Below are positions 1 through 43,206 of a DNA stretch of 43,206 nucleotides, in pieces. This DNA is from a virus (Duplodnaviria > Caudoviricetes). The notes beneath the pieces are model-generated. The model ran no database searches, was not told the origin of the DNA, and saw nothing but the letters and a program-made list of their open reading frames with translations. Position 1 is the first letter of the stretch, and every line of letters starts with the position of its first letter. The stretch lies in IMG/VR virus record IMGVR_UViG_3300049070_000134, positions 1-43,206 of that record; one strand, written 5' to 3'. The translations under genes and the position numbers were made by a program.

Positions 1-46
1 GCGGTGAGGGCGGGGAGGGGCCGCCCTTTCAGGTTGGGGTTCTGTA

Positions 47-75
47 AGTATGGCCTGCCGGAGGGCAGGAGTCAA
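47..75 (-). promoter_or_regulatory. sigma70-type promoter pointing out of the left end
   Basis: Minus strand TTGACT-17 nt-CATACT just after the last gene's stop; spacer contains palindrome CCTGCC-N4-GGCAGG. Confidence 0.55.
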
Positions 76-78
76 GGG

Positions 79-2184
79 TTAGAACTGGCCGATGTAGACC
101 TTCTTCCGAGGCTTCTCACGCACGACAGCCGCGTCGGCGATTGGTCCGGTTGAGGCACGGATGGCAGCGATTCCAGCCGCCTTGGCAGCGGGGCTGAGTC
201 GCATGGCTGCAGCACGTGATTCGACAGCAGTGAGTGCCTTCCCGACCTTCATCCCGGCCTTCGTCATCCGGGCGAGGGTGATCGGAGAGCCAGCGTACAT
301 GCCGATGAGAGCTCCCGCAGCGGCTCCGGGGAGGCCGCCACCGGCCATGAAGCCGACCGCGCCACCGACGCCTGCGTTCCGGAAGCCACCCATCGCGGTG
401 ATAGGACCGAGCAGCTCTGCCGCGCCTTGGTGGCCGAAGGACTCCGCCAGGGCACTGCGCCTCACAAGGCTAAGGAGCGTGTCCGGCTGCAGGCCGAATT
501 GCTTCTCAATGTCACTCACATGCGCGAGGAAGCCAGCATGACTGTCCGCATCGAGGGCCTTCAGGAGACTGACTGTCTGCTTCTGCACGTCGGCAGTCGG
601 CTTTCCCCATCCCATCGCTCGCTTGATGGCAGTCAGGGATTTGCTCCGTGCTTCGAGGACCGCCCGGTTCAGTCCGAACTGCGACTGCGGCCCGCCCATC
701 GCGTCGAGGATCTCCGTTCGGACGCCGGTGGCGAAGTCGTTGAGCAACTGGCCGAACCTGCCCCCACGTGCAGCAGCGATCTCCTCCGCCTTCTCGGCGA
801 TTCCATCCGCGATGTCGACGGGAATGGACGTCAGGGGATGCTCACCGAGGTGGTGCTTCTGGATGTAGTCAAAGAATCCCTTCGCCGCCTTGGAGCCAGC
901 GGGCCACTTCTGCGCTTCCAGCGCTCCGGCCTTGCTGAGGGGCTGTTCCACCATCTTCCGTTCTGTCGTCGTGGTGGCAGTGTCGGTAGTGCGAGTGGAG
1001 AAGTTAGCTGAACGGCTCGACACACGAGTGGCGTCCTTCGGCCCTTTCGCACGGGAGCCAGCGGTAGCCACTTCGTCGATGTCCATGTGAGAAGCGGTCT
1101 TCGGTTCCGTGGAGCCACCGACCCGGAGGGATTTCCCTTCGCTGGCGGATGTCGTCTCACGGATGGCTCGGCGCGTCGTCGTGACGTCCTCCTCCGCGAC
1201 CTCGCGGATCAGCGACATCAGCCGCTGGGCGGCTCCGTTGGCGTTCACGACGCCACCTCCTTGGGCCGCTTCGGAGAGCATGCCCATCTCCGCAACTTTC
1301 TCCGGCATCATCGTCTCCTGCGGGCCGAGGGTCGACAGGCTGGAGTCCAGCCGTCCAATAATCCGCATGAACTCTCTCGCATTCGACGCGATGGAAGAAA
1401 GCTGCTTCGTGACCGGCTCCGGCTCCAGCATGCGCGCCATGTTGACCCCACCAGCCGACATGCCGCCTGCCTCGCGAACGGACGCCATCCTGGCAGCGAT
1501 CTCGTTGCCGAGGCGACCAGCAGCCCGCGCTGTGCCAATCCCCGCCTTCAGCGCCCCTTTGGCAGCGAGACCGAGTCCTTCCGCGATAGGCACACTCGCC
1601 GCGCCTTCGACGCCACTCATGGCGATCCGACCGGGGTCCATCCCTTGATTGGGGATCACCTGCGAGCCAATCGCCTGCCGGGCCGTCTCGCCAGCAGCGC
1701 TTCCCAAGCCTGCGCCGATGGCACCACCGATCAACCCTCCGGCAACGGTGCCGAGTCCGGGCACAACGGAACCTGCCGTCGCGCCAGTGGCAATCCCCGC
1801 GCCGACGCCGCTGACAGCGCCGACACCTAAGTCACCGAGCAGGTCCAGGAAATCCCCCATGTCGAGGCCGCCGATGGGATCGACGATCCGCCACGGATCC
1901 TTGGGAGACTTGCGAATCGCGAAGTTCCACGCTCCCGCTTCCGCAGGCAGCCGTCGGGTCTCGTAGCCGATGGACTCCAGGTAGCCACGGCCGAGTTCCG
2001 GATCATTCGCGAGGTTCATGAACTTGATCCTCTCCATCGCTCCGAGGCCGCCTTCGTTGCGGACCTGCGAAAGCGGGATCTCCACCTCGCGCATCAGATC
2101 ATGGGAGATCGGCTGGAGTGATCCATCCGGCATCAGCGCTGCCGCTGTGCCGTCCTGCTGGCGAACTACCTGAAGCTTAGGCAT
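79..2184 (-). CDS. Internal virion / DNA ejection protein (large)
   Basis: 701 aa, Ala/Gly-rich with two Gly-zipper hydrophobic segments; last of three such genes after the tail genes (P22 gp7/gp20/gp16 or T7 gp14-16 position). Confidence 0.65.
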   Translation of the reverse strand: MPKLQVVRQQDGTAAALMPDGSLQPISHDLMREVEIPLSQVRNEGGLGAMERIKFMNLANDPELGRGYLESIGYETRRLPAEAGAWNFAIRKSPKDPWRIVDPIGGLDMGDFLDLLGDLGVGAVSGVGAGIATGATAGSVVPGLGTVAGGLIGGAIGAGLGSAAGETARQAIGSQVIPNQGMDPGRIAMSGVEGAASVPIAEGLGLAAKGALKAGIGTARAAGRLGNEIAARMASVREAGGMSAGGVNMARMLEPEPVTKQLSSIASNAREFMRIIGRLDSSLSTLGPQETMMPEKVAEMGMLSEAAQGGGVVNANGAAQRLMSLIREVAEEDVTTTRRAIRETTSASEGKSLRVGGSTEPKTASHMDIDEVATAGSRAKGPKDATRVSSRSANFSTRTTDTATTTTERKMVEQPLSKAGALEAQKWPAGSKAAKGFFDYIQKHHLGEHPLTSIPVDIADGIAEKAEEIAAARGGRFGQLLNDFATGVRTEILDAMGGPQSQFGLNRAVLEARSKSLTAIKRAMGWGKPTADVQKQTVSLLKALDADSHAGFLAHVSDIEKQFGLQPDTLLSLVRRSALAESFGHQGAAELLGPITAMGGFRNAGVGGAVGFMAGGGLPGAAAGALIGMYAGSPITLARMTKAGMKVGKALTAVESRAAAMRLSPAAKAAGIAAIRASTGPIADAAVVREKPRKKVYIGQF

Positions 2185-3701
2185 TACTCCTCCCCTCCGT
2201 CATCGGTGAGTCCGAACAGTGAACCGTCGATAGTGCCACCCGTCGGCACGACGCCGGGGGGCAGTTGAGCGCCGTACGGGCTGACGTTCGCAGGCCCGCT
2301 AGCCAGTCCAGCACCAGCGGACTTCAGGATCGTCGGATCGTATCCATAGATCTGCGCTGCAGCCTCCATCCGCTCCAGGGCACGGTAGAGCACGTTCCTC
2401 GCTCCTTGGATCTGGCTTGCCTGCGTGGTCTCCCAGGTCCACACATCCGGGACCGTCGCGTCAAGCTCATTCCGTTCCGTCGGCGTCAGGGCCTTACCGC
2501 CAGGACCGAACAGCAGCGTTCTCTTCAACTCTGAGGCGAGGCGGTTGAACTCCACTCGCAAGGCTCCTCCCGGACCAAAGCCTCCCATGCCCCCAGCGAC
2601 AGGCCCTCCGACGCCCATCTTCTGAAGCGCATACAACCTGTCGAGGATGGGCAAGTACTGCGAGATGAGCAGGTAGTTGTCTGCGTGCTCCTTGATATAA
2701 GCGTTCTGCGTGGTCCGGGAGATCTGCATCGCACGGACCTGTGAAGCGAGGAGGGTACGCTCCAGCGCCATCTTCCCTGCGAACTGCGCCTCTTCCATCC
2801 GATACGTATGCTGCTGCTTCAACCGCTCCATCGCCATCTGCTGCTCGGCGTCCAGCCCTCGCTGAGCGTTGAGCAGGTTGCCGATGTCGGTGATCTCGCC
2901 CATTGCAGACTTGACGAACTGATCCCCAAGACTGTTCGGATCGGCCTCCATCGCCCCGCTGACGAGTTCGCGGAGCATCAGGACACGCCGCATCACTTCC
3001 TTGCCAGCGGCCTGATCTGCAGGATTCTGCGACTCGACAAGCTGCCGTGCAGCTTCCGACGCACCGGTGATGATCGTCTGCGCGTTGCGCATGATCTGAT
3101 TAACCCCCTGCATCGTCTGCTCGCGGTTCATCTGCCGTTCGCTGGCTTCGGCTTGCTGGCCAATCATCTGCGACTCGACGCCGAAACGTTGAGCCTGAAC
3201 GTCGTGCTGGCGGATAAAATCTGCCACCGGCATCTGCCTGTAGCGATCAATCTCCGGCTGAAGCATCGCAGCGCGGTCTGGAGCCAGAGCACCAAGCGCT
3301 CCAGCGGCGATGGCTGCCAACGGTGGCAAGCCACGCTCAGTGGGAATCGGCATATTCGACCACTGTTGGATCCGGGCGGATAGATCCGCCAGCCGCTGCT
3401 GCTCGACGGATTGGCCTGCAGTGTGGAAGCCGAAGGACGGCAACGGTGCGACGGAGGGGAGACGGATAAGGCCAGGAGTGCCGGTCGAAGATGCCACAGA
3501 CGGTGGAGCCGACTTCACCGATCGGGCGGAGCCAGCGCGACCGAAGATGGGGTCGACGTAGTTCTGCTGAGGCTTGTCGGACTTGTACCCTGACGGCTTT
3601 CGTGTGACAGGCGTCGAAGCAGGGCCGATAGACAGGTTCATGAAGTCATTCGGCTGCCTCCACCACTCCTTGCGCGGCTTGAAGAACCCCGGATCGGCCA
3701 T
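2184..3701 (-). CDS. Internal virion / DNA ejection protein (middle)
   Basis: 505 aa, Gln/Ala/Met-rich predicted helical protein; synteny; TAATG coupling. Confidence 0.6.
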   Translation of the reverse strand: MADPGFFKPRKEWWRQPNDFMNLSIGPASTPVTRKPSGYKSDKPQQNYVDPIFGRAGSARSVKSAPPSVASSTGTPGLIRLPSVAPLPSFGFHTAGQSVEQQRLADLSARIQQWSNMPIPTERGLPPLAAIAAGALGALAPDRAAMLQPEIDRYRQMPVADFIRQHDVQAQRFGVESQMIGQQAEASERQMNREQTMQGVNQIMRNAQTIITGASEAARQLVESQNPADQAAGKEVMRRVLMLRELVSGAMEADPNSLGDQFVKSAMGEITDIGNLLNAQRGLDAEQQMAMERLKQQHTYRMEEAQFAGKMALERTLLASQVRAMQISRTTQNAYIKEHADNYLLISQYLPILDRLYALQKMGVGGPVAGGMGGFGPGGALRVEFNRLASELKRTLLFGPGGKALTPTERNELDATVPDVWTWETTQASQIQGARNVLYRALERMEAAAQIYGYDPTILKSAGAGLASGPANVSPYGAQLPPGVVPTGGTIDGSLFGLTDDGGEE

Positions 3702-4408
3702 TAGATCACCGCCGGGACGCTGCGAGCGATGTCACGATAGTCATCCCACGTCGGCTGGAAGCCACCCTTCCGGAACGCCTGCCCCCATTGCGCTCCGACC
3801 TGTGGAGATGGTATGACCGGCTGCGGAGACGGTGCCAGTGGCTGGTCTACGCCAGGAGCAGGCTTCTTCTGATTCTGCATGTATAGCCACGTCCCCAGTC
3901 CACCCTGCAACCCACCCGCCACTCCGGCGAGGATGCTGTTCTGCTGCGGAGGCACTCCCGGAGCGCCGAGCAGCGACTGGCTGCGCGCGAACTGCACCTG
4001 CCGCGCCCACTCAAGCGCCGCGTTGGAAGCCACGACGCCGGGCATCTGCATGGACATGTTCTTCAAGACCGCCCCAACGCCGGTCTCATCCCATCCCGAC
4101 CGCGCCAACCCCGCATCCATCTTCCCCTCGATGCCAGGGCCGATGCCACGGGCCACGAGGGCACGGAACTGCGGCTGGACCTGATTCGCCACGTTCATGA
4201 TCCGCTGCGGCCGAATCATCCTCTGCGCGCGGCGGTTCAGTGAGGCCTGTCGACGAGAGGCGCTGTTGGCAGACCCCGCCTGCAGGAAGCCGCCGATGGC
4301 CCCAATGACGCCGCCGATGACCGCGCCCCAAGGGCCAGCGATGGCACCAGTAGCTGCGCCAGTGGCAGCCCCTTGCGCTACTGCTCCCCCTGTTGACTGC
4401 TCAGCCAT
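3701..4408 (-). CDS. Internal virion / DNA ejection protein (small, pilot-like)
   Basis: N-terminal GAATGAIAGPWGAVIGGVIGAIGG Gly-zipper typical of podophage ejection proteins. Confidence 0.7.
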   Translation of the reverse strand: MAEQSTGGAVAQGAATGAATGAIAGPWGAVIGGVIGAIGGFLQAGSANSASRRQASLNRRAQRMIRPQRIMNVANQVQPQFRALVARGIGPGIEGKMDAGLARSGWDETGVGAVLKNMSMQMPGVVASNAALEWARQVQFARSQSLLGAPGVPPQQNSILAGVAGGLQGGLGTWLYMQNQKKPAPGVDQPLAPSPQPVIPSPQVGAQWGQAFRKGGFQPTWDDYRDIARSVPAVI

Positions 4409-4550
4409 TCTGCTCCTTCAGCTTCTCCAGCTTATCCTGCAGTGCCGCAACCGTCCGAGCCAACGGGGCCGGGACTTGGAACGCAGGCGAGTTCACGATA
4501 TTGCAGAGGAGGGCGAACTCCTCCTCGGTGACGATCAGGTGCTTATTCAT
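4401..4550 (-). CDS. Small coiled-coil protein, possible tail fibre chaperone
   Basis: 49 aa MNKHLIVTEEEF...; GGAGG RBS upstream of ATG at 4550. Confidence 0.55.
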   Translation of the reverse strand: MNKHLIVTEEEFALLCNIVNSPAFQVPAPLARTVAALQDKLEKLKEQNG

Positions 4551-4578
4551 TATATGTCCTCCACGGAAGGGTTGCCAG

Positions 4579-5901
4579 TTAGGCAGCCATGAGTCCAAGG
4601 TTCTTCAACGCCTTGACGACGTCGCCGATTGTGTACGCCGTCGAGCCAGTGTTGCCAGTGAATGTGCTTGCGTCATCAACTGCAGTGCCGCCCCCCGCGC
4701 TATGTCCTGTCGTCGTGCCAGTACCGGCCTGCTGCGCGACAGGGCCAACGCCGAAGAAGCCAAGCTTCTGCGATGCGCCAGTGCCGATGAGAGTGCCGGT
4801 CGCGGTTCCAACTTGAATGTTGTAGGAGTCATTCATTCGAATCCCTTGCGTCAGCCCTGGCGACATACCTACGCCGATCTTACTGAACTGCGGCGTTCCG
4901 GTCGTCTTCACATCCTGGTCGAACCAATCCGCGATGGTCGGGTTGCCAGTGATTCGCAGTGTACGATCCCCATCCGCGACGTCGAAGGTCAGCGTTCGAT
5001 CAGCAGAGAGGTTGCCACTGGAGTTGGAGGCCAGCTTGGTGAAGTAGTCGACTCCAGAGTCCTTCAGGTTCAGCGTCCCGGTCAGGTATGCGTTCCGCCA
5101 ACGGAGAGGCGTTCCGGTCTCACCGAAGTCCAGAGTCGCGTCGACCGCTGGGAGGAAGTGGTCGTTGTAGCCGACTGAGATGGTCAATGTCGTGCAGGAC
5201 ACATCCGCCAGCAGAGCAGAGCCACTCAGTTGATTAATGTCACCATTAACCGTCAATCCATTCGTCTGCACATCCGCGAACCGCCGTCCTGCCGTCCCAA
5301 CGTTGATGGTGCCCGTCGTCGCCGGACGCAGACTCGTGATGCCACTTAGATCCAGGTTCGTGACCGAGATGCTGAGCGTCTGCACGGTGCCGGACGTGCC
5401 AGTCAGTGTCAGATTCTGCGCGTTCGCGGTGCTACGCAGCGACGTCGGAAACTTATGCACATGTCCCGCATCCGCTGCGAAGTTCGTGCTGCCATGTGAA
5501 GCTGCCGCTGCAGCATCCGCTGGAGACGTCGCGTCGAAGATGGCGATCTGCGCATCCGACCTGACGAGGCTTGAGGATCCCCCTGGAGCCGCCGTCGTGC
5601 TGAATGTGAACGCTGGCGTCGCGAGGGACAGCGAGAGTGCGAACGTCGTTCCTGGCCCGCCGTCGACGGCAAGGATCGGTGCCGCGACCGTCAATCGTCT
5701 CTCCGACGACAGTGCCGCATGATTCGCTAGGACGAGGTACGACGCCGTATCGGGGAGACTGCTGGACGTGCCCGTCTCCGAGGGCATGATTGCCGCAAGG
5801 GCAGGGCCGATGTCCCTCAGGAAGGGATCAATCTCCTCCAGCGCCTTGCGGACGTACGGATCCGGCACTCGAGTCGGGTCTACACCGCGGTAGCCCCTCA
5901 C
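4579..5901 (-). CDS. Tail fibre / tail-associated structural protein
   Basis: Thr/Gly/Ser-rich beta-type sequence; C-terminus QKLGFFG...YTIGDVVKALKNLGL resembles phage tail protein ends. Confidence 0.7.
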   Translation of the reverse strand: MRGYRGVDPTRVPDPYVRKALEEIDPFLRDIGPALAAIMPSETGTSSSLPDTASYLVLANHAALSSERRLTVAAPILAVDGGPGTTFALSLSLATPAFTFSTTAAPGGSSSLVRSDAQIAIFDATSPADAAAAASHGSTNFAADAGHVHKFPTSLRSTANAQNLTLTGTSGTVQTLSISVTNLDLSGITSLRPATTGTINVGTAGRRFADVQTNGLTVNGDINQLSGSALLADVSCTTLTISVGYNDHFLPAVDATLDFGETGTPLRWRNAYLTGTLNLKDSGVDYFTKLASNSSGNLSADRTLTFDVADGDRTLRITGNPTIADWFDQDVKTTGTPQFSKIGVGMSPGLTQGIRMNDSYNIQVGTATGTLIGTGASQKLGFFGVGPVAQQAGTGTTTGHSAGGGTAVDDASTFTGNTGSTAYTIGDVVKALKNLGLMAA

Positions 5902-7829
5902 GGAGATTGCTCCTCATACGCAGGGTCGAACTCAACCATCAGGTAGTTGAACCGAACTCTCTGAATCGGATTCGTCATCGACACGCCGAACTGGAACGCA
6001 TCCCCGAGGGACTCCTCATAGACGCCAGTCGCTTCACGTCTATCGACGTCGATCTCCTCCGTCTCCGTCAGATCATCCTCCCCCTCCGAGCGTGCGACCA
6101 GCGTCGCTGTGGCAGTCTGTCCGGACGCGCCAGCGGAGTGGTGCAGCCACCCCCGGCGGAAGATAGCCTCATCCCCGACGCCGGTCAGGTACTGATCACC
6201 ACTGCGGACGTTGAAGGCAATCCCACCGCTACTGGAGGCGTCCACGACGCCAACGCCTTCCTGGTACAGCACGCCGTCGGATCCGCACGTGAAGGCATAG
6301 AACCCCGACGGGCCGGGGCTGAGGGCAGCCATGAAGGCACCATTCGCATTCACATTGATCGGCCCGGTTACCTTCGCCCTGGGACGGCCGTTCACGTTCT
6401 TGATATGCGACGGATGATAGTAGAGGTAAAGCGCCTTCGTGTTTGCACTCCCCTCCGCAGGGGTGTAGTAGAACTCCAACCGGAACCTGCGCGGGTTGTT
6501 GATGAGCACCGAGTCCGCCAATGACGCACCTGCCGTCGTGGCTTCCCAATCGAGGTCGGCCGACAACACATCCCACGTCACCCCATCCGTGACGATGATG
6601 CCATGAGGAGACACGTAAGCAATGAGCGACGACCCCGCTCCGTAACTGAACTTCGCCACCGCCCGCGCGCTGACGCCACCGAACGCTCCCTCGACTTCCG
6701 TGCGGACCCGGTCCGGCTGGAAGGACGCATCCTCCGGCAGGGGAAGAGTGTCCAGCCGCTGGAGACTGTTCGCCATTCCAACCAACACCGCCCGGCCGAG
6801 GGTCCGGATCCACACAACCCGATCCTTATGCTTCGTGCGGATCTTGATGACGTTCGTGCCAGGGTGTGCGTGCAGATCCCCCGGTGCGGTGAAGCGAACA
6901 TGGTCCTCATTCGCGACGTCATTCTGGACGATGCTTCCTTCGAAGACGTCGCCAGTCGATGACACTGGTGGTTCGCCATACTTCGGCGTCGTGGTGGCTT
7001 CGCTGTTCAGTTCAACCGCGACCGTCGGGTACGTGTCCCCAGAAGGGAAGCCAGGATTCGTGCCGGTTCGTGTGTCGTCGATGAACGACGCTGCCCCGAC
7101 GGCAATCTCTGCAATCTCTGCTCCGACGGGAAACTGTCCGTTCGTCTCCGTCGCGAAGAGTGCCACATGCGTGGCATCGCTGTTCGCCAGCGTCGGCACC
7201 GACACGCGAGGCTTGTCCGTCGTGCCATCTCCCGTCAACGTGACCGTCGTCGCCACAGCGGATGCGGACCGTCGAACAATGGTCGTGCCGGACTTGACCC
7301 GCTCTTCAAACCAGTACGTGATCGTATTCCCGCTGGAGAGGATGAACCCCGTCACCGCGCCTGCATCCCTACTGACCGTCGGCGCTGCCACTGCTGCCAG
7401 CATCCCCTGCGGCTGCGTCGTCATATCCGACGAGACGACTTGGTTCCTGTCGACGCCGTTGAAGAGGATATGCTCATTCTGCATGTTCGCCGAGTCGAAC
7501 TGCGTCGCGCTGCCGTCCAGCCCGGTCACGAGGTCGGAGAAGCTGCCCGACGACGCTGCGTCCGCTACGCGGTACGTGTCCGCCACGAGGATGATGAACT
7601 TCTTCACCGACGGTTCCCACTCGAAGAACCCGCCGGAGAGAATGTCGTCCGCCTCTGCAGTGCTGTTGAACGCCGACCGTCCCGGCACCGGCCAGATGCC
7701 TGGATCGTCCGGCAGGTACTCCGCATCGTCCGCACGAGACAGTTCGCCTAGCACGTCGTCACTGCGGAGAGAGGACGGATCACGACTCGTGACAAGGCCT
7801 CCGTTGAACAGAACCAGCTTCTTTGGCAT
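5898..7829 (-). CDS. Tail nozzle / tubular protein B-like (head-closure protein)
   Basis: 643 aa beta-rich, N-terminal FNGGL motif, follows adaptor gene. Confidence 0.65.
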   Translation of the reverse strand: MPKKLVLFNGGLVTSRDPSSLRSDDVLGELSRADDAEYLPDDPGIWPVPGRSAFNSTAEADDILSGGFFEWEPSVKKFIILVADTYRVADAASSGSFSDLVTGLDGSATQFDSANMQNEHILFNGVDRNQVVSSDMTTQPQGMLAAVAAPTVSRDAGAVTGFILSSGNTITYWFEERVKSGTTIVRRSASAVATTVTLTGDGTTDKPRVSVPTLANSDATHVALFATETNGQFPVGAEIAEIAVGAASFIDDTRTGTNPGFPSGDTYPTVAVELNSEATTTPKYGEPPVSSTGDVFEGSIVQNDVANEDHVRFTAPGDLHAHPGTNVIKIRTKHKDRVVWIRTLGRAVLVGMANSLQRLDTLPLPEDASFQPDRVRTEVEGAFGGVSARAVAKFSYGAGSSLIAYVSPHGIIVTDGVTWDVLSADLDWEATTAGASLADSVLINNPRRFRLEFYYTPAEGSANTKALYLYYHPSHIKNVNGRPRAKVTGPINVNANGAFMAALSPGPSGFYAFTCGSDGVLYQEGVGVVDASSSGGIAFNVRSGDQYLTGVGDEAIFRRGWLHHSAGASGQTATATLVARSEGEDDLTETEEIDVDRREATGVYEESLGDAFQFGVSMTNPIQRVRFNYLMVEFDPAYEEQSP

Positions 7830-8527
7830 TAGGGTGTGGGGATGTCAGGGAAATCGCGGAAGCGATGCTCCAGCCCAAGGCGGTACGCCCTGGCTGCCAC
7901 GTACTCCTCCCGTGCGTCTTCGAAGGACTTCTGCTTGTGAGTCATCTTCGCCTCGGCGAGTTGGAAGATGCCTTCATCGACTTCCATCGGTACGTTCAAC
8001 CGTTCCCCGCCTGAAGTGACGAGAGCAATCCGGCGGAAGTAGTAGAGCCGCAACGTCGGGTGCTGGAGGCTGCTGCCGTTGGCTGCTGGATAGATCGTCA
8101 CCTTACCTGTCTGGTGAGCGTTCTGCGCGGTGTAGAACATCGGTTTGCTGCTGGTACCGGAACGGTCCGGGAACCAGATCAGCCACTCCTCGAAGGGCAC
8201 CCACTGAAGGGTGTCCCTCTCATCGCCATTCGTGTCGACGAGCTTCGCGCGGTTCGGCCCGGCGAAATCGGACTGCAGGTTGTAGGTATCACTATCTACT
8301 GGCGACGGCGATGCCAACGTGATGTCCTGCGTCACTCGATTGAAGCGCCAGAACCACGTGTTGTACTCCCTCACCGCAGCGTCCCAACACTTTCCCGCCC
8401 GTAGGAGGATGCTAGCGCGTGACTCGCCGCCGTAGAAGGAAGCAATCTCCGCGAGCGCTTCATCCCGCGTCCGGTTGGAACTGGTCTGCGGGAACTCAGA
8501 TCCGGGGCCTACGATTCGAGTCGACAT
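7829..8527 (-). CDS. Head-tail adaptor / tail tubular protein A-like
   Basis: ~232 aa; WFWRF...YNLQSDF...KPMFY...VTIYP pattern of podophage adaptors; start at TAATG overlap. Confidence 0.7.
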   Translation of the reverse strand: MSTRIVGPGSEFPQTSSNRTRDEALAEIASFYGGESRASILLRAGKCWDAAVREYNTWFWRFNRVTQDITLASPSPVDSDTYNLQSDFAGPNRAKLVDTNGDERDTLQWVPFEEWLIWFPDRSGTSSKPMFYTAQNAHQTGKVTIYPAANGSSLQHPTLRLYYFRRIALVTSGGERLNVPMEVDEGIFQLAEAKMTHKQKSFEDAREEYVAARAYRLGLEHRFRDFPDIPTP

Positions 8528-10602
8528 TACAAGATCACCCATGAGAGGCGATAGTTGATGGCGTCGTCTGTCACCTTCATCGCGACCGTCAGCGTTGTGG
8601 CTGCGATGCTACTGGAGGTGATAGCATGCGCGGGAGTCGCGGACGTGTCAACCGGCGTAAGCGTGACCATGTACCGTGGCGCGGTCGTATACGTGCCAGC
8701 CTTGAATGTGTAGACGATACTGAAGGAGGTACTGGACGGGTTCAAGATGACACTGCCTACCGTGTCACTCCCCTCCGCAGACACAAACGCACAGTTCGTC
8801 TGCGTGGTGAAGTCTCCCGTGACCGGCGGGCCGACCTTCCGGACGATGGGGTAACGAATCGCGTCCCATCCCGACGAGGTGCCCTGGAACAGCACGTAGT
8901 CCCCTGCCGCCACGCAGATCGGGCCATCCGGCAGGTTCAGATTGCCCCCCGTCGTGAAGAGCGGAGCAGCAGCAGCATTGCACCGAAGGAGGAGCGGTCG
9001 TCCATTGTCCGCCGCGCCTGCATGCGTGATCGTCGAAATGGCCGTCGTGCCGGTGATGTTGAAGTAGTTCCCATCTCCGACGTCGATGGATGATGCTGAT
9101 GCAATGTCGGCCCGAGTGTTGAAGACGACGTCCTTCAGGAACTTCGTCGGGCTGACGAGACGTGACGCCGCGTCTGGATCCCCGGAGAGGATGAACTTCG
9201 TGCTGGCTCCAGTGCCATCATTACCGAGCACGATGAGCGTGCCAGCATTGCAGGTGAAGGTACCATTCCCCCCCGTCGTGTTGTCGACGATCTGCCCCGG
9301 CACGTTCCACAGCTTCCATCCGTTGCAGCCCGCGTCGATCTGGAAGCTCGTCGTCACCGTGTTGATGTTGACGTTCTCCACCTTCCCAGTCGCACCAGTA
9401 GCAGAGATGCGAATTCCATTCGTGTGGTCTTCGATGTTGATGTTCTCAATCCGCCACATGCCACCCGTTCCGGAGGGGACGCGAATCGCCGGACCAGCCT
9501 GTAGCGTTGCTCCATCGTAAGGGTTGAAGGTGATGCCTTCAATGATTGGCCGCCCTCCAGCGTTGAGGTCCATCCCGATGGCTGTACTGCCCGACGCAGA
9601 GGGACTGAATTCACAGTCACGGAATCGATAGTTCTGATTCCCGAACGCCGTATCTGCGAAGACACCCTTGACGCGATACCGAGCGAACCGACAGCCGATA
9701 GCTCCTGCTCCTTCTTGCATGTTCGTCGAGTAGAAGCAGATGCTGTTAGCGACGTTGTTGCAGTCAACCGCAAGGTACTGCAGGTCGGAGTACGTGTCCG
9801 TGCTACCATCTCCAAGCCGCACCATCGCCGTCGTGGTACCGTTGAACGTGAATCCGGTCGTCGCCCGGATGACGGATGCACGATTCCCTGCGCCACGGAG
9901 GATCAGCCTGGAGCCAGGAACGGTCAGTTGGCTGCTGATCATGTAGATGCCCGGTGGGAACTCGACGATGCCGCCATTCCCTTCGGCGCCGTCTTCGTAT
10001 GCCTCATCAAGCGCACGCTGGATCGCCGCTGTGTCGTCCGTCGTCCCATCACCGAGAGCGCCGTACCGAGCATCCCGAACGTTGAACGTGTACGCCACGC
10101 TGACATGCTCGTCGATGTAGAGCGTCGTCTCGGCGGTGCTGCCGGAGACCTTCATGTCATAGAAGCCACCCGCCAGCCAGCACTCAACCCGCCCCGTCGA
10201 GGACGTCGTCAGCACGTTCCCGCTGATCGTCTCATCCCGCGCGGCGTCGTTGTAGAGCGTCGGCGCAGGCGACACGACACTGATGCGATCTTCGTCCGCC
10301 AGCGACAGTGTGCCACTGAAGTTGCTCAGCGTGACGGTCTGTCCCGTGTAGGAGACATCCGTCACGGTGAACTGGTTCGTTCCCCCACTGCTGCTAACCT
10401 GCGTGGTGCCGGATCGCCAGACTTCTACAGTATCATCGATTCGGATGGCTCCAATGTCATCCACATCGACCGTCTGCCCGGACGTCTTCGACTGGATGCC
10501 ATTGACGGACGCCCCCTGACGACGGATCTCGACGGAAGCGCCACTGATGGCATCTCCGTCCGTCTCCTGGAAGGTACGTAGAAATCTGCCGACTCGAAAC
10601 AT
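8527..10602 (-). CDS. Tailspike with pectate-lyase-3-type beta-helix (putative depolymerase / receptor-binding protein)
   Basis: FNVRDARYGALGDGTTDDTAAIQRALD...VEFPPGIY signature followed by beta-helix-like repeats. Confidence 0.88.
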   Translation of the reverse strand: MFRVGRFLRTFQETDGDAISGASVEIRRQGASVNGIQSKTSGQTVDVDDIGAIRIDDTVEVWRSGTTQVSSSGGTNQFTVTDVSYTGQTVTLSNFSGTLSLADEDRISVVSPAPTLYNDAARDETISGNVLTTSSTGRVECWLAGGFYDMKVSGSTAETTLYIDEHVSVAYTFNVRDARYGALGDGTTDDTAAIQRALDEAYEDGAEGNGGIVEFPPGIYMISSQLTVPGSRLILRGAGNRASVIRATTGFTFNGTTTAMVRLGDGSTDTYSDLQYLAVDCNNVANSICFYSTNMQEGAGAIGCRFARYRVKGVFADTAFGNQNYRFRDCEFSPSASGSTAIGMDLNAGGRPIIEGITFNPYDGATLQAGPAIRVPSGTGGMWRIENINIEDHTNGIRISATGATGKVENVNINTVTTSFQIDAGCNGWKLWNVPGQIVDNTTGGNGTFTCNAGTLIVLGNDGTGASTKFILSGDPDAASRLVSPTKFLKDVVFNTRADIASASSIDVGDGNYFNITGTTAISTITHAGAADNGRPLLLRCNAAAAPLFTTGGNLNLPDGPICVAAGDYVLFQGTSSGWDAIRYPIVRKVGPPVTGDFTTQTNCAFVSAEGSDTVGSVILNPSSTSFSIVYTFKAGTYTTAPRYMVTLTPVDTSATPAHAITSSSIAATTLTVAMKVTDDAINYRLSWVIL

Positions 10603-10605
10603 CCC

Positions 10606-11166
10606 TTACTGCTCCAACGCGGCAGCCCGCAGGGCAGCCAATTTCGCCTGCCGCTCCGCTTCGATGTCCGCAGCCGCAGCCTCGACGTCAACCTTCGGCG
10701 TGGGAAGCTGGTCAATGCGGAGATGCTGTTCGAAGAGATTGACTCCACTGTGTTCGCCTTCGTGAAGGACAGCCGCAGTACGCGAACTGGACTCCACGTC
10801 GCAGCCGGGAAGCTGGCAGTGATAGCGGGTGCCATCCGACGTCATCATCCCCTTCGTGAAGCGCAGGGGAGCCGCCTTCAAGGCCGTGTGCTGCTCCGGA
10901 GTACAGTCATGGTAGAAGTCCTTCCGCCACTTCATGAGTGTCCCCTGCCCGACGCCCGCGCCGATGTTGCCTCCCGGCACCGTCATCTGCCAGCAGACGA
11001 CACGGTAGTGGCCCGGATCTAGATCCGCGCTGATGGAGCGCGTGGCGAACCCCTTCGTCACGACGAGGTTCTCCGGCAGCGAGACGATGGTGTACCGCGT
11101 CTTCGCCTTCTGGATGGTGCGCGGGATGGGATGCTCTGCGTCTTCCTTCATTGTCCAGACAGACAT
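10606..11166 (-). CDS. Hypothetical protein with C2H2 zinc-finger motif
   Basis: YHCQLPGCDVESSSRTAAVLHEGEH = C-x4-C-x12-H-x3-H. Confidence 0.65.
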   Translation of the reverse strand: MSVWTMKEDAEHPIPRTIQKAKTRYTIVSLPENLVVTKGFATRSISADLDPGHYRVVCWQMTVPGGNIGAGVGQGTLMKWRKDFYHDCTPEQHTALKAAPLRFTKGMMTSDGTRYHCQLPGCDVESSSRTAAVLHEGEHSGVNLFEQHLRIDQLPTPKVDVEAAAADIEAERQAKLAALRAAALEQ

Positions 11167-11714
11167 GCTTGAATCTCCTGTACCGCACGGCGCTGATGCC
11201 GACGGGATGTGAGCTTGCTGCGCTGATCGAGGATGAACCGCCTCTTCGCGCTTCCGCTCGTTGCTACGTCATTGCACTCCTGGTGCGCGCTGCAGAGGCG
11301 CTTTCCGGTCGCCTCAGCCGCCCTTAGAACCCCTTCACGCCTGCAGGCGACGCACGAGCCATCCGTGCCATCCGCCTCCAGCACAACCGCGAACTGTCGT
11401 TCGATCTGCTGCCTCGTGGCTCCTCGGGAAGCGATGGCTTTCTGGAAGATGGATCGCCATCCACGGACCATCCACGTCCCGCCGGTGCCAAGCTGAGTGA
11501 ACTCCGGCACTGCACCACGCCGGAACGCACAGATCTTCTTCCCGATCTTCGGCGGGCCGAGCCACAAGCACGCCACGTTGTACGACGTCGTCTCAAGCTG
11601 GAAGGACAGGTTGATCTTCCTCAGCCCGTTGATGATCTGCGTGTCCGTGAACTCCTTCCCGAACATGCTGTCCGCATCCTTCGGCGCGACGCTCAGATAT
11701 GTCTTTGGGAGCAT
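11148..11714 (-). CDS. Hypothetical protein with Cys/His metal-binding motif
   Basis: CVAC...LCSAH near a basic C-terminus; coupled to neighbours. Confidence 0.65.
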   Translation of the reverse strand: MLPKTYLSVAPKDADSMFGKEFTDTQIINGLRKINLSFQLETTSYNVACLWLGPPKIGKKICAFRRGAVPEFTQLGTGGTWMVRGWRSIFQKAIASRGATRQQIERQFAVVLEADGTDGSCVACRREGVLRAAEATGKRLCSAHQECNDVATSGSAKRRFILDQRSKLTSRRHQRRAVQEIQACLSGQ

Positions 11715-12463
11715 CAGCGTGCCACCACGATGCGGGGAATCTCCTGCTGCGCTTCAATGCCCTTCTGGTACGCGCCGATCATCATCCGCGCGACCGTCAG
11801 CAGGTCCAGCTTCTTCCGGTGGCCCCACTTCACGCCAGTGTGGCAGCCGACTCTGTATCCGAGCGCCCCTGCACGCTCGCAGAAGTCCACATCCTCCGTC
11901 GCAAGCTCATCCCCGTTCGATCCCCGCTCCGTGCGGAACAGCGGCGGAGCCAGAGGATCCTCCACCGTGTCGAGCAGCATCCGACTGTCCTCCAGAACTG
12001 CCCGCTTGATCAGCGTGGCTCCCATCATGACCGCGTCACAGGTGACAATGGGATTCCCTTCGTCTGGCATTGGATCGCACTGCCATCCATCGCCGTCCTT
12101 GTGGTACACGCCGAAGGTCAGCGAGGGCATACGGTCCGGGCCGTGGTACTGGAAGGCAGGGTACACACCTCCGACGATGTCATACCTCTCCAGCAGCAGC
12201 AGCAACTCGAAGCTATTCGCCGACGGGCGGGTGTCCTGGTCGATGAACCACAGCACATCTGCCTCGGAGGCAAGGAACTCCCCCGCGAGGCAGTTCCGCG
12301 CATGCTCGACGGTGCGCTTGCCATTCAGCCTCCGCGTCTGGAATGTCCACGGCGACTTCTCATGGCAACTCATCAGCAACGCCGCCTCGCACAGGTCGGC
12401 GATCTCATTCGTCACCTGCGAGTCCGTCGTCGGGATTGCGATTAGTACCTTCGTCTTGTCCAT
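11714..12463 (-). CDS. GT-A fold (GT2-like) glycosyltransferase
   Basis: VLIAIPT, ARN, WFIDQD (DxD), EDVDFC, terminal GH motif; AGGAGG RBS. Confidence 0.85.
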   Translation of the reverse strand: MDKTKVLIAIPTTDSQVTNEIADLCEAALLMSCHEKSPWTFQTRRLNGKRTVEHARNCLAGEFLASEADVLWFIDQDTRPSANSFELLLLLERYDIVGGVYPAFQYHGPDRMPSLTFGVYHKDGDGWQCDPMPDEGNPIVTCDAVMMGATLIKRAVLEDSRMLLDTVEDPLAPPLFRTERGSNGDELATEDVDFCERAGALGYRVGCHTGVKWGHRKKLDLLTVARMMIGAYQKGIEAQQEIPRIVVAR

Positions 12464-12489
12464 CTGAACTCGTCCCTCCTGTTTGTGAT

Positions 12490-12539
12490 CGTCACGGTAT
12501 GCTGCTCGGTCCGTGACGTGCAGCCAGCCGAGCCTGACT
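12490..12539 (-). other. Two hairpins with complementary loops (kissing-loop/pseudoknot) after capsid stop
   Basis: AGUCAG-GCUCGG-CUGGCU and CGUCACGG-ACCGAGCAGCAUA-CCGUGACG; loop GCUCGG pairs with CCGAGC. Confidence 0.55.
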
Positions 12540-12547
12540 TTGGTTGC

Positions 12548-13489
12548 TTAGCCGATTCCAGTCGCGTCCGAGACCATCTCGACGAAGCGATTCGCGTCGA
12601 TCATCTCAGAGGCAAACAGGAACCAGTAACCAGCAGTTCCACGATTCCGCAGCGGGGCACTGACCAGCGCTTCCGGCTCCGTGATGATGATCCTCGGGGA
12701 GAGGATATCCGACTCCAGCGAGGAGACGCCGAACGCGTCCTTCCCGAGCAGGTAGCCGTAGTCATCATCCGGCGACGTCGAAGTCACGCGGACCAGATTC
12801 GTCGAGATCTGCATAATGCAGTTATAGATCGCCGCCGTCGGGACAGTGTCCTTCAGGGGGCTGACCATACTCGAAGAGAGCTGATCCGTACGAGCCTGGA
12901 ACCACGCAGGGGCACCTTCGCCAAGGATGTCATAGCACTGCTCCACGGAGCCGACGAAGATGAAGAACTGTCCGCCGGGCGACTTCGGATGCGGCTGCGC
13001 ATTGTTGCCGAGCAGTTCAATAACTGCCTTGCGCAGGCCCTCAGCCGTCATGGCAACACCTTCGTCGTTCGTGTTCGTCGCGTCCTGCAGAGCGCTGTTG
13101 TTGATGACGAGGTCAATACTCGTCGCAGCCTTCTGCGCCAGACCCTTCACGAACTCCTCTCTCGTCCCGCTCATCGCGGAGAGATCGAGGAACTTGCTGT
13201 AGTCCGTGTACGCGCCGTACTCCGCCAGAGTGGCGGTGATCGGCGTGGTGGTGAAGTCCGTGGTCGCGCCCGGATCCGCACCCTCAGTGATGGTGGCGGT
13301 GGAACCCGACGGATTGCTGAAGAAGTTCCAGCGAATCGTCTTACCATCATGACGCGGGATATCATCCCGACGTCCAAGGGGAGCGAACCGAACCTTCTCA
13401 CGGAGCACCTCGACGAACGTCGCGGCATCATGCTCAGTGGAAAGGACATTGGTACCGAGGTTGCTAGTACCTGTTCCCATCCTAGCCAT
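12548..13489 (-). CDS. Major capsid protein (N4-gp56-like)
   Basis: 313 aa; GKTIRW, ITEG, TLAEYG motifs; directly after scaffold gene. Confidence 0.88.
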   Translation of the reverse strand: MARMGTGTSNLGTNVLSTEHDAATFVEVLREKVRFAPLGRRDDIPRHDGKTIRWNFFSNPSGSTATITEGADPGATTDFTTTPITATLAEYGAYTDYSKFLDLSAMSGTREEFVKGLAQKAATSIDLVINNSALQDATNTNDEGVAMTAEGLRKAVIELLGNNAQPHPKSPGGQFFIFVGSVEQCYDILGEGAPAWFQARTDQLSSSMVSPLKDTVPTAAIYNCIMQISTNLVRVTSTSPDDDYGYLLGKDAFGVSSLESDILSPRIIITEPEALVSAPLRNRGTAGYWFLFASEMIDANRFVEMVSDATGIG

Positions 13490-13502
13490 GCGATGTTACT
13501 CC

Positions 13503-14225
13503 TTACCTCAGACTAGAGGGCGGATCGTTGACCGGCACCAATCCCATGCTCCGAGCAATCTCCGCGATCTCCTTCGCTGACTTGCCCTTCAGATCCGCCA
13601 GCGTGAGTTCGCGGTCCTGCTGGATGGCAGTGGTGCCACTCATCGTCGCCATCGTCCTGAGGTTATCGCGTTGTTCGTTGATCTGTGCCTGTGGAACAGC
13701 CGCAGACTGCTGACCCGCACGCAGACGCTCCAGCTCGACCAGTCGATGCGCGTTACGGTAGGTACCGTGCCAGTCCACGACGACGCCGCCGAAGCCATCT
13801 GGCTTCCATGCGGCCACTTCGTAGACTCGCACAGGGTCGTTCAGAATGCCATTCACATCCGTGGAGAATGTGCCCCAGTCGGGATTCTCCTGACGGTACT
13901 GAATGAGATCCAGACGCTGATCATTCGCAGCGATCATGTTCCGCAGGGCGTTCTGATCCGACGCTCCTGTCGCGAACTCGCGCTCGTAATCATAGCCCCC
14001 CTGCGGGGGCTGCTCCGTCTGAGAAGGCTGCCGTCGCAGTCTTCCAAGTTCCTGACCCTGACGCGTAATCAACTGCTGAGCGTTGTCGTAGCGTTCCTTC
14101 AGCTTCTGGTTCTCGGCAAGCGCCGCAGTCAGTCTTGAATCCGGGGACTCACTGCCCGAGGGCGCTCCGGAAGGCACCGTGACTCGGGGGGCTGTGTCGG
14201 TTCCAGACTGTGCTGGAGTGTCCAA
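13503..14225 (-). CDS. Capsid scaffolding protein
   Basis: Coiled-coil with RQGQELGRLR motif, directly upstream of MCP; TTG start with AGGAG RBS. Confidence 0.75.
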   Translation of the reverse strand: MDTPAQSGTDTAPRVTVPSGAPSGSESPDSRLTAALAENQKLKERYDNAQQLITRQGQELGRLRRQPSQTEQPPQGGYDYEREFATGASDQNALRNMIAANDQRLDLIQYRQENPDWGTFSTDVNGILNDPVRVYEVAAWKPDGFGGVVVDWHGTYRNAHRLVELERLRAGQQSAAVPQAQINEQRDNLRTMATMSGTTAIQQDRELTLADLKGKSAKEIAEIARSMGLVPVNDPPSSLR

Positions 14226-14236
14226 CGTAATCTCCT

Positions 14237-14587
14237 TCAGGCGGAGACGCTATCCACGTCTGTGCCCGCCCATTGATTGAAACGCCGACGCAGGTCACGG
14301 AGACCATCCCGTCGGCCGGTTGCGTACGCAGCGAGTGCATGATCACTGACACTCGCACTGATGGAATTGTCTGCTTCGTCGATGAGGGCATCCAGGAGTG
14401 GCAGGAACGTGTCCTCGCACTCCCGCTTCTGCGCCCATCCGGCCAACCGGAAGGCAATCTTGTCCTCGTCGGAAAGCTGCTTCGGCTGCTCCGCCTCGAC
14501 GTCCTGCCGTCGGTAGTTGAGCGGATTGCTCAGGAGCTTCAGAAACCGAGCCTTCGTCTGCTGTTGACGATCCTCACCGTTCTGCAT
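14237..14587 (-). CDS. Hypothetical head-module protein
   Basis: 116 aa helical ORF between portal and scaffold. Confidence 0.7.
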   Translation of the reverse strand: MQNGEDRQQQTKARFLKLLSNPLNYRRQDVEAEQPKQLSDEDKIAFRLAGWAQKRECEDTFLPLLDALIDEADNSISASVSDHALAAYATGRRDGLRDLRRRFNQWAGTDVDSVSA

Positions 14588-14597
14588 GTGTCACCAC

Positions 14598-14626
14598 AGT
14601 ATAGCCCTCCTCGAAGCGAAGGTCAA
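14598..14626 (-). promoter_or_regulatory. sigma70-type promoter for scaffold/capsid genes
   Basis: TTGACC-17 nt-TATACT, 10 nt upstream of ATG at 14587. Confidence 0.75.
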
Positions 14627-16461
14627 GCGATCATCTGCCCTTCGCGTTGCGTCTCACCTGCCTGCGTGCCGAATGGCTCTTCCTGCGCGCCGGTGTTCGG
14701 TCCGGCAGCCATCTGCTGCTGTTGCAGCATCATCACCTGCCGCGCAGCCATCTTCGCGACGATAGGCTCTGCGTCGACGACGCCGAGGATGTCGCGACCG
14801 TACTGGACGATGAGCTCAGGGGCAGTGATGAGCAGTTCGGGGAACTGGCCGAGGATGTTCAGGAACTCCCTCATCTGCGCGCCCTTCTGGAACTTCGACA
14901 TGAACATCGTAGACCCGCCGAAGCGGATGTCGGCGTCGATGTCAATCGCTTCGAAGGGGACGCTGACCGGCTCGCCGTTCAGCACTGCCACCATGTCGCT
15001 GTCCGGGGGGATGAACTGCCGCAGGCGGGAGTGAATCAGCCGCCCGAGGATCGGCATCGGATCCCGCTCCAGCAGCCGGGTCATGACGTCGATCCGCTGA
15101 CTCGCGAGGCGGGTCAGTTCGCTGATCTCCGTCGCGGTAGCGCGGTCGGAGGGGATGTTCTGCATCGGATTCGGCGCGCCTGCGGCTTCGCGCATGGACA
15201 TCTTCCGGCGGGTCAGTTCCTGCATCGCCCACGACAGGGCGCTGAAGTCGGTCGGCACCGGAGCCACCTGCTTCACGTCCCGGCAGAAGATGAGATCGTT
15301 CTCCTCCCTCCGGCGAAGCTGGTTCGGATCCCCGCCGAAGGAGCCGACGAGCAGGTTCGGGCGGACCATGTAGTTGCTGCTGTCGGTCAGCGACATCAGC
15401 ATCATGTCGGTGCTGTCCTGGAGGAACCGGACCGCCTCCAGCGGCGACATGCCGTAGTGCCTACCCGTGATGGGATTGACGACGAAGTCCACGATGGGGA
15501 TCTCTCCGTCGCGGAATGGGTTGATGTGACTACGGACGATCTCGCCGTTCAGCATTGTGATGAAACGGTTCGTCGCCTTGTCGGGGTACTTGAGCGGCAC
15601 TTGGCCGTACATCTCAAATCCGTAGATCATCCCCTTGTTGCGGGGCACCATCTCGGCGTAGGCAGCAAATCGCTCGTCTCCGTGGGGGGCCGCAGTTCCA
15701 GGCCTGCCATCTGCGTGCTTCGCCAGCGCACGTCGGGTGGCTTCCATGTCATAGATCCCCGCCTCGGCCATCGCGAGGGCCTGCGAAGGGCTGATGCGGA
15801 AGCGCTTTGCGATGCGTTCCATGTCGACGTGGATCCGCGTGCCGTTCCTGTCGGGGTAGACGTCGTAGTGGTCGATGACATCCAACCGAGGCTGCTGCCG
15901 GTAGAGCACCTCCCCCGGCCCCCACACTCCGGGCTGGATCTCCGTCATCTGCATCCGGGAGCGCTCCTCCCAACCGACCTGCATGTACGAGATCCCGTAG
16001 CCGAACGTGTCGCCGAACAGCCGCCACAGACTGCCGTAGTTCCCCGGCTGGTCCATGATGGCCATCAGCATGTTCGCGATGAGCCTCGCCTTCTCCGGGT
16101 CGTCGTAGCCACGAGGGATGGCAGTCAGGTATCCGTCGGAGAGGAGGATCGCCAGACCCTGCGTCGTCAGCGATTCGTTGATCTGATGCGACTCCGGATC
16201 CTTCAGCAGGCTGTAGCCACGGTTCGGCGGGTTGGTGAAGTACGTATGCGTCGCCTGCCCGCCGTACTTGAGAAAGTTCGGCACGTCCCGTCGAGCGGGT
16301 CGGACGAGTCGGTTGTTCTCAATCTCCTTCCACAGTTCAGCGTACGGTGCCCGCATCTCAAGTGAGTCTTCGATGTGGGTAAGCATGAACTCCGCCTCAT
16401 CCATTCGCAGGAGAGGCGGAGTGATTCGAGGGTAGACGCCGACTGTCGACTGAGGATCCAC
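14623..16461 (-). CDS. Portal protein
   Basis: 612 aa; HYGMSPLEAVRFLQ and RATATEIS motifs, Gln-rich tail; synteny. Confidence 0.88.
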   Translation of the reverse strand: MDPQSTVGVYPRITPPLLRMDEAEFMLTHIEDSLEMRAPYAELWKEIENNRLVRPARRDVPNFLKYGGQATHTYFTNPPNRGYSLLKDPESHQINESLTTQGLAILLSDGYLTAIPRGYDDPEKARLIANMLMAIMDQPGNYGSLWRLFGDTFGYGISYMQVGWEERSRMQMTEIQPGVWGPGEVLYRQQPRLDVIDHYDVYPDRNGTRIHVDMERIAKRFRISPSQALAMAEAGIYDMEATRRALAKHADGRPGTAAPHGDERFAAYAEMVPRNKGMIYGFEMYGQVPLKYPDKATNRFITMLNGEIVRSHINPFRDGEIPIVDFVVNPITGRHYGMSPLEAVRFLQDSTDMMLMSLTDSSNYMVRPNLLVGSFGGDPNQLRRREENDLIFCRDVKQVAPVPTDFSALSWAMQELTRRKMSMREAAGAPNPMQNIPSDRATATEISELTRLASQRIDVMTRLLERDPMPILGRLIHSRLRQFIPPDSDMVAVLNGEPVSVPFEAIDIDADIRFGGSTMFMSKFQKGAQMREFLNILGQFPELLITAPELIVQYGRDILGVVDAEPIVAKMAARQVMMLQQQQMAAGPNTGAQEEPFGTQAGETQREGQMIA

Positions 16462-16785
16462 TTACGGGGCCTGGATGTACGCGATCGTTACGTTGACTGC
16501 CACAGCGGCGGAGGAACTGACCTCCAATCCTTCCCCAACCGCAGATGCAAACAACGGTACCTCACGGCTGCCCGCGCAGGCGACGGCGCAGGAGTTACCT
16601 GTGACGCCAGTGACAATCAACCGGGCTGTGTCAGTCGTGATGTCCTGGATCTTCGCAGTGGCCGCGCCGCCGACATCCAGAGTGTAGGCCAGCACATAGA
16701 CCCGCTGCCCTGCCACCGCTGCGACGAGGGATGTGACGCCGTTGTTGGCAGTTGCGGCAGCGAACTGAACGCTACTGTATGCCAT
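16462..16785 (-). CDS. Small beta-rich virion (decoration-like) protein
   Basis: Ala/Val/Thr-rich 107 aa; TAATG coupling. Confidence 0.6.
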   Translation of the reverse strand: MAYSSVQFAAATANNGVTSLVAAVAGQRVYVLAYTLDVGGAATAKIQDITTDTARLIVTGVTGNSCAVACAGSREVPLFASAVGEGLEVSSSAAVAVNVTIAYIQAP

Positions 16786-17177
16786 TACAGCGACCACAGA
16801 AGCTGGAAGATGATCGTCGCATTCGAGGATACTGTTCCAGTCTTCACCGTGCTGATGTTAATGTGCTTCCCAACCGCAGCCGCTCCGGGCTGAGCGTTCA
16901 CTTCCAGTTCACCGTGCACAGTTCCAGCGACCGCATCGGCATCGATGAACGTCGCAGCCGAAGCCGGGCCAAGTGCCACTGGGCTGGACTCGCCAACCTT
17001 CACCTGGATGCTGAAGGTGCCAGTCGTACCGCCAGCCGTCTTCTGCAATGCACGCACAGACAGAAGTGTCGCAGCCTCCGACGGAACCATCGCGTCGACG
17101 AGGTTGTCAGCGTCAGACGCTCCGCACGCGAGAGCGAAGGTCTGAGTCATGATATGAGGCCGAAGCTTACGAGGCAT
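16785..17177 (-). CDS. Small beta-rich virion (decoration-like) protein
   Basis: 130 aa Ala/Thr/Val-rich; AGGAG RBS. Confidence 0.6.
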   Translation of the reverse strand: MPRKLRPHIMTQTFALACGASDADNLVDAMVPSEAATLLSVRALQKTAGGTTGTFSIQVKVGESSPVALGPASAATFIDADAVAGTVHGELEVNAQPGAAAVGKHINISTVKTGTVSSNATIIFQLLWSL

Positions 17178-17186
17178 TTCATCTCC

Positions 17187-17276
17187 TGCGGCTGTACCGC
17201 GTGGCTCACCCGGCTGTTGCCGGGGCCGTCAACGGGGCGCTGAGCGCCCCTCCACCGAAAGGTGCCGACCAGCCGC
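17187..17276 (-). ncRNA. Candidate structured RNA / 5' leader (four-way junction)
   Basis: Closing stem GCGGCUG/CAGCCGC enclosing three hairpins, between a promoter and the RBS. Confidence 0.5.
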
Positions 17277-17295
17277 TCCATGCGGGGTCAGTGAC

Positions 17296-17324
17296 AGTAT
17301 AGCGCCTTACTGGCCGCAGTGCAA
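17296..17324 (-). promoter_or_regulatory. sigma70-type promoter upstream of portal operon
   Basis: TTGCAC-17 nt-TATACT overlapping end of TerL. Confidence 0.72.
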
Positions 17325-19013
17325 GGATCGAGGCGGAGGAGCAGGCCTCTGAGCGCCTGCGCGGAGGACTTCGTTGAGGGCGGTGTTGAAGTAAGGAGCG
17401 TAGGAGTCGGCGATGGCCGGGTCCAACGTGTACGCCGCGCAGTCGACAGCATCGTCATGGTCGACCTGAGGGTAGTTGAAGAACTGATCCTTGAAGTGCC
17501 GGACGAGGTTCGGTTCACACTCCTCCGCGATGAAGACCCGGCCCGCCTGCATCTCGCTGAAGAAGGCAGTGATCCGCTGCGGCTTGTTGACGTTGGCGTG
17601 CTTCAGGTCGATGACATTCATGAAGACGCCACGGGTGTTCGCCTCGTCAGCCAGCGACGTGCGGAAGGCGTGCGTGCCGATCTCCTCCGGAGCGACGTCC
17701 TGCACGCCCCAGTGGCGCATCAGGCGGAAGATCTCATTCTTGCCATCTCTGTCAGTCAGCTCATTGCTGTGCACTCCGTCGAGCAAGTACTTGACGATCC
17801 ACGGACCGTGCCGGTACAGTTCCCAGACCTGGATGGACGCACTGTCCCCCTCGCCGGAGTTCTTCGTGCCCTTCCACGCCGGGTCGACGATGATGACGCG
17901 CCATCCCCCTGGCGGCACATCCTTGAGTGGCACGAACCGCAGCCATGACGGATCGCACGCCAGCATGCGCGTGGAGCGCAGTTCGCAGAGCATCTGAAGC
18001 TGGAAGAAGTCGTCGTTGCCACTACGGTCGACCTCCTCCTGCCGCTTGGCAGCAAGGAACTCCCTCGTGTGGCGAGTCGGGAAGCTGAGGGTGCCGTCCT
18101 TGTCGATGGCAGGGATCCGTACGATGCGGTAGATCCGCTCGTTCTTCTTCTCCGCTTCCTCCTGCGCCTTCGTCATCTTGCCCCACTGATCCATCGGATG
18201 GTACGGCGTGCCGGTGTGGATCTTCTTCCCCCGGATCGTGTCGAGAGTGTATTGCACGGCGTCGTACTTGGCGGCAGTGTCATCCCTCAACGCCTTCGAA
18301 GTCCGGTGCGACTCCTCGACGAGGTCGTCGAAGCAGATGAGATCGAAGTGCATCCCGACGAGGGAGGCACCGAGGCCACGGGCGATGACGGAGTGCTCAC
18401 GTGCACCGATGGTCGGCACGTTCGGGAAGGTGAACTCTGTCTTCGTGCCGAAGTCGCGATCCGTGCAGCGCTCCGGCCATGTGCGCTTCATCCACGGATT
18501 CGTGATGCACTGATTCTTCAGGGAGACGAGATTGATGGACGCCTGGATCTCCTTGAAGTGCAACAGCGCGATGCGGGCGTAGCGGTCGTACAACTCCGCC
18601 ATGCGAAGGAAGTACCAGAGGGGGACAGCGTTCTGGCTGAAGGTGCTCTTCAGCGAATCGCGCTGAGCGAGAACGAGGAGTCCCTGGTCGCCGCCGGACG
18701 GCGACAGCAGGTAATCGCTGAACTCCTTACAGAACCTGTCGCGGTGAAGCGGCGGGTAGACGATCTCCGGCCGCAGGTAGGCAGGAACTCCATCGATCTC
18801 ATTGCAGAAGAAAGTGTGGCAGGCGAGGAAGAAGATGGGGTTGTGCTCAGCCAGCCGACCGTCGAAACCAAGGGGATCCAGCTTGTGGATGGCATCCCGC
18901 TTCGGCCCCCTCCAGCGGGACTCCATCTCATCGACCGTGCAGATGGAGAGATCCCGCGCCCACGAGCGGAGGATTTGCTCACGGGGCGGGAGTTGGGGTA
19001 GGGTCGGCTTCAG
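17307..19013 (-). CDS. terL: Terminase large subunit (first ATG at 18926; frame open to CTG at 19013)
   Basis: QRDSLKST Walker A-like, HFDLICFDD Walker B, GTPY, IIVDPA and HDDAVD RNase H nuclease motifs. Confidence 0.92.
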   Translation of the reverse strand: MKPTLPQLPPREQILRSWARDLSICTVDEMESRWRGPKRDAIHKLDPLGFDGRLAEHNPIFFLACHTFFCNEIDGVPAYLRPEIVYPPLHRDRFCKEFSDYLLSPSGGDQGLLVLAQRDSLKSTFSQNAVPLWYFLRMAELYDRYARIALLHFKEIQASINLVSLKNQCITNPWMKRTWPERCTDRDFGTKTEFTFPNVPTIGAREHSVIARGLGASLVGMHFDLICFDDLVEESHRTSKALRDDTAAKYDAVQYTLDTIRGKKIHTGTPYHPMDQWGKMTKAQEEAEKKNERIYRIVRIPAIDKDGTLSFPTRHTREFLAAKRQEEVDRSGNDDFFQLQMLCELRSTRMLACDPSWLRFVPLKDVPPGGWRVIIVDPAWKGTKNSGEGDSASIQVWELYRHGPWIVKYLLDGVHSNELTDRDGKNEIFRLMRHWGVQDVAPEEIGTHAFRTSLADEANTRGVFMNVIDLKHANVNKPQRITAFFSEMQAGRVFIAEECEPNLVRHFKDQFFNYPQVDHDDAVDCAAYTLDPAIADSYAPYFNTALNEVLRAGAQRPAPPPRSLHCGQ

Positions 19014-19531
19014 TTAGGCAACCGATCTCCCTCCGGTTTCGACCCACCGAGGAACTGCGCTGCCGCAGCATCGTCAGTAATGGCGATGTCCTCCTTCCTC
19101 GCACGAGTCGCGAGCGCTTCCTTGTCGGAGCGCCCGACGGTGTCGAGCGTGATGCGAGCCGCCGTGTTGGCGTCCGCAGGCTTCAGCTTACCGAACCAGC
19201 AATTGCAATCAGCGTATCCATGCTCCGGATCCGGCGGTTGCAGCGATCTGCACCAGTCGTTGTGCTTCTCCTGCTGGTTGCGTTCGAGCGTCCGTCGCGC
19301 CAAGTCGACGAGCAGTTCCCACGAAGCAGCCTTCTCCTGCAGGGTGCCGAGGACAGCGTCTGTGATGCGACGGTTCGCCTTCAGGCGATCCACCTCGCCG
19401 TCCGGGTCGCTGTAGCCAGCGGCGCGGGCAGCGGACACCCAAGACTTCCCTCGACGCAGTTCCTGCACGACGATCTGCTGCATCGGCGTCAGGTCGTCGA
19501 GGTCGCTGACGTTGGCGTGACGGTTGCTCAC
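19010..19531 (-). CDS. terS: Terminase small subunit
   Basis: LTPMQQ...AARAAGYS HTH typical of TerS; directly upstream of TerL. Confidence 0.8.
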   Translation of the reverse strand: MSNRHANVSDLDDLTPMQQIVVQELRRGKSWVSAARAAGYSDPDGEVDRLKANRRITDAVLGTLQEKAASWELLVDLARRTLERNQQEKHNDWCRSLQPPDPEHGYADCNCWFGKLKPADANTAARITLDTVGRSDKEALATRARKEDIAITDDAAAAQFLGGSKPEGDRLPN

Positions 19532-19890
19532 TGCCAGACTGCCATCAGCAGGTCATTCGTATAGACCTGCACGACACAGAACGTCTGCCCGTTGATCGTC
19601 TCTGTCAACTGGCAGAGTTCGTAGAGATGCTTGACTCGCTCTCGTCCATCTTCGCAGAACGTTCCAAGATTCCGCAGGACGCCTCGGTAAAGGCAGAAGT
19701 TCGCATTCGTGCAGCACGTCGGCTCCGGGTCACCGAGGCAGCCGCCATTGTCGACGATGTGATACTGTCCTGCGGCTTCGATGTCCCACAGCGGATCCGT
19801 CGTCTCGATGTTACAGGGAGCCACAGGTGCACTGAGTGTGATAGCAGTCAGCAATGCAAGACAGAATCGCTTCACCATCTCATCCCCCAT
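19528..19890 (-). CDS. Secreted Cys-rich protein
   Basis: Signal peptide VKRFCLALLTAITLSA followed by 8 Cys in ~95 aa. Confidence 0.6.
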   Translation of the reverse strand: MGDEMVKRFCLALLTAITLSAPVAPCNIETTDPLWDIEAAGQYHIVDNGGCLGDPEPTCCTNANFCLYRGVLRNLGTFCEDGRERVKHLYELCQLTETINGQTFCVVQVYTNDLLMAVWQ

Positions 19891-20156
19891 ACGAGTCCAC
19901 AGAAGAGTTTCGGTTCGATTGACAGGTTCCCATCGACAAGCTCGACGGCTGCACCAGGACCGCAGCCAGCCGTCACGCCGAGGCGCTTCACTCGCGCCTT
20001 TGCGAGCTTCAAATCCCTCTCCATCTGGATAAGCTTCACATCGACGGCTCCAGCCTCTTCGATGGTGAAGCAGACGAGTCCAACGGGGCAGTCACGGACT
20101 GGATCTGGCTTCGCCGGAGCAGCCAGTGCAAGGGTGAGCAGAAGAGCTGCGATCAC
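19872..20156 (-). CDS. Putative outer-membrane spanin-like component
   Basis: Signal peptide, short coiled coil, C-terminal amphipathic beta-strands ending in Trp; overlaps i-spanin-like gene. Confidence 0.5.
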   Translation of the reverse strand: MIAALLLTLALAAPAKPDPVRDCPVGLVCFTIEEAGAVDVKLIQMERDLKLAKARVKRLGVTAGCGPGAAVELVDGNLSIEPKLFCGLVWGMRW

Positions 20157-20515
20157 TGAGTCCTCCGCAGGATCCGCTCCCGGATCCGGGCGGCTTCATC
20201 CTGGGCTTCGCGCTTCGTGGCTTCGGCCTCGATGGCAGCATGAAGGGCTTCCCCCTTGGCCGCCTCCGTGGCCCCAGGCGCCTTCGCAGCTTCGGCTGCG
20301 CGTCGTGCCTCGGCCTCTGCTCGGATGGCGCGAACGACGGCCGCGTCGGCCCGCTGGACCGCCTCCTGGGAGGCGTCCGTCTCGACACGTGCCTCCGCCT
20401 TCGCCGCGCCGACCTGCTCCCCCTTCCGGCGAGCACCGACCAGCAGGAGGAGGATGCCGCCGATTGCAGCGAGGGCAGCGAGGATGTACGCGGGAATCTT
20501 CCTCAGGAAGTTCAC
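20153..20515 (-). CDS. i-spanin (Rz)-like protein
   Basis: N-terminal TMD then Ala/Glu/Arg-rich coiled coil, in lysis cassette. Confidence 0.65.
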   Translation of the reverse strand: MNFLRKIPAYILAALAAIGGILLLLVGARRKGEQVGAAKAEARVETDASQEAVQRADAAVVRAIRAEAEARRAAEAAKAPGATEAAKGEALHAAIEAEATKREAQDEAARIRERILRRTQ

Positions 20516-20724
20516 TTCGCACCTCCATTCCGTGCCTCGGACGCGACCTTGAACGCGCCGCCACCGTAGACTCCGAGGTTGATCGCGCCGAACGCGGCAG
20601 CGATGGCACTGCCATCGATGCCACGACTCAGGAGACCGCCTGCGATGGCGACCTCCAAGAAGGCAAGGGCGATGTACCCTGGCCCCTTGCCCGCCAACTG
20701 GAGAAGCTCACTCATCTTCATCAT
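20512..20724 (-). CDS. Holin candidate (2 TMD)
   Basis: 70 aa MMKMSELL..., two hydrophobic segments, basic C-terminus; GGAGGAG RBS. Confidence 0.6.
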   Translation of the reverse strand: MMKMSELLQLAGKGPGYIALAFLEVAIAGGLLSRGIDGSAIAAAFGAINLGVYGGGAFKVASEARNGGAK

Positions 20725-20836
20725 CCCCGATCTCCTCCAGTTCCTTCCGGATCTCCTCGTGACAACTGCACGAGCATTCATCCGGGGAGTCGACACACAG
20801 GTCGCAGTCCCCGTCGTAGCACTCAATGGATCTCAC
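20708..20836 (-). CDS. 42-aa Cys-rich acidic mini-protein
   Basis: MRSIECYDGDCDLCVDSPDECSCSCHEEIRKELEEIGDDEDE; GTGA overlap with upstream stop; below ORF-track cutoff. Confidence 0.6.
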   Translation of the reverse strand: MRSIECYDGDCDLCVDSPDECSCSCHEEIRKELEEIGDDEDE

Positions 20837-21582
20837 TTGCCATATCTCCGTCGCAGGTAATCGAGGCTGACGAACATCGGGCAGTACCCGCCCTTGTCGA
20901 CCTCATGCTTCACGATGACGCCCCGCCAGTAGGCAGTCCCCTGGGGCGACAGGTACTCTTCTTCGTGCAGGTAGCACGATCCGGCGATGATGCCCCACTG
21001 CAGCGTCCCCCGCAGGGGCAGGCAGGCCACGTCAAGGCCCTGCTGGTGTCCTGCAGTACACGAACCGCCTTCTCGAACAAGCTGCGCTCTAGCCGATGGC
21101 GCTCCGCGCTTAGTCTGGGTGATTGCTCCAGAGGCGGATCGGGGGAAGAAGTGGGAATACGAGATCCCGTCGATAGACACAGCTTCCAGGTACTCATGCA
21201 CCTCCCATCGGGACAGGTTCAAATCCTTGAGGCCGATGGTGCCAGCCAGTTCCGCCTGCGCAGCGACAGCACGAGCGATCCGCTGCTCGTGGTTGCCGAT
21301 CAGGAAGACCATTCGATCCGGCCGGAACCTTCCCATCCCTTCCAGCAGCGCGTCCATGCCAGCGTTGCCAGCTTGGATGTCGGCTGCGTACCGCCTGCCT
21401 TCGAACCGAATCGTCCCTCTGTCATACGACGACAGGGACGGCATATCCCAGTGATCTCCCAGGTGCACAACGACGGACGGCTTCCGATCCGCGATGTAGC
21501 AGCCGATCCAACGCAGAAAGTCCGTGCGAACGCCCGGCTTGATCTGCGTGTCGGGGATCACGATGTGGCTACGTGCCTTCAT
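20833..21582 (-). CDS. Calcineurin-like metallophosphoesterase
   Basis: PDTQ, GDHWD, GNHE, SH, GHQQ motifs. Confidence 0.85.
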   Translation of the reverse strand: MKARSHIVIPDTQIKPGVRTDFLRWIGCYIADRKPSVVVHLGDHWDMPSLSSYDRGTIRFEGRRYAADIQAGNAGMDALLEGMGRFRPDRMVFLIGNHEQRIARAVAAQAELAGTIGLKDLNLSRWEVHEYLEAVSIDGISYSHFFPRSASGAITQTKRGAPSARAQLVREGGSCTAGHQQGLDVACLPLRGTLQWGIIAGSCYLHEEEYLSPQGTAYWRGVIVKHEVDKGGYCPMFVSLDYLRRRYGK

Positions 21583-21591
21583 GTCCCTCCT

Positions 21592-21747
21592 TCAGCGGGA
21601 GCGTTCGATGCGCTCCAACACTGCAGTGAATTCACGGTACGTGACGAATGTGCTGTGCAGATACGCCAGTGCACCTGCTACAGCGATGACGAATGCAAGC
21701 ACCAATGATCCCAACCTCACACCATTGGTGTTGCCATTGCCGTTCAT
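21592..21747 (-). CDS. Single-TMD membrane protein (holin/antiholin candidate)
   Basis: 51 aa MNGNGNTNGVRLGSLVLAFVIAVAGALAYLHSTF...; ATGA overlap with endolysin. Confidence 0.6.
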   Translation of the reverse strand: MNGNGNTNGVRLGSLVLAFVIAVAGALAYLHSTFVTYREFTAVLERIERSR

Positions 21748-22229
21748 GCAGTTACCTCAGGATCGCGAGGGATGTTGGTCCAGTGTTGCGGGTTGACGAG
21801 GATGCTGTTGCGGTACAGTTCCATGTGGATGTGATTCATCATCCGACTGGACCCTCCTTGCCTCTCATGGTAGTGCTTGACGTCCTGCGCGGTCGCGATC
21901 TGCTCCCCGGCGGTGACGACGGATCCGACTGCCAGTGATTCCAACCGTAGCCCATAGAGCAGCTTCACCTTCAAGTCAGCGAACTCGTCCGATCCGACGA
22001 TATGGATCGAGCCAAGGTCGCTGCCAGGGTAGGCGATGCCGATGTGGACGATGTTCCCGGTGATCGGGGCAACGACTACATCCCCCGGCTCGGCCAGGAA
22101 GTCGAGTCCCTTGTGCTTGTACTGCTGAATCCCCGCTCGCCTTGGTGCCCCGAAACCACCAGCGCCGTAGTCGTCGATGGTTCGGAGGCCACGGTAAGGC
22201 GAAACGGGGGGCTGGACTATCAGTGGCAT
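21744..22229 (-). CDS. M23 family peptidase endolysin (LECT2-like)
   Basis: HKGLD (HxxxD) and HIH (HxH) zinc motifs; first gene of lysis cassette; start placed downstream of promoter. Confidence 0.85.
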   Translation of the reverse strand: MPLIVQPPVSPYRGLRTIDDYGAGGFGAPRRAGIQQYKHKGLDFLAEPGDVVVAPITGNIVHIGIAYPGSDLGSIHIVGSDEFADLKVKLLYGLRLESLAVGSVVTAGEQIATAQDVKHYHERQGGSSRMMNHIHMELYRNSILVNPQHWTNIPRDPEVTA

Positions 22230-22238
22230 GGTACTGCT

Positions 22239-22267
22239 AGTATAGCCCCCCGTTTGCATTAGCGCAA
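22239..22267 (-). promoter_or_regulatory. sigma70-type promoter for lysis/packaging operon
   Basis: TTGCGC-17 nt-TATACT, 9 nt upstream of ATG 22229. Confidence 0.72.
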
Positions 22268-22690
22268 GTCCTCCCGCTGGATGACGAAGTGAATCGCCTC
22301 GGCGATCTGTGCGACGCTCACCGATGTCCAATCCGGATTGAGCGTCGTCACGCCGGGAAGTGCGTAGAAGGGATGATTCGGCTGACCGACGAATATCAAC
22401 GGCTTCCCTTGAGCGTACGTGTACCCGGCTTCGAAGTGCCGACCCGTCGTACCGTTGTGCTGCTCAGCCAGCGGGTTCGGGAAGCAGACGATCACGTCCG
22501 CCTCGTCGATGTCGTCCAGATCCCGCATCGCGACCTCACGGGACTTCGCGTCCCCTTCGGCGTACGCGCCTTCTTCACTGAGCCATCTGGAGGTGATGAA
22601 GTAGTCATACTCCCCAAGCGCCGCTGCCACCTCCTTCAGGAACGCTTGGTCTTCGAACTTGCCTGCGATGTAGATGTCAGAGATTCTCAT
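22259..22690 (-). CDS. Nucleoside 2-deoxyribosyltransferase / nucleotide N-glycosidase-like protein
   Basis: IYIAG, RDLDDIDEAD, GRHFEAGY (catalytic Glu), GKPLIFVG. Confidence 0.8.
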   Translation of the reverse strand: MRISDIYIAGKFEDQAFLKEVAAALGEYDYFITSRWLSEEGAYAEGDAKSREVAMRDLDDIDEADVIVCFPNPLAEQHNGTTGRHFEAGYTYAQGKPLIFVGQPNHPFYALPGVTTLNPDWTSVSVAQIAEAIHFVIQREDLR

Positions 22691-23196
22691 CGGAGCGATC
22701 CCTCGTGAAGGTCAGCAAGGGGAATGGATAGATTAGACAGATCACGGGAGGGCATTATATCCCCCGCCTTGAACTGCCTCGGTGAGGGATGATCAATGCC
22801 ACGCTGGAACTCCGTGGCAGTCAGTCGGTCTTGGCTCTTGTGCCGGATCACCCTTACCGCGTACAGTAGCAAGCAATAGTTGATGAGATCCGGCAGGTCA
22901 TTGTTGTCGAGGCCATGCTCGCTGTCGCCAAGGCGCTCCGGCGGGACAGCAGGCTGGAAGGCCTCCATCCGGATCCGCTGCATCTTGTCCGACATACGAA
23001 CGATGATCCCCATCTCCGTCGGGACGTCGAAGGCCTCGCAGTGACGGAGGTTGCGAAGTCCGTCCGTCGGGCCAGCGTAGGCACGGTTTCGCCCCACCAG
23101 CTTGGTGTTGGCGTACTTCGCCAACGCCTCAGTGAGGGAGAGGATCAACTCCGGCGACACGGCCGGGAGTGGGGTGTCTGCTTCGGGGAAGTTCAC
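22687..23196 (-). CDS. DUF1599-like (nucleotide-modification-associated) all-alpha protein
   Basis: RNRAYA...IIVRMSDKMQRI...DLPDLINYCLL; GTG start with GGAGG RBS. Confidence 0.7.
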   Translation of the reverse strand: MNFPEADTPLPAVSPELILSLTEALAKYANTKLVGRNRAYAGPTDGLRNLRHCEAFDVPTEMGIIVRMSDKMQRIRMEAFQPAVPPERLGDSEHGLDNNDLPDLINYCLLLYAVRVIRHKSQDRLTATEFQRGIDHPSPRQFKAGDIMPSRDLSNLSIPLADLHEGSLR

Positions 23197-23486
23197 AGGC
23201 TCACACCTCCGATGATGGCGTCCTTCCAGTACGACAACTTGATGAGATCGATGATCCTCTTCGCGAACCCAGCCAGCTTCTTCGAGTCGACGAGGCTCTT
23301 CGGATCCTCGCCATTCTTTATCACCTGCCGAACGTAGTCCCTCGCGATGAGACACGTGATCAGCCGGTCGCGGACGTACTGCTCACTGCCGGTCGGGGGC
23401 TTGATGTCGTACATCTCATTCAGCTCCTTCTCGTTGTAGCCGTACTCCGCGCCGACCTTGTGGAACTCTTCACGACTCCACTGCAT
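23193..23486 (-). CDS. Hypothetical protein
   Basis: MQWSREEF..., GGAGG RBS, coupled. Confidence 0.7.
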   Translation of the reverse strand: MQWSREEFHKVGAEYGYNEKELNEMYDIKPPTGSEQYVRDRLITCLIARDYVRQVIKNGEDPKSLVDSKKLAGFAKRIIDLIKLSYWKDAIIGGVSL

Positions 23487-23487
23487 G

Positions 23488-24672
23488 TCACCCTCCAATC
23501 AACTTCCCGTCCGGCAGCAGCTTCAGATGTTCCTCCCGCACCATTGCGGTCAGAGCCTCCTGAACCTCCCGTGGCTTCACCCCATGTGACGCCACGACTG
23601 CGCGGATGATTTCCTTCACTGTCAACCCACGCTCCCCCGACCCGCCGACGATCCTCTGGATCCCCGCACGCATTCGAGCGTACGGCGTCGGGACGAGGGA
23701 ACTGTACAACTGTGCCGTGCCGGGGATCAGCGCCTCCACGAGCTTCATCCCCTCACGCATGGACTGCTCGTCGAGCAGGTGGGGCATCCCTCCTTCCAGC
23801 AGGTTCACGACGGCAGCCAGCTTCAGCGCATGTGCCTGCACGCAGGAAGCGAAGTAGCCAAGTCGGATGTCCGCCGTCCGGCGTAGTTCCCGGACAGGGC
23901 CGACGTACCATTCGTCCATCGCTGCCTGCGCTGCTGGAGTCAGGATCATCGCCGTCCGATCCCGGAACGCACGTGGCCCAAGTCGCTGCGTCATCAGTTT
24001 CACGACCTTGTCGTACTTCGCCTTGTCCTTCACCGGCGAGGTTCGGTCGTCGCACTTCGGGCCATACTCGTTGACCGTCAGCAGCCGTCGCAACGCCCCG
24101 CCACTGAGCACCCTCGGATCCACCGTCTCGATCCAGTCGGGATTGGATGCCGCAACGATGACCGTATACGGTCGGAGCAGCATCTCGACGCCACGGGCAA
24201 CGGTCCGACGAGGATAGTCCTCCGGACAGTCCCACAACTCGCTGAGGAAGCCGAGGTTGTCGAGTTGATAGTCCTTCCCACCGATCAGGCGATGGAACTC
24301 CTCGGTGAAGATCAGTCCTCCACATCGTCCCTCCTCTTCGCTTCGTTCTGCCATCTCAGTCGTGATGGCTTCCATCGTGAAACTGCGCGGCAGCCGGGGA
24401 GTGTCGGGACACGCTTCTGCGAGCGCCTCGACGGCGAATCGCATCGGTGGACCCTTCCGTGCCCCAGGCGGTCCGAACAGCAGGACGTAGAGGTTCGTCT
24501 TGACACATGGCTCAGTGTTCGGGTTGACGATGATGCGCCCGTTGACCGCTGCCGACGCTGCCCCGAGGAAGCTATACAGCGAGTAGCTGTCAGGGAATTC
24601 GAACGGCTCAGTGAAGTCGAGCCAATCCGACAGCAGCCCTCCGGGACGGACGATGGAGCGGACTTCGATCAT
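23488..24672 (-). CDS. DUF3987 (YfjI-like) P-loop ATPase, putative replicative helicase-like protein
   Basis: TNLYVLLFGPPGARKG Walker A, LIFTEEF Walker B, LSELWDC, GGALRR; C-terminal wHTH-like region. Confidence 0.75.
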   Translation of the reverse strand: MIEVRSIVRPGGLLSDWLDFTEPFEFPDSYSLYSFLGAASAAVNGRIIVNPNTEPCVKTNLYVLLFGPPGARKGPPMRFAVEALAEACPDTPRLPRSFTMEAITTEMAERSEEEGRCGGLIFTEEFHRLIGGKDYQLDNLGFLSELWDCPEDYPRRTVARGVEMLLRPYTVIVAASNPDWIETVDPRVLSGGALRRLLTVNEYGPKCDDRTSPVKDKAKYDKVVKLMTQRLGPRAFRDRTAMILTPAAQAAMDEWYVGPVRELRRTADIRLGYFASCVQAHALKLAAVVNLLEGGMPHLLDEQSMREGMKLVEALIPGTAQLYSSLVPTPYARMRAGIQRIVGGSGERGLTVKEIIRAVVASHGVKPREVQEALTAMVREEHLKLLPDGKLIGG

Positions 24673-24908
24673 CGCAATCCATAGATACGGATCTTCACGC
24701 CGTAGATGTATACTCCGTCCATGTCATTGACTTCACGGATCTTATCATGTGACGTCCAGTCAGACATAGTTGTCAAGTAATTGTACATGATCTGCGCTGC
24801 CAACGCCTCTGTGACAACCAGCACCTTCACGCCGTCCATGCTCAACTGGCGAATGTACTCCATTGACCACGGCTCGACTGATGCCTTCTTCCTTCGGAAC
24901 CATCTCAC
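24669..24908 (-). CDS. Hypothetical protein
   Basis: GTG start overlapping upstream stop, 79 aa. Confidence 0.55.
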   Translation of the reverse strand: MRWFRRKKASVEPWSMEYIRQLSMDGVKVLVVTEALAAQIMYNYLTTMSDWTSHDKIREVNDMDGVYIYGVKIRIYGLR

Positions 24909-25144
24909 TGGTCCGCCTCCGGCAGGCGATACGCCCGCAGTGTGAGGGTCGCTGTCTCGCCCTCGACTTCGAATGTCCACATGTGCTTCAACCCACAGCC
25001 GCAGCAGGCTTGGAAGAACTCCGCTCGGAACACCTTCTCACCCTTGAAGCGAGTCAGCTTCATGACGGTCGGCTCACCGTCGCGGATGACAGGGTAATGC
25101 TCCTCGGGGTGCTTCTTCTGCTTACGCTTGCGAGGACGTGGCAT
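24905..25144 (-). CDS. Small Zn-binding protein (CCxCGLxH)
   Basis: ACCGCGLKH motif, basic N-terminus. Confidence 0.65.
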   Translation of the reverse strand: MPRPRKRKQKKHPEEHYPVIRDGEPTVMKLTRFKGEKVFRAEFFQACCGCGLKHMWTFEVEGETATLTLRAYRLPEADQ

Positions 25145-25892
25145 AGTAGTAGTCCTCCGGGAATCCCACCTGACCAAGCTTGACGACGACGCCGTCGTAT
25201 GGACGCGCCTCGTCGGACTCAAGTCGCTTCACCGCCCGTTCGCACCACCGTTCCTCGATCTCGATGCCGACAGCTTTGCGGTGCAGCCGAGAAGCAGCCA
25301 CGAGGGTCGTCCCTTCACCCATGAAGGGATCCCACACGACGTCGTCAATTGTGGTATGATTGCCCATCAGCTTCTCCACGAGCGACACCGGCTTCGGAGA
25401 CGGATGCCCGCCGTCCTTCTTCGGAGCCACGCGAGGGTGCTTGATGATGTTCCCCTGACTGTGTCCGCCGTACCACCGCTGCTTTTCACCTGGGGAAGTG
25501 CCGACGATGATCGTCTCATAGCAACGACGGTACCGTGGCCCCATCCCCAGTCCCGGCTTCTCCCAGATGAGCAACTCCGGGGGAGGGTTGTAGGGGAACT
25601 TGTTGAGCCACAGTACCATCAGGTCCGGCCTGCTGCCGGTGCAGAAGTACAGAATCGCCGATCCGGGCTTCGTGTAGATCTTCGAGCGGTGAATCGATTC
25701 GATGATCATCGGCAGATTGTCGTAGTCATTCGTGATCTCAGTTCGCTGCCCGCCCGTCTTCGACACCCACTGAGTGCCATACGGCGGGTCGGTAAGGACC
25801 ATGTCGAACTGTCCCTCCTCGAACTCTAATTCACGGAAGTCTCCGTGGTGGATCGTAATGCGGCCATCCTTACTTTGCCAATACGGTGTCAC
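25122..25892 (-). CDS. Orphan N6-adenine/N4-cytosine DNA methyltransferase (beta class)
   Basis: TDPPY motif IV before HPSPKP and DPFMGEGTT motif I. Confidence 0.92.
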   Translation of the reverse strand: MTPYWQSKDGRITIHHGDFRELEFEEGQFDMVLTDPPYGTQWVSKTGGQRTEITNDYDNLPMIIESIHRSKIYTKPGSAILYFCTGSRPDLMVLWLNKFPYNPPPELLIWEKPGLGMGPRYRRCYETIIVGTSPGEKQRWYGGHSQGNIIKHPRVAPKKDGGHPSPKPVSLVEKLMGNHTTIDDVVWDPFMGEGTTLVAASRLHRKAVGIEIEERWCERAVKRLESDEARPYDGVVVKLGQVGFPEDYYYATSSQA

Positions 25893-28147
25893 GCCACCTC
25901 CCTGAGTCCGTCAGGATTCTCCGTTGCATGATACTTCCCCCAGTTCCGGCCGATGGCAATGTCGACCGGACAGTGGAACAACCCGAAGCCTTCAATCTCC
26001 CCAAGCTCCGGAAACTCTCTCTCCATGATGGTACGGATGTGTGGGACCACGTCGGCTATGCAGCCGTCCGGGACGGTGAATCTTAGGCTATCGTGGGTCG
26101 TCGTGTCAAGTACGGCGTGCGGGATCCCATCCGCAGCGGGCAGCACAGACTTGATCATATCGGCTACGGTGGACTGGCCGGGGTATGCAAGCACCTGCTC
26201 GCGGTCTGCAGCCCACTTGCCTTCTTTCTCATCCCACTCCACATAGACCGGCAGCCGCCGTCCGAAGGGGTTGATGATGACACGGTCCTCCTCGGCGGTG
26301 CGGATCAAGTCCTCCTGGAACTTGTAGATCATCGGCCAACGCTTGAAGAAGTTGATGAGATACCGTTCACATGCTTCGACGGGGATGCCGTACAGCTTCG
26401 ACATCTTGAAGGCCTGCATCCCGTAGATGAGTCCCAGCCCGAGGCGCTTCCCAGCGTCGCGGAAGGGCTTCTGCCCGCCCATGAAGCTGAAGGTGGCTGT
26501 CCGGACGTTGTCGATTGTCACGTCAGTCCGGTTGAGCGCCTTCGCGATATCGAGGGCGTTGAAGGAATGGATGTCAGCGCCATCCTTCCACGCCTGCAGC
26601 ATCTTGATCTCCCTCGCGAGCCAAGCTTCGACTCGCATCTCCGCCTGGCTCCAGTCGGCTTGGATAAGCGAGTGCCCTGGCGGGGCGACGAACATCCGCC
26701 GGTCCTTGTCGTTCAGGTTCTGTCCTTGAGCGCCGCCAGCAGACCGTCGTGGCTTGTCCTCCTCTTCCATGTCAGCGCCGGAGGACAGCCGTCCCAACGC
26801 AGACCTGTGGAGCGACAGCCCGACGTAGACGCGGTTGTCGGCGGACACTTCCATCGACAGCGGGCCACTCAGACGATGCCGTGCGTGCTGCAACTCGACT
26901 CGGTGCTTCAGCACCGGCAGGTCAGGATTCCTCCGCGCCAGCTTCTCGATGCTGTCGTCGTCGACCTGCGGTTCCTTCTTGATCTTCGTGACGCTGACCG
27001 GCTTCAGCTTCAGGTGCGTGAAGAGCAGCCAGCGCCAGTGAGCGTCGGAGCCGACCTTGAACTCCGGGCCGATGGACTTCAGCTTCGCACGGCCAGCGCG
27101 GATCCGTTCGTATGTGCTGCGATTCGCCTCCCAGACTTGCTTGCAGCAAGGGGACTTGAGGCGCTTCGTCTTGCCGAAGTAGTCCGGATGCTCCGGGCAG
27201 GCCGCCAGCGTGGCCTGCAGCCCGTCGATAGCTGCCTGGATATTCGCGAGGCGCTTCTCATGCACCTCCGCTGTGAAGGCAGCCACTGCTGCTGACCGCT
27301 CCGCGATGAACTGCCGCGTCTCGTCGATCATCCGCTGCCGACGGTCGGGATCCACCAACAGCCCCCGGCACTCCATCCGCGAAGCCACCAGTCCCGCTGG
27401 AGCCACGATCCGAGTGAAGAGATCCCACAGTCCCATCTCCTTCAGGAGTTGCTGTTCCGCAAGCCACAGTAGGCCGTCGTAGAACGCGTCGAGGCCGCAG
27501 TAGAGCCATCCGTGCTGCCAGTCCGGTACTTCCGGCCAGCTTGCTCGGTAGATCGCCTTTGCAGCGTCTGTACCCGGCTGCTTCCAGAACGGCACGCCAT
27601 CCACAACGCGGAGGACACACTGCGCCAAGCCAAGCCAGCGGACGTCACCGCCGCCATCGCCTTGTCTGCTGCGGGACTGGGGCGGCCACACCAGCGAGGC
27701 AGCCTGAATCGTGTCCACGACCGGCCACTGTGGCTCAATGCCATACGCCCGGAAGGCCTTCATGTCGAAGCTGAAGTTGTGTCCGATCTTGACGCGCTTC
27801 GACTCCAGCACCTCCTTCATGATGGAGATGTAGTCCGCCTCCCACGGGACGACGTAGGCCATGTCGGTGTGGAGAGGCGCAACTCCGCAGATGGTGATCC
27901 TGTCGCTTAGGCCATCCGTCTCAACGTCGATGGCCAGCGGCCCGGAGCCACGGATCGCATCGGCGAAGTCGTCGGAGGCAGGGAAGCGGACGCGGGGGCG
28001 GCGGAACTTGCCTTCGCCCCTCGACCAGTTCGCTGCCCGACGGATGGCACGTCGGATCTCATCGCGGAACTGCGGCATCCCCCTCATCGCGAAGGCGGGG
28101 TGCAGCGATGCGACGACGGATTCGACGCTATCGGGGAGGTGCAGCAT
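25889..28147 (-). CDS. DNA polymerase family A with 3'-5' exonuclease and N-terminal UDG C-fragment
   Basis: IDVET, GHNFSFD, YCGLD exo motifs; ADWSQAEMR, KRLGLGLIYG, THDS pol motifs; GGAGGAAC-ATG start. Confidence 0.93.
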   Translation of the reverse strand: MLHLPDSVESVVASLHPAFAMRGMPQFRDEIRRAIRRAANWSRGEGKFRRPRVRFPASDDFADAIRGSGPLAIDVETDGLSDRITICGVAPLHTDMAYVVPWEADYISIMKEVLESKRVKIGHNFSFDMKAFRAYGIEPQWPVVDTIQAASLVWPPQSRSRQGDGGGDVRWLGLAQCVLRVVDGVPFWKQPGTDAAKAIYRASWPEVPDWQHGWLYCGLDAFYDGLLWLAEQQLLKEMGLWDLFTRIVAPAGLVASRMECRGLLVDPDRRQRMIDETRQFIAERSAAVAAFTAEVHEKRLANIQAAIDGLQATLAACPEHPDYFGKTKRLKSPCCKQVWEANRSTYERIRAGRAKLKSIGPEFKVGSDAHWRWLLFTHLKLKPVSVTKIKKEPQVDDDSIEKLARRNPDLPVLKHRVELQHARHRLSGPLSMEVSADNRVYVGLSLHRSALGRLSSGADMEEEDKPRRSAGGAQGQNLNDKDRRMFVAPPGHSLIQADWSQAEMRVEAWLAREIKMLQAWKDGADIHSFNALDIAKALNRTDVTIDNVRTATFSFMGGQKPFRDAGKRLGLGLIYGMQAFKMSKLYGIPVEACERYLINFFKRWPMIYKFQEDLIRTAEEDRVIINPFGRRLPVYVEWDEKEGKWAADREQVLAYPGQSTVADMIKSVLPAADGIPHAVLDTTTHDSLRFTVPDGCIADVVPHIRTIMEREFPELGEIEGFGLFHCPVDIAIGRNWGKYHATENPDGLREVA

Positions 28148-28298
28148 GTTCCTCCAAAGGAGAAGAATACACCTTCTCCATGTGATACAGGATGTTGCCA
28201 TGCCAGCAGGTGGTATTCGGTTCTGCGTAGTATGGCACTCGCCACGTGATAGTGCGTCCGCAGCCCTTGCAAAGCCAGACTTCAAAGCCTTCAGTCAA
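28128..28298 (-). CDS. Small Zn-ribbon-like protein
   Basis: MTEGFEVWLCKGCGR...CWHG; TTG start with AAGGAG RBS. Confidence 0.5.
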   Translation of the reverse strand: MTEGFEVWLCKGCGRTITWRVPYYAEPNTTCWHGNILYHMEKVYSSPLEEHAAPPR

Positions 28299-28419
28299 CC
28301 TTGAACTCCTTCCCGCAGCGGATGCATAGCCGTTCCTTGTTCGACAGTTCCCACGTGCCACGCCACTTGCCGTGGCAGTGGGGACACTCCTGCGTGTACT
28401 CCTTAACTCGTAGCTTCAA
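28291..28419 (-). CDS. Small Zn-ribbon protein
   Basis: 42 aa, CPHC...CIRCG; below ORF-track cutoff. Confidence 0.55.
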   Translation of the reverse strand: MKLRVKEYTQECPHCHGKWRGTWELSNKERLCIRCGKEFKVD

Positions 28420-28672
28420 GGAACACCTTGTCCATGTGAATGGCGGCCTCCTCGCCGAATCGCGTCAGGTAGACCTCGAATGGATCCGTCGGCTCGCTCA
28501 TTTCTGTCAGGCCATCGATTGGCTTCATTCGGATGTGCATCGTGTATCGTCCTGGCGGTACCTCCGCAACGAAGTGCGGCTTCGGCTTTGGGGCTTCAAC
28601 CAACACCTTCGGAGCTACAGCGACTGCCGTCACTCCGATTCCAAGGAACCGCAGGAACTTACGTCTCTGCAT
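28403..28672 (-). CDS. Protein with twin-arginine (Tat)-like N-terminus
   Basis: MQRRKFLRFLGIGVTAVAVAP matches RRxFL plus hydrophobic stretch. Confidence 0.6.
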   Translation of the reverse strand: MQRRKFLRFLGIGVTAVAVAPKVLVEAPKPKPHFVAEVPPGRYTMHIRMKPIDGLTEMSEPTDPFEVYLTRFGEEAAIHMDKVFLEATS

Positions 28673-29147
28673 GTCGCGTCTCCCTGATCCCATCCACCTC
28701 CGCACGGGCCAGCACGCTCCCGTGCCACTTGATGGCTGACTGCACCCCGACGACGACGTCGAGGGCGTCCGCGCCGATGCAGAGGATTGTCTTTGCGGAC
28801 TTGCAGCGGTTCAACTCCTCCTGCAGGTACGCCTCGACGCAGTGCGCGATGGACCGTCGCTTCACGTCGGCGGTCTCCCCCTTCTCACCGAGGCACTTCC
28901 GGACGTTCGTGATGAAGACGCCGTCCCGGCCGATGGAGCCGAGTCCGGCGGTCAGCTCCCTTCCAGACTTGCCCACGAACGGCCGTCCCTCCGCCACCTC
29001 ATCCCCTCCCGGCTGCTCGCCGATGACGATGAGTGCTGCGTCGAAGGCCCCATGTCCCGGTACGAAGCCAGTCGATGCAGTGACGTCGTTGCGGGGGCAG
29101 CCTTCACAGCCAGAGGGACGGTCGTGCGGTATCCATAGACGGTTCAT
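28659..29147 (-). CDS. Uracil-DNA glycosylase family 4, N-terminal part (lacks motif B)
   Basis: CEGC, GEQPG, GRPFVGKSG, ITNVRKC, HC (four Fe-S Cys); stops after WHGS without the HPA motif. Confidence 0.88.
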   Translation of the reverse strand: MNRLWIPHDRPSGCEGCPRNDVTASTGFVPGHGAFDAALIVIGEQPGGDEVAEGRPFVGKSGRELTAGLGSIGRDGVFITNVRKCLGEKGETADVKRRSIAHCVEAYLQEELNRCKSAKTILCIGADALDVVVGVQSAIKWHGSVLARAEVDGIRETRHAET

Positions 29148-29410
29148 GTCGTATGCCGAACCTCTGCCGTTCGCACAGTCTCCCGCCGCTGCGCAGGGCA
29201 ACGGTCGCAGAGAAACACGACGTCGCAGACTCGCCTTTGAACGGTGATTGTCTGCACTTTCGTGACGAACTTATGACGCGCCTGCTTACACATTGGACAT
29301 CGAGGATAGGAGGACTTCTTCACATGGATCTTCTTCTTCCCCTCCGTAACCCAACGCCAGTTGCGATGGAACACCTTCCACTTATGTGAACTCGGCTTGC
29401 ATTCGTCCAT
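29144..29410 (-). CDS. Basic Zn-finger protein
   Basis: CPMC and CDRC pairs. Confidence 0.6.
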   Translation of the reverse strand: MDECKPSSHKWKVFHRNWRWVTEGKKKIHVKKSSYPRCPMCKQARHKFVTKVQTITVQRRVCDVVFLCDRCPAQRRETVRTAEVRHTT

Positions 29411-29412
29411 TG

Positions 29413-29613
29413 TTACTCCTCCCTCGGTGCGATCTGCCGGACGTTCGGAGCCATCCTCGCAGCGACGTGCTGGATGGTGCCAGCGAGGATCCTCGTCGCA
29501 CAGGCAGCGTCGTTGAGGCAGATGGGATTACCGACCCGGTCGGTTACGTATCCATGTGCCTCCTCGGCGATGGTGACGCCACAGCGATGGCAGTCGAGCT
29601 TCACGGTTGCCAT
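29413..29613 (-). CDS. Small Cys-containing protein
   Basis: CHRC...ICLNDAAC. Confidence 0.6.
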   Translation of the reverse strand: MATVKLDCHRCGVTIAEEAHGYVTDRVGNPICLNDAACATRILAGTIQHVAARMAPNVRQIAPREE

Positions 29614-30509
29614 TACATCTCCTCCAAGAATGCGAACATGCCGTCGTCCTCCTCTGCGCCGATACCTTCCAAGCCGTCACAGAACGGCTGAGCGACGCAG
29701 TACAGTTGACACTTCTTCTTCCGGAACATCTTCCTCCCCGCGAGGGGGATTTGCTTGATGGCGTCACGCATCTCCATGCCGTCAGCGATGCTCCGATGGA
29801 ACTGCTGATACATGGCAAGCATCTCCCTGACGCTGTACTCCCCACCGGATGGCTTGTAGTCTCCAATGTCCTCCTCGGACATGTATGGCTGCTCGACTGG
29901 GAGCCAGGGGACAGCACCACCCTTCACCTGCGCGGTGTGCCATGCGATCAGCTTCGGGCGATATGTTGGGGGATCCACGTCGAGCATGTCCCTCGCGATG
30001 AGGATCCGGGCGATATTGAGTTGAGCACTGTCGTTCTCTGGAGCTGTGAGGATCCTTGTCTTCATCTTCCTGGACGTCTCAGCGTGGGACTTGTAGTCGT
30101 GGATTTCACCGAAGTCGGCAGCCACCCAGTCGATCCGACCACTGATCGGCGCGCCAAGCAGCAGCGGAGCGGGCTTTCCAGGACGAGGAAACTCCACCTC
30201 GCCGTATCCGTCGACGGTATGGCGTTCCAGATCGGCATGGATGACTGTCCCCTTACGCAAGGAGTCCCGCTTCCGGAGATCGACGTGTGGTACTGGCACG
30301 TTGTCGCAGATAGCAATCTCCCTCGGACACGTGAGGAGCCTCGTGATTGTGATTCGGTTCCCTGCATGGAAGTCATCTGCTGCTTCGGAGAGCATGATAG
30401 AGCGAATGGCTGCCAGCGGCATCGGAGGCTTGCGACATTCGCCGGAAGTGTAATGGTCCGGTGGGAAGTCGTGGCCTTCACATGTGCAGTACAGTGATTC
30501 AATCTTCAA
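29613..30509 (-). CDS. PD-(D/E)xK exonuclease, Cas4/AddB-like
   Basis: GRID...HDYK, QLNIA; N-terminal CPR plus C-terminal C-x3-C-x5-C Fe-S pattern. Confidence 0.8.
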   Translation of the reverse strand: MKIESLYCTCEGHDFPPDHYTSGECRKPPMPLAAIRSIMLSEAADDFHAGNRITITRLLTCPREIAICDNVPVPHVDLRKRDSLRKGTVIHADLERHTVDGYGEVEFPRPGKPAPLLLGAPISGRIDWVAADFGEIHDYKSHAETSRKMKTRILTAPENDSAQLNIARILIARDMLDVDPPTYRPKLIAWHTAQVKGGAVPWLPVEQPYMSEEDIGDYKPSGGEYSVREMLAMYQQFHRSIADGMEMRDAIKQIPLAGRKMFRKKKCQLYCVAQPFCDGLEGIGAEEDDGMFAFLEEM

Positions 30510-30529
30510 TCACAGCTCCAATCGTCAAG

Positions 30530-30591
30530 TCCGTGGGCGTCCGGGCAGCCATCCCGGATGAAAAGGCTTACGGCAGCGCCTCGCCCACGGA
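30530..30591 (-). other. Three-way-junction structured element upstream of exonuclease
   Basis: Perfect 10-bp closing stem TCCGTGGGCG/CGCCCACGGA with two internal hairpins. Confidence 0.5.
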
Positions 30592-30632
30592 TTCTCATGA
30601 CATGCAATACCCGAACGAGAAAGCGTCCAGCA

Positions 30633-30791
30633 TCACGCGCCCCCGCCTGTGCGCTTCGGCCTCACGAACGCGGCGCAGTAGCAGTAGACATCCTCACCGA
30701 CGAGGTGCCAGCACTCTCCATTCATGGTGATCCGGTGGAACGCCTCAGAGTGGCCACAGCCGCCGCAGAATGTCGTGTGCGGGTAGCTCAT
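30633..30791 (-). CDS. Small Cys/His-rich protein
   Basis: 52 aa CGGCGHSEAFH...CYC; ATGA overlap. Confidence 0.6.
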   Translation of the reverse strand: MSYPHTTFCGGCGHSEAFHRITMNGECWHLVGEDVYCYCAAFVRPKRTGGGA

Positions 30792-31102
30792 TCCCCGCCC
30801 CCGCCGGCGAGCATCAGAGCATCAGCGATGGCCCGCCGAACCGTGTGCTCATCATCGAACCCATAGCGCCTACGGAACTCGACAACCGACACCTTCTCGC
30901 CGGACGGGTCACCGCCCATCCAATCGAGTGCGATCCGGGCAGCATGCGCCACCGCCCCGCCGCCCGGCTCCCCCTTGGCGAGTGCCCGCGCACAGGCATC
31001 AGCGCAGTCCACGCAGCCGAAGATGTGCGAGTCGTCCAGCGGGCAGCGCCACCCGTCCGGCTGCTTCCATATCGTCTCCCGCTCCACCCGCCGCGCGGTC
31101 AT
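30788..31102 (-). CDS. Hypothetical protein
   Basis: ATGA-coupled ORF with CxxC. Confidence 0.55.
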   Translation of the reverse strand: MTARRVERETIWKQPDGWRCPLDDSHIFGCVDCADACARALAKGEPGGGAVAHAARIALDWMGGDPSGEKVSVVEFRRRYGFDDEHTVRRAIADALMLAGGGGE

Positions 31103-31371
31103 CCTCGCTCCAATTCATTGGCCGCTGCTTCCAGCACCAAACGATCCTGGGCCGTCGCGCAACATTCATTCGGCATCTTGGCCGCCTCCGCCCTCAACCA
31201 CGCCACGGTGGCCGCGCGTGAGATCAGTTCGTCCTCATGGGTCGTATTCGGGCCACGCAGGATGACGCAGCCTTCCTTGTGGCTGCCATCTGGCGGCTGG
31301 ACCCATACGCTCCGGCACGAGTCGCAGACATGGACGCGGGCCACCGTCTCCGGCACCTGTCGCTCGCTCAT
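31099..31371 (-). CDS. Hypothetical protein
   Basis: MSERQ..., CDSC; ATGA-coupled. Confidence 0.55.
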   Translation of the reverse strand: MSERQVPETVARVHVCDSCRSVWVQPPDGSHKEGCVILRGPNTTHEDELISRAATVAWLRAEAAKMPNECCATAQDRLVLEAAANELERG

Positions 31372-31441
31372 CGGGCCTCCCACGGCTGCTCCGTCCATGT
31401 CGGCTCCATCGGCTCCCCGCAGACCGGACAGGTAACCGTTC

Positions 31442-31996
31442 TCATCGCGTCCTCCTGCCCCGCAGGCGGGCGACCGTCCGCTTGACCACTGCGTCGGCGG
31501 CCTTCATCCATTCGTCGCTGACCAGCACGGTATTGTCCTCTCCATCGCTGAACGCGTCGTAGCTCACCACCTTGTCGAGCAGCCGCGTGGCCGTCTCCAA
31601 GTCAGCCGCATCCTCTGAGCCCGCCGGGGCCTGGATGCCGGGGCATTCCCCCGTGCCGGTCGTCATCCCAGGCGCCCCAGGATTCATCACCCAGCCACGA
31701 CATCCCTTACAATGCAACCCCGCCCCCACCGCCAGCGGGGCGGGCGGAGCGCACCCGCCGCAGTCCTCGTCCTCGTCACGAACGACAGCCGCGTTATGGC
31801 CTCGGCAGTCTGGCCGATGGGCGGGGGCGGGGGCCTCTCGATGAATGGGGCACCATTTCGGGCACCGGAGGCAGACGACACAGACATAGCACTTCATCGT
31901 AGAGCGCCTCGGGCCTGTTCCGCCGCACTGCGTACATGGGTCAGGACACGCGGGCCTCGGGTCAGTCGGCGGCACGAGCAGCCTCGATCTCGTCAA
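31442..31996 (-). CDS. Cys-rich hypothetical protein
   Basis: Multiple CxxC motifs; start uncertain. Confidence 0.5.
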   Translation of the reverse strand: MTRSRLLVPPTDPRPACPDPCTQCGGTGPRRSTMKCYVCVVCLRCPKWCPIHREAPAPAHRPDCRGHNAAVVRDEDEDCGGCAPPAPLAVGAGLHCKGCRGWVMNPGAPGMTTGTGECPGIQAPAGSEDAADLETATRLLDKVVSYDAFSDGEDNTVLVSDEWMKAADAVVKRTVARLRGRRTR

Positions 31997-32180
31997 TCAG
32001 GTCATCCGCATGCGCCGCGACGTTCCAGATGCGGTAGGCGGGGTAGCGGAACGAGCGGACGATTTCGCCGTCCTTCAGCACCTCGACCAGCGCGTCTTGG
32101 TTGTCCGGCGGCTTGAGGTAGTGCGCGCGGACCTGATAGCCCCGCCACTCGCCATCGAAGACTTCTGACTCGCGCTCCAT
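31962..32180 (-). CDS. Hypothetical protein
   Basis: MERESEVF..., GGAGAG RBS. Confidence 0.6.
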   Translation of the reverse strand: MERESEVFDGEWRGYQVRAHYLKPPDNQDALVEVLKDGEIVRSFRYPAYRIWNVAAHADDLIDEIEAARAAD

Positions 32181-32383
32181 CACTCTCCTCCCTTCCCCGC
32201 TTCCGGCTCGGACTCGGCGGCATGGCGGGGCTCCTTCGCCGCGAAGTAGGCCTCGTTTGTCGGGCACAGCTTCCCCTGCGAGCACAACCCATCGCTGAAT
32301 CGAAGGTGGCCGTTGACGCACCGTCCATTCTTCTGCTCCATCCACGTCACGAATCGAGCCTCGGCCTCATATGCTTGGCACAT
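32180..32383 (-). CDS. Hypothetical protein
   Basis: Coupled ORF, CVNGH motif. Confidence 0.5.
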   Translation of the reverse strand: MCQAYEAEARFVTWMEQKNGRCVNGHLRFSDGLCSQGKLCPTNEAYFAAKEPRHAAESEPEAGKGGE

Positions 32384-32385
32384 GG

Positions 32386-32760
32386 TCACTCCCTCCCCTG
32401 CGGCTCGGGCCGCCATCTGCCGCACTCACCGCACGGCACGCCCGCCCGCTCGGTCAGGCGGCGGGCCTCCTTAGTCAGTCGCATGGCCATGTTCAAAAGG
32501 TCCGCGATGCTTACTGGATGATCAGGACAGTTCCCGGCCGCCTCCTGATTGAGCATGGTTGCGGCGGCTTCCAGCAGCCCTACCAGCCCCGCGTCGGGCG
32601 GGACGGCGGCACGCAAGCGGACGGCCAGTTTCCGTAGGGCAAACTTCATCTTGCACCCTTCACACCCCGGCCGTGGCTCGCCACTCAGGCCAAGCTGATG
32701 CAGGCATCCATGAGACTCGATCATCCGTGCAGCCCGCTCGATCAGCGACCCCTCACTCAT
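32386..32760 (-). CDS. Hypothetical protein
   Basis: MSEGSL..., GGAGG RBS. Confidence 0.55.
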   Translation of the reverse strand: MSEGSLIERAARMIESHGCLHQLGLSGEPRPGCEGCKMKFALRKLAVRLRAAVPPDAGLVGLLEAAATMLNQEAAGNCPDHPVSIADLLNMAMRLTKEARRLTERAGVPCGECGRWRPEPQGRE

Positions 32761-33352
32761 GCTTGCCTCCCTTCGGCCGGAAATCGCCCCGGCGCACCCT
32801 CTCCGCCCCACTAGCGACGGCCTGGATCATCACTCCGTCAATCCCCTTCTCGCGGGCCACAGCCACCCATCTATCGAATGACTCGGCAATCGCCTCCCGC
32901 TCGGCCTGCATCCCGGCCCCCGGCTCGCTGCGGGGGTGGGCGCGCGACTGCTCACCGGCCAGCGTCAAGCCGAACTTGCACGATATGGCCCCACACTCAG
33001 ACGCAGCGCCACCGTGGTGCAGTCTGTCGTGGTGCTCAAGCGTCCGCTGAACAAGCCACCCCGCCACATCCGGCCCGGCGGCCTCCTCCGGCGGGGGTAG
33101 CGTGCCATAGTTCCGCAGCAAGTTGGCCGCCTTGCGGCAGATATCTCCTCGCTCGCTCTCATCCTGCGCGCTTCTGAACTCGTCGGCTGCACGGTGAAAA
33201 TGGGCAGACTCCTCGTAATGGGTCGCCCACCGCTCAAGTTCAGCCACGGCCACCGCACGGTTGCGCTCCAGCAGTTCGTCCTCAGTTGGCTGGGAGCGGT
33301 AAGTGGAAGGCCCGGCGGCCTCCTCCGCCGCCCGCTCGCGAAGGTCGCTCAT
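32753..33352 (-). CDS. Hypothetical mosaic protein
   Basis: MSDLRE..., internal EEAAGP duplication. Confidence 0.55.
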   Translation of the reverse strand: MSDLRERAAEEAAGPSTYRSQPTEDELLERNRAVAVAELERWATHYEESAHFHRAADEFRSAQDESERGDICRKAANLLRNYGTLPPPEEAAGPDVAGWLVQRTLEHHDRLHHGGAASECGAISCKFGLTLAGEQSRAHPRSEPGAGMQAEREAIAESFDRWVAVAREKGIDGVMIQAVASGAERVRRGDFRPKGGKHE

Positions 33353-33576
33353 CGCTGCCGCTCCAATTCCGCCGCAATCCATCTCAGCGCCGATATCATC
33401 TCGCTTGCCGTCAGCGGCACCGAATTCGGCAGCGGCTCGCCATCGCAAAGCCTGTCCGCGTACTCACGCATCCACGTGACGGCATCCGAGCCACCCCGCG
33501 CGGCCAAGTCATGATGCTTCGGTTCGCAGCGGCAAGTGCCGTCATCGGAGTGGTCATAGACAAAGTACAGGCTCAT
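33349..33576 (-). CDS. Hypothetical protein
   Basis: ATGA-coupled both ends. Confidence 0.55.
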   Translation of the reverse strand: MSLYFVYDHSDDGTCRCEPKHHDLAARGGSDAVTWMREYADRLCDGEPLPNSVPLTASEMISALRWIAAELERQR

Positions 33577-33893
33577 GAGGTCGACCCCTCTTCCTCGCGA
33601 CACCTGGCGATTGCCCCCTCCACATCAGGCCATCCCGTATAGGGGAACTTCGATGGCCCGGCCATCCACCCCTGGACCGTCCGCCAGAGGTGCATCAGCG
33701 CGGCCCGGCTCGGCTTCTCAGGCGCCCCACCCCTCGCGGCGAGGGTGGCCCGATACCGGTGGCATGGATGCGGGCAGTCGGATGTAACGCGGAGCAAGCT
33801 GCACTCGTTGACATGGCCATATTGCGGCGGCACGTCGAGGCCCCACAGCGCCTTCTCGTACACGGACGCCTCCAGTCCCTTCGGCTCGGTCAT
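33573..33893 (-). CDS. Hypothetical protein
   Basis: MTEPKG..., AGGAGG RBS. Confidence 0.6.
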   Translation of the reverse strand: MTEPKGLEASVYEKALWGLDVPPQYGHVNECSLLRVTSDCPHPCHRYRATLAARGGAPEKPSRAALMHLWRTVQGWMAGPSKFPYTGWPDVEGAIARCREEEGSTS

Positions 33894-33912
33894 CTCAGTC
33901 CTCCTAGAATGT

Positions 33913-33945
33913 AAAGCTGCTCCCCGGCGCATCACCGGGGAGCAG
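33913..33945 (-). terminator. Intrinsic terminator-like hairpin
   Basis: 11-bp stem CTGCTCCCCGG/CCGGGGAGCAG followed by CTTT after stop at 33951. Confidence 0.5.
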
Positions 33946-33950
33946 AGTCT

Positions 33951-34160
33951 TCACTTCAGCAGTTCTTCCGTCCGGCTTGCCAGACTGTCCGCCAAGCTGG
34001 CGTCATAGGACGCCGTCGATGCCTGATGGCTCGCATAGTCCGCCGCCTTGTTCAGCCGATCCGCACGCTTGAACAGCTTGTCAGCCAACAGCCGACTGAC
34101 CGCTGCCTCAGCGCGGAGGGCCTTGATCGCCAGCTTGAGAAGCTGCCTGCCGGACCTCAC
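33951..34160 (-). CDS. Small coiled-coil protein
   Basis: 69 aa Ala/Leu-rich; GTGA overlap. Confidence 0.6.
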   Translation of the reverse strand: MRSGRQLLKLAIKALRAEAAVSRLLADKLFKRADRLNKAADYASHQASTASYDASLADSLASRTEELLK

Positions 34161-34861
34161 AGGAAGTCCCCGCCCTTCGCAGCAGCGAGGCCTTTGACAG
34201 TCTTGCTGCCAGCGGCCGTCTTCTGCTTGGCGTTGAACTTCTCAATCGCCGCCTGCGCCTCCTCAAGCGCGGAGCCGAACTTGCTCTCCGGCTTCGAAGG
34301 CTCATCCGTCGGCGCAGCGATGGAACGCCAGACGATGCGGTTGCGAGCAGGAAAGTCGCCCCGCGCCTTGTCGACGCGGATGGCGACGATTGCTTCCCGA
34401 CCGCTGAAGCCCGCAGCGTACAGCTTCAGCCCGTCTGCCGTGATGGACGGCGGGACAGGACGGTCCAGCTTCAGCCGAACGGCGATGCGCTTCAGGGTCT
34501 TGCGGGACTCGTCCACGGCGGCACGGAACTCATCCTCCGTCCGAGGACGCTCTTCCTGCGTCTCCTTGTCACGCACCGTCTTGCTGACGCTGAAGTAGAT
34601 GTCGTCGTTGATCAGACGACCGACCGTCCCCTCCGGCCCCGCCAGCACGAGTGCCGTCGGACGCACGAACGGGGTGTTCTTGTTCTTCGAGAAGCCACTG
34701 GAAGCACCCTCGAAGCGGACGTGGTACATGTCGAAGCGCGGAACCGGTTCGTAGCCAACCGCCCGATCCGGCTCCGGGGTGTCGTCGATGTTCGTGATGT
34801 CATACGCCGGATCGACGACGCTGTCCTGCGTATCGGTGGCGAAATCGGTGTCAGACGTCAT
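34157..34861 (-). CDS. Putative ssDNA-binding protein (DUF669-like OB fold)
   Basis: YHVRFEGASSGFSKNKNTPFV strand pattern, acidic N-terminus, DFL C-terminus; near Sak4-like gene. Confidence 0.55.
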   Translation of the reverse strand: MTSDTDFATDTQDSVVDPAYDITNIDDTPEPDRAVGYEPVPRFDMYHVRFEGASSGFSKNKNTPFVRPTALVLAGPEGTVGRLINDDIYFSVSKTVRDKETQEERPRTEDEFRAAVDESRKTLKRIAVRLKLDRPVPPSITADGLKLYAAGFSGREAIVAIRVDKARGDFPARNRIVWRSIAAPTDEPSKPESKFGSALEEAQAAIEKFNAKQKTAAGSKTVKGLAAAKGGDFL

Positions 34862-35175
34862 GCAGCCTCCTGAGTTGTGATGGTGTACCCTGCGTCGGTG
34901 AGGGCCTTCTTATGGTCCATATCTCCACGGAAGGAGCCGTCAAGCTCTTCCATGTTGAGCGGATTTCCCTCTTCATTCGCTGGGAAGATGTACGTCTCCG
35001 GACGGCCAGTGTCGAATGCGCAACTGATGGCACTGACAATCACGAAGGATGTCTGAGTCTCGACGATCTTCCCTTCGTCGTCCCATGACGAGAAGGTCAC
35101 CGGCTCAGACAGCTTGTAGAGACGAGCGTCTCCACGCCAACCGTCGATGTTCCGAACGAACGTCGCGGTCTTCAC
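34858..35175 (-). CDS. Hypothetical protein
   Basis: 105 aa coupled ORF, PETYIFPANEEG motif. Confidence 0.7.
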   Translation of the reverse strand: MKTATFVRNIDGWRGDARLYKLSEPVTFSSWDDEGKIVETQTSFVIVSAISCAFDTGRPETYIFPANEEGNPLNMEELDGSFRGDMDHKKALTDAGYTITTQEAA

Positions 35176-35999
35176 TTTCCCTCCTTGAGTCGTTGAAGTT
35201 CCATCTGGTTCCTGTACCCCACATCGTCCGCCTGCGGGACAGCGGTGACCTGCGGCAGCCGACCGAGTTTCCGAAGCAACTTCGCGAAGGTGGGATCCGG
35301 CAGCTTGCTTCCACGTGTCAGCCCACCTGCGCCGCCCGTTCCTTCGTCGATGACGACGAGGTTCGGGTACTTCGCGCCCTCCTTCATGTCGAACGTGACT
35401 GTCATGTCTGCCCAGTGGCCGCTGTACTTCTCCAACCGGGGGACGACCTTGTCGGTGACGAACTCACTCGTACCATCAGGCCTACGAATGAGCTTCACCT
35501 TCTCCTGTGCGTGGGCAATCATGCAGACATGCTTCCCACCGCCGCTGAGGCCGATCTTGAAGAGGTTGTCCCACTCCTTGATCGGTGCCCAGGACAGCAT
35601 TGACTTCTTCTCATCCGACGTGTCACGTGTCGCGCAGAGCTGCTGCCACGCAATCGTCGCCGAGTCGAGGTCGATGCCGAAGATGTCTGGATCATTGTTC
35701 CACACCTTACAGGCCTTCCGCATCTGCTCCAACGCCACAGTCTCGACGAGGTAGATTGGATGCGCGTTCGCGAAGGCAGCGGCGAGGGTCGGATTCGCAA
35801 GGCAACCGAGGGACGGCAGGATCCGCCTCGGGTTGTCATACGGCCACGGACGCTTCGGAGCGTTCGGCAACGGTTCAGTGTACCATTGCAGCCGCCCTTC
35901 CGCATCGATGACTCCGACTGCTCCCTCCTCTGCCATCGTGAGTCCGAAGACGGTCTTGCCGTTCTTCGGCGGAGCGTATGCGATGACCTTAAGCCCCAT
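35172..35999 (-). CDS. Sak4-like (AAA_24) ATPase / single-strand annealing protein
   Basis: YAPPKNGKT Walker A, IDAEG, IDLDS, MIAH motifs. Confidence 0.78.
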   Translation of the reverse strand: MGLKVIAYAPPKNGKTVFGLTMAEEGAVGVIDAEGRLQWYTEPLPNAPKRPWPYDNPRRILPSLGCLANPTLAAAFANAHPIYLVETVALEQMRKACKVWNNDPDIFGIDLDSATIAWQQLCATRDTSDEKKSMLSWAPIKEWDNLFKIGLSGGGKHVCMIAHAQEKVKLIRRPDGTSEFVTDKVVPRLEKYSGHWADMTVTFDMKEGAKYPNLVVIDEGTGGAGGLTRGSKLPDPTFAKLLRKLGRLPQVTAVPQADDVGYRNQMELQRLKEGK

Positions 36000-36231
36000 C
36001 GAACACGTCTCCGTTCTCGAGTCGCTTGTCGTCCTCATACGGGGCGATCATGCGACGGTAGAACTCCAACTTCGTCGTCTCCAGCGCAGCGATGACCTGC
36101 GCGAAGTCAGCGAAGCTCGGATCCGGAGGAAGGAAGTCGATGCACGTGTCCGTCAGCGCGTAGCAAAGCTCGCCAGCACCTTCGGGCAGGATGAGCGCTT
36201 CAATCCGCCGGTGTTGCGGGATGTACGGCAC
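35989..36231 (-). CDS. Conserved small phage protein (DUF6899-like)
   Basis: PYI...GELCYALT...KLEFYRRMIAPYEDDKRLENGDV. Confidence 0.7.
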   Translation of the reverse strand: MPYIPQHRRIEALILPEGAGELCYALTDTCIDFLPPDPSFADFAQVIAALETTKLEFYRRMIAPYEDDKRLENGDVFDGA

Positions 36232-36523
36232 TAAGCCCTCCTCTTGCGATGTCGATGAACTTCTGGGTGAAGTAGATTGTTTGCCGACCGTCTGTCGACG
36301 TGTCGAGAGTGACGAGTCCCCGCTTCTGTAGATGGGCAACGATAGGCAGCAGGAACGCTGCTGCGCCGCTCAGATGGAGGAAGGCCCGCAGGTCGCTCAG
36401 TTGCATCGATTGGACGGTTGGGTCTGCGTCGTAGCAGTCGCTGAGGTAGCAGAGTACGCGTTCGAGATGGTGATCGCGTTGCTGCTCATAGCGACCGGTT
36501 GCGTTGCGCTTGCGCTTCATCAT
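36200..36523 (-). CDS. Putative winged-helix DNA-binding protein
   Basis: LQKRGLV...TIYFTQK wing-like motif; GGAGG RBS. Confidence 0.5.
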   Translation of the reverse strand: MMKRKRNATGRYEQQRDHHLERVLCYLSDCYDADPTVQSMQLSDLRAFLHLSGAAAFLLPIVAHLQKRGLVTLDTSTDGRQTIYFTQKFIDIARGGLSAVHPATPAD

Positions 36524-36575
36524 GTCCCTCCATGAATCGCGCGGGGGTCGGGTCCGCCCCTCCGGCGGTCCCCCA

Positions 36576-36604
36576 AAGATAGCGCCCCCCGGCCGGGAAA
36601 GCAA
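36576..36604 (-). promoter_or_regulatory. sigma70-type promoter for recombination/replication operon
   Basis: TTGCTT-17 nt-TATCTT with the same GC preceding -10 as the other promoters. Confidence 0.6.
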
Positions 36605-36647
36605 GCCCGGACCGGAGGGCTGGAGTTGTCAGTGGTTCAGGGAAGGG

Positions 36648-36953
36648 CTACTCGACGTCGACGACCGTCTCCTCCCTCGGAGGCCGCGTGACGTGGAGGA
36701 CGTTCTCGAACAGCCAGTCGTCGTTCGCGTTGAGCTTCTCGGCGAGGGACTTGTAGATCGGCTTCGTCGCCGGAACTGCCTGGCAGATTGTTCCGACGAT
36801 CAAGCCAAAGAAGGGATTGTCCTTCATTGCCGCCGACAGCACCTGCGCTTCTTGGAACGTCAGCGTCACGGTCGGGCCATCCGTGACATTGAGGATCGCT
36901 TCCATCACGTCGCCGTTCGTCAGCTTTTCGTACGTCTTCGTTGCCTGGGTCAC
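36648..36953 (-). CDS. Hypothetical protein
   Basis: 101 aa, AGGAGG RBS, GTGA overlap. Confidence 0.7.
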   Translation of the reverse strand: MTQATKTYEKLTNGDVMEAILNVTDGPTVTLTFQEAQVLSAAMKDNPFFGLIVGTICQAVPATKPIYKSLAEKLNANDDWLFENVLHVTRPPREETVVDVE

Positions 36954-37039
36954 GCCTTGCCTCCTGTGAAGTCACGCTGCTTCAGTTTGAGAATCACTCG
37001 TTCGCCGTTCTTGTCGAACAACGATTCCAATGGCTTCAC
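36950..37039 (-). pseudogene. Remnant resembling the C-terminus of a phage RNA ligase
   Basis: VKPLESLFDKNGERVILKLKQRDF resembles nucleotidyltransferase motif IV-V region (KxK..DF). Confidence 0.45.
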
Positions 37040-37446
37040 GCAGCCTCCTTCGGCAGCGCCTCCAGTTCGAATCGGAACGGCAACTGCTGCCGCTCGGCTT
37101 CGACGTTCAACTTCGCGACGCGCTCCTCGTCGGAGTAGTTGCTCCTGTCGTTGATCTCGTAGAGCGGGGAGAAGGGATCCTTCGTGACTTGATGGGAAGG
37201 TTCTGCCTCGCAAGGCACTCTTTCCACCTCCCATCCCAATCCTTCCCGCAACCGTTCCTGGACGGACTCCTGATGACCAGCGAGGCCACGAAGAGTGGCG
37301 ACGCTGACCAGATCGGCGTCGGTGAAGCCACAGAGCTGCTGCGCAGCGATGCCGAGACAGCACATCTGCCCTGAATCAGGGTGACGCAAGTAGCTATCCG
37401 CACGACCTCGAAGCCATCGTTCCCGTGACAGGATGACTGTCTTCAC
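37036..37446 (-). CDS. Hypothetical protein, WLR...CCLG...IND family (paralog 1)
   Basis: Clear similarity to 38173..38619. Confidence 0.75.
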   Translation of the reverse strand: MKTVILSRERWLRGRADSYLRHPDSGQMCCLGIAAQQLCGFTDADLVSVATLRGLAGHQESVQERLREGLGWEVERVPCEAEPSHQVTKDPFSPLYEINDRSNYSDEERVAKLNVEAERQQLPFRFELEALPKEAA

Positions 37447-37724
37447 AGTTCCTCCTTCTGGAAGTCTCCTGCATTGATACGCTCCTTCACGTGTACTTCG
37501 CAATCATTCAGCCGACGGATGATGCTCTCGATGGCCGAGCCGACCTCGTCGTCGATGGTACTGAGGGCAGCGAGAGCTGCCAAGCCACCCGACTCCACCA
37601 GTGTACGGCTGATGATCGTGGCTTCCCCGCTTGTCAGCACGAGCTGCGGGCCGCCGCTGTATTTGATGACTCGCTTCGTGACCTGCAGGCCAGGATGCGC
37701 CTTGATAAGCTCCAACGGATCCAT
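37443..37724 (-). CDS. Hypothetical protein
   Basis: 93 aa, GGAGG RBS. Confidence 0.7.
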   Translation of the reverse strand: MDPLELIKAHPGLQVTKRVIKYSGGPQLVLTSGEATIISRTLVESGGLAALAALSTIDDEVGSAIESIIRRLNDCEVHVKERINAGDFQKEEL

Positions 37725-37981
37725 GCTTCCTCCATCCCGGACCAGTTTCCCTGCAACCGCCGCCGGGTCAGCGAGTTGGAGGGCGTTTCGGTGATTTCAC
37801 CCCTCCCCCCCCACCCCACCCTGGGGGTGTCGGAATCGCGTTCCGGACAGCCGGGGTGAGGCAGGGATGGGGATGGTGCCAGACGGACCCCAAGGGCTTG
37901 GGGGCTTGCGCGACGGGGGCAGTTGGTACTACCTTACCGTCCTAAGCCGATGTCTGTCTGAAGACTGGCTGCCGAGCCAGT

Positions 37982-38170
37982 TTAGTTGATCCCTCCATGC
38001 ATCAGCAGCGGCATCAGCACGGCGGTGTCCTTCTTCGGACACGTGGGTGTGAGGCAGGTGTAGCAGCGGTCGTGCTGCCAGGCAAGGGGTTCGATGCAGG
38101 CAGTGCAGAGCCAGGCGGAGAAGGTGCCGTTCTGACGATGAGGGCCACGGTTGACAGAGTCGAGGGACAT
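37982..38170 (-). CDS. Small Cys-rich protein
   Basis: MSLDSV...CTAC...CYTCLTPTC. Confidence 0.5.
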   Translation of the reverse strand: MSLDSVNRGPHRQNGTFSAWLCTACIEPLAWQHDRCYTCLTPTCPKKDTAVLMPLLMHGGIN

Positions 38171-38172
38171 GG

Positions 38173-38619
38173 CTACTCCTCGTCGTCGTCGTGGACTTCG
38201 CCGCAATCGCAAGGCTCCTTGACGAGCATCCCGGAACGGCTCTCCTTCGAGGAGCCATCCGCTGCAGGCACGAAGCGGAAACGGATCGGCAAGTTCAGCC
38301 GTTCGGCTTCCTTGTTCAGCAACTCGACACGGACCGTCGGTTCCATGATGTCGATGTCGTTGATCTGGTACAGATTCTCGAAGATGTCGTTACCGTCATC
38401 GTCGAGGCCCGGCCAGCCAATTTCACGGCGGGCAATGGCTTGCTCCTCGGACGTCAAGCCGGAGACTTGGTAATAGCCCAACAGAGCTGTCTCATCCAAG
38501 CCGGACCGACAGAGTGCAACGCCGATGCAGCATTTCTTCTTGTCACTACGGACGAGTCGAGATTCACTCTCCCTCCGTAGCCACTCTTCGTCGTGCAGGT
38601 CAATGATTCGTGGTTCCAT
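38173..38619 (-). CDS. Hypothetical protein, WLR...CCIG...IND family (paralog 2)
   Basis: Clear similarity to 37036..37446; GGAGG RBS. Confidence 0.75.
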   Translation of the reverse strand: MEPRIIDLHDEEWLRRESESRLVRSDKKKCCIGVALCRSGLDETALLGYYQVSGLTSEEQAIARREIGWPGLDDDGNDIFENLYQINDIDIMEPTVRVELLNKEAERLNLPIRFRFVPAADGSSKESRSGMLVKEPCDCGEVHDDDEE

Positions 38620-38752
38620 CTTCCCTCCCTTTCATGAAGACGAGGAGATACCAGCACTTGTCACAGAGGGCTGGGACTTCTCGTCGGATCCAGATGACAA
38701 GTCGAGCAAGCCAGTGGAGAGGCTTGTTGCACCTCTCACAATAGCTAGCCAC
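38600..38752 (-). CDS. Small Zn-finger protein
   Basis: 50 aa CERC...CDKC; GGAGG RBS. Confidence 0.55.
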   Translation of the reverse strand: MASYCERCNKPLHWLARLVIWIRREVPALCDKCWYLLVFMKGREDGTTNH

Positions 38753-38823
38753 TCAATCCTCCGAAATGTGTCGGAGCAGATAGACGATGATTGAGCCAAT
38801 CACCGAGAAGCCGATGAGGCTTG

Positions 38824-39039
38824 TCATCCAATCCGCTCCGTCAGGCGGTTGACGAACTTCTCCACCACGAACGCGTTGAAGAACCATGTCTGGTGGAATG
38901 ATGAGACGAGCAACTCGATGCCGAGGAGGGCGGCTTCACAAGCAATGAGGATGCACGCTTCTCGGCCGCCTTTCTGCATGAAGGCATGGAAACGCTCCTT
39001 CCATGTCCGACGTCGACGGTGCTTCAGTTTGTGCAGCAT
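38824..39039 (-). CDS. Small membrane protein
   Basis: Basic N-terminus plus hydrophobic segment. Confidence 0.6.
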   Translation of the reverse strand: MLHKLKHRRRRTWKERFHAFMQKGGREACILIACEAALLGIELLVSSFHQTWFFNAFVVEKFVNRLTERIG

Positions 39040-39276
39040 TCAACGCTCCTGGAATTCCTTACATGTCTGACCGAGATGTGCGATTTCCTCCGTGTTAATG
39101 CGATAGCCGGACATACGAGGGAACACCTTCTTCATGCACTCGGTGGCACCCTCAGTGCCTGCGCAGGAATCACAGTAGCCTGTTGGCTCGTAGTCGATGT
39201 TGAAGAACTGACAGCACAGACACGAACGTGGATGGCCATTGTGCATCACCAACTTTGTCTTCGTCATCAATCCCAC
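39040..39276 (-). CDS. Cys-rich small protein
   Basis: CLCC, CDSC, C-terminal CKEF. Confidence 0.6.
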   Translation of the reverse strand: MGLMTKTKLVMHNGHPRSCLCCQFFNIDYEPTGYCDSCAGTEGATECMKKVFPRMSGYRINTEEIAHLGQTCKEFQER

Positions 39277-39657
39277 CCCCGACAGCCGCAGTAGTATGTG
39301 TCAGTTGACCACGGACCGTGGGGTTCGAATTGACTGCACACCATTATGATTGCTTTGTTGTGATGCGCAGTCTTTGTGTAGCCGCAGTTGCGGCACAACT
39401 TCTCGGCAGCGTACGAACCCTCACCACGGTACTCGAAGAACGGTAGTGCGAGGCTAGACGGCGTGTCTGCGCCGCCGTACGCGCAGGTGGCAATCCGGCC
39501 CGACAGCGCCGGAGGGTTCGGATCCTTCTCATCCGCTCCCTCCACAATGCCGTAGCACGACACACAGACTGGCTTTTCGTTGAAGCCATCCAGTCGTCCG
39601 TTCGCGACGTGGCCGCACTTCATGAGTGGAGACATGGGGTACATATCGTCTTTCTGC
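39267..39657 (-). CDS. Cys/His-rich protein (start uncertain)
   Basis: MKCGH, CVSC, CRNCGY, YYCGCRGWD. Confidence 0.6.
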
Positions 39658-40036
39658 ATCAGTACTCCCATGAGTCGAGGGCCTTCACCCACAGGACAAT
39701 CATCCAAATGAGCGTAGCCACTGATGTGAGGGCAAGCACGGCAATGGCTCCAACTTGCCACCAAGTTAGATTGGCTTCCATGTCGAGTTCCAAACCTCCT
39801 CCCATGTCATCCGGCCACCAACAGGTCGTGGCACAGCCGGACCATCGGGAATCATCGCTTCGAGGCCATGCACCCGGCAGCCAGCGTCGACCCAGCGACG
39901 GCCGTCCAGCACGGGTGAGGCCCCGAAGCGGTTGCAGCAACAGATGGGGACAGTCAATCAGTTCCTCCGAGGATCAATGCTTGCATTCCACAGCAGACCA
40001 ACAAGTGCGAGCGCTCCGAGGATCAGGAGCACCATC

Positions 40037-40392
40037 TTACGAATCTCGCTTGTCGACCCAACTCTCCGCGTTGCGAATGGTTTCGAGGGCACACATGATG
40101 TGCTCGAAGTAGTGGTACTTGCTCAGAGGCAGGTTGGGCTTCTCCATCTTCGCTTCGACTTCGTCCATGAGGGTGAAGATGTTCTCCTCGGAGAGGGGGG
40201 TGACTTGCTCGTGTGTGTCCGGCATGACGCCGAGGAGGTTGTATCCCTCCGCCCCATGCAGCCACAGCCGGATCGGGGCGGTGAACTTCGCCTTCGCGGC
40301 TTCGTCGCACACGTCCGGCCCGCGAGTGGCGGATGTGATGGCGTGTTGATTCCACGCGGGCAGCGTCAGGAACTTCGGGTTGATCTGTGACA
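40037..40392 (-). CDS. Hypothetical protein
   Basis: VSQINPKF..., GGAGGAG RBS; start approximate. Confidence 0.6.
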
Positions 40393-40687
40393 CTACATGC
40401 TCCTCCATGTCATCCAGATGAGTGCTGCTCCGGCGAGGAGCAGCAGATCCCGCAACGGCGGCCAACTGCCGTCGCGTTGCATCATGTCGAACTGCCATCT
40501 TGTCCTTGCGAACATAGCACCTCCTTTCAATGATTTGAGGCAGCAGCCCCTTTCGAAGCTGCTGCCCCTTGCTCTCGCGGTTGACTTCCTCTCGCTACTG
40601 CATCCCTGCCTCACATAAGAGGGTGGCTCTGCTGCCACCGTGCTTCGCTTAGACAGAGTGCCGTGCTATTGGCTGAGTCGCTGAACG

Positions 40688-40894
40688 TCAGCCAATATCC
40701 TGAAGCGTCTGCGGGACGATTCTGTACACGCGGGACTTCGCCACGCTGTCTTCGCCGTCCAGCAGGTCCGCCACCTTCTTCATGATCGCCTCAGCCTTCT
40801 GAGGATCCACGGATGCCACCATGCCGATCCTCACTGACCGTCGGAACGCGCCGGTGTCTTTCTGCTCCGACTCACGGTTGGACTGCTTCGCCAT
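40688..40894 (-). CDS. Hypothetical protein
   Basis: 68 aa, AAGGAG RBS. Confidence 0.65.
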   Translation of the reverse strand: MAKQSNRESEQKDTGAFRRSVRIGMVASVDPQKAEAIMKKVADLLDGEDSVAKSRVYRIVPQTLQDIG

Positions 40895-41016
40895 TTGGTG
40901 CTCCTTTTGCTTGCCATTGCAAGCACCAACGTGTCGATACGGATCCGCCGTATCACGGTCCTGCTTGAGCGCAGGTGGGACAGCACTGACATCCGCCGGT
41001 GCTGTCCGATCTGCGT

Positions 41017-41322
41017 TCAGCCTTTCATCATTTCATCGAGGAGCTTGTCGATGCTGCTGTTCTCGTCATCCTCTGCCGGAGCGTCCACCTGCAGGATGCC
41101 GTAGTCGTCCCTTGAGACGTTCAACCGTTGACCGTACAGCAGTTCCATCATGCTGTTGAGCCACACCACCCAGGTCTTCAGGTACTCCGGGTGCTTCTTG
41201 TTCTGCCTGATCCGTGCGATCTCGAACTTCTCCGGGTAGCGTGGATCCTCGATGAAGGCGACGGTCCACTCTTCACCGTCTCGATCCACAGCTTCCACAA
41301 TTGCCAGTTGGACTGATGACAT
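41017..41322 (-). CDS. Hypothetical protein
   Basis: 101 aa, GGAGGAG RBS. Confidence 0.7.
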   Translation of the reverse strand: MSSVQLAIVEAVDRDGEEWTVAFIEDPRYPEKFEIARIRQNKKHPEYLKTWVVWLNSMMELLYGQRLNVSRDDYGILQVDAPAEDDENSSIDKLLDEMMKG

Positions 41323-41500
41323 GCGTTACTCCTCCTCCGGCTCCCACATGAAGCCGTAGATGACCATCAACAGTGCAGCAAGTCCGATTGCAACGAATGT
41401 GTCAGCCACGTGTCCCCCTCAACGCTCGAATGAGCGCGATACCGGCCGTGATGACGATTCCGAACATGTAGAGCAGCGCGATCCGTGCGGGGCAGTCCAT

Positions 41501-41692
41501 TTACTCTTCTCCTCTCCGCCTCTTGTCGTACTGTGTCAGCGCTTTCTTCAACTCACTGGCAAGCCTCTGCAGGAGGATCACCTCGCTATAGGTGAGCGCC
41601 GGGAGATTTGGATCAGTTGCACACTCCACCACCTTCGTCAAGAGCAGCGAAGGTGTGTCCGTGCCCCATCGCTTTATGAATTCGTCCATCAC
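41501..41692 (-). CDS. Hypothetical protein
   Basis: 63 aa with RBS. Confidence 0.6.
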   Translation of the reverse strand: MMDEFIKRWGTDTPSLLLTKVVECATDPNLPALTYSEVILLQRLASELKKALTQYDKRRRGEE

Positions 41693-41707
41693 TTCCTCTT
41701 CATTGTG

Positions 41708-41812
41708 CTATGCCTCTGGCACGAATTCCGGATCCGGGAGTTCCGACCCGCAGAACGGGCAGAACACCCATAGCGATTCGATTTCTGAGTTGCAGACCGG
41801 ACAGGTGTCCAT
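41708..41812 (-). CDS. Zinc-ribbon mini-protein
   Basis: MDTCPVCNSEIESLWVFCPFCGSEL. Confidence 0.6.
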   Translation of the reverse strand: MDTCPVCNSEIESLWVFCPFCGSELPDPEFVPEA

Positions 41813-42072
41813 CACTTCCCCCTCTTGTCCCACACCAGCAGGACACGCTTCACAGTCCTACGTGGCTCCTTGTTTACTGGACGCACCAGCGGCAGTCCAG
41901 CGAGATGTCGACGCATGCTGGCGCTGACCCCGTGCTTGTGACAGCGAAGCCCAGCAACAACGTGAGCGTCGACACGCTCCTGATTCGGCTTGGCAGTCCG
42001 CTGCTCAAGTGGAAACCGAGCAGCAGCATCAGCAGCCAAGTCGTCGACGTGCATGCCTTTCGTCAGTGGCAT
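41812..42072 (-). CDS. Hypothetical basic protein
   Basis: 86 aa, GGAGG RBS. Confidence 0.55.
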   Translation of the reverse strand: MPLTKGMHVDDLAADAAARFPLEQRTAKPNQERVDAHVVAGLRCHKHGVSASMRRHLAGLPLVRPVNKEPRRTVKRVLLVWDKRGK

Positions 42073-42143
42073 CAGCCACCTCCATCAGCAGGAACAGGGA
42101 GAGGCAGGGGATTGCTCCCCTGCCTCCTGTGCGGGACTGCGGA

Positions 42144-42311
42144 TCAGAGCTGCTTGGTCCGCTGCGGGATGATCTCCTGCACGACCACCTTTTCGAAGTT
42201 GTCGCCCTCGGCGATCTCCTTGCAGGTCGTGGCGAGAGTGGTCAGCGCCTCGTTGCGCTGGGCCGGAGTCATCTCCTTGTCGTTGATCGTGAAGACAGCC
42301 TGAACCCTCAT
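42144..42311 (-). CDS. Hypothetical protein
   Basis: MRVQAVF..., GGAGG RBS. Confidence 0.6.
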   Translation of the reverse strand: MRVQAVFTINDKEMTPAQRNEALTTLATTCKEIAEGDNFEKVVVQEIIPQRTKQL

Positions 42312-42390
42312 GTGGAACCTCCATGCGCTCCTGTCCGGGAGCATCGGTTCCTGCTGGACGCAGGCTTCGGGAGCGAGGATGTTGGTTACG

Positions 42391-42537
42391 TTATCTGGCG
42401 ACGATTTTCAGCGTGATGGTCTTCGCGCCACAGAGCCCGCTCTTCATGGACAGATTCCACTCATGGATCTCAGGCAGCGTTTGGGTCTCCCGTTCGATCA
42501 GAGCCAGGACTTCGACGATGTGGACGGTGTTGTTCAT
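42391..42537 (-). CDS. First early gene, hypothetical
   Basis: MNNTVHIVEV..., G-rich RBS. Confidence 0.55.
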   Translation of the reverse strand: MNNTVHIVEVLALIERETQTLPEIHEWNLSMKSGLCGAKTITLKIVAR

Positions 42538-42758
42538 GTTCCCCCCATTCGCTCCCGGAGTCTGCGTCCCGCATTCGCTGATTGGCTCGGCGCTCCCACA
42601 CTCCGGCACGTGACCGGAGATCGGCAGGTGATGCGCTGCGCGAGCATGCGTGGTGCGCGCCTTTCGGCGCTCGGGCAGATCGGTCGTGTCGCTGATCCTC
42701 CTGGGGGATCCGGCCCCCTGTCCGGCCCCTCCGGGATCCGGGGGGCTACGCGGGGTGA

Positions 42759-42775
42759 TGCAGGGCACGTGCCAG
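42759..42775 (-). promoter_or_regulatory. sigma54-type -24/-12 element facing early genes
   Basis: CTGGCACG-TGCC-CTGCA. Confidence 0.6.
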
Positions 42776-42916
42776 CTCCGCCGGGAGGGCTTTCGCCCGG
42801 ATCGGCCCGTCGCACCGGGCTTTTCCCCGGTCCGGATTCTTCGATAGGCGAAAGCCCGTTTCGCCCCGGCTTTCGCAGGCCGTTCGCCTGAACTTTCGCC
42901 TCCGGTTCGCCTCTTT

Positions 42917-42957
42917 CGACCAGAGAAGCCGGACGGGGGCGACCAGAGAAGCCGGAC
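42917..42957. repeat. 18-bp direct repeat x2
   Basis: CGACCAGAGAAGCCGGAC at 42917-42934 and 42940-42957. Confidence 0.85.
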
Positions 42958-43014
42958 CGCGGAACCGGAACAACCGGAACTTTCGCGTGTCTAGAATCCC
43001 GGAAACCCGGACGA

Positions 43015-43192
43015 TGCAAGGCCCGTGCCTGCCTCAAACCCCCCTCTCCGCGCGGCCGATCCGGCGAACGCGAGGCGAAGGCGGGATCGCCGGACTGGCA
43101 CGCTGCTTGCATCGGGATGCAAAGGACGTGCCTGCCCGAAAGGCCGCCCGTGGCGCGGGCTTTGCGGCGGTCGCGCTGGCACGCGGATTGCA
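43015..43192. promoter_or_regulatory. Cluster of five sigma54-type -24/-12 elements in both orientations
   Basis: Minus: AGGCACG-GGCC-TTGCA (43015-30), AGGCACG-TCCT-TTGCA (43118-33); plus: TGGCACG-CTGC-TTGCA (43096-111), TGGCGCG-GGCT-TTGCG (43151-66), TGGCACG-CGGA-TTGCA (43177-92). Confidence 0.7.
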
Positions 43193-43206
43193 TGCCGGGG
43201 GGGATC

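Follow-up and report, generated by a model that had tools for sequence, protein, structure and literature searches.

Why would a phage crowd promoter sites of the sigma54 (RpoN) type into one end of its genome and encode nothing that could activate them? The question is raised by the window, the whole 43,206-nt stretch of DNA analysed here, which is the genome of an uncultured podovirus-like phage. All of its called genes lie on the minus strand, and they include a family A polymerase, terminase, portal, capsid, tailspike and internal virion genes. Six -24/-12 sites ahead of the first small genes had been reported in the first-pass annotation, which had suggested that they gate early transcription on a host activator, act as a decoy or roadblock for sigma54-RNA polymerase, or assist genome entry.

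Scored against the consensus TGGCACG-N4-TTGCW, the window yielded six GG-N10-GC sites, all within its last ~435-450 bp (Table 1). These are the six sites already listed, with the first ending at 42774 and not at 42775, and they include the convergent pair 43096+/43118-, whose half-sites face each other across the described gap of 6 nt. With at most one mismatch, five sites fall in the last 667 bp vs none in the remaining 42,539 bp. Dinucleotide shuffles of the region (N = 2,000) gave a mean of 0.002 sites at this threshold (maximum 1, observed 5) and of 0.04 sites with at most two mismatches (maximum 1, observed 6), and the enrichment over shuffled sequence and over the rest of the genome is upheld. 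When a matrix built from the arrays of other phages was applied, all sites but that at 43151 emerged as the top five of the genome, while the latter was outscored by stray sites at 19513 (10.4 bits) and 13450 (8.9 bits). The putative genes for the small terminase and the major capsid protein each have one of these stray sites, 19513-19528(+) and 13450-13465(+), in antisense orientation at their very beginning. All six motifs are real, and their clustering is confirmed. Three of them point toward the early genes and three toward the contig end, the latter with 84, 29 and 3 nt left; for the site at 42759-42774(-), the predicted +1 is at ~42748, 211 nt ahead of the first start codon.

Table 1. 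Positions of the sigma54-type sites and of neighboring features at the two ends of the window.
Feature	Position	Strand	Remarks
G-rich tract at other contig end	1..25	+	
Sigma70-like promoter TTGACT-17-CATACT	47..75	-	directly after last gene, pointing off contig end
Second early ORF, 55 aa	42144..42311	-	homologue of first gene after array in contig L365
First early ORF, 48 aa	42391..42537	-	no family found
Terminal region with array	42538..43206	.	70% GC; probably non-coding; terminal G tract
Sigma54-type -24/-12 site	42759..42774	-	1 mismatch; points to early genes
Sigma54-type site	43015..43030	-	1 mismatch; points to early genes; 17/17 nt identical to site in L365
Sigma54-type site	43096..43111	+	perfect; left half-site of face-to-face pair; points to contig end
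Sigma54-type site	43118..43133	-	1 mismatch; right half-site of face-to-face pair
Weak sigma54-like site	43151..43166	+	2 mismatches; 5.2 bits; least certain of six
Sigma54-type site	43177..43192	+	perfect; 14 nt short of contig end, pointing to it

The description of the array region as non-coding is likely but unproven: the ORFs that overlap it (42534-43193 and 42391-42768) have no PHROG or Pfam match. The region contains a tandem repeat of 23 nt at 42917-42962 and an excess of the words CTTTCG (6 observed vs 0.08 expected) and TTCGC (9 vs 1.4 in 42540-43206). Both words also occur in the array region of the metagenome contig L365 and possibly represent a second binding motif. Two mini-hairpins with GAAA loops are present on the minus strand around 42794 and 42665, and a 25-nt inverted repeat (88%; 42352-42376 and 42549-42573) flanks the first early ORF.

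The record is linear and has no terminal repeat. In the probable source run, contigs end exactly at 1 and 43206, at a depth of 51-59 and without overlap, which would place the array either at a true terminus of the molecule or where the assembly broke off in a G-rich tract. Near-identical pieces were found in several soil metagenomes; coverage of the array region in other soil runs is little or zero and, as such, uninformative. At the opposite end, the sigma70-like promoter at 47-75(-) has a small inverted repeat in its spacer and no gene between itself and the contig end, and it would read toward the array in a circle or concatemer. Another intergenic gap, in the early/middle region (37724-37929), has a G-rich tract and no clear promoter. 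Across the genome, sigma70-like matches number nine, about what is expected by chance (1.4 per 7.2 kb), which leaves the proposed sigma54-to-sigma70 transcription programme unsupported.

Arrays of this kind extend far beyond this phage. A strict face-to-face pattern retrieved 15 stretches from IMG/VR, several of them with 7-13 sites, and a relaxed pattern an estimated 620 (extrapolated from 13 of the 64 IMG/VR parts, from which 126 stretches were fetched). A mis-spaced control with one extra spacer base (N5) matched 1 IMG/VR stretch, and a variant in which the two half-sites share one TTGCAA matched 2. Among prokaryotic genomes (GTDB, 596 Gb), 23 stretches were found with a stricter pattern, which is matched as well by 100 of the 126 fetched viral loci. 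These 23 are mostly short MAG contigs, and some of them encode terminase, scaffold, primase or integrase, according to a scan of 38 ORFs drawn from 20 loci in genomes and 2 in metagenomes. Face-to-face clusters are thus common in unrelated phages and rare in bacterial genomes.

The 141 viral loci group into 82 clusters, possibly an overcount, as 46 loci have short flanks only. The gap between the half-sites is 1-6 nt in 72 of the 82 clusters, with a mode of 2, and is never 0; within 300 bp, 61 clusters hold 3-9 sites. Positions that the search had left free match sigma54 as well: among 164 half-sites, T is found at -26 in 87% and C or T at -27 in 75%, in agreement with the extended consensus YTGGCACG..TTGCW. 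A hairpin, a single-strand promoter or origin (N4-type, ssi) or another structured RNA is ruled out because the spacers are less complementary than shuffled ones (79 vs 101 of 328); in the window, the fold of 42540-43010 is no better than that of shuffles (z = -0.57), and the array region has no Rfam match. Together with the recurrence and with the absence of the activator family PF00158 from all 44 array-bearing records scanned, the free positions show that the observation of sigma54-type sites without a phage activator, made on one genome, holds far more widely.

Where long flanks are available (54 clusters), the pair lies outside any ORF of at least 150 aa in 45, and G/C tracts occur nearby in 20 vs 8.5 expected. 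In 15 of the 82 clusters, the pair is no more than 1 kb away from a contig end (7.9 expected, P about 0.009). Among the matches listed, several large phages have sites scattered over 5-10 kb and away from any end position; the early regions of such phages contain these sites repeatedly, near anti-restriction genes. As to individual arrays, L366:5750-6036 packs ten sites into 290 bp, with one of them facing back against a tandem series of nine, and a terminase and portal from a different packaging family lie downstream. At L014:3070-3335, four sites precede GC-rich short tandem repeats, which are located at the end of the contig.

Among 20 cultured phage records, hand-picked and not a random sample, six carry arrays, namely five Pakpunaviruses and Vibrio phage VpV262. 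The closest parallel to the window is VpV262, in which six sites at 173-346 include two face-to-face pairs. This array lies 35-208 bp inside of the annotated 138-bp terminal repeat (1-138) and ahead of the first gene at 1034, with four of the six sites directed toward the early genes. The Pakpunaviruses were reached through one array locus that belongs to this group and matches 135 Pseudomonas phage records; among them, PAK_P1 has its array at annotated termini. In Ab1, six sites lie within identical 1153-bp end repeats, and three more, a face-to-face pair included, at the other edge of the early region. The terminal repeat of phage Adele, 1165 bp by PhageTerm (PMC12846349), also holds six sites. 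Four sites are kept in all five Pakpunavirus repeats aligned, while two or three others, inside an HNH gene, are variable. Internal sigma54 clusters in PAK_P1 (55190-55760, between two divergent sigma70 promoters) and PAK_P3 (50570-51050) adjoin short direct repeats and possibly mark a replication origin.

No array was found in the other 14 records: T7, phiKMV, LUZ24, Felix O1, phiEco32, rV5, YuA, CVT22, 1.157.O, RIO-1, GP100, ICBM2, P12053L and PAK_P3. PAK_P3 has two perfect sites ahead of its early region, GP100 has one at base 265, and the remaining twelve have none. The feature is therefore dispensable for many phages. A blastn comparison of the arrays with cultured phages gave nothing useful, and TerL, primase and RNA polymerase of four array loci have distant cultured matches only.

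The window phage itself has no close cultured relative (TerL at most 27% identical over long alignments); a capsid search for relatives found nothing, and none of the candidates scored is homologous to its last gene, 79-2184 (701 aa). The first 15 array records were considered as its clade and rejected, as they gave one weak partial match. Conservation in related contigs is seen for the early module. Contig L365 has two early-region proteins in common with the window (57% and 45% identity), and its first gene after the array resembles that at 42144-42311 (18 of 50 residues identical, 36%; pairwise E = 3e-6). The L365 array consists of four perfect sites, three of them directed toward the early genes, and includes a face-to-face pair 81% identical to that of the window. 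For the packaging module at family distance, conservation fails: two near-complete phages with 47-50% identical terminases have isolated sites and no array. In the search for terminase relatives, two broad profile scans were swamped by distant matches and yielded one true relative, and a narrower pattern yielded two. One relative, G016, has the same structural module as the window with the replication/early arm inverted, and carries two copies of a homologue of the ORF at 11714-12463.

What binds these sites is very probably the host's own sigma54-RNA polymerase. Host sigma54 is the simplest binder because the activator family was found in none of the 44 array-bearing records and the sigma54 DNA-binding domain (PF04552) in none of 16. 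In the window genome, too, PF00158 and any GAFTGA-like word are absent, in line with the earlier remark that the phage has no activator. Repeats of 16 bp that occur in both orientations next to a genome end are a usual feature of terminase sites, such as lambda cosB. The arrays resemble such sites and lie upstream of terminase genes, and they could be repeats that merely look like sigma54 sites and are bound by a phage protein, a small terminase or a replication protein. We consider this most improbable: unrelated podo-, myo- and sipho-type phages have the same full consensus down to its free positions, no small protein, remote homologues aside, is common to the window and five array-bearing phages (two compared only in part), and no RpoN-box word was found in 180 sequences, as no PF04552 was in the 16 records.

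If sigma54-RNA polymerase binds, the sites could be true early promoters that are fired by a host enhancer-binding protein and thereby gated by the state of the host, with the pairs serving as bidirectional promoters. The observation behind this idea, sites at a genome end without a phage activator, stands, and a host-supplied activator is possible. Three window sites, three of four in L365 and four of six in VpV262 point to early genes; the stretch from the array to the first gene of the window is free of a sigma70 consensus; and the early-region sites of large phages near anti-restriction genes, among the matches listed, fit as well. Use of host sigma54 has been reported for the lytic phage YuA, with one sigma54-type promoter, P015 (PMC10914365), and cross-resistance of PAO1 rpoN mutants to LPS-binding phages has been described and attributed by its authors to altered receptors (PMC6188897). 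Against gating, three of the six window sites are directed at the contig end, neither a phage activator nor an IHF consensus is present in the window, and sigma70 promoters are present at the early genes of the Pakpunaviruses and PAK_P3. For PAK_P3, the start list of PMC10914365, made in one growth condition (LB) and in coordinates that agree with the sequence record, has no entry between 48439 and the sigma70 start at 51049, and thus none at the two perfect sites. Bacteria use sigma54 promoters, yet they seldom build the face-to-face geometry. In addition, rpoN is not among the 13 genes listed for the JG004 transposon screen of ~30,000 mutants (PMC3120641), and any role is therefore probably inessential there. 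Gated promoters are thus the weaker branch of the original proposal and, in our assessment, rather unlikely.

We tentatively prefer to see the array as a platform of mostly silent sigma54-RNA polymerase closed complexes at the early end of the genome, an anchor or boundary and not the main early promoter. This preference starts from direct observations: the sites are present and enriched, they recur at annotated termini, and neither an activator nor a sigma54 homologue was found in the phages. The closed complex of the sigma54-holoenzyme distorts the DNA beyond -12 and cannot proceed without an activator (PMC3844500, PMC5505868), and most sigma54 sites of E. coli are bound but silent (PMC4591121). 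On the phage arrays, host polymerase would likely form stable and mostly non-transcribing complexes of this kind, silent without an activator, as is established for sigma54, and the end on which it is parked is predicted to enter the cell first. A face-to-face pair would accommodate one polymerase at a time, because its two -12 elements are only 3-8 bp apart and because each site covers the melting region of the other. Least certain of all, the bound complexes might anchor or protect the end as it enters and keep read-through out of the early region.

The suggestion of a strict roadblock has been weakened. Single intragenic sigma54 sites had no roadblock effect in E. coli (PMC4591121), and PAK_P3 reads pass the first site, with 3' ends at 50872 and 50897 (PMC10914365). 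One PAK_P3 read end, at 50787 and next to a site, was considered as a sign of a roadblock and dropped, as other reads end at those two positions. The missing roadblock effect in E. coli and the PAK_P3 read-through also count against the silent platform, as do the array-less terminase relatives, the 14 array-less cultured phages, the spread sites in large phages, the modest excess of pairs at contig ends and the absence of rpoN from the JG004 list.

A parked polymerase might instead mark the concatemer junction for terminase and for duplication of the repeat, in place of the paused phage polymerase of T7 and T3, which at the concatemer junction recruits gp18/gp19 (PMC3276506). Among the clusters with long flanks, a gene for the terminase large subunit was found within 5 kb in 18 of 54, and the array is upstream of it in all 18 (counted from the nearest ORFs of at least 280 aa, 69 proteins scanned; some of these terminases look related). 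The early region of these genomes also begins on the upstream side of terminase. The VpV262 array starts 35 bp inside of the repeat, and the gene-less sigma70-like promoter of the window is aimed at the junction; yet the array is absent from the two terminase relatives and present in the early-module relative, the internal clusters of Pakpunaviruses and large phages lie far from ends, and the L014 phage carries an array although it encodes its own T7-type RNA polymerase. A packaging landmark is, overall, unlikely.

Lower still we place a decoy that titrates sigma54-holoenzyme and damps host sigma54 responses while the phage genome replicates. It would need neither activator nor downstream gene, and several near-consensus sites per genome in both orientations would suit it. 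A decoy leaves the terminal or early position unexplained, and the narrow gap of most pairs would make their sites mutually exclusive, so that we regard it as quite unlikely. The silent platform is accordingly ranked first, ahead of gated promoters, the packaging landmark, the decoy and, last, a site for a phage protein.

With the sigma54 promoters of bacteria (PMC3844500, PMC5505868), the arrays share GG-N10-GC with exact spacing, YT and W flanks and an intergenic location. Unlike these promoters, the phage sites are packed in both orientations and in face-to-face pairs 1-6 nt apart, the activator gene and the IHF consensus are absent, and half of the sites face no gene. Likely occupancy of consensus sites without transcription is a further likeness, to the silent sites of E. 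coli and Salmonella (PMC4591121, PMC3844500), where a sigma54 site that overlaps another promoter leads to repression. Those chromosomal sites are single and mostly intragenic, whereas the phage sites are clustered, intergenic and located at ends or in early regions. Similarly, YuA P015 is a single internal promoter, unlike the window array, and our own scan found no terminal array in YuA.

By analogy with T7 and T3, the arrays would place an RNA polymerase just inside of the left terminal repeat for a role beyond mRNA. The early promoters of T7 and T3 that are used by host polymerase have a role in genome entry. In contrast to what is proposed for the arrays, T7 transcribes actively with sigma70 and its own polymerase, and no sigma54 site was found in the T7 scan; a sigma54 closed complex, unlike the T7/T3 polymerases, is immobile without an activator. 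VpV262 has been placed in the T7 supergroup (PMC6775973).

The motif itself is of a known kind, while its packing, geometry and terminal position in phages are apparently undescribed in the literature searched. Within that literature, chiefly open-access papers, no description of such arrays was found; mention of the motifs may exist in the original reports on VpV262 and YuA. The accessible sections of PMC6775973 note only GC-rich repeat ends, and those of PMC3634792 and PMC5563952 do not address termini or sigma54. Sigma54 hardly features in accounts of phage biology: apart from the one YuA promoter, the same literature gave one predicted sigma54-like protein in a phage, and not sites (PMC7693777).

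An array that recurs in viruses and is rare in bacteria implies an overlooked dependence on the host, including in the Pakpunaviruses that are studied for therapy. If the sites fire, lytic phages would read the nitrogen or envelope state of their host at the very outset of infection. Silent complexes, in contrast, would give host polymerase a new function apart from transcription, in entry, end protection or packaging. It is quite possible, if still tentative, that a cis-element for recruiting the host's locked sigma54-RNA polymerase arose independently in hundreds of unrelated tailed phages, to serve at their ends as a structural device for one of these purposes, without transcription. Were that true, it would be an unrecognised use of a sigma factor, one that marks termini and sigma54-bearing hosts from sequence alone. 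Because arrays occur in culturable phages with genetically tractable hosts (e.g., those like PAK_P1), the question is testable now. Either way, the motif would help to place genome ends and to narrow down the hosts of uncultured phages.
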